Shown: piece by piece, positions 1-64,000 of the stretch
Position numbering within the stretch: position 1 is the stretch's first letter
How the letters are laid out: each line of letters opens with the position of its first letter
Assembly (NCBI GenBank): GCA_030265395.1
Contig: JARFYF010000052.1
Location: 75,784,240 to 75,848,239, forward strand
From: Rhina ancylostomus
Lineage: Eukaryota
DNA: 64,000 nucleotides
Direction of reading: 5' to 3'
Program-made: the position numbers and the translations under genes
Notes under the pieces: generated by a model
What the model was told of the DNA's origin: nothing
The model's input: the letters and a program-made list of their open reading frames with translations, nothing else
The model's database searches: none

Positions 1-539
1 GGACATCAAGGGGGGCCTCAACATTGGGACTCAGCCCCGGGTGCTCCATAGTGTCTGACTTGTGATCCAGAAGAGCCCTGGTGTCAGATCCTGGCATCAG
101 GCATCCCTGCAGGTCAGGCCTCCTGTCAGTTTGGCCCTCAGGACTCAGTCTATATGCCAATATAGGAATCAGTGTAACATGGAGTTGCTACATGTCCTCA
201 GAGAGAATGGGATTGTTCAAAGAAGCAATATTAAGTCTAATTTCACTTCACTCCTCCTTTTTACCCCTCCCCTTGTCTTTTAGCTGCTATGGGAAGTGCT
301 TCCTTGAAGTTGGGTGGTTTGCTATGACCTTAAGGGGCTGTATCTCTAATTATATTGTGTTGTATGGTATACGCAATACCTGCAGTTCAGCTACAGATTT
401 ATTTGCCATGAATAAAGGTTATGTTTACTTGGTGCTCCCAGCCATTATAAACGTCAAATCTAAAATACTAGAAGGATTCACAATGTGCCACATCCCTGGA
501 TATATGTCATGTTATTGACTACCTTTAGAACTCCTTTTC

Positions 540-782
540 AGCCAGCATCATTCCTGATCTCCACCCAATCATAGACCTTCCCTTTTTGTTTTCTTCCACC
601 AACAACCCCTTTTATTACATCTTAAAACTCGCTTCATTTTTGACATTTCCCAGTTCTGATGAAAGGTCACGAACCTGAAGTATTAACTCTGCTTCTCTCA
701 TCATAGGTGCTGCTGCAGCTGAAGGCTTCCTGAAGTATCTGTTTTCACTTCATATTCCCAGCGGCTGCACTATTTTGTTTTA
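540..782 (+). mobile_element. Degenerate Penelope-like element 3' tail (pLTR)
   Basis: Pyrimidine-rich tract followed by cagttCTGATGAaaggtcacgaacctGAAG and the tail shared with the GIY-YIG-bearing copy at 34359-35032. Confidence 0.55.
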
Positions 783-786
783 AGAC

Positions 787-1797
787 CGAATGATACTCAA
801 CACCAGTGCCCCTCAAGGCTGCATCCTCAGCCCCTCACTTTACTCCATACATTCATGACAGGGTGGCCAGATTCTGCTCTAACTTCATCTACAAGTTTGC
901 AGATGATACCACTGTACTAGGCCCAATCTCAAATAACGATGAGTCAGATTATAGAGTCAGGAGATGGAGAGCTTAGTACCATGGTGTCATGACAACAACC
1001 TTTCCCTCAATGTCAACAAAGCAAAAGAGCCGGTCATTGACCACAGGAAGGGAGGCAGTGCACATGTTCCTATCTACATCAATGACGCTGAGGTCAAGAG
1101 GGCTGATAGCTTCAAGTTCCTAGGAGTGAACATCACCAATAACTTGTCCTGGTCCAACCACATGGATGCCATAGCCAAGAAAGTGCACCAGCACCTCTAC
1201 TTCCTCAGGAGGCTAAAGACATTTGGCATGTCCCTTTGACACTCACCAACTTTTATATATGCACCATAGAAAGCATCACATCTGGATGCATCAGGGCTTG
1301 GTATGGCAACTGCTCTCCCCAAGACTGCAAGGAACTCAGCACATCATGGAAACCAGCCTCCTCTTCATGGATTCTGTCTGCACTTCTTGCTGCCTCAGTA
1401 AGGCAGCCAACAAAATCAAAGAACCCACCCCGGATTTTCTCTCTTCTTCCCCCCTCCCAGAGGATAGTAAAGTAGGGGGCTGGGAANNNNNNNNNNNNNN
1501 NNNNNNNNNNNAAGGACAGCTTCTATCCTGCTGCTATAAGACTATTGAACCATTCCCTAGTACGATAAGATGGACTCTTGACCTCACAATCGACCTTGTT
1601 ATGGCCTTTGCATCTTATTGTCTGCCTGCACTAAACTTTCTCTGTAACTGTAATACTCTAGTCTGCAGTCTGTTATTGTTTTTCTTTTAAACTACCTCAA
1701 TGCACAGATGTAATGAAATGATCTGTATGGATGGCATGCAAAACAAAGTTTTTCATTGTACTTCAGTACATGTGACAATAATAAACCAATTTACCAA
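787..1797 (+). mobile_element. Rex1/Babar-type LINE, 5'-truncated, frameshifted RT C-terminus and 3' UTR
   Basis: Translates to LNTSAPQGCILSP..., IYKFADDTTV, WCHDNNLSLNVNKAKE, FKFLGVNITNNLSWSNH, KKVHQHLYFLRRLK. Ends aataaaccaatttaccaa. Confidence 0.9.
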
Positions 1798-1804
1798 GTT
1801 ACTC

Positions 1805-2720
1805 ACTGGAGTATTGAAGAATGAGAGGGGATCTCATTGAACCATATAAGAATCTGCAAGTATAAGTAGTGAAAGGCTAATTCCTCCAGCTGGATATCTG
1901 GAATGACAAGGGCTAGTGTTCAGGATGAGGGATCGGTCATTAGGGACTGATAGGTGGGCTGGCAAACTGCGAGGAAAAGAGCATGCAAAGGAAAATGGAC
2001 AGGCTAAGTACGTGGTCAAGAAGTTAGCAGATGGAATATGATGTGGGGAAAATATATGGTTATACACATTGGAAGGAAGAATGAAAAATCAAATTATTAG
2101 TTCAACAGAGTGACACTAAAATGTCGTGGTACAAAGGTAGATCCTGGTACTTAAAACACAAGAAGTTACCTTGCAGATCCAGCATAATGATTAGGAAGGC
2201 TAATAGAATGTTGGCCTTCATTACAAGGGGTATGGAGTATAAAAGTAAGAGAAGTTTACATGCAATTTTACAAGGCACTAGTGATGCTACACGTGGAGTA
2301 CTGTCAGTTTTGGTCTCCATATTTAAGGAAGGATATACTTACATTGGAGACGGTGCAGAGAATGTTCACTGGGTTGAATCATGGGATAATGGGATTGTTG
2401 TATGAAGAAAGACTGAGCTGGTTAGTGCCATATTTATTGGAATGTAAAAGAATGAGGTGATCTTACTAAAACGTATAAGATTCTAAGGGTGAATCTGAAA
2501 GGAGGTTTCCCCTTATAGGGATTTCTCAAACTAGGGGAGGGGACAATAAGGAATTGCCCATTTCAGATAGCAATAAGGAGGAATATCTTCTCTCAGAGAG
2601 TTGCGAATCTTTGGAAATCTCTACCTAGAGAAATGTGGAGTCAGATCCACTGGGTACGTTCAGGGCAGAGACTGACAGAGATTTGAATGACAAGGGAATC
2701 AGGTATGTAAAGAGAGCAGC
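1805..2720 (+). mobile_element. CR1 LINE 3' fragments
   Basis: IRKANRMLAFITRGMEYKS and YKALVMLHVEYCQFWSPYLRKDILTLETVQRMFT are CR1 RT C-terminal motifs, with stops and frameshifts. Confidence 0.85.
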
Positions 2721-4329
2721 AATNNNNNNNNNNNNNNNNNNNNNNNNNNNNNNNNNNNNNNNNNNNNNNNNNNNNNNNNNNNNNNNNNNNNNNNNNNNNN
2801 NNNNNNNNNNNNNNNNNNNNNNNNNNNNNNNNNNNNNNNNNNNNNNNNNNNNNNNNNNNNNNNNNNNNNNNNNNNTGCACAATTTAGAAAGACATAGAAA
2901 TCCAATGGAAGCAGTTCCTTACTATCCCACATTAACTTCCCACACTCAGACTTGTGAACTCTATGCTGTTTTTAAATAGTTATGACTTTGCCTCTCTTTT
3001 GACCAGATGTACGAATGAATGTGCGATGAACTTAAAGAACCAGTACTTAGTTATAGGAGGCAGATTTTCCAGCATTTGCAAAGATTCGCTTTACAATTCA
3101 CAAGTGTTACCAGGTCAGCAAGGCACAATTTCATAAATGCCTTTACCGCAAAAGGAAAGAGTGGAGAAATATTGCTGAAATTGCTATGTACACTGTTGTA
3201 ATGAATGCATACAAAATGAAAGTGTTTAGGATATTGGAATTCTTTATTCAATTAGTATACAGACATCAATTTTTAATTGAAAAGATAAAATATTTCAATA
3301 AGGATTGAGTTATTTGAAGTAATCATTTATCTCTTCTAGTTGTTGATTTACAATATAAATGGTGGAACCTCCCCTTTAACAGCACAATAATCTGCAGCCA
3401 GATCCTGACAGAGAATATTTATGCAAGGGGCATTTGAAATTATAAAAAACAGCAATGTAACTGAGCAATGCAATGGTTATTTATGGCCACAGTGATGAGT
3501 GTTAGGTGATACTTGCTGAATTTCTAATTGTTGCAAATGCAGCTTGCTATCTCACAGCACAGATAGAACTGATGAATAAGAGATTGTTGGAGCATTGCTG
3601 TTTATGCTTTGTCAATATTGCCCATTTTTCTAGATAATGCATTGTAAATGCAGAGCAGCAGTACACAAAACAGGTCAGTTGGCAATAACGACTTAGATCA
3701 ATAGCAATCATTGTTACTGTCTACCATTCCCATTACTGATTGACCTATTTTATACAGCCTGCTTCTTTACATGAATCGTTTTAAGTTGTCAACACACTAT
3801 ATCAATATAAAGTCAGTCTCTTTCGGCAGCTTTTAACTAGTCACTGCTGTGAACATTTTGTTGTGGGCATTTGCAAAGATCAGTGTCAAAAGGTCAGTAC
3901 TTGATAAATATATACGGAAGCCACAATTTCCAAGAAGGTTGTATGTCAGTGAAAGAAAACAGAATGGAGAAATACTGCTCTGATTGCTGTGTGCAGTGAC
4001 AGTGTGGAAGCATTCAAAAATAAACTGTTTACTTTTGTTACATAAAAAGACTAGATTTTAATACTTCACATCAAGGAAATTATTATTGGTATCTAAATCC
4101 AATCAGAAACACAAATGAATTTCAGAACCACAATTAAGTATACATGAGTTACTTCCATTTAAACTTTCAGTTGGAGACTGTTGTCTTTTTTTTATAGAAC
4201 ACTGGTTCTATTTAATCCAATTTCCGACTTCCACCCCAAAAAAAGCTTCCATAGGGATATTGCTTCATTATTTTGATGTTCAATGCACATAAACTGTTTC
4301 AGCAGCAATTCCATGCTATATATCACTAT

Positions 4330-4702
4330 GAAAAACATGATGATGCTAGAGGAACTCAGCAGGCCAGGCAGCACCCGTGGAGAAAAGCAGGCGGTCAACG
4401 TTTCAGGTCAGGACCCTTCTTCAGGACTGAAGATAGGAAAAGGGAAGCTCAATATATAGGAGGGAAAAGCAGAGCAGTGACAGGTGAACAAAAGAGGGGA
4501 GGAGGGGTGAGCACAGGGTGGTGACAGGTAGATGCAGGTAAGATATAGTGATAGGCAGGTGTGCGGGAGGAGCTTCTGACCTGAAACATTGACTGCCTGC
4601 TTTTCTCCACAGATGCTGCCTGGCCTGCTGAATTCCTCCAGGATCATCATGTTTTTCCATGTTTTTCATCCAGATTCCAGCATCTGCAGTCCTTCGTTTC
4701 TC
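4330..4702. mobile_element. Penelope-like tail pair in inverted (fold-back) arrangement
   Basis: 4330-4411 is the near reverse complement of 4576-4657. Both are copies of the PLE terminal sequence. Confidence 0.8.
4392..4429 (-). ncRNA. Putative minimal type I hammerhead ribozyme, core intact
   Basis: Minus strand reads cagtc-CTGAAGA-a-gggtcctgacct-GAAAC-GTT-gaccg: stem I, CUGANGA box, stem II hairpin, GAAA box, NUH triplet, stem I partner. Confidence 0.6.
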
Positions 4703-5859
4703 CAATATGCCACTGAGTATCCGTCTTGCAGGGAAATAGTTTACACCCATTTCAAATCAGAAATTTTGACAAATCATAAAAACCAGGATCAACAACATAC
4801 AAAAGAAAGATACTAAGAATATTGAAAATGTAACATTTATTGAATATTAAGAAATGTTAACTAAAGAAGATCAATATATTACTTGCATAAGTGTGGATTA
4901 TTCATTTTACCTGGTAATATGGGATGGTAATATAGTAAAGATCTACTTGGATATGAAATTAAAATCCCAACTCTAACCAAATTGCAATCAATCTGAATCT
5001 GACCCAAACCTGAATACTTATAATTCTTCTTCCATACCCAAACTGATAATTGACATATACTTAACATCAAACTTGTTCTCATGGTAAGCCTAAGCAAACC
5101 AACCTGAGCCGGATAGTATTAAACTAGGCCAGCATGACACACCTCTAGCCAACCAAAACTCAAATATGTTATCAGAATATATACCCAACTCAACTTGATC
5201 TAAACTTGACACATATAATCCAATTCTATTCTGTTCAGATCAAACAGTCAAGCTTCAGTCAGTAGTTTGTTTTAATATCTTACAGCAAACGTTGTAATTA
5301 TTATTTTTATGTGAAGTACAGGCATTTTGGTAGAGGGAAGCTTTTCTATCATTTCAACCTGTGCCAGCATTGCCACTCTGCCAGACTGAGCTGCTCTATT
5401 ACCAGTTTCATGCTTTTATCCTTAAGCCTGTCAATGATGATGACCACAGACGTTATTCTTTAATTAATTTTAGATACCTGCCTGATTTCCCCTTCTCTGG
5501 TCCAGTCACAGATTTTGTTTGATGATGTTTATGTAAAGCACTTCCATCTCTTTATTCCATAAATTGCAGAGTGTAGATGAGACTTGTAGGTAAACACAGT
5601 TTGAGTATTGACCTTTGAACTGATGATTTCAGGGAAAACTGGGTAAGTAAAACTCCATTTGTTCTATAAATAAGAACCACAAACATTTTCAAAACAGTGA
5701 GGTTGAGAATCTGACTGCAGATAAATTCACATATTGCTTATCTAATTTTACACCAGAAAAAATTTACACCAGATATAGAGAACAAGATGTCAATGATGAC
5801 CATGCCATTGAATGTAAATTACGTAACAAACAACGATCTAACTTTATCGTGAGGTAAGA

Positions 5860-6760
5860 AACCCAGAAATGAAAGTAGGGGTAGGTCCTTCAAGCTGATC
5901 TGCCATCCTGTAAGGTCATGGTTGATCCATTATCTTATTTCATTTCCCACTAAGTTCACATATCCCTTGAGTATCTTAGTGCCCAGACATCTGTGGATCT
6001 CAACCTTGAATATGTTCAATGATCCACACCCCTATAAGGCAAATATGTCCAAAGATCTACAGTCTTTGCATAAAGGTTTTATTTTCATCCCTCTCAATCT
6101 AAACTGGCTCTTTTCTGAATTTTTTTTTCAATTTTTTTGGGCATCACTGACAAGGCCAGCCTTTATTGCCTATCCCCAATTGTACTTGAGAAGATAGTGG
6201 TGAGGCACCTTTTTGAACTGTGGCAGGAACTGAGTGGATTACTAGACCACTAAAGAGTCAATCTCCTGGGATGGTACTGGAGTCACACGTAAGCCAGATC
6301 ATATAAGTTTGGCAGTTTTCCTCCCCTGAAGGACGTTAGAGAGGCAGATGGATTTTTATTAAAATCTGATAGTTTTTGTATCATCCTTACCAAGAATAGT
6401 TATTGCCATTTTTCCAAATTATTCACTGAATTTGTTTAAATTCCATAACTGCAAAGTGGAATTTGAACTCAGGGCCATCCAGGCCTTTGAATTATCAATA
6501 CAATAATTTAAATGCAGTGCCACCACTGAACCCATAATACCCTGTTGTCCCCTTGTTCTAAACTTTTCAACTGGAGGAAGCAACCTCTCAGCATTTACTC
6601 GTCCATCCCATATTTCTATATGAGATAACCTCTCAGTCTTTTCAACTCCAGCGGGAATAGACAAATCTTATCCAATTCTGAATCAAAGGACAAGTTGCTC
6701 ATCCCAGTGCAACAAGCTGGTAATCAATGCTGCACTGACTCCAACCTAAATATATTTGTC
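5860..6760 (-). mobile_element. Degenerate CR1 3' fragment interrupted by an older tRNA-type SINE (~6125-6530)
   Basis: Minus-strand HIEIWDGRVNAERLLPPVEKFRTRG is CR1-like. The insert has a B-box-like GAGTTCAAATTCC on the minus strand near 6458-6470. Confidence 0.55.
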
Positions 6761-9700
6761 ATTCTCTTTGGATAGGTCCAAGTCTACATTTTTGTCATAG
6801 AACAAAATAAAGACCATTGTACTTGTCACTTGGTAGGTCCATTCTTTGGCGGATCTTCAAGTGGCAAGTTCCTCAGTATGACTGGTTTCAATCACATTGG
6901 CAAGGCCCTGCAGAGTATTAGGGCTTTCCGGCATTAATACAATCATATGGTGAGCTCACCGCAAACTTGAGCACAGAACCGCTGAGACGAGCTTTGACAG
7001 CCAATTCATGCATGACCCCTGGCTTTTTCTGGCTGTCAAAACTATAAAAAGCTTGGACTATTTGTGAATGTCTCTGATATTCAGAAAAATTCAAAAGCTA
7101 TCAAAAACTATTAAAAAATTAATCAAAGGATTAAAGCACAAAAATGTTTTAAATTAATTAATAATATTTAAATAAACCAAATCATGTTTTAATTGTAAAT
7201 TATGTAAAACTTCCTTGCCTATCTTCCTGGCTGTCATTTCTCCAGGCCATAACTTATAATCATGTAGATTTCTTTGCAGCTTAGTTAGGAAGTGGGTAAT
7301 CATGATGTAAAGATTCTACATGTGTCAGACACTTGATTAACCACAATCAACAGTGGCTCTCTCATTGTGACTAATGCCATTTCTTGTTGCTAGCAATTTG
7401 CTCAACTGTGCTTTTGAATTTTACATCTCTAACAAAACCAATAATCACTAAAACATATTAACTGACGACCCTGGGCTTGGTCAGATCAGATCAGTCAAAT
7501 TTTAGGTCAGTGTGGACACTGATGAAGATGTCCAAATCTCAGAATTGACCTGCCACAATAACGCAAGTGGAATGAGAAAATATTACTTCACTAGAATCAA
7601 GCACCCCATATGACAATCAATTTATTGCAATGCTATCTTTCTATAAATGCACACAGAATTTTGGATACTTTAATCCCCCTCTTTATTTCCCAAGCCAGTT
7701 TCAGAGTTGCAACTGAGGATGATCATTTCTGGAAATGATGTTTTGATTCTCCTGGCTATGACAATTAATGGAATCTTTTTTCCAACAGTGCAAAGAAAGT
7801 TTGTATAGATTTCGCATGCACCCAACCATAGCATCTTTGGAGAACATAAAAACCGGAAAAATATTTGAGGAAGAATTTCTGAGAAGAGGTGATGTAAGGA
7901 AATTTTATGATGAACTTTAACCTAACAGAACGCGGGTAACTGCATGCCATCCAGAGTTCNNNNNNNNNNNNNNNNNNNNNNNNNNNNNNNNNNNNNNNNN
8001 NNNNNNNNNNNNNNNNNNNNNNNNNNNNNNNNNNNNNNNNNNNNNNNNNNNNNNNNNNNNNNNNNNNNNNNNNNNNNNNNNNNNNNNNNNNNNNNNNNNN
8101 NNNNNNNNNNNNNNNNNNNNNNNNNNNNNNNNNNNNNNNNNNNNNNNNNNNNNNNNNNNNNNNNNNNNNNNNNNNNNNNNNNNNNNNNNNNNNNNNNNNN
8201 NNNNNNNNNNNNNNNNNNNNNNNNNNNNNNNNNNNNNNNNNNNNNNNNNNNNNNNNNNNNNNNNNNNNNNNNNNNNNNNNNNNNNNNNNNNNNNNNNNNN
8301 NNNNNNNNNNNNNNNNNNNNNNNNNNNNNNNNNNNNNNNNNNNNNNNNNNNNNNNNNNNNNNNNNNNNNNNNNNNNNNNNNNNNNNNNNNNNNNNNNNNN
8401 NNNNNNNNNNNNNNNNNNNNNNNNNNNNNNNNNNNNNNNNNTACATTTCAATGTGCTAAAATTGTTATGCAAACTAGTATTAACATATTTGTCAGACATT
8501 CCTTTGTCTTACCAAAGACATGCTCCATTGCAGCAATGATGCAGAAGAATTTCAATCTATTAGCACTTCCTAGAAGAGACTAGGTTTTTCTTTATCATGC
8601 ATTGTTATGATAAATACAATAACTGATGGAAAGCTTAAGTATGTAAAGTAAAAATTATTTCATCTCTAAATCTTATGCACTCTGCTTTACTTCACATGCT
8701 GTACTGGAAATCACTGTTTAACATAAAAAGGCACAAATGACAATAAACATATAAGAGTTATGCAACAACTATCTCTAATGAGTCCTTTCAGACAAAGTAA
8801 ATATACTTTCTCCGTAGTTGCTGCTGGGTGTGCTGAGTAGTTCCAGAGTTTTCTGTTTGGTTTTCAGAAGACCATCATCTATCATACGTTGCTTTTAAAA
8901 TACATTTCCCTATTCTTCAACATATTGTGGCCTTTCACCTTTAGACATAATTTCTACTAACAAGTAAAGATATTGAAATGAATATTCAATAATGGCCAAT
9001 AAAAAAACAATGCCAACAATCACAGAAAATAATGAAGAATGTCAACTGAAGACATGAAGAATGGTGACAGGAATAACCAGATGTTCATGTCAATCTTACT
9101 GATGTGCATTCAACTTGTCAAAAGGAGTTATTTTTTTTTGTCTTCAATTAAAAAAATTGGATGTTTTATATTCAACAAAAGGTGGCGATAGATGGAGTTC
9201 AGATTTTTCATGTNNNNNNNNNNNNNNNNNNNNNNNNNNNNNNNNNNNNNNNNNNNNNNNNNNNNNNNNNNNNNNNNNNNNNNNNNNNNNNNNNNNNNNN
9301 NNNNNNNNNNNNNGATGGAGTTCAGATTTTTCATGTAATATAATTTGTAGATAAGTATGACTAAAATTGAGCAAATACACAAAATGTGAATAAACATCAG
9401 CAGTATTTTATTACATATCTTGGATGATTTCACATTTAGTGAGTTGATTTTTCTGGAACAGTGTACCACATGAGTCATTCCCATAAAATTTTTCCTTTGT
9501 AACTCAAATACAATGTGTTCTTGTATGCAGTGAATTTAATGCACAGTAACTTTATCTTTATATTCTTAGGAGTCACGTTTTATTTTGTTTCAAAAATCAT
9601 GGAGGAATCAGTTATTGCTTGATTTAAATAATGTCAGTGGTCTTAAAGCTCTATGAGATGATAATAATGCATTCTAGATTTCTTTTCCATCTTTTGATAA

Positions 9701-10955
9701 TTGGAGGCATTTTCAATGCAGTTTAAATTCTAAAAATCTGTATCAGATTCAATTGGCAGATCAATATCATAGAGATTCTATTGTCTTTTGATTTCATTTC
9801 AGGACTGTTGGTATCTGCATATGGTGTGTTTTGAGTTGTTAGAGAAAGACGGGTTTTAATTCCTAAGAAGGATTGGCAGAGATTTTGTATTGAAAATCAA
9901 GCAGTTTCTATAATTGATAGTGATCCACAATGTTGGTCTGGGTTGGAAATTCACCAAAGTGCATTTCTTAACCTCCATTAAGGAAAAAAGCAGGAAAGCA
10001 GAATAACTTATCTCCAGACTAACTAACTGAATTGATCAAGAAGGAGAGCAGAATGAAATTTCAGATTGGAACTCAACCACTCTTGTTCCCCAAATTCTAT
10101 GTTTGAATCCAATTCTTGTCCTAAAATGGCAGACTGTAGCAGGACATAGGAAAGAACATACAGGCATTGTAGTATCCAGGCAAGATCTGTTTTACTCATT
10201 CATGGGATGTGGCCAAATGTATAATTAACCGTCCATTCCAGGTTGTTAAGGTACGACCACAATTTGTTAGATAAGTTACTCCTAGATTTTAAGACAGTGA
10301 CAATGATTTTCAATAGAAATATTTCAATAGAAATTTTCTTGAGGCAAACCAGTTTTTATTATTTGGGAAGGATATCAAATAATGTGGGACCAAGTATGAA
10401 TAAATTGTGTTCAGTTACAGATGTTTATGATCTAATGAAATGCACATCAGCTGAATGTTGTCAGTGAACAAATTATTGAAAAAAGTTCTTCAGAATATAT
10501 CCCATTTAGAAAGGTGCAGGCTAATCAAAGACAGTCAGCATGGATTTGTTAAGTGAATGTCATGTCTAAGCACTAGATTGAATGTTTCTGCAGAGGTATA
10601 AAGGAAGGTTAATGTTTGATGTGTTTGAGATGGATTTTAGCAAGGCATCCAGCAAGGCAGATCAATGAGAAAATGGAAGAGCGGTGTATCCAAGTGTGCC
10701 AAAGTTCTATCCAAACTCAAACATAGAAAGTTAAGGGTAATATTTGATGAACGTTTCAGTGACTGAAAAACAACATGCAGAGGGTTCCACAGAACACAAT
10801 GCTAAGTCCATGGCTTTGCAAGGCATGCATCAGTGATTTGAGCTTGCATTGTAGGGACAATGTTTAAAATGTTTGCTGATGATGCCAAAATTGCCAGTGG
10901 GGTTTCTGGTGAAAAGAAAAGGTGTAAATGCAGAAAAATATCAATAGATTGGTCA

Positions 10956-11235
10956 GATATCTTCATTAGTCACATGTGCATCGAAACACACAGTGAAATA
11001 CATCTTTTGCGTAGAGAGTTCTGGGGGCAGCCCGCAAGTGTCTCCATGCTTCCGGCACCAACATAGCATGCCCACAACTTCCTAAACTGTATGTCTTTGG
11101 AATATGGGAGGAAACAGGAGCACCTGGTGTAAACCAACGCAGACACGGGGAGAATGTACGAACTCCTTACAGACAGCAGGTGGAATTGAACCTGGGATTG
11201 CTGGCACTGTAAGCGTTACACTAACCGCTACACTA
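10956..11235 (-). mobile_element. tRNA-derived V-domain SINE
   Basis: Minus strand has a B-box GGTTCAATTCC, the V-SINE core ggagttcgtacattctccccgtgtctgcg and a gtgactaatgaag tail. Homologous to the copies at 41393, 46316 and 46701. Confidence 0.85.
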
Positions 11236-11329
11236 AAGGAAAGGCAAATGGAATTCAATCTACAGGACTGTGCAATGATTCCTTGGGGATAACATAAGAA
11301 GACACAAACATATGGACATATAAACTGGG

Positions 11330-11650
11330 AGCTGGAATAAATCACACAGCTCCTTAAATCTGCTCCATTATTCAATAAGATTAGAGCTAATCCATTTGTA
11401 ATTGGATTAACTCAATATTTCCACCTATCCCCAGTTGCATTTCACTCCATTGCTTATCAAAAATTTACCTAATTCTAGCTTAAATATATGCTTCTCCCAC
11501 CCTTTGAGGAATGAGTTCCAAAGTCTCATATCCCTCCAAATGAAAAAAAAATTGCCTCATCTGTGTCTTAAATGGGCAAAATCCCTTATTTTTAACCAGT
11601 GAGCCCTGGTTCCAGATTCTCTCTATATCTACTATGTCAAGACCCCACAG
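11330..11650 (-). mobile_element. CR1 3' end fragment nested in opposite orientation
   Basis: Minus-strand LDIVDIERIWNQG...PFKTQMRQFFF..GYETLELIPQRVGEA resembles the CR1 ORF2 end. Confidence 0.65.
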
Positions 11651-11884
11651 GCTGTGAATAAGAAGAGAATACGTGATCAATGTTATAATACTGTGAAGTA
11701 TGGAAGAATGGAGACAAGTTAGAATGCATGTCCACAAATCCCTCAAAGTAAATGATAAGATAGCTAAGAAGGCATACAGAATAATTATCTTTATTGGTTA
11801 AAAAATAGAATCTAAGAACAGGAAGATCATGCTAACTCACTATAAAACATTAATTAGTCTGGCTACCACTACTGAAAGCACCAA

Positions 11885-12308
11885 CATGAGGCGCTACCTC
11901 AGGAAGGCGACATCTATCATCAAGGATCCCCACCATCCAGGTCATGCCCTCTTCTCACTGCCACTGTCGAGCAGGAGGTGCAGAAGCCTGAAGTCCCACA
12001 CCACTAAGTTCAGGAGCAGCTACTGTCCTGCAACCATCAGGTTCTTGAACCGACCTGCGTACCCTAACCCTGCCTCAGCAACAAATCACTGTGGACCACC
12101 TCTTGCACTACTGTGGACTTGTCTCTGATTGTGTATTTTTTTGCATCAATGTCTTGTTTTGCACAGCCATTTTTCTTCACTGTCTTATATAATTTCTGTT
12201 CTGTGCGTTGTCTAAATCTACGTGCCTGTGATGCTGCTGCAAGCAAGTTTTTTTTATTGTACCTGTACCACACCGTGCTTGTGCATATGACAATAAACTT
12301 GACTTGAC
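11885..12308 (+). mobile_element. Rex1/Babar-type LINE 3' end
   Basis: RYLRKATSIIKDPHHPGHALFSLPLSSRRCRSLKSHTTKFRSSYCPATIRFLN, then a 3' UTR ending caataaacttgacttgac. Confidence 0.85.
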
Positions 12309-12621
12309 ATACTACTGGATGAATGTAAAAGTACTGGAGAAGATGCTGAGAAAATTTAAAAAGAAGACATAGAAGACTGCAGATGCTGGAATCTGGAGCA
12401 AAAAATGAGCTGCTGGAGGAACTCAGCAGGTCAGGCANNNNNNNNNNNNNNNNNNNNNNNNNNNNNNNNNNNNNNNNNNNNNNNNNNNNNNNNNNNNNNN
12501 NNNNNNNNNNNNNNNNNNNNNNNNNNNNNNNNNNNNNNNNNNNNNNNNNNNNNNNNNNNNNNNNNNNNNNNNNNNNNNNNNNNNNNNNNNNNNNNNNNNN
12601 NNNNNNNNNNNNNNNNNNNNN

Positions 12622-12655
<34 letters not shown>
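12622..12655. repeat. (CA)n microsatellite
   Basis: Perfect CA run adjacent to a gap. Confidence 0.95.
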
Positions 12656-12658
<3 letters not shown>

Positions 12659-13181
12659 TTAAAGGGACATTCACCAATAGTAACCTAGTCTGTAACAGCA
12701 TGAGCAGGTGCAATGAAAACTTACTTGCAGCAGCATTACAGGCACATAGCATTAGAGACACAACATTCACAAGAAAAATATAAAGTAACTGTATATGTAG
12801 AGTTAAGATAATGATTAAAAGGTTCAGAGTGGGTTGAGGAACATTTTTCACCCAATGTGTAATAAGAGGCTGAAGCTCCTGAGATGGAAGAGTGATGGAG
12901 GCAAAGTTCTTCATCTCAAAACACGTAGCATGTCTAGTTCCATTAGCGGAGCAAGTGCTGGGAAGTGAGCTTTGCCTAATTAGCTTTTTTTGGTGATGGC
13001 ATGAAAACTATGTGCCTCCTTCTGTGCCATAAAATCTACAATTCCGTAAATGATGGAACAGACTCTTGAGGCTGATTGCCGTACTCCTTTCCACCTGTAA
13101 GCCACATTAACTCCATCTGCCATACATTGTCCTACTCTGTCCACGTCTCTGTAAACACTTGTAGTCACCACACAACTTCTT

Positions 13182-13741
13182 GAGCTGGATTTTACTTGAT
13201 AAAGGTCACGTTTTGGGCTGGGTTCTCATCACCGCTCCCCATGCCTACACTAACCATTTGCAGCTACATAGATCCAAACAAACTTGAGACCTGTTTGTCC
13301 TTTCAACAGCAACTAGGTGAGAAGCTGCCGTGACTGATGTGATGGCATTTTGACAACTGTCAAATACTTTTTCAACAGTTACTCAATATCTCTCATGATC
13401 AGTAACATTTAGAAACAGTTGAAATAGATTTAAGAAAAACACTTAAAATCAGTGCATAGTTTAAAAAATATTAATATCAGTATTAATTATGACCAAAAAA
13501 ACAAATCACTTGCTTTCAACAAAGGTAAAACAAATTTACTTTTCTTTCTACATCAGTAACCCCCATNNNNNNNNNNAGAAATGGCTGGCATAAAACTGAG
13601 GGATTAAATATCTTCAGGACATTCCTTATACCCGCATTGTAATGTGTAGCTGTGGAAATTAGAAACGTGTGGACCCATACAATGCATTTCACTGTTGGTT
13701 CTCCTTGCAACCACTGGCTAACCATTAAAAGGATCCAGCTT
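13182..13741. mobile_element. Possible old non-autonomous DNA transposon (Harbinger-like termini)
   Basis: agctggatttt at the left end and its imperfect reverse complement aaggatccagct at the right end, with an AT-rich interior. Confidence 0.3.
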
Positions 13742-15750
13742 ATTGTGTCTCCATAGTTAGTGTTATAGACAAACTCTAGAAAGACATAACTTTCTGATCC
13801 TTCACCATCCTTGATACACAAATGCAATAAAGGATGAGATCTTTAGCATAACTCTGTTCGCAGCAATTCTAAATCGGTTGTAGAAAATATACAAAAGGAA
13901 CACCAGTCCAATAGGATAAGCCAACAACTAACCTGTACAAAGCAGATCACTCTTACAACTGATGATGCAAAGAGGTCCTTTCTGCATTTTGCTGGGTGGA
14001 TGTACCATGCAGTAAGCACCTGTCTCGTCGAATTTTACAAAAGACTCATCCCATAAGTTTGAACCTTTAAGTGTTATATTCAGGCTTTTTAATAGTTCCT
14101 GTACATGGAGGAGATCAGTCCAGTGAAACCATCACTGTGCATGGAATAGAAGAGTAAAATGGCTGCATCATTAATAATTTCCAGGGTTTTGCTTCCGGTC
14201 ATGGTATCTTCTGGAGACATGACATGGAGCTGAGAGTCCTGAGGATCCTTTCATTGCAATCAGTTATAATGCTGCTTTCTACATTGCTTTAAGTGTACGG
14301 CTCATTTGCTGCAGCACCATTATAGATTGAGATACAGTGATGGCTTTATGACAAAGTCAGTGTGCATTGTGCCTGCAAAAGCTTTCTGCAATGCAGGTTT
14401 TATCCCATCTGCCCATCATCAATGACACACAACCCCTATCTGTTTCATTGCCTGACAGGGTACCATGCATAGAAATTGCCCATGGAATCTGTTGCTGCTT
14501 TTCTCAGCATCTAATTCTGAGTGAAAAAAAATTAGAACATCAGTTAGGAAAACCAAGACGAATCTAATAGCCCAGATAAGAAATGTTATTAACCCCTAAA
14601 GGTCAAGATTAGTCAGTTAATTAAGTGTCCAGTATTATTACGACACCCATCTCCCAGCAGCCAATACCATTTCACTGCTATCTCGCTAATCAGACCTGAA
14701 CAGAATCTTGGAGCTTGTCTCTTACTTGTTTTTAAAAAAGTATCTTTTTTATTTCAAAAACATAATTTTTTAAAAATTGATTTCAGTTGATACAAGGGAA
14801 GCACGAAGGAGAAGTTGAAGGAAGTTGTGGATCCTGTTTGCCTTGAGTATCTCACCCAACATACCCTTGCAACTCACAGTTATCAGTTTTCAAATCAGAA
14901 CCACCCATGGATATAGAAGATAAGGGAATCAGAAATTCTTGTCAGAGATGCCTTAAAGAAAAATGGAGGCTCAAATTACCTGCAAGTATAATGAAGATGG
15001 GTTGCAGTCTGCATTAAATTACTGTGATGAGCAGGAAATGTCAGACTGGAAGGCCATTGAAGATAAGGTGCATTAATAAATGTACTAAGCCATTCCTTTT
15101 CTGCATAACTTGTGTCTGCAAGCACTGATTCCATGAGGTTAATGTTATTAATGTCAAGAACCACAGCATTTGCAGGTTTAATAATATATTACTCACTGCA
15201 TTAAAAATGAATATATCATTGAAACAGTTTTCATTCATATACTGGGTAACATCTGGAGAGATGGAGGTGCATCATTATACTATGTCAAAAGGTTAACAGT
15301 GATGATTATCTCTTTGGGGCCAATTAATCATCAATTATAGAACACGCCTGGTACATTCCTATACAAGTATATTGGTTCCCGCAATACCTTTCTCATGGTA
15401 TTAATATAATAAAATAAAACAGTAAATATGAATACCCAATATTCTTCACAGGGCTGTCAAATGATAAATTTTCTTACAATTAGGAAGACATCATTGATTT
15501 ATTACCTGTGCACTCTCCAGTTACAGCATCTGCTGCAAAGCAAGCATTATGGCCAGCATCTAACAGAAGCAGGAATCATCAGAATTGCAGGCTGTTCAAA
15601 TTCTACTCTAATTAAGAATGTAAATCAAAGGCTCATAAGTGATAGGGATTGATCAAATTTTTAAAAATTATCTCGTCCATATGGGATGTACCCTAGATTG
15701 CTGAGGGATGAAAAGGCATAAATAACAGCAGTTTTAGCTGCAATTTTTCA

Positions 15751-16886
15751 GTCAAGATTCAAGATTTCAAGATTTACTTTATTGTCATTTCTCTAAGTAT
15801 TTACATACACAAAAAAATGAAATACTGTTTCTCACCAGCTCATATCAGTGCAACAAAAAGAACAGTGATAAANNNNNNNNNNNNNNNNNNNNNNNNNNNN
15901 NNNNNNNNNNNNNNNNNNNNNNNNNNNNNNNNNNNNNNNNNNNNNNNNNNNNNNNNNNNNNNNNNNNNNNNNGAGGCAGGTGGGCACTACTGCCTGGCTG
16001 AGCGAGATATTAAAGATGTCTGCAAAGACATCCTTCAGCTGCTCTGCACAATCCCTTAAAACACGTCCAGGGATGTTATCCGGCCCCGCAGCTTTACATG
16101 GGTTGACGCTGGCGAAGGCCTTTTTCACTATCACTGTAGACAACTGAAGTACCTGGTCTCTTGATGACGGTGGAAGCATCTGTGCCTGAACAGTGTTATT
16201 TGCCTCAAAACATGCATAAAAGACATTAAATTCATCTGGTAGAGGGGTCATTGTGGCATATCCGCAGGGGAGGAGGCTTATAGTCGGTGATTGTTTGAAA
16301 TCCCTGCCACAAACGATGTGCACCTTTGTTGTTCGTGAAGTAGCTGTTGAGTTTCTGTCCATACAGCCTCTTCACCTCCCTGATCCCCCGGGACAAGTTT
16401 TTCCTTGCCAATCTGTATGCAGCAGTGTCCCCACATTCAAATGCTGCATTACGGGCTCTCAGCAGTGAACAGACTTCCCCAGTCAACCAAGGTTTCTGAT
16501 TGGCACGCACCTTTATGGTTTTGACCACAGTCACTTCATCTATTCATTTACTGATGTAGCCAATGACGGTCTCTGTGTATTCCTGCAAGGCAATGACATT
16601 GTCGTATGTTGCTGCCTCTTTAAAGATATCCCACTGTTTATTTCCAAAACAGTCTTGCAATACTGGAATTGCTTTCTGTGGCCATATTTTAACTTCTCTG
16701 ATCATTGGCTTGTCTTGTTTCACCCTAGGTCTATATGCAGGTGTGAGCATTACAGCTAGGTGGTCAGAGTTACCGATATAGGGAAGGGGGGCTACTCTAT
16801 ATGAGTTTTTGATGTTTGATGATTACACCAGGTCTAATATGTTATTGCCGCTAGTTGCAAAGTTTACATGCTGATAGAATTTTGTC
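15751..16886 (-). mobile_element. Rex1/Babar-type LINE (end of APE endonuclease to start of RT; RT core in gap; 3' tail present)
   Basis: Frameshifted segments KFYQHVNFAT, GNSDHLAVMLTPAYR, LQDCF, NQKPWLTGEV and [40 protein letters not shown]. Tail aataaag...tcttgaatcttga on the minus strand. Confidence 0.9.
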
Positions 16887-16889
16887 CTC

Positions 16890-17990
16890 CCTGACTATGA
16901 GAAAGGTGTCAGAGAACCAGAGTTTGCAGGTGTACCATATTACCACATTCAAGGAGGAAAAGATAGATCAGGAAACTACCAACCAGCCAGTCTAAATTTT
17001 GAGGTGGAGAATCTTATGCAGCTTATAATTTGGTACAGGAAGAAATTCAGTTAATATGTGACAGCCATCACAATTTGTTAAAGACAAACTGAGTTTTTCA
17101 GTGAAATAACAGAGAAGCTGTATAAAGGTTGTGTATGTGGACTTTCAAGAGGATTTGTAAAAATACAAGATCATGGACTGTAAACAAAACTAAAATCAGT
17201 GAGGTTAAGGAGGAAGTCTACTGTGGGTATGATATTTACAGAAAGCAGAGGATTTTGATGAAAGGAAAGTATTAAGAAAGGAAAGCTGAGTATTAAGAAG
17301 TATAGGAGGCATCATTTCAAAGTTTGTCGATACAAAACTTGGAAATGGGCAACACAGTAAGGAGGGCAGTTGTAGACTTGAGGGGGATATGAATAGAGTG
17401 TTGAAATAAACAGCATGTGATATGGAATTCAATGCAGAGAAGTACAAATTAAAGCATATTAAATGTGAGCTAATATAAAGTGAATGGCACAATTTCTGGG
17501 GCAAAGAGAGTTACGAAAGATTAAAGGTGCAATCTGTTAAAGTACCTGCTAAGTATGTTTGTTGGATCCATTTCCTAATAAATTAAGGTAAATCTTTATA
17601 AATTTCAGCTAGTGATCATATATCACATTTTAGGACAGATGTCAAGTTGTGGAAAAAGCAAAAGGAACATTCCACAGATTGGTAATAGGGATAAAAGATT
17701 TCAGTTTCATGGACAGGCTAGCAAAATTGAGGCTGTCCTCTTTGGAGCAGAGAAGTTAGAGGGATATTTAATAGAGGCACTCAAAATGATGAGTGGATGG
17801 GGAGCAATAGGATCAGCATACAAAGAATATTGAGCTGAGGAAAATGGTAACAGAACTGGGGGTTGGGAGAAGAGAAAACACATAATGGTTTGTCCTGATT
17901 GAAGGCACTATCTGAAAGGATGTTGAAAATATAATAGACGTACCTGTCAAAAGGGAATGAGATATGTACTTAAACTTTTAATAAAATGCA
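16890..17990 (+). mobile_element. Highly degenerate CR1 LINE
   Basis: Remnants of FKEEKIDQE..QPASL, VYVDFQ, ISKFVDTKLG and MEFNAEK. Confidence 0.65.
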
Positions 17991-19739
17991 AATAATTTGT
18001 TTTAGAACCAAAAGGAAGGTTAAGCAGGATACTTGTTTTGCATTTTACTGAATGGTCTTCCCACTAAATTAATATCAAAACTAGTCAATTAGAGTAAATG
18101 GTAAAATAAATCCTTTTCTGCATCTTCCTATTAATAATAAAATTGTACAGTTTATTTAGCTATATAGAAAGTCACTGAAATGTCATAACTTTTGCATTGT
18201 CCTTCCACCAAGTTGTTGACTGTACTCTCACAAAAGGAATTTTCATACTGGCACCTCTGATGGGACCTGACTGTAACAAAATTGTTAAAGAGACCCGTCA
18301 TCATGTAATGGCATTGGGTATTCCAAAATCCAGCATCCCCGATGAGGAATTTGCACTCATGAGGAGTGGATTTCAGAAACCACAGGCAACTAGCACATGT
18401 ATTTTTACTGAGTAAAGTGAATGGGCAGAAATTCATAGCCTGGTAACCTGCAATTATCAACAATGCTCTGCCAGCAAGAATTAATGGGAAACATCAGGTT
18501 GCAAAATCACCTCTCATTCTCCCGTGAAATAAAAATGTGGAGTTACTGTCAATGGACCATTTTCAGCCAGGAAAGCCCAAGTACCCAATAGCTACAGGAC
18601 TGCAGGTCCAGTACATCAGAGTAAAATAATTGGCAGAAAATGTCATGTTTCATCAATGTCCTGTAGTTTCTGAACCAAGACCCTCTGTACAAGTTATTGT
18701 TAGAAGATAGTTTCAGAGCACTTAACTAGTCAATCATTCCTCAAAGGAAACCAGGCAGATCTTTGAAATTACCTGTTTGATAAACCTAGTGTGCAAAGTT
18801 TAGGAATTATTAAACACACCTCTTTTTCTTTAGTTTATGTTGTTAAGAGGGTGTTGCTCAGACAGTCTGTCCATTTAAAGGTGTTATTGATTTTGCCAGG
18901 ATTTATTCTTTCCAAAGTTTGTTCTATTTCCCTTGTCCTGAAAGTCTGAGATCTACTCTCAGTGAAATGTAGGAGCTGGCAATGATCTGCTGTTAAATAC
19001 AGCCTGCTACCTCCTTTGTCTGAGCTCTTTGACCAAGTTTGGGGGGGGGGGGGGCGTGCAGGGGCTTTGGTGAAACCTGAGCCTGTATTTCCTTTCTATA
19101 ACAGGAGTCAGTTACCAGCTCTGAATACCTAGATGCAGCCCAAAACCATCAATCAATGCTTCGGAAATGATCTGTCACAAACAATAAGGTTCAAGGGAAT
19201 AACCACTACTGATAATAACTGCATAAAATGGGAGTGAGGCACTAACCACATGTTCAGTTGTTCATCTGAAACAAGTTGCACTCCTTTTGTTCTTTAATGC
19301 CTGCTTATCATTTAATAATGACAAGTCCAATAAACATTAAGTTCTACTTGATTTGTAATTAGTAATGATGCTTCCATCATTTCTGTTTCTTAACATTTAC
19401 ATGTTGCCATATGAGAAAAATCCTCACCAAGAGCCAGAATTTGATAATGTTTTATAAGCAGATGTTTCTGGCACTGCAGTCATTGAAAATGAGAAGTATA
19501 TATCAGTTTCTTTATGATGTTTTTCAGTCCACAGTGACAGGACTACTTCATTTTCTAGGCAGTCATAACCATTATCGCTGAACTGGATTGCACCTCAGCA
19601 AAAGCCCAGAATATGTGTGTTATGCTTGAATACATTTTATATTTAGACAAATTAGATGGAAGACTCCTCAATCACAGTGTGGAAACAGTCCATTATGCAC
19701 AAATAAAAACAAAATTAGGTGTTCCTTTGAGAATGGACA

Positions 19740-21300
19740 GTTCTAGTCCATCAGTTATTAACACAATGGGATGAATTGGGTAGGAAGTAATGCAGATTTA
19801 AAAGCAAGTTTGAACTTGTGACTGAACAATGGCTGGTTGACATTTACACAATAAAACAGTGATAATAAAGTGACAGCACTAAAAATATTTATCTCTGAGG
19901 CATTTCCATAATCATTATTGCGAAAGACACAGGCAATATCTCCTGGAAGTCACATCACCTGTCTAGCCAGTGTAATTGGGATTGCAGCTGAACCACACAG
20001 GAATATCTACAAGCCTGAAGGAAACTGAGCCTGTGGTGAAATTCAGATGGCATCTGAATAACTGTGGTGAAATTCAGATGGCATCTGAAAAACTGTATAG
20101 ATAACTGGTATTGCAAGAAGTACTTTCACTTACAATACTGTGAATCATACAATAATTACAATGATTGATCTCCAGTAATCAAGTATCTTCCTAATCACAA
20201 ACTACAATGTTAACCACTGCAATGGGCAAATAGTGAGGCATATTGCATGGGGGTGCCAGTTCCTGAAGAAAGAAACTTATGGCAAAGACAATAATCACTA
20301 CTTGCCTAGATGTAAGCGAGGTAGAATATGTAATGGATCCACAGGGATACTATCCAAATGCTGGAATCATACAATAAAGAGGATAACTTCAAGACATTCA
20401 AACCACCTTATTAATTGAGAGCACCATGATGAGCTTGCATATTGATGCAGCAGCAAGCTAGTCTGTTGCAGGCCAACATGTATTGGAAATACATCAACCA
20501 CTTGATGTGAAGCAATATGATGTTAGAAACATTTGCAGGAATACTCTCCATGTTAAGGGGGAGGCAAACTGTTGGGTTGCCAATGGAAATAAGTGGGTCT
20601 GGTTATGGTCCAGAAGATGTACCAATGATCAATGACATAGCTTGGACTGAGTCACTCAGATTAAGGAACTGAGTGTTTGGGAAAATCACAGTTTAGAGAA
20701 GAGAAGAGATCTGGAGCTATTCCCATGATGCGGTGCACTGACCCTGCCCAAAAGGACCACGAGTCAGGTAAGCCTAAGATGTATCCAGATGTCTGCAGCT
20801 CACAGCCACTGGCAGACCAGAGCCACCATCTAATAGTTATCGTGAAGAATGAGAGATCAATGATTACCACTTCATAACTGCAATCTGAGAAGGCAAGAGA
20901 AGATATAGTTTTGGATAAGAGTATGGTGAAGAGAGACAGCTGTCTCCACGAAGGCAGGTATGGTAGCCAAGGTATGTATAATGATGCATTAAAGGCATCC
21001 AATGAAGACTATGGATTTGCAGTGCACTGTAAGAGTGGCACACATATTTATTTCACTGTGGTTATCATTTAAAGTTGATAATGCATTACAATGGCAGCAG
21101 GATTCTGAAGCAGACATCTTCCATTACTGAAACATCTATGGAGATCACCACAAGGTGGAAATGTAAACCTGTGGAACTAAGCAACGAGCAACCAGAAATG
21201 TGATGTCCCAAATAGAAGAACACTCCATTTTGAGCAAGTCAAGTTCAAGGATTCACTTGGACAGTGATTGAACATTTTCAGATCTTTGGAAATCATCAGT
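19740..21300 (+). mobile_element. Degenerate Gypsy-type LTR retrotransposon internal region (gag-protease-RT start)
   Basis: CCHC-like HC..HIA..C at ~20208-20260; protease-like IDAAAS*SV at ~20440; LHVKG(G)..LLGCQW at ~20550-20590, resembling LYVVKGGGPALLGRDWL; ILSKV-like at ~21230. The order is correct for Gypsy. Confidence 0.5.
20031..20092. repeat. 31-bp tandem duplication containing a palindrome
   Basis: ctgtggtgaaattcagatggcatctgaataa twice, with one mismatch. Confidence 0.9.
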
Positions 21301-22859
21301 TCTTGACAGTAATCAGTTTGGAAAAATAATCCGTTATCTGTTTTGGACAATACAAGGCAGCTGGTTCATCTAAATTTCAGGATAACAGCTATGCCATTGC
21401 AAGAACCACAGATAATGTGGAAGAGATTCAAAATGCTGAAATAAGTTAATTTCAATCTTTAGATAACAAGTCTGCAGGAAATGAGACTGCTTGAGTCTTG
21501 GGAAAGAGAGTGATGTCTATGAGGCTTCTTTGTTTACAGAGTTTCTGAATGGGNNNNNNNNNNNNTGAAATACAGCTGGATGCCTTGAGGGAGGACAACT
21601 TTGTGTTGTGAATGTGATTCAAAAATCCTTATGAGTTTTAATATTTAGATCCGGTGATGATGATGGAATGGTAATTTATTTCAGGTTAATATAGAGTGCG
21701 ACTTGGAGGGGAAACAGATGGTAGTGATGTTTCGATGTGCCCCGAGCCTCTGTCCTTCTTGTTAATAAAGGTCATAGATTTGGGCTGTACTATCAGCAGA
21801 GCCAAAATGAGCAATCACAGTGTACTTAGTAATATGCTGAAAAGAATACATAAAATCCTAGCTATTATTGGTAGTTGATGACTGTTATTGGCCTGTGTTA
21901 AATTTATAACTGTACATAAATTTGTAAATGATTAGTTGAATGGATAATCTCATATTTAAATGAAAGCTTAATTTAATATCTGTGGAAAGACAATGGTCTG
22001 CATGGATGTGCCCTTCTTAAGGGGAATCTGCATTGTATATAAGAGAATGAGTGTACGTTTAAGAACCCTGCGTGCCATGTGGTATGACTTTTGATATCAC
22101 ATGACACACATGTAGTTAGTGAGTGTTGATTGCCCTCAATTAAGGATATTTTGTTGGTAACTGTATCCTCCTTACTTGTCTTGGCAAATAGTAATACAAA
22201 AAAGCCTACAACACTTTAATCAGCGCAAGACAGCTCTAAGCAGGACAGACTTGTTTTAAATAGAGCTGTGTCTTGTGATATCATCGCCTTGCTGATGTGT
22301 CCAACGGTGTGATTAATACTGACTGGACAGTGAAGTGATCAGAATGTGCAGGTGGAACAAAGTAGGGGCACTTTCTGTGTTGGATGTAGGTTAATCGCAC
22401 AAAGCAATCACCATTTTCAGGGGCTATGGTACTTAGTCTCCATAATCTCAGAGCTTCTATCTATGTTCAGTGGCTCACTAGAGAGGGACAGCAAGATAAT
22501 GGAAAGCTAGTATGTTAGTACACAGAGGATGGTGGGAAAATTTAGGTAGCTTCTGAGAGGACTTTAAGATTTTGGGATTGGGAATAAATTTGCTAATTAT
22601 GGAGAATGTAGCATAATTGGACAGGAAATTGAAGTGCAGCTTTCATTAATAATGTCTCTACTATGAGAGGCCAAAACATGGTGAACAGGAAGGAGCTGTT
22701 TTCCTTGGCAGACAGATGATGACTAAAGGGACAGAGTTTAATTTAATTATTAGAAGGATTAGAGACAAATTGAGGAAAGATCTTCCAAGGATTAATCAGC
22801 CCTGAAGCACTACCAAAATGATGAGCAAGAAGCAAAAAAAAATTGCAGAAGTTGGATAC

Positions 22860-22960
22860 CTAAAGCAAAAGCAGAAAATGCTGGAAGTACTCAGCAGATA
22901 AGGCAGCATCTGAGGAGACAGTGAAACAAAGTTAACATCATCAGACCTTTCATCTAAAGA
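22860..22960 (-). mobile_element. Penelope-like tail fragment
   Basis: gcagaaaatgctggaagtactcagcagataaggcagcatctg...gttaac...cctttcatc is the reverse complement of the PLE tail. Confidence 0.6.
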
Positions 22961-23429
22961 ATGAACATTTGACTAGCTGTAATGCACAAGGATATGCATA
23001 GACAGCAGGGAAGTGAGGAGTAACCTAAAGAGCTCCATTTTTGCTCAGCATCTAGATGATGGCCTGAATCTCTAATTTGCTCAAAAAAAGACTGCAAGAA
23101 ATGAAGCGGCAAAATTGGTTTGCCCCTGCCTCCCCTCCCCCATCACCCCCTCCCCCCACTGCCACCCATTTGGCCACATTTTTATCCAAAGCTAAATTTG
23201 TTCTTATTGTTGTTTCTGAGAGTTTTAGATGAAAATGAAGGACAAAAAATAATATTAGCAGATTGAAAGTGATTTGTTAGGACAGGGGGAGAAGAAGAGC
23301 TATTGTCATCTCTGCTTTGATGAGAGAGATAATTCTGTCTTTCAAAATGCAACCAAAGTTTTTTGGACTCCAGCAGATCACATAATTCCTCACAGTTTGT
23401 CACTGGCATGTGTTACAGGCTTCAGATCA

Positions 23430-24355
23430 TTGTGCTGAATTATATATCAATAATTTAGATGAAGGGACCAAATGTAGTACTTCTAAGAGTGCTGATGAAA
23501 CTCAGTGGGACTGTGAGTTGTGAGGAGGATGCAAAGGTGCTTCAAGTCGATTTAGACAAGAGCAAGTACATGGCAGGTGCAGCATGACATGGATGAATAT
23601 AACAATGTAACGATGAATATAATGTAATGACAGACTATTACTTAAATGGTGATTGATTGGGACATCTTAATGTGCAAAGGGATCCAGGTGTCCTTGTATA
23701 CTGATTATTGAAAACAAATATGCAGGTGCAGCAAACGGAAATGGTACGTTGGCCTTCGTTGTAAGAACTGAGAGCAGCAGCAACAATGTCTCACTGCAAC
23801 AGGGCCTTGCTGAGACCACACCTGGAGAACTGTGAGGGTTTTGGTGTCCATGAATATGCATGCTATAGAGGAAGTGCCACAAAGGTTCACCAGACTGATT
23901 CCTCAGAAACAGGGACTGTTGTATGAGGTGATGTCGAACTGATTAGGCCTAGAATTGAGAGTGAGAGATGACATAACTGAAGCATACAAAATTCTTACAA
24001 GGCTCAACAGGCTGGATGCAGGCACATTTTCCCCAAATGGAGAGTCTAGAATGGTGGGGGGGGGTCACAATCTTAGGATACAAGTTGTGACATTTTGAAC
24101 TGAGATAAGGAGAAGCTTCTTCAGTTGGAGGGTGATGGACCCATGGAATTCGCTCCAACAGAGGGCTGTTAAGACCAAGTCACTGAATATGATTATGATG
24201 GAGAAAGCTTCCAGACACAAAAGGCATTAAGTGGTAAGGGGAGAGAGCAGGAACATGCTATTGAGATAGATGATCAGCCATGTTCGTATTGAATGGTGGA
24301 GAAAGCCTGAAAGAGCAAATGACCTGCTCCTGCTCCTCTTTTTCTACATTTCTAT
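23430..24355 (+). mobile_element. CR1 LINE 3' fragment
   Basis: LNYISIIX-DEGTKCSTSKSADET (the INDL...SKFADDTK region) through a CR1-type 3' tail ctcctgctcct...ttctatg. Confidence 0.8.
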
Positions 24356-24835
24356 GGTACTCATTACTAATGAGGGTGATGGAAGTGGAGATAATAATTT
24401 CAAGAACAAGTTGAAAGGACACTTGTCAGAAATAAACATTCAGGAATTTATGTAATGAACAGGAAAGTGAGACTGGTTGGATTTTTCTCCAGAAATCTGG
24501 CATGAACTCAATGGGCCCAGTAGCCTCCTTCTAGTGACTCAATACGCTGAACACAATTACAGAGACAACTGAATTGGCCAGTGTTTGTGCATCAGCTGAT
24601 TTAATTTCCCAGCTGTTTCAGGTCCAAAGGTGAGCAACCTAAGGCAGGTCAACTTGTAAATGTTACCAACAATTACACCTTACACCACATGTTGGTGAAG
24701 ACATTTCTGTTAAGTGGGTGCTTCCCCTAACTTTTAGTTGTGATATCAGATCCTGATGGAGAACAAGTCCTTCCATTTGGCCAGATAAGTTGTCTTGCTA
24801 AGAACATGAGCATCTGATTTTAAAGTTGCAACATT

Positions 24836-25137
24836 AAGTTGCTCCAGTGGCCAAGATCCGATCCTGACCTCTGGTGCTGTCTGTGTGCAGTTTACACATT
24901 CTTCCTTTGTGTTTCTTCCAGTTTCCTCCTGCATCCCAAAGATATGCTGGTTGCTTAGTACATGCCGCTGCAAATTGCACCCAGTGTAAGTAGGTGGTAG
25001 AAAGATCAGGGGGCAAGTTGATGGCCATATCAGAGTGAATAGGTTACAGGGAAATGGATGAGGAACAGGATTGATGAGATTGCTCTAATAACTAGCATAA
25101 ACTCACTGGGCCAAATTACTTCCATCTTTGTCATATA
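24836..25137 (+). mobile_element. Older V-domain SINE (HE1-like) with CR1-type tail
   Basis: Degenerate B box (gatccgatcctgac), V-core ctgtgtgcagtttacacattct...gtttcctcctgcatcccaaag and a CR1-like tail. Confidence 0.65.
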
Positions 25138-26849
25138 AAAATATGAAGCTGTAAGAAGAGCAGCAAGCTTGAACAAAATTGTCAAGACAGTCCTATATGA
25201 AAAGAATAAACACAGAAGACAACCCTACTTTATGCAATATGAAGGCAAGCATGTCCCAGAGAAGGAGCTGCAGCTAAGACATGCAGGCAGTGAGATTCTA
25301 TTTTGGATGAGTTACAGCAACTTTGGCACAACGGAAAGACCCTAAGAGATCAAGCAATTTTAAATGTCTATCATCAGCAAAATCTCCAGTCATTTTTCAG
25401 CCAAAAGATACAACATGGACAGCATTATTGACAGAAAGCAGCCCTTCAGTGACTGTTAACAAAGGAATCTGCTTGTGACCTCAAAGGATTGCATGATATC
25501 CTTCACTGTATTACAGTACATAATGTTCAGCCAGACTTTTATCCCAATGATAGATGTTTTTTTTAATAATAGTACACAGAGAAACAAAATATTATAGAAG
25601 TTAAAAACAAAGCACCAAAAATTCTTCCACTTAAGGGAAAGAAATAAAATCTAATCTTTATTCATCCCTAAAATTTTGCATTCAATTTCCTGCAAATTTT
25701 GTCTTTAATTTTAAAAATGATAAATTATCAATGTATATGAATTTATTTTTTTAAAAAATTATAATAACATTTCCCTTTTATATGTCAGCATTTGTTAATC
25801 AGGAATTTATAGGAACATTCATTTTCAAAAGCCAAAGCATTAGGATCTGTAACATAATTGGCAGCTACACTTGACGTGCCGATGTCTATTAATTGTAAGC
25901 AAATAATGTGAAGATGAAATTTCAAAGTACTATCAAGTGGAAAAGACATTGGTTCAAGCTCCATTAAATTATTTAAACACTTTGTGTAGGCATCCACGTT
26001 ATTTAAGTTGCAGGTTAATTATCTCCATGTCACCTTTGACATTCAGCATCTATAATTTTGTGTTGCAATAATTAGTGTTTTCTTCTTTCACTTAAATTGG
26101 AACACAGCAGTATTAATCAGAGAAAAGGACAATACTATAAAACTAAAAAAAAATTACTCTTGCTTATTGACATATATCTCTATTTCATACCTTTGTAATT
26201 ATATTGTAAATAGTGTATATTAAATTTTGGTTTTCTTGTTAAGTTTCCAATATGTTAGTATTTCTCAATTATTTAGAATGTAATCCCACTTTATATTTTT
26301 CAGTAGAATTATAATATTATAGGATTTTACTGTATGAAAAGTAGCCATTTAAGACCATGCTAACTCATAGGTAGAGCTGATCTGTTAGTCTTGATCCCAT
26401 ATAATTACACTTCACACAATCACATGTCAGCATTCACATTTCAGGTATCAAGGTTTATATAAAGCACCAGCAAGCCACAGGTATGAATTTTTTAAAAGTG
26501 TATACAAAAAGAAGTCATTAATCTCTGCTTGACCTCAGGTGGGGACTATTTACAGTAATCTGATGGTGTGGACTCAAGGGAATAGGTCCAATGGAATACA
26601 GTGCTGCTTCAAAGAAGAATGATACTTCTATATGTTATGGAGTATAATATTCTTGTGCTTATTAGCAGCATAACACGTTTTAAAAAGGTAATCTTAATCC
26701 TAAAACTTGATTCTGGGCAAGTGAAGACAGCATCCAATGCACAAAATGTTATTGTCTAGTAGTTCACCCCAGCTGGTGAACATTAAATAAACTATGTAGT
26801 AGCAGTCCACCTTATGTTGCCTCATACTGGCTTGCAAGCCATGGTTCTA

Positions 26850-28105
26850 ACCAACAGATCTACAACAGACCCATTCTCAGTGCAGACAAGGGTCAATCAA
26901 GACTGCATCATTGCCCCAACACTTCTTTCACTATACTGCCCCTGTCATGGTTCTGGGTACTGGCCCTCAATTTGGCTCCTTTAATGCCTTGTTGTACAGC
27001 ACATGGATTCCATNNNNNNNNNNNNNNNNNNNNNNNNNNNNNNNNNNNNNNNNNNNNNNNNNNNNNNNNNNNNNNNNNNNNNNNNNNNNNNNNNNNNNNN
27101 NNNNNNNNNNNNNGCTCCTAGTTGCTTAGAGTGCTCCACTCTAGAGCAGTCCTGTGTTCTCTATTCCTTTTTGAAGATCCAGTTTGTGTTAGGATTCCTC
27201 TTCTGATCTCTGAGGCAAGATTCCTTCCAGTCGCTGCCTGTATTTGTCCTGAGGAAGTATCCTGACTCCAGTCTTGTATCAGTGTGCTGCGTTTAGGTTC
27301 TCTGCGAGCTTGCTCTTTGATCAACATTGTGACAGCCCCTTGTTGGAATAAAACTAATCTAGAGGACAAATGGGAGCTTGTTCAATCTAAATCACTTCCA
27401 CTTCTGGACCAAGGTCACCCTAAAATGAGTAATCAAGCTACAGTATACAGATGACATTTGCATATGTGCACGTTCAGAGGCCAGGCTCCAAGTCACCATG
27501 AACTCATTCACTGAGACAAGAGGATAAGTCTTACATTCAACATACACAAAATAAAGGTTTTCTACCAACCTGTCCCAGTGCACACCATTGCCCTCCAACA
27601 ATAAAGGTTCCTAACAAGGTCCTGGAAAATGTAAACCACTTCCCATGCCTTGGAAGCTGCCACTCTGTAAAGACAGACAATGATGATGAAATTCACATTG
27701 CGTTCAGTACACCAGCACAGGCTTGCAGAAAAGGGTGTTTGAAGATCAAGACCTGAAAACATCTGCAAAATTCATGGTGAATTCCTGCCCTCCTGTGTGT
27801 TTCCCAGACTTGACTACCTACAGCAGGTACCTCAAAGCACTGGAGAGATACCACCAGAACTGTTTTTGCAAAGTTCTCCAAATCCACTGGCAGGATAAGT
27901 GAACCAACTTTAGCATCTTCACCTAGGCCAACATCCCCAGCACTGAAGCCCTAATTATACCCAGTCAACTTTGCCAGGCACACCATGTCGTTCACAGACC
28001 AACACCAGACTTCTATGACAAATAAACTATTCTGAGCATTGTCACGGGAAGATATTGCTTGCTAGATAGAGGAAAAGATTCAATGATGTTCTCAAAGCCT
28101 CCTGT
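26850..28105 (+). mobile_element. RTE-clade LINE relic
   Basis: VQTRVNQDCIIAPTL (the GVKQGCVIAPTLF motif), RTNGSLFNL, LQYTDDICICARSEARLQ (YADD) and RKRFNDVLKAS. Confidence 0.75.
26943..27334 (+). mobile_element. Solo LTR (family A) with 5-bp TSD
   Basis: TGTCA...TGACA termini flanked by GCCCC at 26938-26942 and 27335-27339. Reverse complement of the copies at 44023 and 44812. Strand is inferred and there is an internal gap. Confidence 0.85.
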
Positions 28106-29953
28106 GGTCTTAAAATATTGGCAGATCAGTGGGCCGGACTACCTGGCCATTTAAGAAGATCTTGGTGTCCCTGAAAATCAGCTCCACCTCTCTGATTTTC
28201 CAACAGCATGGTTGGCAAGAGGTAAAGACAGCACTTGCACAACTTACCCCATGAGGTCACAGCTTATCTCCAAAGCAGGCTGAAGAGCAGGCGAAAGGCT
28301 GTTATTTGCCTCCTCAGAGCTGGGTGAAGAACACCAGACAAGTGATAATTTTTTTTGTGGAGAGATTGAAGTGAGTTCTCCTGATACTAAAACTCATAAT
28401 AGAGAAGTGCAAATCCATTCCCATGCTTGATTTCAGTGCAACTTCAGTGTTATTATCCTTTTTTTCCCTCAGTGTAAGTATATACTGCACAGTCATCTGC
28501 ACATACCATTGATATATTACTTTCTATGCAGCTAAATTGATTGTAAATGTTGCACCACTTAACACCAGGCAGTACCAGAAAAACCACTACAGGTAGTTCC
28601 TTCCTGGCATGGTCCACTTGACAAATATTACAGAATGGATCCAATATTGCAGGCATTTTCTGAATGATCAGGGAGCTGAGAGCAGCCTATTCCAGATTAG
28701 AATTTATTACAATTAACTGTCTGCACAAGTGATAAATGGCTGCAGCAAGAAAGGCTCGTGTCCTTGCTGATAGACAATGTATTAACATGATCAACTACAC
28801 ATTCATCCATCCTTATTTTAAAGGATCAAAGATTCTCAGATTNNNNNNNNNNNNNNNNNNNNNNNNNNNNNNNNNNNNNNNNNNNNNNNNNNNNNNNNNN
28901 NNNNNNNNNNNNNNNNNNNNNNNNNNNNNNNNNNNNNNNNNNACAAATACACAATTCCATTGAAAAATGTTGCTTGCGGCTGACTGCAGTTAATGAGCTA
29001 AACCCAATCTTTTTACATAAGCACTCTCTGGAGCCCTTCTGAAAGAATAGATGTAAACTTTGTCTGCAATTAAAACACGTTATCCTTAAAATATTTAGCG
29101 GTTGTGTACACCTCAAAGTAAAAAACCCAATGCCTTGTTACAAATCAACATTTAAATATCCTTTAGGCAAACTTTCAGAACAGACAAGTACTGTTGATAA
29201 TGAGACAAAGGGTGCAACGTTGTCTCCATGATGTGTCCATCACTTTAAAAGTTTGATGTTAATCTGATGGACAAACAATTTCACAGGTTCTTGGGAGATC
29301 AGGCCCAGTGCCAGGAGCTTGGTATGGGATTTGTAAACTTCTAGTTTTCTCTGTTCATATTCTTTAGGCAGACTTACAGGAGACAGTATTCAGAAGCACA
29401 AACAAAACAAGTGTGTGTTTGTATTGTTCTTAAAATTTTCCATATCGGTAAACCAGAGGACTCCAGAACAATGGAACATTTGTCTTCATTTATAATTTAT
29501 TTCTTCTCTTTCCAACATGTCAAGATGCTGTAATCCCCAGCGTGAAGAGTTCTTTCCTTTACTTGGCATACTGCATTTAACATATTTTATTTCCCTCCTG
29601 AAAGCCAGTGTCACCTATATACTTGCTTACAAATGGGAAAATGACTGACTTGTATTAACTAGTGCTGGATACAGTGCAGAAGCAGTATGCATTTGTGAAG
29701 TAGACAATGCAATCTATTCACTAACACTATTGAAATCTGGTGGACGTCTGCAGCTAGTTTATCAGTTTGTGCCTCATGTATTAGCATAATGGTGAATTTC
29801 AGTGCAAAAAGGGGCAATTCTTAGCACTTTCCCTTAAATATGCTTTGTTAAAGATTCACAGCTAATGTGTTTGCAAATGCAATGTAAATTTGTCCCTTTT
29901 TGTTGGGTTTGATGCTGATTGGATATACATTTCCTTGTTTTGATTCAAAGTAT

Positions 29954-30206
29954 TGTAGTGGCTAGCTACACTGAATAAAGACATGAGACACTTGTTTGAA
30001 GTTCAAGAGTTGAATGAACAACTGGGGTGCGCTGCCCCTTTAATAAACACAGTTCCCGCGCTGACGTCACGCGCAGGTCACGTGACCTTCCTGCGCGCAG
30101 GCTCCACTAGCCCAACAAAGAAGGAATGCCCCGCGCCATCTTGTGTCGGGGCCTCCGACGATGCTCACGATCGTGGGAGCTGGTTCGTGAAAGGTATGTC
30201 ACCACA
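29954..30206 (-). mobile_element. CpG-rich solo LTR (family B)
   Basis: TGT...ACA termini and close similarity to 53440-53689. GTAT lies on both flanks if a 2-nt CA extension is allowed. ATTAAA is on the minus strand. Confidence 0.8.
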
Positions 30207-30243
30207 CAGTATTGCTAATACCAAAATGTTCAAAATTTAAATA

Positions 30244-30564
30244 CAGGCCATCCCCAGGTAATGAATGGGTTCTGTTTCTACAGAAGTCAACGAGTTGATT
30301 TTGTCCATAAGTTAGCAAATACACAAAAATCACTCAATACGGTAACCAACTTCCACAGCATTGTAAAGAATGGTATCAAAAGCACATGACTGACTTGAAA
30401 TGACATTAATAAAAGTGGAGAGAGAGAGAGGAAACTAGTTCGGTCTTTCGTAGAAACAAACATAAGTATGTACGTCAGACTTGTGAATTTTATAATGTTA
30501 TGAGAGCTTGTTCATATGAAGGAGATGTCCATAAGTCAGGTGTTCATAATCCAGGGGCAGCCTG
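30244..30564. mobile_element. Tc1/mariner-pogo (Tigger-like) MITE
   Basis: TA|CAGGccatccccaggtaatgaa ... ttcataatccaggggcagCCTG|TA gives imperfect ~22-bp TIRs with a TA duplication. Confidence 0.7.
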
Positions 30565-32268
30565 TAACTCAAGCAACTGCAATTAAACTGGCTTTATAGT
30601 GATTTTGCCCAGACAAGAGTCTAGGTCTTTCATGGTAGATTGTCCAGTTCCAAACAATCAATCACATTGGATAAAATGATTGCCTTCATTATGTAAGGTT
30701 AAAACCTTGTGAAGTCTTGAAATGTTCACATAACAGCAAATCTTGAGGCAAATTCTCCACAATTTTCCCTTCAATTTGATGGGATTGAAGCAGAGGGTAA
30801 AAGAAAATGCAGCAGTTATTAACCTAAAATTGTGATTTTGCTCCCTTTAGCCCTGGTGGGGTCTTTGCTTTCCAATCCTTCACACCCATGAAATGCAAAT
30901 AGTAGGATGATAGTGGACCCCAATGGAGTTACCCTCCTTCTCATCCATGACATTTAGTGCCGCCCTGTGGATGGTGGTGATAAGTCCAGGAAGCAGCAGT
31001 AAAAACCCACAGTATCCACCATTGAGGATGTGGGTCTGACAATCATCTGTCTATTGAAGGTCTCTATCTTGCCCAAAGTTTTAGTGGAAACTTTGCTTGC
31101 AAATTCTGAGGCATTGTGGGCCTTTAAGCCCTTCAGCACAGAATCTGACTGTGTCTGCAGTCACTCAGAACCAACTAATAGCAACTTACACTCTAGTACC
31201 GGCAAGCTCAAGCTAATGACAGTAATTCAGCCACCCCACCATTGTACATATGAAATGAACCTCAACTGGGAAAATTGGCTGGTATGAGGCAAGAGTCTTG
31301 TCACACCAGAAGTCTGACCCCAAGAGAAAAATCTCCCAGCCCTCATTTCCACACTTGCTTGCATACACTTCCAGTTGACAATACTAATATGTCTCAATGT
31401 TCTTCTGGCTGAATGTTCTTCTCAGCTTTCTGGCAATGGGACATGACTGGAAAGCTCAGAAATACTAGCAAAACATCCCTACAAAGTTTAACAACCCCAT
31501 CTGGTCACATTATACACAGATGGCATCATATGTACTCAGGATAACTGAGGAAGTACAATAAATGGGAAGTTTCTTCACTAGCTAATATAATGTCAGCAAA
31601 TATATGGATGCTCAGTGCACTTGAGTTGTCAATCCACTATTTCTCATGAGAGCAAAATATGCCCTGAGAAAATATTATTTTGCAGCCAAATTTACAAATC
31701 CACTAAATTTTTTTTAGAGATGAAATCTTCATGCATATCTTTTTGATGTCATTAACCAAAGCTACTAGTGAGATTCTTATTAGGTATTATAATTTGAACT
31801 GCTTGCAACTTATTTGTTCTATCTAAACAGCACGGACTTGAAGTTTGCAAAGAACTTTTTAAGTGCTGTTGTTACATTGGGAGATAATCACTAGAGAAGA
31901 ACATTGAGACATATTACTATTGTCAACTGGAAGTGTATGCAAGCAAGTGGGAAAATTGATACAAACTTGATAAGTGGCCTTTGAGATTTTCCTATTATGT
32001 ACCTGAGTAAGCCACAAAGACAAAATACTCAGTAGCTTAGCCAAGAGCAAAAGCAGACTATCNNNNNNNNNNNNNNNNNNNNNNNNNNNNNNNNNNNNNN
32101 NNNNNNNNNNNNNNNNNNNNNNNNNNNNNNNNNNNNNNNNNNNNNNNNNNNNNNNNNNNNNNAAAGCAGACTATCTCACAACAACACTGATAGCCTTTTG
32201 AGAAAAGTATTGAAAATACCCAATGTCCATTGCCATCCATCAAGAAGTTCACTGTTCAGGTTTATTTA

Positions 32269-32344
32269 TGCCTGACATTCTTCATCAGAATTCTGATGGT
32301 CAATTCAGATTTATCATCAGAATTCTGAAGAAGAATGTCAGGCA
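32269..32344. repeat. 30-bp inverted repeat (1 mismatch) with nested 16-bp palindrome
   Basis: tgcctgacattcttcatcagaattctgatg (32269-32298) pairs with catcagaattctgaagaagaatgtcaggca (32315-32344). Confidence 0.9.
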
Positions 32345-33657
32345 AAGCATCAGCCGTTTTCTTTCCAGACCAGTGTATTTTCAGCCCTTTGCTTGCATTT
32401 TAGACTTCTGGCATTTAAACTTTTCTCATTTTATTAGTGCTTTACTACCAATGGCAACTGATGGGGGGAATAAAAACTGTTTCAAGTGAACTGCTATTTC
32501 GCTGGGGAAAGTGTGCTCATCAGTGATAATATTTATAAATTTCCTTTGTGAGAATAGACGGAAACAAGTTGTGATAAAGCTACATTCACTTAAATTTTAA
32601 TCCATGAACATATGAATATTCACTTCAATTTAACATCTTTTCAATGTTTTAATCCAATAAACAGAATTATTCTCTATAGCAGCAGATGTTAGCATGAGGG
32701 AATATTCCATAATGTTTTTTTTTCCTGAGAAAATTGATTTATATGATTTGCATTATTTAATCAAATATACTGGGAGCAATGAAATAACACAAATCAAAGA
32801 TCTACAGCAACTGATGATTAAGTTTCAGATTACTTCAGACATTAAGGCATCCCTTGTGCCCAGATGCAGCCTTGCATGTCTGATGCATCAATAGGATGCA
32901 CTTTTCTGGTTTATTATGGCATAACATAGCATTCCGAATTATGACCTGAGGAGGATTCTCTCGTAAAGTATGGATCAAACTGAAGCAGATATGTGCAGCT
33001 CAAGGGGAAAGCGAGAGCAGAGTTCATAATGGGTTGAACTTCGAACCCATAACATATGTTTAATCAGAACATAAAGCAAATGCTCAACACGAGTCTGTTA
33101 CATACACAGTTGTGCTACCCATGAACTTTCTTGATGTTTTCAACCCAAAGATTAATTCCATCCCTTAAATGCATGCTGGTTTAGTATAATTGCACCACTC
33201 CCAGGTTAAAGAGTTCCTTATGTATTTTCCTTCAATTGCACTAATTCAGGATGGGGATAAAATTAAGTCTAAAATTTCAGGTGCAGCAGCAAAGAATTTT
33301 TTGGTGTTTTACTGTGAGTCTCCAACGGACTCTTAATCGTTTTTCCTCACTGAGACTTCGCAATTATATTGTTTCTTCAAAAGCATCTTTAAGACTTCAA
33401 TATAACTCAAATTTAAAAAAAGTAAAGGCTTGTTAAAAAAAAGCAAACTAAGTTCTATAAAAAAAGTTCTATGGCACTGCCCAACTATTCTAGATCATGA
33501 AACAGTTTTTGTTTGTGATTGCGTCAGTAAGCTTGATTGAAATTTGAAATTTTAGCTTGAAACCTTTAAATGTTTCTAGCTTTTTCCAGTTTATTCCATG
33601 GATTCTGCTTATCTTGTTAAGTGGCTATGAGTGTCTGGTTATAAATGAAGTGAGAAC

Positions 33658-34295
33658 CATATAGTCATAGACATAGATATCATGGAAACAGTCCCTTCAG
33701 CCCAACTTGTCTATGTTGACTAAGATGCCTAACTGAGTGAGTCCCATTTGCCTGCATTTGACCCATATCCCTCTAAACCTTTCCTATCCATGTACCTGTC
33801 AAAATAGCTCTTAAATGTTGTAATTGTACCTGCCATCTCCTCTGACAGCTTGTTCCATATACCCATCACCCTCTGTGCAGAAAAACTTGCCCCTGAGATC
33901 CCCTTTAAATCTTTCCCCTTTCAGAATAAACCAATACTCACTAGTTTTAGATTCCCCTACCCTGGGAAAAAGATTGTGACCATGCACCTTATTTATGCCC
34001 CTCAAGATTTTTCTGTAAGATCACTCTTCAGCCTTGTTTGCTCCAGGGTAAACAGTTCCAGCCTATTCAGTGTCTCCGTATAACTCAAGCCCTCCAGTCC
34101 TGGCAATATGCTTGTGAATCCCATCTGCAGCCTCTCGAGCTTTATCATTCCGGCAGCATGCACCATACAATTGTGGCCTTGTACAGTTGTAAAATGACAT
34201 CCAAACTCCTGTACACAGTGCCCTGTCTAATGAAGGCATGCACGCCATGTGCCTTCACCACCACCCTGTCTACCTGTGTCACCCCTTTCAGGGAA
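33658..34295 (-). mobile_element. CR1 LINE 3' fragment
   Basis: SLKGVTQVDRVVVKAHGVHAFIRQGTVYRSLDVILQLYK and MRGINKVHGHNLFPRVGESKT...GERFKGDLRGKFF, with a ctatgactatatg tail. Confidence 0.9.
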
Positions 34296-34358
34296 TTACG
34301 TCCTGGTATAACTTCCCAAAATGGATCACTTTGCACTTGTATAAGTTACATTTCAACT

Positions 34359-35032
34359 GCCATTTGGTGCTCTTGATATGGCCACCTCTACTGTGGTGAG
34401 ACCAAGCACAGACTAGGTGAGCACTTTGCCAAGCACTTATGCTCAGTCTTCCATGGCCATGTGAAGCTCCCGGTTCTTAGCCATTTTAACTCCCCTCTCC
34501 ATTCCCACACTGACCTGTCCATCCTCGGCCTCTTCCACTGCCAGGGTGAGACCAAACACAAACTAGAGGAACAGCGCCTCATGTTCCTCCTCAACCCAAC
34601 GGCATGAACATTGAGTTCTCCAATTTCAGATAACCGGCTCCGCCTCTGTCCATTTTGTCTCTCCTCATGATTTACCCAGCACGTCCTACACACACCCAAC
34701 CCAGCCCCCAGACCCCCATCGCCCTGTTTATTTCCCCTTCTGCACCTACCGCATCTGCCCACCCACCTCCTGCATTTGATTCCATGCTCCACCTTCCTTT
34801 CCTAGCAGGTTCCATCATCTGCTGCCCTTTGTTGCCTCCACTTATCACCTCCCAGCCTCAGTCGCTATTTTCAATCTTCCCTCCTCCATCCGCCAATCAC
34901 CTCTCCTCACCTGGATCCACCTATCACTTGCCAGCTCTTGCTCCACCCCTTCCCCTCAACTCTTTATATTGGCTGACTCCCCTTTAGCTTTCAGTCCAGA
35001 CAAAGAGTCTCGATCCGAAACATCGACTGTCC
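34359..35032 (+). mobile_element. Penelope-like element 3' part: GIY-YIG endonuclease remnant, 3' UTR and degenerate hammerhead
   Basis: IWCS*YGHLYCGETKHRLGEHFAKHL...SHFNSPLHSHTDLSILGLFHCQGETKHKLEEQRLMF...QPNGMNIEFSNFR* (stop at 34631-34633), then a C/T-rich UTR and cagtccagacaaagagtctcgatccGAAACatcgactg. Confidence 0.85.
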
Positions 35033-35034
35033 AT

Positions 35035-37225
35035 ATATTATGAAAGGGAATCTAAATGTAAATAGTAAGAAGTTGGAACATGGTGAAATTGGTCCCATTA
35101 AGGGCAAAAATGGGATGTTGAACATGGATGCAGAAGGATCTGTTAAGGTGCTAAATGACTATTTTGCATCTGTCTTCACGAGGGAAGAGGTTGCTTCCAA
35201 AGTACAAATGTAATAGATGTGACAGACGATACATTACAACTTAATAACTCAGAGGTGTTAGAAAAATCGGCTGAAGTTAAAGTAGGTTATTCACCAGGAT
35301 CAGATGGGATTCATCCTCAGATTTTGAGGGAAGAATGCAAGGATTGTGTATGGGCCGTTGCCTTTTTTGATCTATGTTAATGACCTAGATGCAGGGGTCC
35401 AAGCCACAATTTCTAAATTTGCAGATGACAGAAAAACTTGGCAGTATTGTGAACAGCTAAGAGAATAGTCATGGATTGTAGTTTGATATAAAAAGGTTGG
35501 TGGAATGAGCAGCAGCAGTCAGATTAAGTTTAATGTGGAAAAAAGTGAGGTGATGTATTTTGGTAGGAAGAATGAGGAGAGGCAGGAGAGAATAAAGAAT
35601 ACATGCACTTGTCTACGTCAACGGTGCTGAGGTCAAGAGGGTTGAGAGCTTCAAGTTCCTGGGAGTGAACATAACCAACAGCCTGTTCTGGTCAAATCAC
35701 ATAGATGCCACGGCCAAGAAAGCTCACCAGTGCCTCTACTTCCTCAGGACGCTAAAGAAATTCAGTACTTCCCCTTTGACTCTCACAAATTTTTATTGAT
35801 GCACCATAGAAAGCATCTTATTTGGATGTATCATGGCTTGGTATGGCAACTGCTCTGCCCAGGACCACAAGAAACTGCAGAAAGTTGTGGACACAGCCCT
35901 GNNNNNNNNNNNNNNNNNNNNNNNNNNNNNNNNNNNNNNNNNNNNNNNNNNNNNNNNNNNNNNNNNNNNNNNNNNNNNNNNNNNNNNNNNNNNNNNNNNN
36001 NTGCTCTGCCCAGGACCACAAGAAACTGCAGAAAGTTGTGGACACAGCCCTGCACATCACGGACACCAGCCTTCCCTCCTTGGACTCTGCCTTTACTCTC
36101 ACTGTCTTGGTGAAGCAGCCAGCATAACCGAAGACCCACACCCACCCAGGTCATTCTCTCTTCTCTCCTCTTCCGTCAGGTAGAACATACAAGAGCCTGA
36201 GGGTATGTACCACAAGACTTAAGGTCAGCTTCTACCCCACTGTGATAAGACTATTAAACGGTTCCCTTATACAATGAAATGGACTATGACCTCACTTTCT
36301 ACCTTGTTATGACCTTGAACCTTATTGCACTGCACTTTCTCTGTAGCTGTGGCACTTTACTCTGTACTGTTATCGTTTTACCTGTACTACATTGATGCAC
36401 TCTGTACTAACCCAATGTAATTGCACTGTGTAATGAATTGACCTGTACAATCGATATGCAAGACAAGTTTTTCACTGTACCTTGGTACAAGTAACAATAA
36501 TAAACCAATACCAATACCAATAAAAGGTGTGCAGAAGCAGAAGGACTTGAGAGTATAAGTGAATAAAATCATTGAATGTAGCAGGACAGGTTGAGAAAAT
36601 GACAACAAAATTCTGGGATTTATCAACGGAGGCATAAAATTAAAGAGCGTGGAAGTTATGCTGAACCTTTTTAAAACAATGGTCTGTCCTCAGCTGGAGT
36701 ATTGTGTTCAATTTAGACCACTATATTGCAGAAAGGATGTTAGGGCATTAGAGAGAGTCCAGTATAGATTTATGAGAATGGTTCCTGGGATGAACTGCTA
36801 CAGTTACAACAATATATTAGAGAGATTGGGACTGTTTTTGTTTGGAGAAGGCTAAAGGAATACTTGATGGATGGATGTAAAATGATGAGGAGCCTGGATA
36901 GAGTGGATAGTGGGAGGTTGTTCCCTTTGGTAGAGGGGTCAAGGACCAGATGTCACACTTAAAAATAGAGAAGAGAATTAAGACGGAATGAGGGAAATCA
37001 CAAAGCATGTGGTTGGAAGCTGGAATGTGCTGCCTGTAGATGTGGTGAAGGCAGGTTCCTTTGTGGCCTTCGAGAGAGAACTAGATAAATATGTGGTGGA
37101 GGAAAATTGTAAGGCTGTGAAGAAAGGAACAATGGGAGGGACTAGACAGTTGTTGACAGAGAGCTGGCATGGGCACAATGAGCTGAACAGCCTCTTTCTG
37201 TGCTATAACCATTCTGTGATTTTCT
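35035..37225 (+). mobile_element. CR1 LINE relic with internal deletion, interrupted by a Rex1 insertion
   Basis: YFASVFT, SPGSDGIHPQILRE, IYVNDLD...ISKFADD and LFKTMVCPQLEYCVQF...KDVRALERVQYRFMRMVPG, with a ctataaccattctgtgat tail. Confidence 0.9.
35603..36521 (+). mobile_element. Rex1/Babar-type LINE 3' fragment nested in CR1
   Basis: VYVNGAEVKRVESFKFLGVNITNSLFWSNHIDATAKKAHQCLYFLRTLKKF and WYGNCSAQDHKKLQKVVDTA. Ends aataaa(ccaata)3. Confidence 0.92.
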
Positions 37226-37514
37226 GATTTACAGCATGTTCCGGTTTTGTTTCAGATTTCCAGCATGTGTGGTATTTTCCTTTAGTACCATCCAATGCAT
37301 TGCATTAGATTAGTCAAACACATTTTCTCTTTCATAAATCCATTTTGATTCTGCTTCATCATATTATTATCTACTAAATGTCTTGATATCACATCCTTTA
37401 TTACAGATTCCAGCATTTTCCCAATTACTGATGTCAGGCCAACAGGTCAGTTGTTCTCAGTGTCCTTTCTCCCTCTTTCCTTAAACAGTGATCTCAAATT
37501 CCTTGCAGACATAT

Positions 37515-37620
37515 GAGACTGCAGATGCTGGAATCTGGAGCAAAAAACAAATTGCTGGAGGAACTCAGTAGGCCAAGTAATATGCTGCTCAATCCGCTGA
37601 GATCCCTCAGCAAATTTTTT
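37515..37620. mobile_element. Short inverted Penelope-like tail fragments
   Basis: gagactgcagatgctggaatctggagc...ctggaggaactcag followed by a degenerate reverse copy. Confidence 0.6.
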
Positions 37621-39174
37621 TTTTATCTCAAGTTCCTTATTTTATGAAGGGGAAAATCAACCTTGGTCCTGACTATTAATTGTTATTCCCAAAATCCTCA
37701 ACAAGTTTAGGTCAATATTTTCCAGACTAATGAATGGAAAGTCATGGTGAGTGTGCAACTATTTCCCAATAGAAGTTCCTGCCAAGTCATTGCATGGTAC
37801 TGACAACACGCAGTAAGAAATTTTGCTCAATTATTTCAAATGAAGTCTGACCAGCAGTCTGAATATATTCTGAATTTTTCTTGCCTTTATATGGTTTACT
37901 TCATGCGATTAAATTCTTTTTGATCACTTTTTTGCACTTATGAATCAGTCTTCATTGTATAGGTGCACCAAATCTCACACCGTTGCACTTACTCAGTTAA
38001 TTCTGTACATCCATCTACTTCTCTTACATCTAAAGGATTCTAGCCCACATTTTGTTGTGATAAATTATATCTGCCATTATTCCACCAACTCACTTTAACT
38101 AGCTCCCTTTTTCCAATTTTCTGCTCTCATTTTCAAACATCTTTTACTTTGGTATCATCCATAAACTTGGACATACTCCCTTCTGTTCCTAAATTCTGGT
38201 CAATTGTACTGATGGTGTTATTTCTCAAATAACACTGGTGCTGGGATCCTTGCCAACCAGCAAAGGACGGAGCAAAAAGTGCTTGGAGAATTATAGACAC
38301 CCAGACAAAAGCCTGGACTCCAGCATTGATCTTTAAATCTTAGAGCTTTAAATCTTTAGGTCTTTAAATGACTACAAAATGTGTCCTTTTCCCAATTAAG
38401 CTTCTTGCCAAAGATTTTCTATTCAGAGTTTTGAGAATCTTTTTTATAAATGTCATAAATGTCCTAATTTTAGAGAGTAAGTTGGTTGAATGAAATATAA
38501 GACAGTGGAACTAGTTTTGGATTGCTTGAAGGACTAAGTGATCTCCTCCTGTGCTGTAATTGTTTACAATCCTATTACAGGATTCATTATCTCATTAACC
38601 AAAACAGAGAGAGAAAAGTGCTAACATTGTCCTGGACTTTGTTGGAAAATGACAGCAAAGCTGCCAATATTTTGCCAGGCAGCTGTTTGAGACTTCAGGA
38701 TTTCTATGAGGATGTGCACAGATATGAAGCTCCAAATATTTCCAATGCGATTCAATTATCAACCAGCACAGGAATATAATGGTTATACACCAATTATACA
38801 CCAACACTGGACTCCCTCTGATGTCTGGACTGGGTGTGGGAAGTTAAGGAGTTTCCACATTGTTTACAGACAACAATGTGAGAAAGGCGATGGATTTTAG
38901 CTTAAGGATATAGAGATTTATATTTATTTATACACAGCTTGAAAGATTTTTAGGGCAAGTATTCACAACCACTGTAAAGCTGTATTAAAGCATTCCCCTG
39001 AATTTTATTTTCAACCATGGCATATATGACATGTCAGCTACACATTTATTTTACAATCACAAATATGGAAAAACAAACTTTGAACATTTAGAGACAAGTC
39101 ATGGGTATGGCTTAGAAATCTATTGAGATATTTTTTTACTGTTTTTTGTTCATCATTATGTCATGCCATTACAG

Positions 39175-39208
39175 TATCCCCAAGGTCCTGCTGAGAGGTT
39201 CACCTGAG
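39175..39208 (+). other. Candidate 34-nt exon, host gene unidentified
   Basis: T-rich tract and ttacag acceptor, GAG|GTAAGT donor. One open frame (IPKVLLRGSPE). Confidence 0.3.
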
Positions 39209-40087
39209 GTAAGTTTTGAGTTATTTCAATAGTCAATACTGAGTGCGAGGGAAAGCATCAGACTGTGAATTCTAGCTTAATGCACCTGAAATAGATTTTA
39301 ACAATTAAAAAGTTACATAATCATTTGTGGGTGCATTTAGGAATGATGAGTGTGGGCAGTGGTAATGTTTGTGGACTAGAAAAAACAGACCTATTAATGT
39401 ACAAGTGGGGTTACACGGAGGTCAGGCTGGTTAAGGATAGGAGGTCCAAATATTACTGAGGTTCAGGAATCCATAGCAGGATTCAACAGAGGATACAATT
39501 GCTATGGCAATTTGACCTTACTTTTTTAAAAACTGGAAATAAAAAAGTTGGCATCAGCAAAGGTGACCACATAGTTGCCAGTTTGTTACAAAAATGCTTC
39601 CAGCTGATTGAGGAAGGGAACCCACTATTCTTAACTAACCTGCCCTACAGGTAACTACAAAAGTACATTACCTTGATTAATTCTTAATTGATTCTTCAGT
39701 GTTCCAGCAGACAGCAAGGGATGTGCAAGAAGTGCTCTCTGTGCCACTCTCACCAACATGAATGTGAAGAAAACATGCCTTTCTTGTTCTCCTTTACTGA
39801 GCAATGAATTNNNNNNNNNNNNNNNNNNNNNNNNNNNNNNNNNNNNNNNNNNNNNNNNNNNNNNNNNNNNNNNNNNNNNNNNNNNNNNNNNNNNNNNNNN
39901 NNNNNNNNNNNNNNNNNNNNNNNNNNNNNNNNNNNNNNNNNNNNNNNNNNNNNNNNNNNNNNNNNNNNNNNNNNNNNNNNNNNNNNNNNNNNNNNNNNNN
40001 NNNNNNNNNNNNNNNNNNNNNNNNNNNNNNNNNNNNNNNNNNNNNNNNNNNNNNNNNNNNNNNNNNNNNNNNNNNNNNNNNNNNNNN

Positions 40088-40199
40088 CTAGGCCCCTGAT
40101 GGGGCTCAGGTGTGTGTCATTATACAATCAGTCCAGCATGGAATCCATGTGCTGTACAACAAGGAGCCAATTCAAGGACCAGTACTCAGAACCATGACA
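40088..40199 (-). mobile_element. LTR family A, partial (remainder probably in the 277-N gap)
   Basis: Matches 45098-45218 and ends ccatgaca. The gap length is close to the ~286 bp of missing LTR. Confidence 0.8.
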
Positions 40200-41392
40200 G
40201 TGACAGAATGTACAGTATTAAGATTGTTGTCAGAAGAGTTACCTGCACAGTTTGACCATTAAAGTTTGCACACTAAAGATTATTTCCTGACCACAACAAA
40301 AACATTGGGGCTGGATTTGGTTGTGAATTATTGAACAATATTTTGAATTCGCAGGGCAAACACCATGCCAAAAGTTTCTCGTGTGGTTCCTGAAATATTG
40401 TGCAGCAAAATGCAGCAACACGAGATGTGCTGAGATCATTTAGGAATGATGGGTGAGAAAGGGGCAGTAAACTTGTGGTGGAAAAGGCCTGGGAGGTGGG
40501 GAAGAATTAAGACCTCAAGGATCAGGTCAGGGCTGGGCAGGGGGTGTCACTATCAGCTGAGAGGAGAGAATGGGAGGTGGGATCACTATTGGGAGAGCAT
40601 ACAGCTCAGTATTGTGGCTGGATGAGTGGATCTGAGATGACACTGATGTCTTTGGATGTTTTGTTTCCTTCAAGCTGTTTCCCAGTGCTGGACCCCACAG
40701 GCTGGATGCCACTTAGGACCTTCTGCCTTAAATTACATCAACGCTTGTCACATGGAGACCTGCATTTGTGTGAGTGCTCTGTGCAGTCTGCAGGTGCCAA
40801 TGAAGTTCATGCAAGGTCCAGTTGTGAATTGCAATTTACTATGCATGTTGAGATGATTCAGTCTCTTATTGCATCAGAACAATTTAACGGAAAATTGTAG
40901 ATTTTATACACTGTGCAGTAAATACCCGGCTGGGAGCCATTTTGCGAAGCAATTCTATCTCAAAATGTATGTATACATTTTGTGGTTCGACTGAAATGCA
41001 CAATAATTTTGAAAAAGCATTTTGCTTATGGCTCTGCTCCATTCATTATACAAAGTTTACAGTTTAGAAATGGTCTATTCAGCCCAGAAACAGTCTCTCA
41101 CTCTTCTATATATCCCTCTGTTCCTTTCTCTGTTATGTCCTCATCCAGCTTCCCTTTGAATGCTTCAGTGGTAGAATGCAACTTGGTTTGGAAGAAAAAG
41201 TCGCCATATCCATAATTTAAAAATTACTTCATCCCTCACTAAATGAAGATTTTCAGAAGAAAGCATTTAAATTTATTGGCTAATGTTCTGAATCACAGTT
41301 TCAAGACTGGAGAGAAAATTGGAGGGGCCTAAATGGGAGAGTTCACAAACTGCCTCAAAGGTCAGGCCTGGATCCATAGTTATAAGGGATAC

Positions 41393-41661
41393 AAGATACC
41401 TTTATTAGTCACATGCACATTGAAACACACAGTGAAATGGGGGCAGCCTGCAAGTGTTGTCACATTTCCGGCGCCAACAATAGCATGCCCACAACTTCCT
41501 AACCCATATGTCTTTGGAATGTGGGTGGAAACCTGAGCACCCGGAGGAAACCCACACAGACACGGGGAGAACATACAAACTCCTTACAGATAGTGGCCGG
41601 AATGGAACCTGGGTTGCTGACGCTGTAATAGCGTTATGCTGACCACTACACTACCTTGCCT
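41393..41661 (-). mobile_element. tRNA-derived V-domain SINE
   Basis: Homologous along its length to 10956-11235 and 46701-46996. Confidence 0.88.
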
Positions 41662-41799
41662 GCACCTCCATTGCTGACCTATACAATAGGTTTCAAAACT
41701 GGGTAGTTGGAGAAACAGTTGGCGGGACAGCAGAGGCACAGGGCCATTGGGTGGGGCACAGAAATAAAAAACAAATACCTTTGAAATGGTTGTAGCAAA

Positions 41800-43030
41800 A
41801 TTAGTTTGGGTACCTCTGACCCAGATAAAAGGAAAGCGTCCAAATTTGCTGATGATGTAAAGCTAGGTAAATATAGGGAGCTGTGAGAAGAATTCAAAAT
41901 TGAGACAAGTTAAGCAAATGAATAAGGTGGCAATAAATAGAGAATAATGTGGAAAAATCCAGTGCTATTTGCTTTGGCAGAAAGAACAGAAAAAGGAGAA
42001 TACTTGCTTAAATGGTGGAAAACTAATAAATGTAGACAGTGGGATCTTGGTGTGCTAATCCATAAAACATAGCAAGTTATCATGTAGGTACTGCAATCAA
42101 TAAGAAGCTAAGATGAATGTTTTCATTTATTGCAGAGAGTTTGGAATACAAGAGATCATAGCTGGAGTACTATGTGCAGTTTTGGTCACCATATCGACTT
42201 GCTTTGGAGACAGTGTACAATGGATTCACTAGATTGAATCTAGGATGAGGTTATTGTCCAGTATAGAAGGATTACCTATACTGTCTGGAAGAATGAGAGA
42301 TTGAAAAATCCTTGCCCTCAATGAGACAGAACAAGGATTAAAAGGTGTTTTTTTTTGCTCCTACCTGGACCTAGAGAAAGCATGGGCCATGGACCTAACT
42401 TACACTGCAACGACTCCTTGATTGGCCTATTGAAGAATTTTGGACACTCTTTTCTACAGATGTCCTGAGCCATCAAAGAGTTTCGTTCATGACCTCCAGC
42501 CATTGTAGAGATTGTGGAGAATGTAATTCAGAGGGGATTGCTGGAGTGTGATACGGAAGGTCAGAGAGAGGATCAACAACAATGGGTAGTCACAGAAAGA
42601 AGATATTGCAGCAAGTGCAGGCAGTGAGAGCAACCAGCAATCCTCATGTGGGCTCTGTTTGCAGGATTGGCATCAAATGAGCCTTATGCACCATCTGACA
42701 ATACTGTGAATGGACACATATTCCTCTTTCTGCTGCCAGCAACAATTATGACTTGTAGTCTTCTGCTCCAACCTGAAAATGGCCCTCCAACCCTAAAGAT
42801 TTGTATACTCTTGGCCTAGAGTTAAGGATCAAAGCCAACTTTTATATCAAATGAGAAGAACTTTTTCCTGGAGGATTGTGAATCTCTGCTGTTCTCAATG
42901 CTGGAACACTGTGGAAACCTAGTTCAAGGAAATCAAAAGATGTAGGGATCAGGCTAGTAAGTGGAGTTGAGATATAAATCAGCCGGTGGAATTAATGAGA
43001 GACTCTTTTGCCTACTTCTGTTCCTTACAC
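41800..43030 (+). mobile_element. Degenerate CR1 fragments, interrupted at ~42300-42840
   Basis: SKFADDVKLG and LEYYVQFWSPY, with a CR1-like tail near 43010-43030. Confidence 0.65.
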
Positions 43031-44331
43031 CACTACTGTAAATATATTTGATCATCTTTAAAATAATTCTCCTCTGATTTACTGATCATGGCTTTGCCAC
43101 TCATAAATTTTACTTTTGTTTGTAAATTATCCCTTCTGGCCTTGGGTTGGGTGACCATGTGTTAAGATCCTCTGTTCCATCTGTAGGGGTGACTCCAGTG
43201 ACTTTGCTTTGTTTTCCTGTCCAAGCAGTCCTTTTGGACTCTCTACCTTTGACATGTCCCAATGAAGTCCAATGCAAGCTGAAGCCGTGGATCATTTATT
43301 GGAACACTGAGGTGCACAGGTGGTCTTCATCTTCTGCCAGACACCTTGACTTTTGCGATTTCTAAATTCTATATTCTGCAGATTAGCCTTTGCGTTATTG
43401 TTTTTCAAAATAGATTCTACCATTTTTAATGATTTACAATCTATATCCCCACAACCATACACTTATTTTCTTAATTTGGTTATCATTTAACACTAAAGAG
43501 GTTGTTCCATTTTGTCATGTTTCCTATGTCCTTTCCTAACAGGCTGTGTGTCCCTGTGTGTGTCTGTCTCCGTGTGTGTGTGTCCCCACTTTCCTGCACC
43601 ATACCTTTACAAATAATGTACCTTGAAATAATGTAGATGAAACATTCATCTAAAATTTTTAATAGTGATTTTTCTTTCAAAATGCTAATTGATCTCCAGA
43701 GCATTTTCCGTTTGTTTCAAACTTCCAGTTGTCCTCTTGCTTTCCTAGGAACAAGAGGAATCCTTGGACACAGCCACAGCTGAAAATCAGGTGGGCAGGT
43801 TCACAGAGAAAACCTAAGTTCATCTTAGCAAATGAAATTTAGGTAGACAGGATGGAAGTTTCTTTGTCTCTGATGCAATCGGATGAACTTTGCCATTCAA
43901 GAACAGGAAGAGGAAATTATGTCCAGTATAGCCTTGAGTAAAAGCTGGGCAATCAGCTGCCAGCAGCTGTAGGTTTATGGACAACCTCAGGAACAAATGC
44001 AGCATCAATCTTTGTCAGTAATTGTCACAATGTTGAGCAAAGAGCAAGCTCTCAGAGAACCCAAATGCAGCACACTGGTACAGGACTGGAATCAAGATAC
44101 TTCCTCAGGACCAAACACAGGGAGCAACTGGAAGGAATGTTGCCTCAGGGATCTGAGGAATCCCAACACAAACTGGATATCCAAAGAGGAACAGAGAACA
44201 CAGGACTGCTCTAGAGTAGACCACTCTAAGCNNNNNNNNNNNNNNNNNNNNNNNNNNNNNNNNNNNNNNNNNNNNNNNNNNNNNNNNNNNNNNNNNNNNN
44301 NNNNNNNNNNNNNNNNNNNNNNNNNNNNNNN

Positions 44332-44550
44332 TCGAATTGCTGTCCCAGACCATGATACAACCAGTCAGGACACTTCCAACAGTACATCTGGGTTAATGTA
44401 GGATTATTGGAAAAGGGTGGTCGATGGTTGGCATGGAGTTTGTCAGAGTGTTCGTTGACAAGCCGAACCTCCTAAGAAAGTAAAGACACTGGCGTGCTTT
44501 CCATGTGATTACATCTGTGTGCTGGGCCCAGCACAGGTTGTCCAAGATGT
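44332..44550 (-). mobile_element. Rex1/Babar RT fragment inside the LTR element
   Basis: ILDNLCWAQHTDVITWKARQCLYFLRRFGLSTNTLTN. Confidence 0.75.
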
Positions 44551-44678
44551 CCCTTCCTGAGCTAGTCCCATTGTTGTGAAACAGATTCAGGGTCTCAAAA
44601 GGCAAGGACTCTGAACACAGTCTGGAGATGAATGATTTATTTACGAAAGAGCATGGGAAAATCACAACAGGGGTCTCA

Positions 44679-44680
<2 letters not shown>

Positions 44681-44718
<38 letters not shown>
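44681..44718. repeat. (CA)n microsatellite
   Basis: Perfect CA run. Confidence 0.95.
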
Positions 44719-44722
<4 letters not shown>

Positions 44723-46315
44723 CAAGGAAAAACAATTCAATACGCACCACCCCTTGACTCAGTGCAGGCAAGGCTCCGTGCTACCAGGGACACCAACTAA
44801 AATGCTCCCAATGTCACAATGTTGAGCAAGAGCAAGCTCACAGAGACCAAATGCAGCACACTGGAGTACAGGACTGGAGTCAGGATACTTCCTCAGGACC
44901 AAACACAGGCAGCGACTGGAAGGAATCTTGCCTTGGAGATCTGAGGAGGAATCCCAACACGAACTGGATATTCAGAGAGGAGCAGAGAACGCAGGACTGC
45001 TCTAGAGTTGACCACTCTAAGCAGCCAGGAGCCAACGTATACCCAAAGGTGGACCAATACACTGGCAACTAGTGCTAGAGAAATCCAGGTACTTATGCTA
45101 GGCCCCTGATGGGGCTCAGGTGTGTGTCATTATACAGTCAGTCCAGCATGGAATCCATGTGCTGTACAACAAGGCATCTAAGGAGCCAAATCAAGGGCCA
45201 GTAATCAGAACCATGATAGTAATCTCCATTTCCAGCAAAATAGTATAAGTCATTGATTACATATAAAGCATGATAAATAACATGGAAAGGCATAATGCCA
45301 TATTTTGCATTTTAAGCTCATTTATTTTGACTCACAGTATGGTATGCTTATTTGCATATATAAATATTGTTTTGAACATTAAATTGGACAACTGCAAGCT
45401 ATTTAAATGATTTTATTCTAAAATATTCTGTTGTAAAAACCATATTATGTTTACATTTCAACCTGTCATCTTATCTTACACCAGCAATTCAATTCAAACT
45501 ACCAGTTTGGTAGTAGTAATAACACTGAATGCAGCATTGGAAGTAAAGTCCTGTAAGTAAAACCTAGAGGGCCAGATAATGATTGGCAGAGCTAAAAGGA
45601 CAAGGTGAAAAATCGTTTTAATGATTTATTACTGAAAATGCAAAACAAACTAATAGTGAATAAGTTTACCCAAATATTAAACGATTGCATCAATACTAAT
45701 AAAAAAATATAATTTTTGTTAAGACTTTGTCCAATAACAATTATGATATTGGGTGGTAATACTGGAGGTTTCAGAGAAGTAATTACTTATGACAAAATAG
45801 TAACTTAATACGGCAAATTTTATTGTGTGTAGCAATTCCAAAGAGAACTGGCAGCATTAGCCACTCTGCAGTAAGTCGCAGACGTACTCAAAGCCACTGT
45901 AAGTCTGAGCCCTTGTCAGCGCTCAATGAATGGACTCCACATAGCCAAGCTGAACTATACTGGGATTCCCTAACATTACACTGGGCAAAGTGCCTCTGCC
46001 ATGTTTTCACAGCCAGATCCGGGTTGGATCAGAGTCCCCATTCATATAAATGGAGATTCCCCAACCTATAGATAAGGTGCGAACAGGTAAGTTCAATCAT
46101 TTCTTTTACTCACTTTAGTTTATTATAATACTTTCCATTATTTCTTAGTGATTTAATGTATTTTTATTAATTCCCATCTTTTTTTATTCTTTAAAACTAT
46201 CTTGGTACTTTCAATACTGTTTAAAAGAAGCTCCAACCTTTGATAAAAGAGGCTCCACCCTCAGCCTTGTCTCTAGTCAAAGGTTGCCTGGTTACGGCAT
46301 AGGCCATAGTCCACA

Positions 46316-46627
46316 GGGCGGCACGGTAGTGTAGCAGTTAGCGTAACACTATTACAGTGCCAGCAATCGGGGTTCAATTCCCGCCATGGTCTGTAAGGAG
46401 TTTGTACGTTCTCCCCGTGTCTGCGTGGGTTTCCTCCGGGTGCTCCGGTTTCNNNNNNNNNNNNNNNNNNNNNNNNNNNNNNNNNNNNNNNNNNNNNNNN
46501 NNNNNNNNNNNNNNNNNNNNNNNNNNNNNNNNNNNNNNNNNNNNNNNNNNNNGGAGTTTGTACGTTCTCCCCGTGTCTGCGTGGGTTTCCTCCGGGTGCT
46601 CCGGTTTCCTCCCACATTCCAAGGACA
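46316..46627 (+). mobile_element. tRNA-derived V-domain SINE, 3'-truncated; part duplicated across a gap
   Basis: A-box-like tagtgtagcag, B box GGTTCAATTCC (46371-46381) and V-core gtgggtttcctccgggtgctccggtttcctccc. Confidence 0.88.
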
Positions 46628-46700
46628 TAAGAGAATATACGTCCATACATACGAAACAGAATTAGCATTTGAGGTTGATGAAGTGTGTCCAACCTGAAAT

Positions 46701-46996
46701 AAGATATCTTTATTAGTCACGTGTACATTGAAACACTGAGTGAAATGCATCTTTTGCATAGAGTGTTCTGGGGGCAGCCCACAAGTGTCACCACGCTTCT
46801 GGAGCCAACATAGCATGCCCACAACTTCCTAACCTGTACGTCCTTGGAATGTGGCAGGAAACCAGAGCACCCAGAGGAAACCCATGCAGACATGGGGAGA
46901 ACGCACAAACTCCTCACAGACAGCAGCCAGAATTGAATCTGGGTCACTGACGCTGTAATAGTGTTATGCTAGCCACTACGATACCATGCCTGCCCC
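46701..46996 (-). mobile_element. tRNA-derived V-domain SINE, full length
   Basis: Same family as the 10956 and 41393 copies. Tail gtacacgtgactaataaagatatc on the minus strand. Confidence 0.88.
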
Positions 46997-47519
46997 CTGT
47001 TCCTCTCTCCACAAACGTTGCCTGATCTGCTGAGTGCTTTCAGCACTTTCTGCAACTTTGAAAAGCATAGTAAAAAGGAAGGAGGCCACTCAATGCGTTG
47101 AATCAGCAATAGATCTTTCAAAAAGAAAGTCCCACTCCCCTCTTTTTTTCCCATATTCCTGCAATTCTTTCCTTCTTTGACTGTTTATCCAATTCCCCTT
47201 TGAATCTGTAGCCATCATCTGGATCAGGCAGTGCATAACACATCCTCACAATTTGCAGCATAAGAAGATTTTCCTCATGTCACCTCTGGTATTACAAATC
47301 TCGATCCCTTGCTATAAGCCCTTTAACCATTTGAATCTAAGTACAAATTATCAAATAAGTTAATAAGGCATACGTTTAGAAATTCTTCCCTGCTTGGTAG
47401 TGCTCCATACACTATATTAGAGGCATTCCACTCTGACTCCATTATGTTCAATGAAACCAAATTTCAAAAGTAACACACATAGTATCAGACTGACGCTGAA
47501 TTTATAAGCAATAGAAACT

Positions 47520-48120
47520 GGAGTTACTGAAATACATAAACTAGAAAGTTAGGCTACACCTTTATAAAACATTGGTTGAGCTACTTTCGGACTATTATGT
47601 TTTGATAGGTGATCGCATTTTAGGAAACACAAGAGTGTATTCTAAAGAGAAAGAAAAATCACTGAAATGGTTTCTGGTTTGAGGAATTTTTGTTGCTTAG
47701 ATACACTGGTGGAGCTGGGAGTTTTCTCCTATGAGGAAAAGATACAAGAAGGAGATTTGATAAGGTTGTTTAAAGACATGAACACATGAACAGTATGCAG
47801 TGTAAACAAAGAGGAATACTTCCAATGGCTGGAAGATCAAAAACCAGAGGGCACAGATGTAAGATGACTGGTAATAAATCCAGAGGCAAAAGGTCTGGTT
47901 AGGAATCTTTACAGAATCTGTGTTTATGATTTGGAATGCATATCCACTAATGTAGTGCATTAGACTTCAACTGTAGCCTTCAAAGGAGAATTAGATAAAT
48001 ATTTGAAAATGGAAAAAATATCATGACAATGAAAAGGACCCAATAGTGGGAATAACTGGAATGCCCTTTTGGTCTGCATGGTCTCCTTCTCATCTGTTTT
48101 CCTGAATGAATCTATGATCA
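47520..48120 (+). mobile_element. Degenerate CR1 3' fragment
   Basis: LYKTLVELLSDYYV-like and gcctTcaaaggagaattagataaatatttg segments typical of the CR1 ORF2 end. Confidence 0.6.
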
Positions 48121-48214
48121 AGGAATTTATGCCAAGATATAGAAAGGTCTCCTACAGTGTAATCAAGTAATGGTATGATATTTGTAGAAACATTTCATTT
48201 GACCTTTGCATCAC

Positions 48215-49160
48215 TTTCCTCCCACCACATCTCAACCTCCTCCTAAGTCCACATTACAGAGTCAGCCTTCAGCCAACTTCAAATCACTCAATATGATGTC
48301 AAGGACTGGCTAAGAAAACTGAGTATGACAAAAATTTAACTTCCATCAGTAGCTCAGCCATTGAAAGTCAATTGTCACAACTCAGTGCAGAATCCTAGGC
48401 TCCAACATAATCAGCTGCTTTTCATCCCTATTACATTCGCAAGATGGATGCTGAATGATGATCGTCTCATGCTCATTTCTATTTGCAATTTTTGAGACAA
48501 AACAGCAGTCCATCTTCGTTTGCAACAAAACCTACATCACATTCAGGCATAGGCTGAGAAGTAGCATGTAACACAGGTATCACAGAAGTGCAAGGATACA
48601 ACTATCTCCAACAAGAAAGCGATACTCAGTGGCATGACCATTAGTGGATCCACACAATAAGCTTCAGATACAACTGGAACAACCCCATAAATATGTTGAC
48701 TGCAAGATCAGATCAGAGGCCACATATTCTACAGTAAATTACTCACCACTAAAGTCTGGCTAAATCAGAATCTGATGGAATATTTTCTGCTTGCCTGGGT
48801 GAATACAGACAAAGCAGCCTGCTTGATTGGCACCCCATCTGCCACTTTAAATCTCCACTTCCTCTACCACCAGAGCACTGTAGTTGTGTGTATATCAAAT
48901 ACAAAATGCCCAGTAGAAACTCACTGAGAGTATTTTGATAACAACTCCCAAACCTGCAAAATCTACAATCTCAAGGACAATGCCAACAAGCATATTAGGA
49001 ACACAATACTTCAATGTTTCCTCCAAATGACACACTATCTTCCACATTGCATCCTGTACTTCCAAGTTCATGGCATTTGCCTATTTCAAAACTGTACCTT
49101 TACTGCCACGTTTCAGTCTTTAAACTGCATCGACATCAGCAATGGTTCAAGCACTAATGA
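48215..49160 (+). mobile_element. Very old CR1-type LINE relic with internal deletions
   Basis: Degenerate cttcagccaacttcaaatcactcaatatgatgtcaag and ILGSNIISCF (the VLGPTIFSCFIND motif) segments. Confidence 0.45.
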
Positions 49161-50315
49161 TATGTACTGAACAGTGTAATCTCCATTTCATTTTNNNNNN
49201 NNNNTAATAACAGTGATATCTTCCTCAAAGACCCTGGGAAAATGGATGGTCATTGGCTCTTTATTAAATAAATAAAATACTTACAACATCAGGGACAACA
49301 GTTTCTTTGTCTGACTTTCCAACATTTTCACCACAGGGACAGGCACACTTCTAGCAGGCTCTACACTTAACAATGTTGCAAGAACATAAAGAGCAGTTAG
49401 TCACATGATAAAATTCTTAAAGTAATAATAATATTGCAAATGGCACATATGCTACATTCACACAACTCTTATGCAACTTTCACAAACAGCATTAGAGTGA
49501 TACACATCACAACTTTAATGCCCAATAAATAATGTACAGCAAGAAACAAATTGCTGGAGGAACTCAAAGGGCTGAGCAGCCTCTGTGGGGGGGGGGGGGG
49601 GGGGAANNNNNNNNNNNNNNNNNNNNNNNNNNNNNNNNNNNNNNNNNNNNNNNNNNNNNNNNNNNNNNNNNNNNNNNNCAGAGTCAAAGTGACGATCACA
49701 GCTGAAAAAAAAAAGTTTAAAGCAAACTGAATGGGAGCTGTTAGAAGCAGGAGTTTCAATTCCACATTAAAGCCATTGACCAGCCCACATTCTGATTGTA
49801 ACATTAGTCGTTTTGCAATTGACCTCCACCTCAGTCATCCCTTTTATGGCTTTTATCCCTCAATCATCTCCCTTCTAAAAATGTTTTGACCAACCAGAGG
49901 TTCAGTACCCTCTTCTCATCATTCAAATGAGGTCTAAAGCTGTACGTGCCAGAAAGATGCATTGATCAACTACTTCTCTGAGGTGAGAGTGCTATTGTTG
50001 GATCAGCATCATTTGTGTTCGGATCAGGAAAGTAGCAGAGCTCTGTAAAAAGTCTGGATGCCAGTTGGTAATTCTGGGTTCAGAAATGATGGCTGGCAGT
50101 ACTCCCGAACAAGGACAAGGCATAGTCATGGGCAATACTCACTGGTTGAAGTGCTGGACAGAGCCTAAGGTTTGCAGAACCTTAGCCCAGCAGAGTCAAG
50201 AGGAGACAGATGGAGAATTTTTACTTAGTGATTCAGCCAGTTTGTTTTTTCACTCAAAATAAAAATATTCTGGTTGCTGGAAATCTAAAACATAAACAGA
50301 ACGTTTTGAAAATAG

Positions 50316-50705
50316 AGACTGCAGATGCTGGAAATCTGCAGCAATGAACACAGACTGCTGGAGGAACTCAGCAGGTCAGGCAGCATCAATGGAGGGAAAT
50401 GAACAGTCAACATTTTGGGCCGAGACCCTTCATCAGGACTGGAAGGGAAGAAGGCAGATGCCAGAATGAAAGGGTGGGGGGGAGGGCGAGCTGGCAGGTG
50501 ATAGGTGAGAGAGGGAAGGTAGGTAGTGGGGTGGGGTAAAAGAGAATGATGTGAGAAACGAGGTGGTGATAGGTGGAAAAGGCAAAGGGCTGAAGAAATA
50601 GGAATCTGATAGGAGAGGACAGTAGGCCATGGAATAAAGGGAAGGTAGTCAGGTTGTGAGGGTGAGGGAGGGGAAAGAGAAGGGGTCATAGGAATGAGGG
50701 AAAAC
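50316..50705 (-). mobile_element. Penelope-like 3' UTR/pLTR with decayed hammerhead (50404-50441)
   Basis: Minus strand cagtc-CTGATGA-agggtctcggccc-AAAAT-gtt-gactg. Homologous to 55240-55600. Confidence 0.8.
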
Positions 50706-51604
50706 AACAGGGAGTGCAGATGCTGGAAATTCAACCATTTGCAGTTTTCTTTCATATGCAGCAGTCAAATTCCTGAATAAATTAAAAGAAACTTAAGGTG
50801 CCTGTTAGTGTCCTTGCTCAACAGAGATACATATAATTTTAAGACCTTCAAAGGCCTACAAAGGGTTGCAATTAGCAGGAATTCACCATGACAATTTATT
50901 AACCTGGGGCCTGATAAGCTTTGTGGGTGGACTAAACTCCCCAGTGCAAGTCTTCTCATCCAGCACAAGAGATGGTGGAAGCTCGACTTCTGCCAGTCAA
51001 AATTTATGTTTTAAATTCCTTCACTTCTTGTGCAGGTTTGCCCTATTTATGCAAATGTTCCTGAGAAACCTGCACAATTCTTACCTTGTAATTTACTTGA
51101 ATTATGCTGCAGCGGAACCTTTTATAAATTGTATTGAAGACATTTGAGGACTAGTTAATGGATATTCTATTGCCATTTTTTCAAATGCTAATGGTTGCTA
51201 TTAAGATTTTAGCACCTCCTCTGCATTAAGTATTATCATAGCAAACAACAGAATGGAGAGAGCCAGCCATGCTGCAGGTGGAGAAACCATGTGGCAGGTT
51301 TTCAAACAGGTTTAAAAACAAAAATTGTTGCCAAGATTTCCTTGCCATGTGGACACAGATATAAGTTAGCTGAGGGAAAAGAAATCTACTGGAAGTAGAG
51401 AGGAGATATTTTCGGTTGCACAGTAAGTTGATGCAGAGTATGCAACTTGAAAAGATGGTGGAAGCAAATTCATTTTTAGCTACGATATGAAAATTGGATA
51501 TCAATTTAAAAAGGCTAAAACCTTCACCACCGCCACTAGTTGGGAAGACTGATAAAATCATTCAGGTTGTTCACCAATTTTGAGGCTGGCCCAGTGGTAA
51601 TTAT

Positions 51605-51765
51605 AAACAACACACAAAGGAGCTGGAGGAACTCCGTGGGTCAGGCAGCAGCTATGGAGGGAAAGGGACAGCTGACATTTCGGGTCAAGACCCTTCATCA
51701 GGACTGGAAAGAAAGAGGGGTGTTGGCCAGTATAAAAAGGTTAGGGGGAAGGGGTGGAGCAAGAC
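51605..51765 (-). mobile_element. Penelope-like tail fragment
   Basis: Same tail family. Contains the hammerhead-like motif listed next. Confidence 0.8.
51669..51706 (-). ncRNA. Putative minimal hammerhead ribozyme motif
   Basis: Minus strand cagtc-CTGATGA-a-gggtcttgaccc-GAAAT-GTC-agctg. Both core boxes and the GUC triplet are present; stem I is weakened. Confidence 0.5.
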
Positions 51766-53431
51766 CTCACAAAGGAGCTGGTTATACCCTGCTCAAATGA
51801 GTGGCAGCAGAGATATCCACCCAACATTGTGCTCCTGAAACCCATTCTGGAGAAAAGGACCATTGTAAATACAGAACCAAAGAAGCACTCTGCAGTTTAT
51901 TTTGTAAAACATAGCCAGAGCACAAGAGTGCAGATTTCCAAGGTGCCAGTGATGACCACCAATAAACCTGGCTCATTAATGTGTCATCAGGGTCCAGGAT
52001 TCCACAAACCAATGTCAAAAAGGATAGGCAGTTCACTTTTAATGATTAATTTCCAGGGGTTTACCCACATAGGTCAAAAGATCCAAAATCTTTGTCTCCA
52101 TCAACCTGAACTTAAACTCTCTAGCCCTGGATAACTAGGGTTGTATTAGAAGCAGGTGATTGTCCATATTCTATGTTAAGAAATCTGTACAGATTCTTAA
52201 GTATCTGCCAAAAGAGCTTCGATCTGACACATCAACCCGTATTCTCTTTCCACAGTTGCTGCCTGACCTGCTGAGTATTTCCAGCACTTTCTGTTCTTAT
52301 TTTAGATTCCTAAGTTTAGTTTGCATACTATTAAATGGAGTGTTGGATTTCTCTGCTTGGCAGATACACAGATTGATCAAAAATGGATCTCTTTATATAG
52401 TTGGGATTATTTTCTGATCAATTTTCATACAAAAACAACCAGGGATATAACATGAGGCATTTTACAAAAATGGTGAGCCTGCCTGTTGTGTTGGTACATT
52501 CCAGGAATTCTTCTCTGCATCTCACTGGAATTTTACCATGCAGCCACCTAGAGGCAGCCGAGGATCTTCTTGAGATTTTAGGCTCCAGAATACACTCCAA
52601 ATATTAGAGTAAGAAATACAAACTTACACTTAAACTCAATCAATGAATGGTTCTAACATTTTATTCTAATATTAACCAAGGGAAAGTATTAACCTGATTT
52701 AAAGCTCTCTCACAAGTGGAAATGTGCAAGACTTAATGACAAACCATTAAACTCTTCATGCAATAATTTCATTGCAAATTTATTGTGATATAACAGAAGG
52801 AATTTGATATTAAATGAAAATCTGCACTTTGTGAAATATACATTTGATTTAAAGTAAAATCTTTATAGGAAATCTTAAATTATGTTTTAAATGATGGCAA
52901 ATAGAAGTGATAATTTTGATCTGAGTTATAATTTTTGCTTTAAATAAACCTCTAACCTATGTTGCTATTTTTTTACTGTTGTCTAATAGGAGACAGATCA
53001 CTCACGATCAGAATTAAAAACCTAAAAATACAGTTTCAGTCATGTGCAGGAGAGATATTGCTGCTTTCAGTCTCTGTTTCAATCATGTTCATCCCTTGAA
53101 TCGTTCAGTGGAACTGATATAAAGAAAAAGGAGCATAATTCTGTCATTAACATGTAAATAGATTTGGGATATGGAATTTTGGTTACTGAGTTTCAATAAG
53201 CTTCTCAACACTGCAGAAGGTTGGCGTTAAGCCAGATTTGGTATTATGAATTAGTATTTATTGCCTACTGTTCTGAGAGCTTTCTACAGTAAGGAATACA
53301 CTGTATTTTCTAATTGTGCTTTCATACCAAAGTCTTGTTCTGCAGTCTTTTTTCTCTNNNNNNNNNNNNNNNNNNNNNNNNNNNNNNNNNNNNNNNNNNN
53401 NNNNNNNNNNNNNNNNNNNNNNNNNNNNNNN

Positions 53432-53689
53432 GTCACCAATGTAGCGGCTAGCTACACTGAATAAAGACACGAGACACTTGTTTGGAGTCCAAGAGTCGAA
53501 TGAACGACGGGTGCGCTGCCCCTTTAATAAACACCGTTCCCGCGCTGACGTCACGCGCAGGCCACGTGACCTTCCCGCGCGCAGGCTCCACTAGCCCACA
53601 AAGAAGGAGTGCCCCGCGCCATCTTGTGTCGGGGCCTCTGACAACGCTCGCAATCGTGGGAGCCGGTTCGTGAAAGGTAAGTCGCCACA
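53432..53689 (-). mobile_element. CpG-rich LTR (family B, 53440-53689) followed by a putative primer-binding site
   Basis: Minus strand TGTGGCGAC...GCTACA then TTGGTGAC (53439-53432) running into a gap. No TSD around the LTR. Confidence 0.8.
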
Positions 53690-54395
53690 GTGTGCTCATT
53701 CTTGTTCCTTGTGTTGATTGAATGCAAGCACAATTGAAAAGGTGAATGCAGTTAATTTTCTGGTTGGGTTCCTCAGGGAAAATTCTTCTGTGTCTAAGTG
53801 GCATCTCTCCTTAACTGATCTGTTCCCCAGAATGGACCCCTTGATAGTCTGTGTGTTCTTATAAGGGAGGTACTTCTCACAATGAACAATGGCAGTTCTT
53901 CCCTGTACTCCTCGAGTTGTCATGCACCAATCTTTCCCTGAGGTGACTCTTCCTGAAAACATGCAATTGTTACAGCTCCAACCCTTTTCCACTGCAACTG
54001 GCAAATTAATTGCTGGACAGATTTAAACTGCAGCCTTTTCATGTGTTACTGTGTCATTTGTTCCATCTCATGATGACTACATTCTCCACGTAGCACCCAG
54101 TCCTGGCAGAGAACACATGAATGATATTTGAAACAAAACTTACACCAATCGCTCCCATTGAAATTTTGCCACATCATCAAACAGTTGGTCACATTGTAAT
54201 TTTTCTAATTTAATTCAATTTTCATCTTATTTACTTTGAACCTTACAAATTTGATTTCTAATATAATGAATGGAAAGTATTCATCTTTACAACAGTGACC
54301 CATTAATAAGGGATGGCCATCTAAGAATTTTTAGCACTCACGACAGTAGTTTGTCTTTTTTAATAATCCAAGCAGTGAATATTTTAGCTTTGTAC

Positions 54396-54453
54396 TTTAG
54401 CACAGAGCAAGGACTTGATAATCTTTTAGCACAGAGCAAGGACTTGATAATCT
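54396..54453. repeat. Perfect 29-bp tandem duplication
   Basis: tttagcacagagcaaggacttgataatct twice. Confidence 0.9.
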
Positions 54454-54487
54454 TATTCCAAAATTTTTATAACCCATGTATTGCCTG

Positions 54488-55602
54488 ATCAATGCTGCCC
54501 TCCACCTGCAACTCCTCCATTTCTCACACATCTGCCCTCACCACATTCACCCACCCCACCCCTGACATAACAGGGACAGGGTTCCCCTTGTCCTCACCTA
54601 CCCCCCCCCCCCCGCACGAGCCTCTGCGTCCANNNNNNNNNNNNNNNNNNNNNNNNNNNNNNNNNNNNNNNNNNNNNNNNNNNNNNNNNNNNNNNNNNNN
54701 NNNNNNNNNNNNNNNNNNNNNNNNNNNNNNNNNNNNNNNNNNNNNNNNNNNNNNNNNNNNNNNNNNNNNNNNNNNNNNNNNNNNNNNNNNNNNNNNNNNN
54801 NNNNNNNNNNNNNNNNNNNNNNNNNNNNNNNNNNNNNNNNNNNNNNNNNNNNNNNNNNNNNNNNNNNNNNNNNNNNNNNNNNNNNNNNNNNNNNNNNNNN
54901 NNNNNNNNNNNNNNNNNNNNNNNNNNNNNNNNNNNNNNNNNNNNNNNNNNNNNNNNNNNNNNNNNNNNNNNNNNNNNNNNNNNNNNNNNNNNNNNNNNNN
55001 NNNNNNNNNNNNNNNNNNNNNNNNNNNNNNNNNNNNNNNNNNNNNNNNNNNNNNNNNNNNNNNNNNNNNNNNNNNNNNNNNNNNNNNNNNNNNNNNNNNN
55101 NNNNNNNNNNNNNNNNNNNNNNNNNNNNNNNNNNNNNNNNNNNNNNNNNNNNNNNNNNNNNNNNNNNNNNNNNNNNNNNNNNNNNNNNNNNNNNNNNNNN
55201 NNNNNNNNNNNNNNNNNNNNNNNNNNNNNNNNNNNNNNTCTCTTTCCCCGTCCCCCACCCTCATGATCGATCTATTCCCTGCCTCCTTCCCTTTATTCCA
55301 TGGTGCACGTCCCTCTCCTACTGGATTCCTCCCTCTTCAGCCCTTCATCTCTTCTACCTATCACCTCTCAGCTTATTACATCCCCTCCCTCCCCTACCCG
55401 CCTACCTTCCCGTCACCTGGACTCGCCTATCACCTGTTTGTGTGTGTGGTCCTCCCCCTCCCCCAACTTTCTTATTCTGGCTTCTGCCCTCTTCCTTTCC
55501 AGTGCTGATGAAGGGTCTTGGCCCAAAACGTCAACTGTTTATTTCCCTCCGTGGATGCTGCCCGACCTGCTGAGTTCCTCCAGCACTTTTTGTGTGTATT
55601 GC
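54488..55602 (+). mobile_element. Penelope-like element 3' part (endonuclease region in gap)
   Basis: SSISHTSALT...HNRDRVPLVLTY linker before the gap. After the gap, a C/T-rich UTR and cagtg-CTGATGA-agggtcttggccc-AAAAC-GTC-aactg (55500-55537). Confidence 0.8.
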
Positions 55603-56164
55603 CTGAGAGTGTAAGCTTTATGCTTTGTTATACATTTTCAAACACCAAAATTTTGCTTTTTTTTTAAACCACTTTGCTAATTTGATAATACTTTCAGCTG
55701 TCATTACTGAAACATAAGTTCTTATGTATTTTTTTCATGCTAAAGGAATGGAATTTCTCAAATGAATTAGCAATGTGGGTATTTCTCAATATTCAATAAC
55801 GGGATAAATGTTTCCTGTGTACTAGCTAACAGTAAATGTCAAAGCAGCACTGGATAGTTTTCACCACTATTATCCTTTGCTATCACTTGGGACCATGTGA
55901 TGTTTTGTAAATGAGGTGAGTAAAAACGTCAAGTACCTTCCAATATTTTAACGTTTTAAGATTAAAAAAATGAAATCAGGAAGTATTGTATCGCAGAATC
56001 GGAGAAAGAACAATGGTTTGGACTGTGTTGGATGGAGCCACTGGTCGCACTGGCCCCAAAGTATATCACACATGACACCACCTGCATTCAGGAAGATAAG
56101 TTTGCTGGCCAAGACTGTCTTGGACCCAAGCAGTGAGACCCTGAGCGATAGCAGGGTCTCAATA

Positions 56165-56257
56165 CATAGCGTTCATAGAGTCATACAGCACAGAAACAGG
56201 CCCTTCGGCCCTCCACGTCTATGCCGCCTCATCTACATTTATCCCATTTAAACGCAT
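56165..56257 (-). mobile_element. CR1 extreme 3' tail (~90 bp)
   Basis: Minus strand gggccgaagggcctgtttctgtgctgtatgactctatg. Homologous to 33660-33760 and 59355-59402. Confidence 0.8.
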
Positions 56258-56280
56258 CGTTTTCTGCTTCACCCTGTTAT

Positions 56281-57495
56281 GCCCGCACCTTCTTCACATT
56301 GTCCGGACCACTTCCAATCGCATCCCGCTCTCCCTGCGCCACATTGCACTTGGCTGGTTGCCCCTTCGCTCCGTCCATCCCTGCGCCTGGTTCACCCTAC
56401 ACGGTCCGCTAGGCCATCACCCTTTCGGGTCCGCTTGAGCTCCACCCTACCGTCTTCCTTCCAGGTCCGCTTCAGCCCAGGCCTGCCTACTCCCTTCCAG
56501 GTCCGCTTTGAGCTCCTCCCCGCCGCCCGTTCCCTCTGCGCCCCCTGTGGATCGGCCTCGCCCCCGCTCCCGCTCTGCCTCCTCAGCCTGGTTCATGCTT
56601 CCCCCTTGCCTGGTGCACTGGCTCGTCGCCCTGCACCATGTTGCCTGGTCTACTTCCAATCGCACCCCCCAGCCCCCCCCCCCCCCGGCTCTCCCTGCCT
56701 CACTCTGTGCCACACTGCACTTGGTTTGTTGCCCTTTCACTCTGTCCATCCCTGCTTCTGGTTCACCCTACACCGTCCACTAGGCCATCACCCTTTCAGG
56801 GCCTCTTGAGTTCCACCCTACCGTCTTCCTTCCAGGTCCGCTTGAGGCCAGGCCTGCTTTCTCCCTTTTGGGTCCGCTTTGAAGTCCACCCCGCCGCCTC
56901 TGCACTCCTCCCTGCCGCCCGTTCCCTCTGCAACCTGCGTGGTTCGCCCTCGCTCCCGCTCTGCCTCCTCAGCCTGGCCTGTGCTTCCACCCGCCCACCC
57001 GGTGCACTGGCTCGTCGCCCTGCACCTCTTCACGTTGCCTGGTCTACTTCCAATCAACCCCCCTCCCGCTTTCCCTGCGCCACGTTGCAGGTTACCCCTT
57101 CGGTCCGTCCATCCCTGCGCCTGACTCACCCTACACGGTCCGCTAGGCTATCACCCTTTCGGGTCCGCTTGAGCCCAGGCCTGCCGCCCGTTTCCTCTGC
57201 ACCCCATGTGGTTCGCCCTCGCCCTCGCTCTCGCTCTGCCTCCTCAGCCTGGATTCATGTTTCCTCCCCCACCTGGTGCACTGGCTCGTCGCCCTGCACC
57301 ACGTTGCCTGATGTACTTCCAATCGACCCGCCCCTCTCCCTGCGCGCCACATTGCACTTGGCTGGCAGCCCCTTCGCTCTGTCCATCCCTGCGGCTGGTT
57401 CGCCCTACACGGTCCGCTTGAGCTCCAGCCTCCCGTTTTCCTTCCAGGTCCGCTTGAACCCAGGCCTGCCTTCTCCCTTTTCGGTCCGCTTCGTG
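56281..57495. repeat. GC/CpG-rich, pyrimidine-skewed tandem array of ~3.5 variable-length monomers
   Basis: Anchor acttccaatc recurs at 56310, 56652, 57046 and 57315 (periods 342, 394, 269). Internal sub-repeat ggtccgct. Confidence 0.92.
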
Positions 57496-60439
57496 TGACC
57501 CGTAGGATAATCAGAACAAGCCCCACCTACAAAACTCCCCTAAAGATTTTGACTGATGGCGAAGTCCTAGCCACAGATTTGTTGTCATTCAAATCTGCGA
57601 AAGTTTCTGGCTGCTTCCAGATATGCTTGACATTCAGAAGCATTAAAAAAATAAAAATGATTGCATGTTTTAAAAGATAATGAATAGACCACTTAAAACC
57701 TTTTGAAACACTTTTAAATGATTATAACGAATACTGCAAATAACGCAGCGATGTAAATTACTTTAGTCCTATCTTTGTTTCTCACAGCTGTAACGTTTCC
57801 ACAGAAATACATGGTCATGGATGCAGAGTCATGTCTAACCTGATGCAGGATCCAAGGGTTGGTGAATTCCAGCATGCTCTTGCTTCACCATTGGCCTTTA
57901 TGTGGAATTCAGCAGCTCAGCCAATAACTTCCCGACATCCACATTCAATGGGAGTCCTGGAGTTGCTGACAGAACAGCCCGTAAAGGGTGGAAGTGCCCA
58001 ACATTTGTCATGATTCTCTGGGATGAGTTTAAGTATCCAGCTTCTCCCTGTATTTCTTTCAACCTTCCCCTTTATTTCTAACCTGAAATCATTGTCTTCT
58101 ATCATTTCACCTTAGGACCAGAAGCATGTGGACCTTGACTGCAAATGTCTGATTTCTTGGACTAGGGGATGAGAAGAAATTAGAAAATTTTGGTTTTCCA
58201 GCACAAAAGAATAAAAATGTTTCAGGAAAACATGGAAAAATATTCTCAATTAGAACCAGCATTTTATTTAACTTTATGAAGTAGTTAATCGCCCTTGTTA
58301 TTGATTTCATAATGGATTCAGTAAAGATCTAACCCAGTGCACTGCTTGAATACGAAGTCATTATGCACAGTCTATGGTCATTAGACTGAAGTGAGACCAA
58401 CATGAAATTTAAGAAGTCTCCCACTCCCAAGAGACATGTAGTGACAGATCTAGATATTATTTCTGCAATTTAAACTTCAATTTACTGCCTTAAAAATGTA
58501 GGTATTGATGACTTCTCCTATCTTTGTAATTTTTTCTACTTCCATAGTGTACTTTGCCTGAAAGTTGAACTATATGAAGCATATTATGTTTTAAGTTAAA
58601 CTGTGATACCTTAGTGCCAGCTCCATTACCTGGACTAGCTGTTTTCTTGATTGTTATCCCCAAGTCTTAACTTATGTTGAGGTATGTTGAGTCTTGACTT
58701 ATACTGAGGTAAGGTGTCAAGGGCATTAGATAACTATTGGTTCCTGTCACTTTTCATGTGTGACCCTAATCAATGAGGCTATTGGATCAACTGGATATTA
58801 CAGCCAAGATCAAACCCACCTCCCCTATATAAACATGTACATTTTGAAAATGGCATCAGTGACATTGTAATAAGAAGTGGGAAACTTCACTGTTTTTCAA
58901 CCATCTTCACTTTCTTCTATCCACTTGCTTCCATGTTCCTCTGAGGGATGCCATGAAGAAATAAAAAGGCTGCATATTAATTCAAGCTGAAGCAAGATCC
59001 AAATAATGGAGTTGGCATTTAGTTACAACGAGTTCACTTCTAGCATGTTACATTTCACCTACCTCAAGTTTCAGGCAATGTTTCCAAAATTGTGCATCTG
59101 TGGAAATGAATTGATAGTTGGTGAGTATTGAAAATGTGAGTTGGATTTACAACTTGCTGACTTATGTGAGAGTACTACCAAATGAACCAGGACTGACACA
59201 CAATGACCGTCCTGTAGTTGTCCATTGGGGTTGCTGAAATTATTGAAGAGCCTAATGATGCCTCAGTCTGTTTTCTGTAACACTCATCAGCCAGAGCATT
59301 CTGGTCTGCTGCTGGCTGTCATAAACAGATAAGTTTTGTGATCTATCCCCATCTTAGAACATAGAACATGGAACCTTACAGCACAGTACAGGCCCTTCGG
59401 CCNNNNNNNNNNNNNNNNNNNNNNNNNNNNNNNNNNNNNNNNNNNNNNNNNNNNNNNNNNNNNNNNNNNNNNNNNNNNNNNNNNNNNNNNNNNNNNNNNN
59501 NNNNNNNNNNNNNNNNNNNNNNNNNNNNNNNNNNNNNNNNNNNNNNNNNNNNNNNNNNNNNNNNNNNNNNNNNNNNNNNNNNNNNNNNNNNNNNNNNNNN
59601 NNNNNNNNNNNNNNNNNNNNNNNNNNNNNNNNNNNNNNNNNNNNNNNNNNNNNNNNNNNNNNNNNNNNNNNNNNNNNNNNNNNNNNNNNNNNNNNNNNNN
59701 NNNNNNNNNNNNNNNNNNNNNNNNNNNNNNNNNNNNNNNNNNNNNNNNNNNNNNNNNNNNNNNNNNNNNNNNNNNNNNNNNNNNNNNNNNNNNNNNNNNN
59801 NNNNNNNNNNNNNNNNNNNNNNNNNNNNNNNNNNNNNNNNNNNNNNNNNNNNNNNNNNNNNNNNNNNNNNNNNNNNNNNNNNNNNNNNNNNNNNNNNNNN
59901 NNNNNNNNNNNNNNNNNNNNNNNNNNNNNNNNNNNNNNNNNNNNNNNNNNNNNNNNNNNNNNNNNNNNNCAGCTGGGGCTGTGAAAAGCCCCTGCTGTTT
60001 GTCCACACCATCTTGAATAAGGACAACAGACAGGTTACTGAGGTTCTGCCACATGCCTCATTAGGATTCGTGGAGGGTGAGCTGAGCTGTGACCTTGCTC
60101 ATGCTCCAGCTTCATTGGTCGTTTGTGGAGCTTCACTTAATGCTTAGTATTTCAGCCGTTATTTTAATGCTTAGAATAGCAAAGAGCATACACAGTGAGC
60201 CTTTCAGATTGTGACTTAAAAGAGTGTTTCCCCACTTGGTGGATTTTACGCAGGATTTACACAACTTTCCAGGATTTCTGACAGCCATGCTTAGATTTTA
60301 CGATTCTAAGGAAACTCTTGTCCACCCACAATAAGTGTGCAGACATGTGTACATAGGCTGCTGTCTAGGACAGAAACCAATGTACAGTTTACATAACTGG
60401 TTTAAATGAAGCCATGGAAGGTTGCTGATAACCCAGATA

Positions 60440-61300
60440 TACAGTAGGTAGAAAGGTCCATTGTGAACAAGGCATGAGGAGGCTGCTGGGATATAGATAG
60501 GCAATGTGAGTGGAAAATGATCTGCCGAATGGAGAATTAAGTGGGAAATGTGAAGTTATCTGGTTTAGCAGAAAAAAAATTTTAAACTCACACAATATCT
60601 AAATGGTGAGTGATTGCAGAGCTCTAAGGTGCAGAGGGATCTGGGAGTACTAGTGTATGATTCACAAAAGGCAGGGGCATCAAGTAGTTAGGGCAGCAAA
60701 CAAAGTGTTATTTATGTGAGAAGAAGTGCATGCAAAATTAGGAAGGTTATATAGGACCATATCGAGAGCAATATGTTCCGTATTGGAATCCCTATGTATA
60801 GAAGGACGTTAATGCATTGCAGGAAGTTCACAGCTGGTTTACTGGATTAATGTCTGGAACAGGCAGGTTACCTTCTAAGGAATGGCTGGACAAGCTGTGC
60901 ATGTGTGGGCTGAAGTTTAGAAGAGTGAGAGGTGAGTTGATTGAACCATATTAGATCCTGAGTGTCCCTGAGAGGGTGGATGTGGAGCAGATGTTCCTTC
61001 TTGTGGGATGTCTCGAACTAAGGCTCGGGTCACCCACTTAGACCAAGATGAGGCAATTATTTCTTTGAGCTTACCTCCTCAAAGGGCAATGGACAAAGGG
61101 CAGAGCTCTTTGAAGAATTTTGAGGCGGAGATTGGTAAATTCTTGATAAGCAAGGTTGGGGAGGGGTGTGGGTGGAAAGAAAGGTAATAGCATTTAGATG
61201 TAAATGTGGAGTGAGATTACAATTGGATCTGCCATGATCTTATTAAATGGGGGAGCAGACTCAAGTGGCCAGATGGACTACTCCTGCTCCTAATTCGTAC
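60440..61300 (+). mobile_element. CR1 LINE 3' fragment
   Basis: GKCEVIWFSRK, VQRDLGVLVYDSQK and YWNPYV*KDVNALQEVHSWFTGL, with a ctactcctgctcctaattcgta tail. Confidence 0.85.
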
Positions 61301-64000
61301 CTACTCAGATACACATATTTTTCTATTTACTCTGACCACAATAAGCCAAGTAAGAATATCCAGTTAATAAGGAACATACAACTGCAATAAATTTTAGCCT
61401 TTTCCAAACAAGATATCTGAACCTAGACACCATTTCTTTAAATTGGCATGTGAATCTGGACTGGAGCCCAAAAACTCTGCATAAAATTGCAGTCCTATTT
61501 TTCATTGCTTGTTCATAAGAAACAAGCAGGGTTAGACCCCAAAGACAAATACAGGAGCCTACAGGCAAGTATCAGCCCTTTGACATTACAGAATATGAAT
61601 GCTGTCAAGAATAAACAGAGTGAACTAAATCAAAGAGTTGTCAGCATATGAGAAGCATGATATATCTGTGCAACAATGAGTTATAGTCCCTTGGAAAGAG
61701 CTGCAGTAATGGAATAAATGACCTTGAACCTCAGAGATGACAGGGCCTCTGTGGGAGAGACCAGTCAATTCTCCCAGTAATACCAACTGTGCCTTAACCT
61801 TATCATTTTACAGTAGAAGCAATTCTTTGGTTGCCATTGGCGCTCACTTCCAAAAAGGTAAAAATGAAAAATAATTCCCTGTGAGGTCAAGGCTTAGTCA
61901 TAAATACAGATTCCCATCAAAGTGAAATGACACTAATATTTCTGATCAATTTGTAAGTTAAGTGTATGAATGTTTTATAGACCATTCTTGATAGATGGAG
62001 TTTTACCTATATCAAAGCAAGCATTTAAAAACAACCTTTAGAAGCCTTCATTACTCAGGTAAATTGTGAAATTAATAAACTGCTGGAGTAGTTTTTTTTT
62101 CAATCTCTTGTCTCCTGAAATAACCTTGTTACAAAGGAGAGACAGCAGAATGTGTGTACTCAAGAGAAAGCTTCTCAATGTATCTTTATCTGACCTGCAA
62201 TAAGACAAGGTTGAGTAGCGAGGGAACTGTTACATTCCCAAACTTAAATATTGTTTTCACCTGTAGGAATTTTAATTTTACTTTTAACTTCAGAGACAGA
62301 ATTGTAAGGCCCCTGTTTGAGTGAAAAATCATCTCAAAAACTGGATGTTTGTATTCCTTATTCTTTCTTCATGTCACTCTTTATTGTTAAATCTAAATTT
62401 TCAATTTCACAAAATATCCAGGATTAAGGTGACATTGCTCCAGATGGTCTGGATGTTGGACTAAATGCTCTGGTGGATTTTACCTGAACCCTTTGGTTGC
62501 TCTTTATCCCTGGCTCAGCCAAGCATCGAGGCTGCTTTGTGACAGAACAAAGCAGAGGAGATTCACCTCCCTGCCACTTTCCTTCCATGTCATGGCCCAT
62601 ATTTCAAGTGGAGCAATATTCCCGTGGCACTTAGCTGAACATTTATGCTCCTTCTTGCTGGTTAAGATTCACAACACATGCTGCCAATGCATGGAGCCTA
62701 TATAATGGGCACAGTATCTCCTGATACCTGAAAGGTGCATCAACTTCAACAACCAGCAATTAACATATTTAAGAAATATCATGCTCACTTCCCACAGGAA
62801 TGGAACTTGTCTCTTTTGCAAATGGTGACAAGTGGAATACCAGTGAGAACAAATAAGTTACAGCCACTCCCTCCATTTTCAACCTGTCACTTTGAACCAC
62901 CTAAAACAGCAATGATAGTCTTCCCCACGGACTGACAATATTCAATGGACCAACTATGCCAGCTGAATAATTCCATCAAAAATTATACTGCCATTTTCAG
63001 ACAACTTAAGTGGATATTTTAACACACTGTAATCTTTCAATAACATTATGTTATTATGTGAAGACTTTCTTTGCAAACCTTCAACATTCCTCACAGGTCA
63101 ATAACTTATTAGCTTTCATTGAGAGGTAAAGTGTCATGTATTCCTAATTTTAGATTAACAGTAGCCCATGAACAGCATAAATCTGCATAACATCAAATGT
63201 AATTACCCAAAGGTAATAGTACATAATTGGATGCATTCCAGGTTTCGGGTTGTATGTAAGAATACAGATGAATTCTTAGAAGTGACAATATAATTCTTCT
63301 CCTTAATTACCTGGCTGGAATTATGGAAAACAAATATTATGGAGCAATCATTTTGGGTGGGCTTTTTAACCTGCTTGGCTATAACTTTTAGGTCACTGGC
63401 TGATGCTATGAAGTCAGGAAAAATACTTGTGCTTAATTTTACATGCAGTCCTTTTAACATTACCATATGGAAAGGCTTTCTGAAGTTCCGACTATTTGGG
63501 ATTGTTGGAAGTTCATGCATACTCGGTAACAGGTTAGCCTGACAATGTGGGAGCTAAATGCCAGTGATCTGCATCCAATCAGATAGTCAGTCACGCTAAG
63601 TCAAAATAAAGTTAATCTGATTGGATACTTTGGATTTATAATTCTCTCCAGACGTTGTGCTCTACTCTGTCCGATTAAACTGCAAAAGTGTCATATCAAT
63701 CCGCTCTGTCCGTGAGAATCCCTTATGTAAGCTGGATTCTGGGAACACTTCAATAACTCAGACATCCTGCACCAATTGTGTGTCACATCTTCAATCTTTC
63801 CTTCAAGATTTCCTTCATTATTTATCAGGGAAGTGGTTTGAACTCCTACTCACCACAATGGGCAGATAAATTATGTAAGCAATTACAATACACAATTTTA
63901 AAAGATTTCCTTCATATCATTTTTTTGAGATAGCTCGATCAGAATTGGGATCTCTAATAGAGAAACTGCAAAAGCTGGCAGCATTAATAAAAGCATTCAT

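Follow-up and report, generated by a model that had tools for sequence, protein, structure and literature searches.

A truncated, predictedly inactive Penelope-like element of Rhina ancylostomus with a minimal hammerhead motif in its pseudo-LTR

Results

The locus and its features

The window analysed here is the whole stretch of 64,000 nucleotides of the Rhina ancylostomus assembly GCA_030265395.1 (contig JARFYF010000052.1, positions 75,784,240 to 75,848,239). Near its left end, a hammerhead motif belongs to a 5'-truncated Penelope-like element (PLE) at 4328-4702. The features of this element and the related motifs in the window are the following.

4392..4429, minus strand: minimal type I hammerhead motif, with a predicted cut between 4397 and 4396, after GUU
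4328..4572, minus strand: sense arm, a 5'-truncated pseudo-LTR of subfamily A with the short 3' end, from genome matches
4576..4702, plus strand: inverted 5' arm, holding the hammerhead from loop II onwards (its 3' half) and the full 3' end
4316..4327, no strand: possible decayed target-site duplication, left, 9/12 identical to 4703-4714
4703..4714, no strand: possible decayed target-site duplication, right, 9/12 identical to 4316-4327
4452..4459, minus strand: TATA-like box, a predicted promoter element ~30 nt upstream of where the ribozyme begins
4425..4449, minus strand: polypyrimidine run plus TCAGTC, overlapping stem I, a putative initiator or 3' splice acceptor
51669..51706, minus strand: sister copy by sequence, subfamily B, core intact, pair 2.1-1.1 broken
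50404..50441, minus strand: sister copy by sequence, subfamily B, G12>A
55500..55537, plus strand: sister copy by sequence, subfamily B, G12>A and broken stem I
34992..35029, plus strand: sister copy by sequence, subfamily B, U4>A and G8>A
651..689, plus strand: sister copy by sequence, older subfamily D, U-A at 2.1-1.1, A15.1>G

The sense arm has its best 40 genome matches at 81-93%, and 82 nt of the inverted arm are 91% complementary to 4330-4411. At its 3' end, the inverted arm exceeds the sense arm by a tail of ~33 nt; both ends are found in the family, the long one in 23 and the short one in 16 of 39 copies. The element thus combines the 5' truncation, the inverted 5' copy and the tail on one end that are typical of EN+ PLEs, among which inverted 5'-truncated copies and one-sided tails of 30-40 bp have been described as hallmarks (bioRxiv 10.1101/2021.04.23.441226; PMC3846280). 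Family DNA contigs have loose ends at 4328 and 4702; of two DNA runs whose contigs were compared with the locus, one covers both flanks at ~97-98%, with no contig bridging the element. Among sister cassettes, one (L015) has a clearer target-site duplication of ~17 bp and another (L012) has none.

A Pfam scan of 150 of the 243 long and 150 of the 336 short open frames of the window yielded no credible host exon. The sole match above the cut-off, ALKBH8_N at 955-1236, is presumably derived from a repeat. Elsewhere in the window, a frame of 328 codons at 56512-57495 (plus strand), which has no Pfam match and lies amid many overlapping long frames, is probably a low-complexity repeat.

The hammerhead motif

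The minus strand, read from 4429 to 4392, is CAGTC CTGAAGA A GGGT CCTG ACCT GAAA CG TT / GACCG. It contains CUGANGA, GAAA and UH in type I order and keeps 13/13 core positions (C3 to A9, G12 to A15.1, U16.1, and H17 as U). Stem I consists of three pairs followed by an A/C mismatch, the majority state of the subfamily (26/39 copies), and then by C-G. Stem II has four pairs and a 4-nt loop, its first pair being a G10.1-U11.1 wobble instead of the G-C pair that results from the C at 11.1 in 29/39 subfamily copies. Stem III has no loop and is made up solely of the palindrome AACGTT, in which 15.2-16.2 is C-G. The motif has the dimensions of a minimal hammerhead ribozyme (3 bp or more in helix I, 4 bp or more in helix II, and an unpaired base ahead of the latter) and, altogether, every testable feature of the minimal hammerheads of PLE pseudo-LTRs.

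Across the window and a 30-kb flank on either side (124 kb), a strict descriptor, specifying the 13 core bases, a 3-bp stem I, a 4-bp stem II and paired 15.2/16.2, matched at 4392-4429 only. A further 134 stretches of 10 kb (1.18 Mb without N) contained four matches, whereas 60 Markov resamples of the window, which give the level expected by chance, contained 0. In the Rfam search, no hammerhead was found in the window at E<=10, and the motif falls below the gathering threshold of Hammerhead_1 (RF00163); the genome search with RF00163 returned 0 matches, as did its control search. The minimum-energy fold of the 38-mer contains stems I and II but is a weak one (-5.1 kcal/mol, z=+0.94), and its centroid is unfolded.

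A sequence-only reading of this DNA had described a minimal type I hammerhead with an intact core. The 13/13 core positions and the descriptor match, absent from the resamples, bear this out, and the loop-less palindromic stem III, with C-G within AACGTT, agrees with the dimer-type architecture that was claimed. The descriptor search suggested there returned the motif as the sole match in 124 kb; the suggested Hammerhead_1 search was negative in the window (E<=10) and in the genome, where the control was equally silent. The five related motifs named in that reading are indeed homologous to the present one but not intact: the core is mutated in four, and in the fifth the pair adjacent to the core is broken. 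The latter, at 51669-51706, is the nearest core on the same strand, 47 kb upstream of 4392-4429.

Abundance, subfamilies and covariation

To sample the genome, 134 stretches at round-number positions on large contigs were used (1.18 Mb without N). A profile of the 3' tail gave 286 matches, that is, ~243 tails/Mb, compared to 0 for the reversed profile, which was run on the window, its neighbours and the first 94 of these stretches. At this density, a genome would hold roughly 4-5 x 10^5 tails. Copies that pass the descriptor occur at ~3/Mb, and the four matches extrapolate to a few thousand per genome. A same-strand neighbour within 700 nt was present for 62/286 tails. As a separate observation, an inverted partner lies within 700 nt on the 5' side of 121/286 tails, and long double-stranded RNA would therefore be common in transcripts that cross tails.

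Clustering of 57 copies produced five groups. The subfamilies differ at N7 (A or U) and H17 (U or C), both of which are free positions of the hammerhead, as well as in loop II and in the stem I pair adjacent to the core. This pair, 2.1-1.1, is U-A in 12/15 subfamily D copies, and 2.1 is C in 38/42 non-D copies with T or C at this position (P=2e-10), under a classing by the tail only in which 61 of 184 copies were parsed and subfamilies B and C separate poorly. In a hand-picked alignment of 16 rows, three pairs changed on both sides, and 256/500 shuffles scored as high. The C-G versus U-A covariation represents one evolutionary event with modest alignment support, weak overall; the stem covariation proposed as a check in the sequence-only reading is thereby borne out, as a single compensatory change in stem I.

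We also observed an abundant group with C, or a decayed T, at core position 9 (for example, L147, L151, L157 and L219). In one subgroup of these variants, most copies begin at the front edge of the ribozyme.

Association with an RT and GIY-YIG coding element

The C-terminus of a GIY-YIG ORF was found upstream of two sister copies (L020 and L023). A search with the C-terminal GIY-YIG peptide gave 27,056 first-look candidates, from which 30 loci were listed. Among the 30 loci listed, 20 have the pseudo-LTR (pLTR) of the window, at 84-93%, directly after the ORF C-terminus and in the same orientation; five have it inverted upstream of the ORF end, and seven show neither arrangement, with gaps or contig ends intervening. 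A second set of 60 loci yielded the ORF end in 56 cases and the ribozyme in 29, in 22 of which the two are 243-298 nt apart; a GTAA is present at the ORF stop in most of the 56 loci. RT, EN and ribozyme are ordered on one strand in 5 of the 23 loci with both domains. All five belong to subfamily B, such that direct linkage to the RT is seen for this subfamily only, the subfamily A of the window being linked to the EN end. The sequence-only reading had assigned the repeat to a Penelope-like element, and both the position of the pLTR after the GIY-YIG ORF (20/30) and the RT-EN-ribozyme order (5/23) support this origin.

The closest named relatives of the RT fragment are ray proteins (Hypanus, Mobula; 69-73%), followed by proteins of sharks and a skate (56-66%). 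With ray and shark relatives spanning 56-73% and rays closest, the description of the family as a cartilaginous-fish repeat is well founded. By a strict pattern, a CX2-5CxxC linker between RT and EN is present in 4/90 loci and 6/15 database proteins. The Pfam scores for the family's RT and GIY-YIG fragments lie below the cut-off (E 0.03-0.07), and a Pfam GIY-YIG search of the genome returned five loci, all of other PLE families, and missed this one. Judging from domain order and linker, the element is likely of the Neptune type.

Several observations concern other sequences with these domains. Ray and skate proteins annotated as isoforms of DIPK1C, CHID1 and NMRK1 contain the RT of the element (61-73%), which reflects either exonisation or errors in gene models. 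Two short contigs (L033, G000:C27946; L035, G000:C12343) carry a different PLE family with RT and GIY-YIG in a 377-aa open stretch, the 3' end of which runs into degenerate, telomere-like CCCTAA repeats. Two others (L032 and L034) have divergent, AT-rich PLE ORFs unlike those of the ray family and may represent rare families or contamination.

Folding and decay of the inserted copies

The read-through RNA from the inverted arm is predicted to fold into one hairpin (-176.8 kcal/mol, z=-12.4). The predicted probability of the hammerhead stems is 0.000 in this RNA and 0.002-0.02 in RNA starting at the ribozyme. For the dimer, the palindrome duplexes alone were computed, at -1.7 and -3.5 kcal/mol. 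In the examined 124 kb, neither the 30 kb downstream nor any of the sequence upstream contains an intact same-strand partner. The copy at 4392-4429 is thus probably folded shut and most likely does not cut: cleavage would be unexpected because the inverted arm pairs over the motif and there is no intact partner nearby. RNA initiated at the ribozyme from the retained TATA-like box would lack the inverted arm and could, in principle, dimerise in trans.

For the analysis of decay, 41 copies were collected by their upstream part and 39 were kept, two being dropped because they do not continue into the tail. These 39 copies contain 14 core mutations, compared to 15.7-20.2 expected from the flanks (P=0.39 and 0.10), and C11.1>T, with 10 occurrences, is about as frequent as G12>A, with 12. 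The core is intact in 17 copies, core and stems in six, and two are fully canonical. By these counts, inserted copies decay neutrally, and nothing points to catalysis being selected for or against. An initial set of 20 copies had suggested a protected core, with one mutation versus 11.2 expected (P=2e-4); this signal was lost when 19 more copies were added.

Where the copies begin

The census of 5' ends comprised 286 tails, of which 195 were anchored and 184 gap-free near the start, with position 0 set at the first base of stem I. Starts fall at 0-11 in 65/184 copies and at -5..14 in 91/184; seven lie at -60 to -11 and 27 beyond -61. Near the cut site (31-35) there are 8/184 starts, and no peak of 5' ends was detected at the cleavage site among the 184 copies; five starts at position 32 belong to old subfamily D copies, at least one of which is a full motif with an internal deletion. 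In simulations, a single start produced a spike of 41-45%, whereas the observed starts spread over ~14 nt, positions 1-14, which indicates that the true starts cover ~14 nt behind a hard limit near 0. Upstream of the front-edge copies, the element's own inverted arm is found in 35/91. Given the large excess of front-edge over cut-site starts, the RNA that served as the template for insertion likely began near the front edge of the ribozyme and held the whole ribozyme, uncut.

The TATA-like box is located at the same place in four long subfamily A copies and fits subfamilies B and C poorly. The polypyrimidine run followed by AG is present in most of 31 long copies, from all four subfamilies. 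We take the TCAGTC within it to be a match to the initiator consensus. A branch-point-like TAAC occurs in subfamily D and TTAT in B and C. In subfamily D, this region bears a closer resemblance to a branch point followed by a splice acceptor, the arrangement of D. virilis Penelope.

In one locus (L286, G000:C51:7841878-7841899), the ORF end is joined directly to stem I, one base off the product expected from GT-AG splicing, and the same joint is present in contigs of both DNA runs. We rejected this locus as a spliced copy because the joint is one base off and is explained by a deletion at a 3-nt microhomology.

Discussion

Taken together, the features of the locus very probably identify the motif at 4392-4429 as a minimal hammerhead in the pLTR of a short, 5'-truncated and predictedly inactive PLE copy, likely of the Neptune type. 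Hammerheads in PLE pseudo-LTRs are already known, and as a ribozyme finding this one is ordinary. The motif resembles the minimal hammerheads described for PLEs (Cervera and De la Pena 2014, PMC4209133) in the CUGANGA with an extra base before stem II, in the GAAA-C-G-U-H without loop III, the 3-bp helix I and the U-rich 5' flank. It further shares with them the GUU or GUC site, the predominance of single copies of truncated elements and the pairs on opposite strands 100-700 bp apart, but differs in that its stem II is just 4 bp. Compared to the 4,000-9,000 copies reported there for coelacanth and Xenopus, the copy number is far higher when damaged copies are counted and similar when intact ones are. 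The searched supplement text of that report contains no shark, skate or Callorhinchus entry. Hammerheads related to pLTRs have been found in one chondrichthyan (bioRxiv 10.64898/2026.07.22.740005), and a dedicated report on a shark or ray PLE hammerhead is absent from the literature searched, which did not extend to subscription journals, Repbase and Dfam.

Other PLEs offer further parallels. As in the Poseidon element PAc of Anolis carolinensis (Frangieh et al. 2024, PMC11167929), the hammerhead resides in the pLTR, copies appear to derive from uncut RNA and there are two preferred 3' ends ~33 nt apart; unlike PAc, the present family belongs to another clade, with the CX2-5CxxC linker. With the Neptune and Nematis EN+ PLEs (Craig et al. 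2021, bioRxiv 10.1101/2021.04.23.441226), it has in common the RT, zinc-finger linker and C-terminal GIY-YIG, the hammerhead pLTR, the inverted 5'-truncated copy and the tail of 30-40 bp at one end. Similarly to Pen2a/Pen2 of Adineta vaga (Arkhipova et al. 2013, PMC3846280), it shows inverted pLTRs, an optional tail, a short target-site duplication, and a TATA box with an initiator-like word, both known in the pLTR of those elements. In contrast to Pen2a/Pen2, the copy number of which is very low, the initiator-like word here overlaps stem I and is the place where 5' ends pile up.

A mechanism modelled on other PLEs could account for these inserts. Tandem transcripts of the ancestral masters would contain two motifs, which would pair through their ACGU palindromes to form stem III and would cut slowly after GUU or GUC, probably assisted by protein. 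Reverse transcription would start inside the tail region and run toward the 5' end of an RNA that is mostly uncut, and the short ends deposited in this way, many of them head to head, would number in the hundreds of thousands. For the present copy, the inverted arm of a read-through transcript from 4702 would pair over the GAAA, the palindrome and the cut site.

If the dispersed copies instead cleaved host pre-mRNAs as functional ribozymes, either alone or as dimers with neighbouring copies, the intact core at 4392-4429 (13/13 bases), the ~243 tails/Mb with same-strand neighbours within 700 nt for 62/286, and the several thousand descriptor-passing copies extrapolated from 4 in 1.18 Mb would all be in keeping with such a role. 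We nevertheless regard it as very improbable, considering that the four passing copies sit unpaired in four separate loci, that 121/286 tails have an inverted partner 5', that the copy at 4392-4429 is sequestered in its predicted fold, that G12 is lost neutrally, and that no host gene was found in the 300 open frames scanned; furthermore, a monomeric minimal hammerhead did not cleave in earlier work, in which dimers cleaved at a low level (PMC4209133). The same evidence speaks against the proposal of the sequence-only reading that the repeat seeds introns with functional self-cleaving modules: the copy is predicted to be sequestered and has no partner, G12 is lost as often as C11.1, descriptor-passing copies amount to ~3/Mb versus 243 tails/Mb, and the 300 frames include no credible host exon. 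A reading of the repeat as a non-LTR retrozyme or a plain SINE tail could draw on the dominance of short non-coding copies (91/184 starting at -5..14), on the type I hammerheads that retrozymes share with pLTRs, and on the derivation of retrozymes from pLTRs (bioRxiv 10.64898/2026.07.22.740005; PMC7229834). Retrozymes, however, are by definition tandem arrays in which every unit has a complete ribozyme, and here there is no tandem ribozyme array but a single descriptor-passing copy in 124 kb; the sole 170-nt pair (L004/L005) straddles an assembly gap, a canonical helix III is absent, and the pLTR is directly continuous with the GIY-YIG ORF. We consider this reading exceedingly improbable and, for 4328-4702, where one complete ribozyme stands in place of at least two tandem units, largely refuted. 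It is more conceivable, albeit still rather unlikely, that the masters keep the motif mainly for a non-catalytic role, as an RNA 5' end, a promoter or a protein-binding structure, with cleavage dispensable. Position 9 is C in 17 and T in 3 of 20 copies of a group that was itself classed by position 9, its labels being circular for the ribozyme positions that they used; when copies are classed by the tail only, C or T occurs in 8/9 versus 11/52. In addition, copies seem to be made from uncut RNA, and the tail is conserved between subfamilies much like the ribozyme. In the anole PLE, the hammerhead was protein-assisted and dispensable, catalytic mutants left in vitro insertion unaffected, uncut RNA was the main template and there were two internal RT starts (PMC11167929). 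Conversely, the differences between subfamilies at N7, H17, loop II and the compensated stem I pair fit a hammerhead fold, and in the position-9 variant the A that follows may be taken as A9, with the C bulged out.

A further question is why so many copies begin where stem I begins. We favour a start of transcription over an intron. Under a specific version of this reading, which we offer tentatively as possible rather than probable, capped RNA would start at the first base of the hammerhead, with TATA at -30 and the initiator within stem I; the ribozyme would be a 5'-terminal switch that frees a capped leader of ~32 nt only when two element RNAs pair, and the ~10^5 inserts would be 'strong-stop' products of uncut RNA. 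The pyrimidine run with CAG might alternatively be the 3' splice acceptor of a pLTR intron with its donor in the GTAA at the ORF stop. The pyrimidine run plus AG of most long copies, the branch-point-like TAAC (D) and TTAT (B/C), the GTAA in most of 56 loci and the intron of D. virilis Penelope, which ends in helix I (PMC4209133), are all compatible with splicing. This explanation appears unlikely given that no exact spliced subfamily A copy was found in the genome, the one match being one base off with a 3-nt microhomology, that starts are spread over 1-14 instead of forming the spike of 41-45% simulated for a single junction, and that 35/91 front-edge copies have their own inverted arm, not an exon, upstream. 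Because PLEs retain introns, the missing spliced copies are, by themselves, compatible with an intron. If transcription does start at the hammerhead, the short inserts would be a genome-wide record of the start of a vertebrate Penelope RNA and of a ribozyme that remained uncut during insertion.

The value of this locus lies in its bearing on the question of what PLE hammerheads do. The ends of the inserts, which point to RNA that started at the front edge of the ribozyme and was uncut, agree with the sole in vitro study, and the natural variants of the family (U-A versus C-G in the first stem I pair, GUU versus GUC, and C9) represent ready constructs for cleavage assays.
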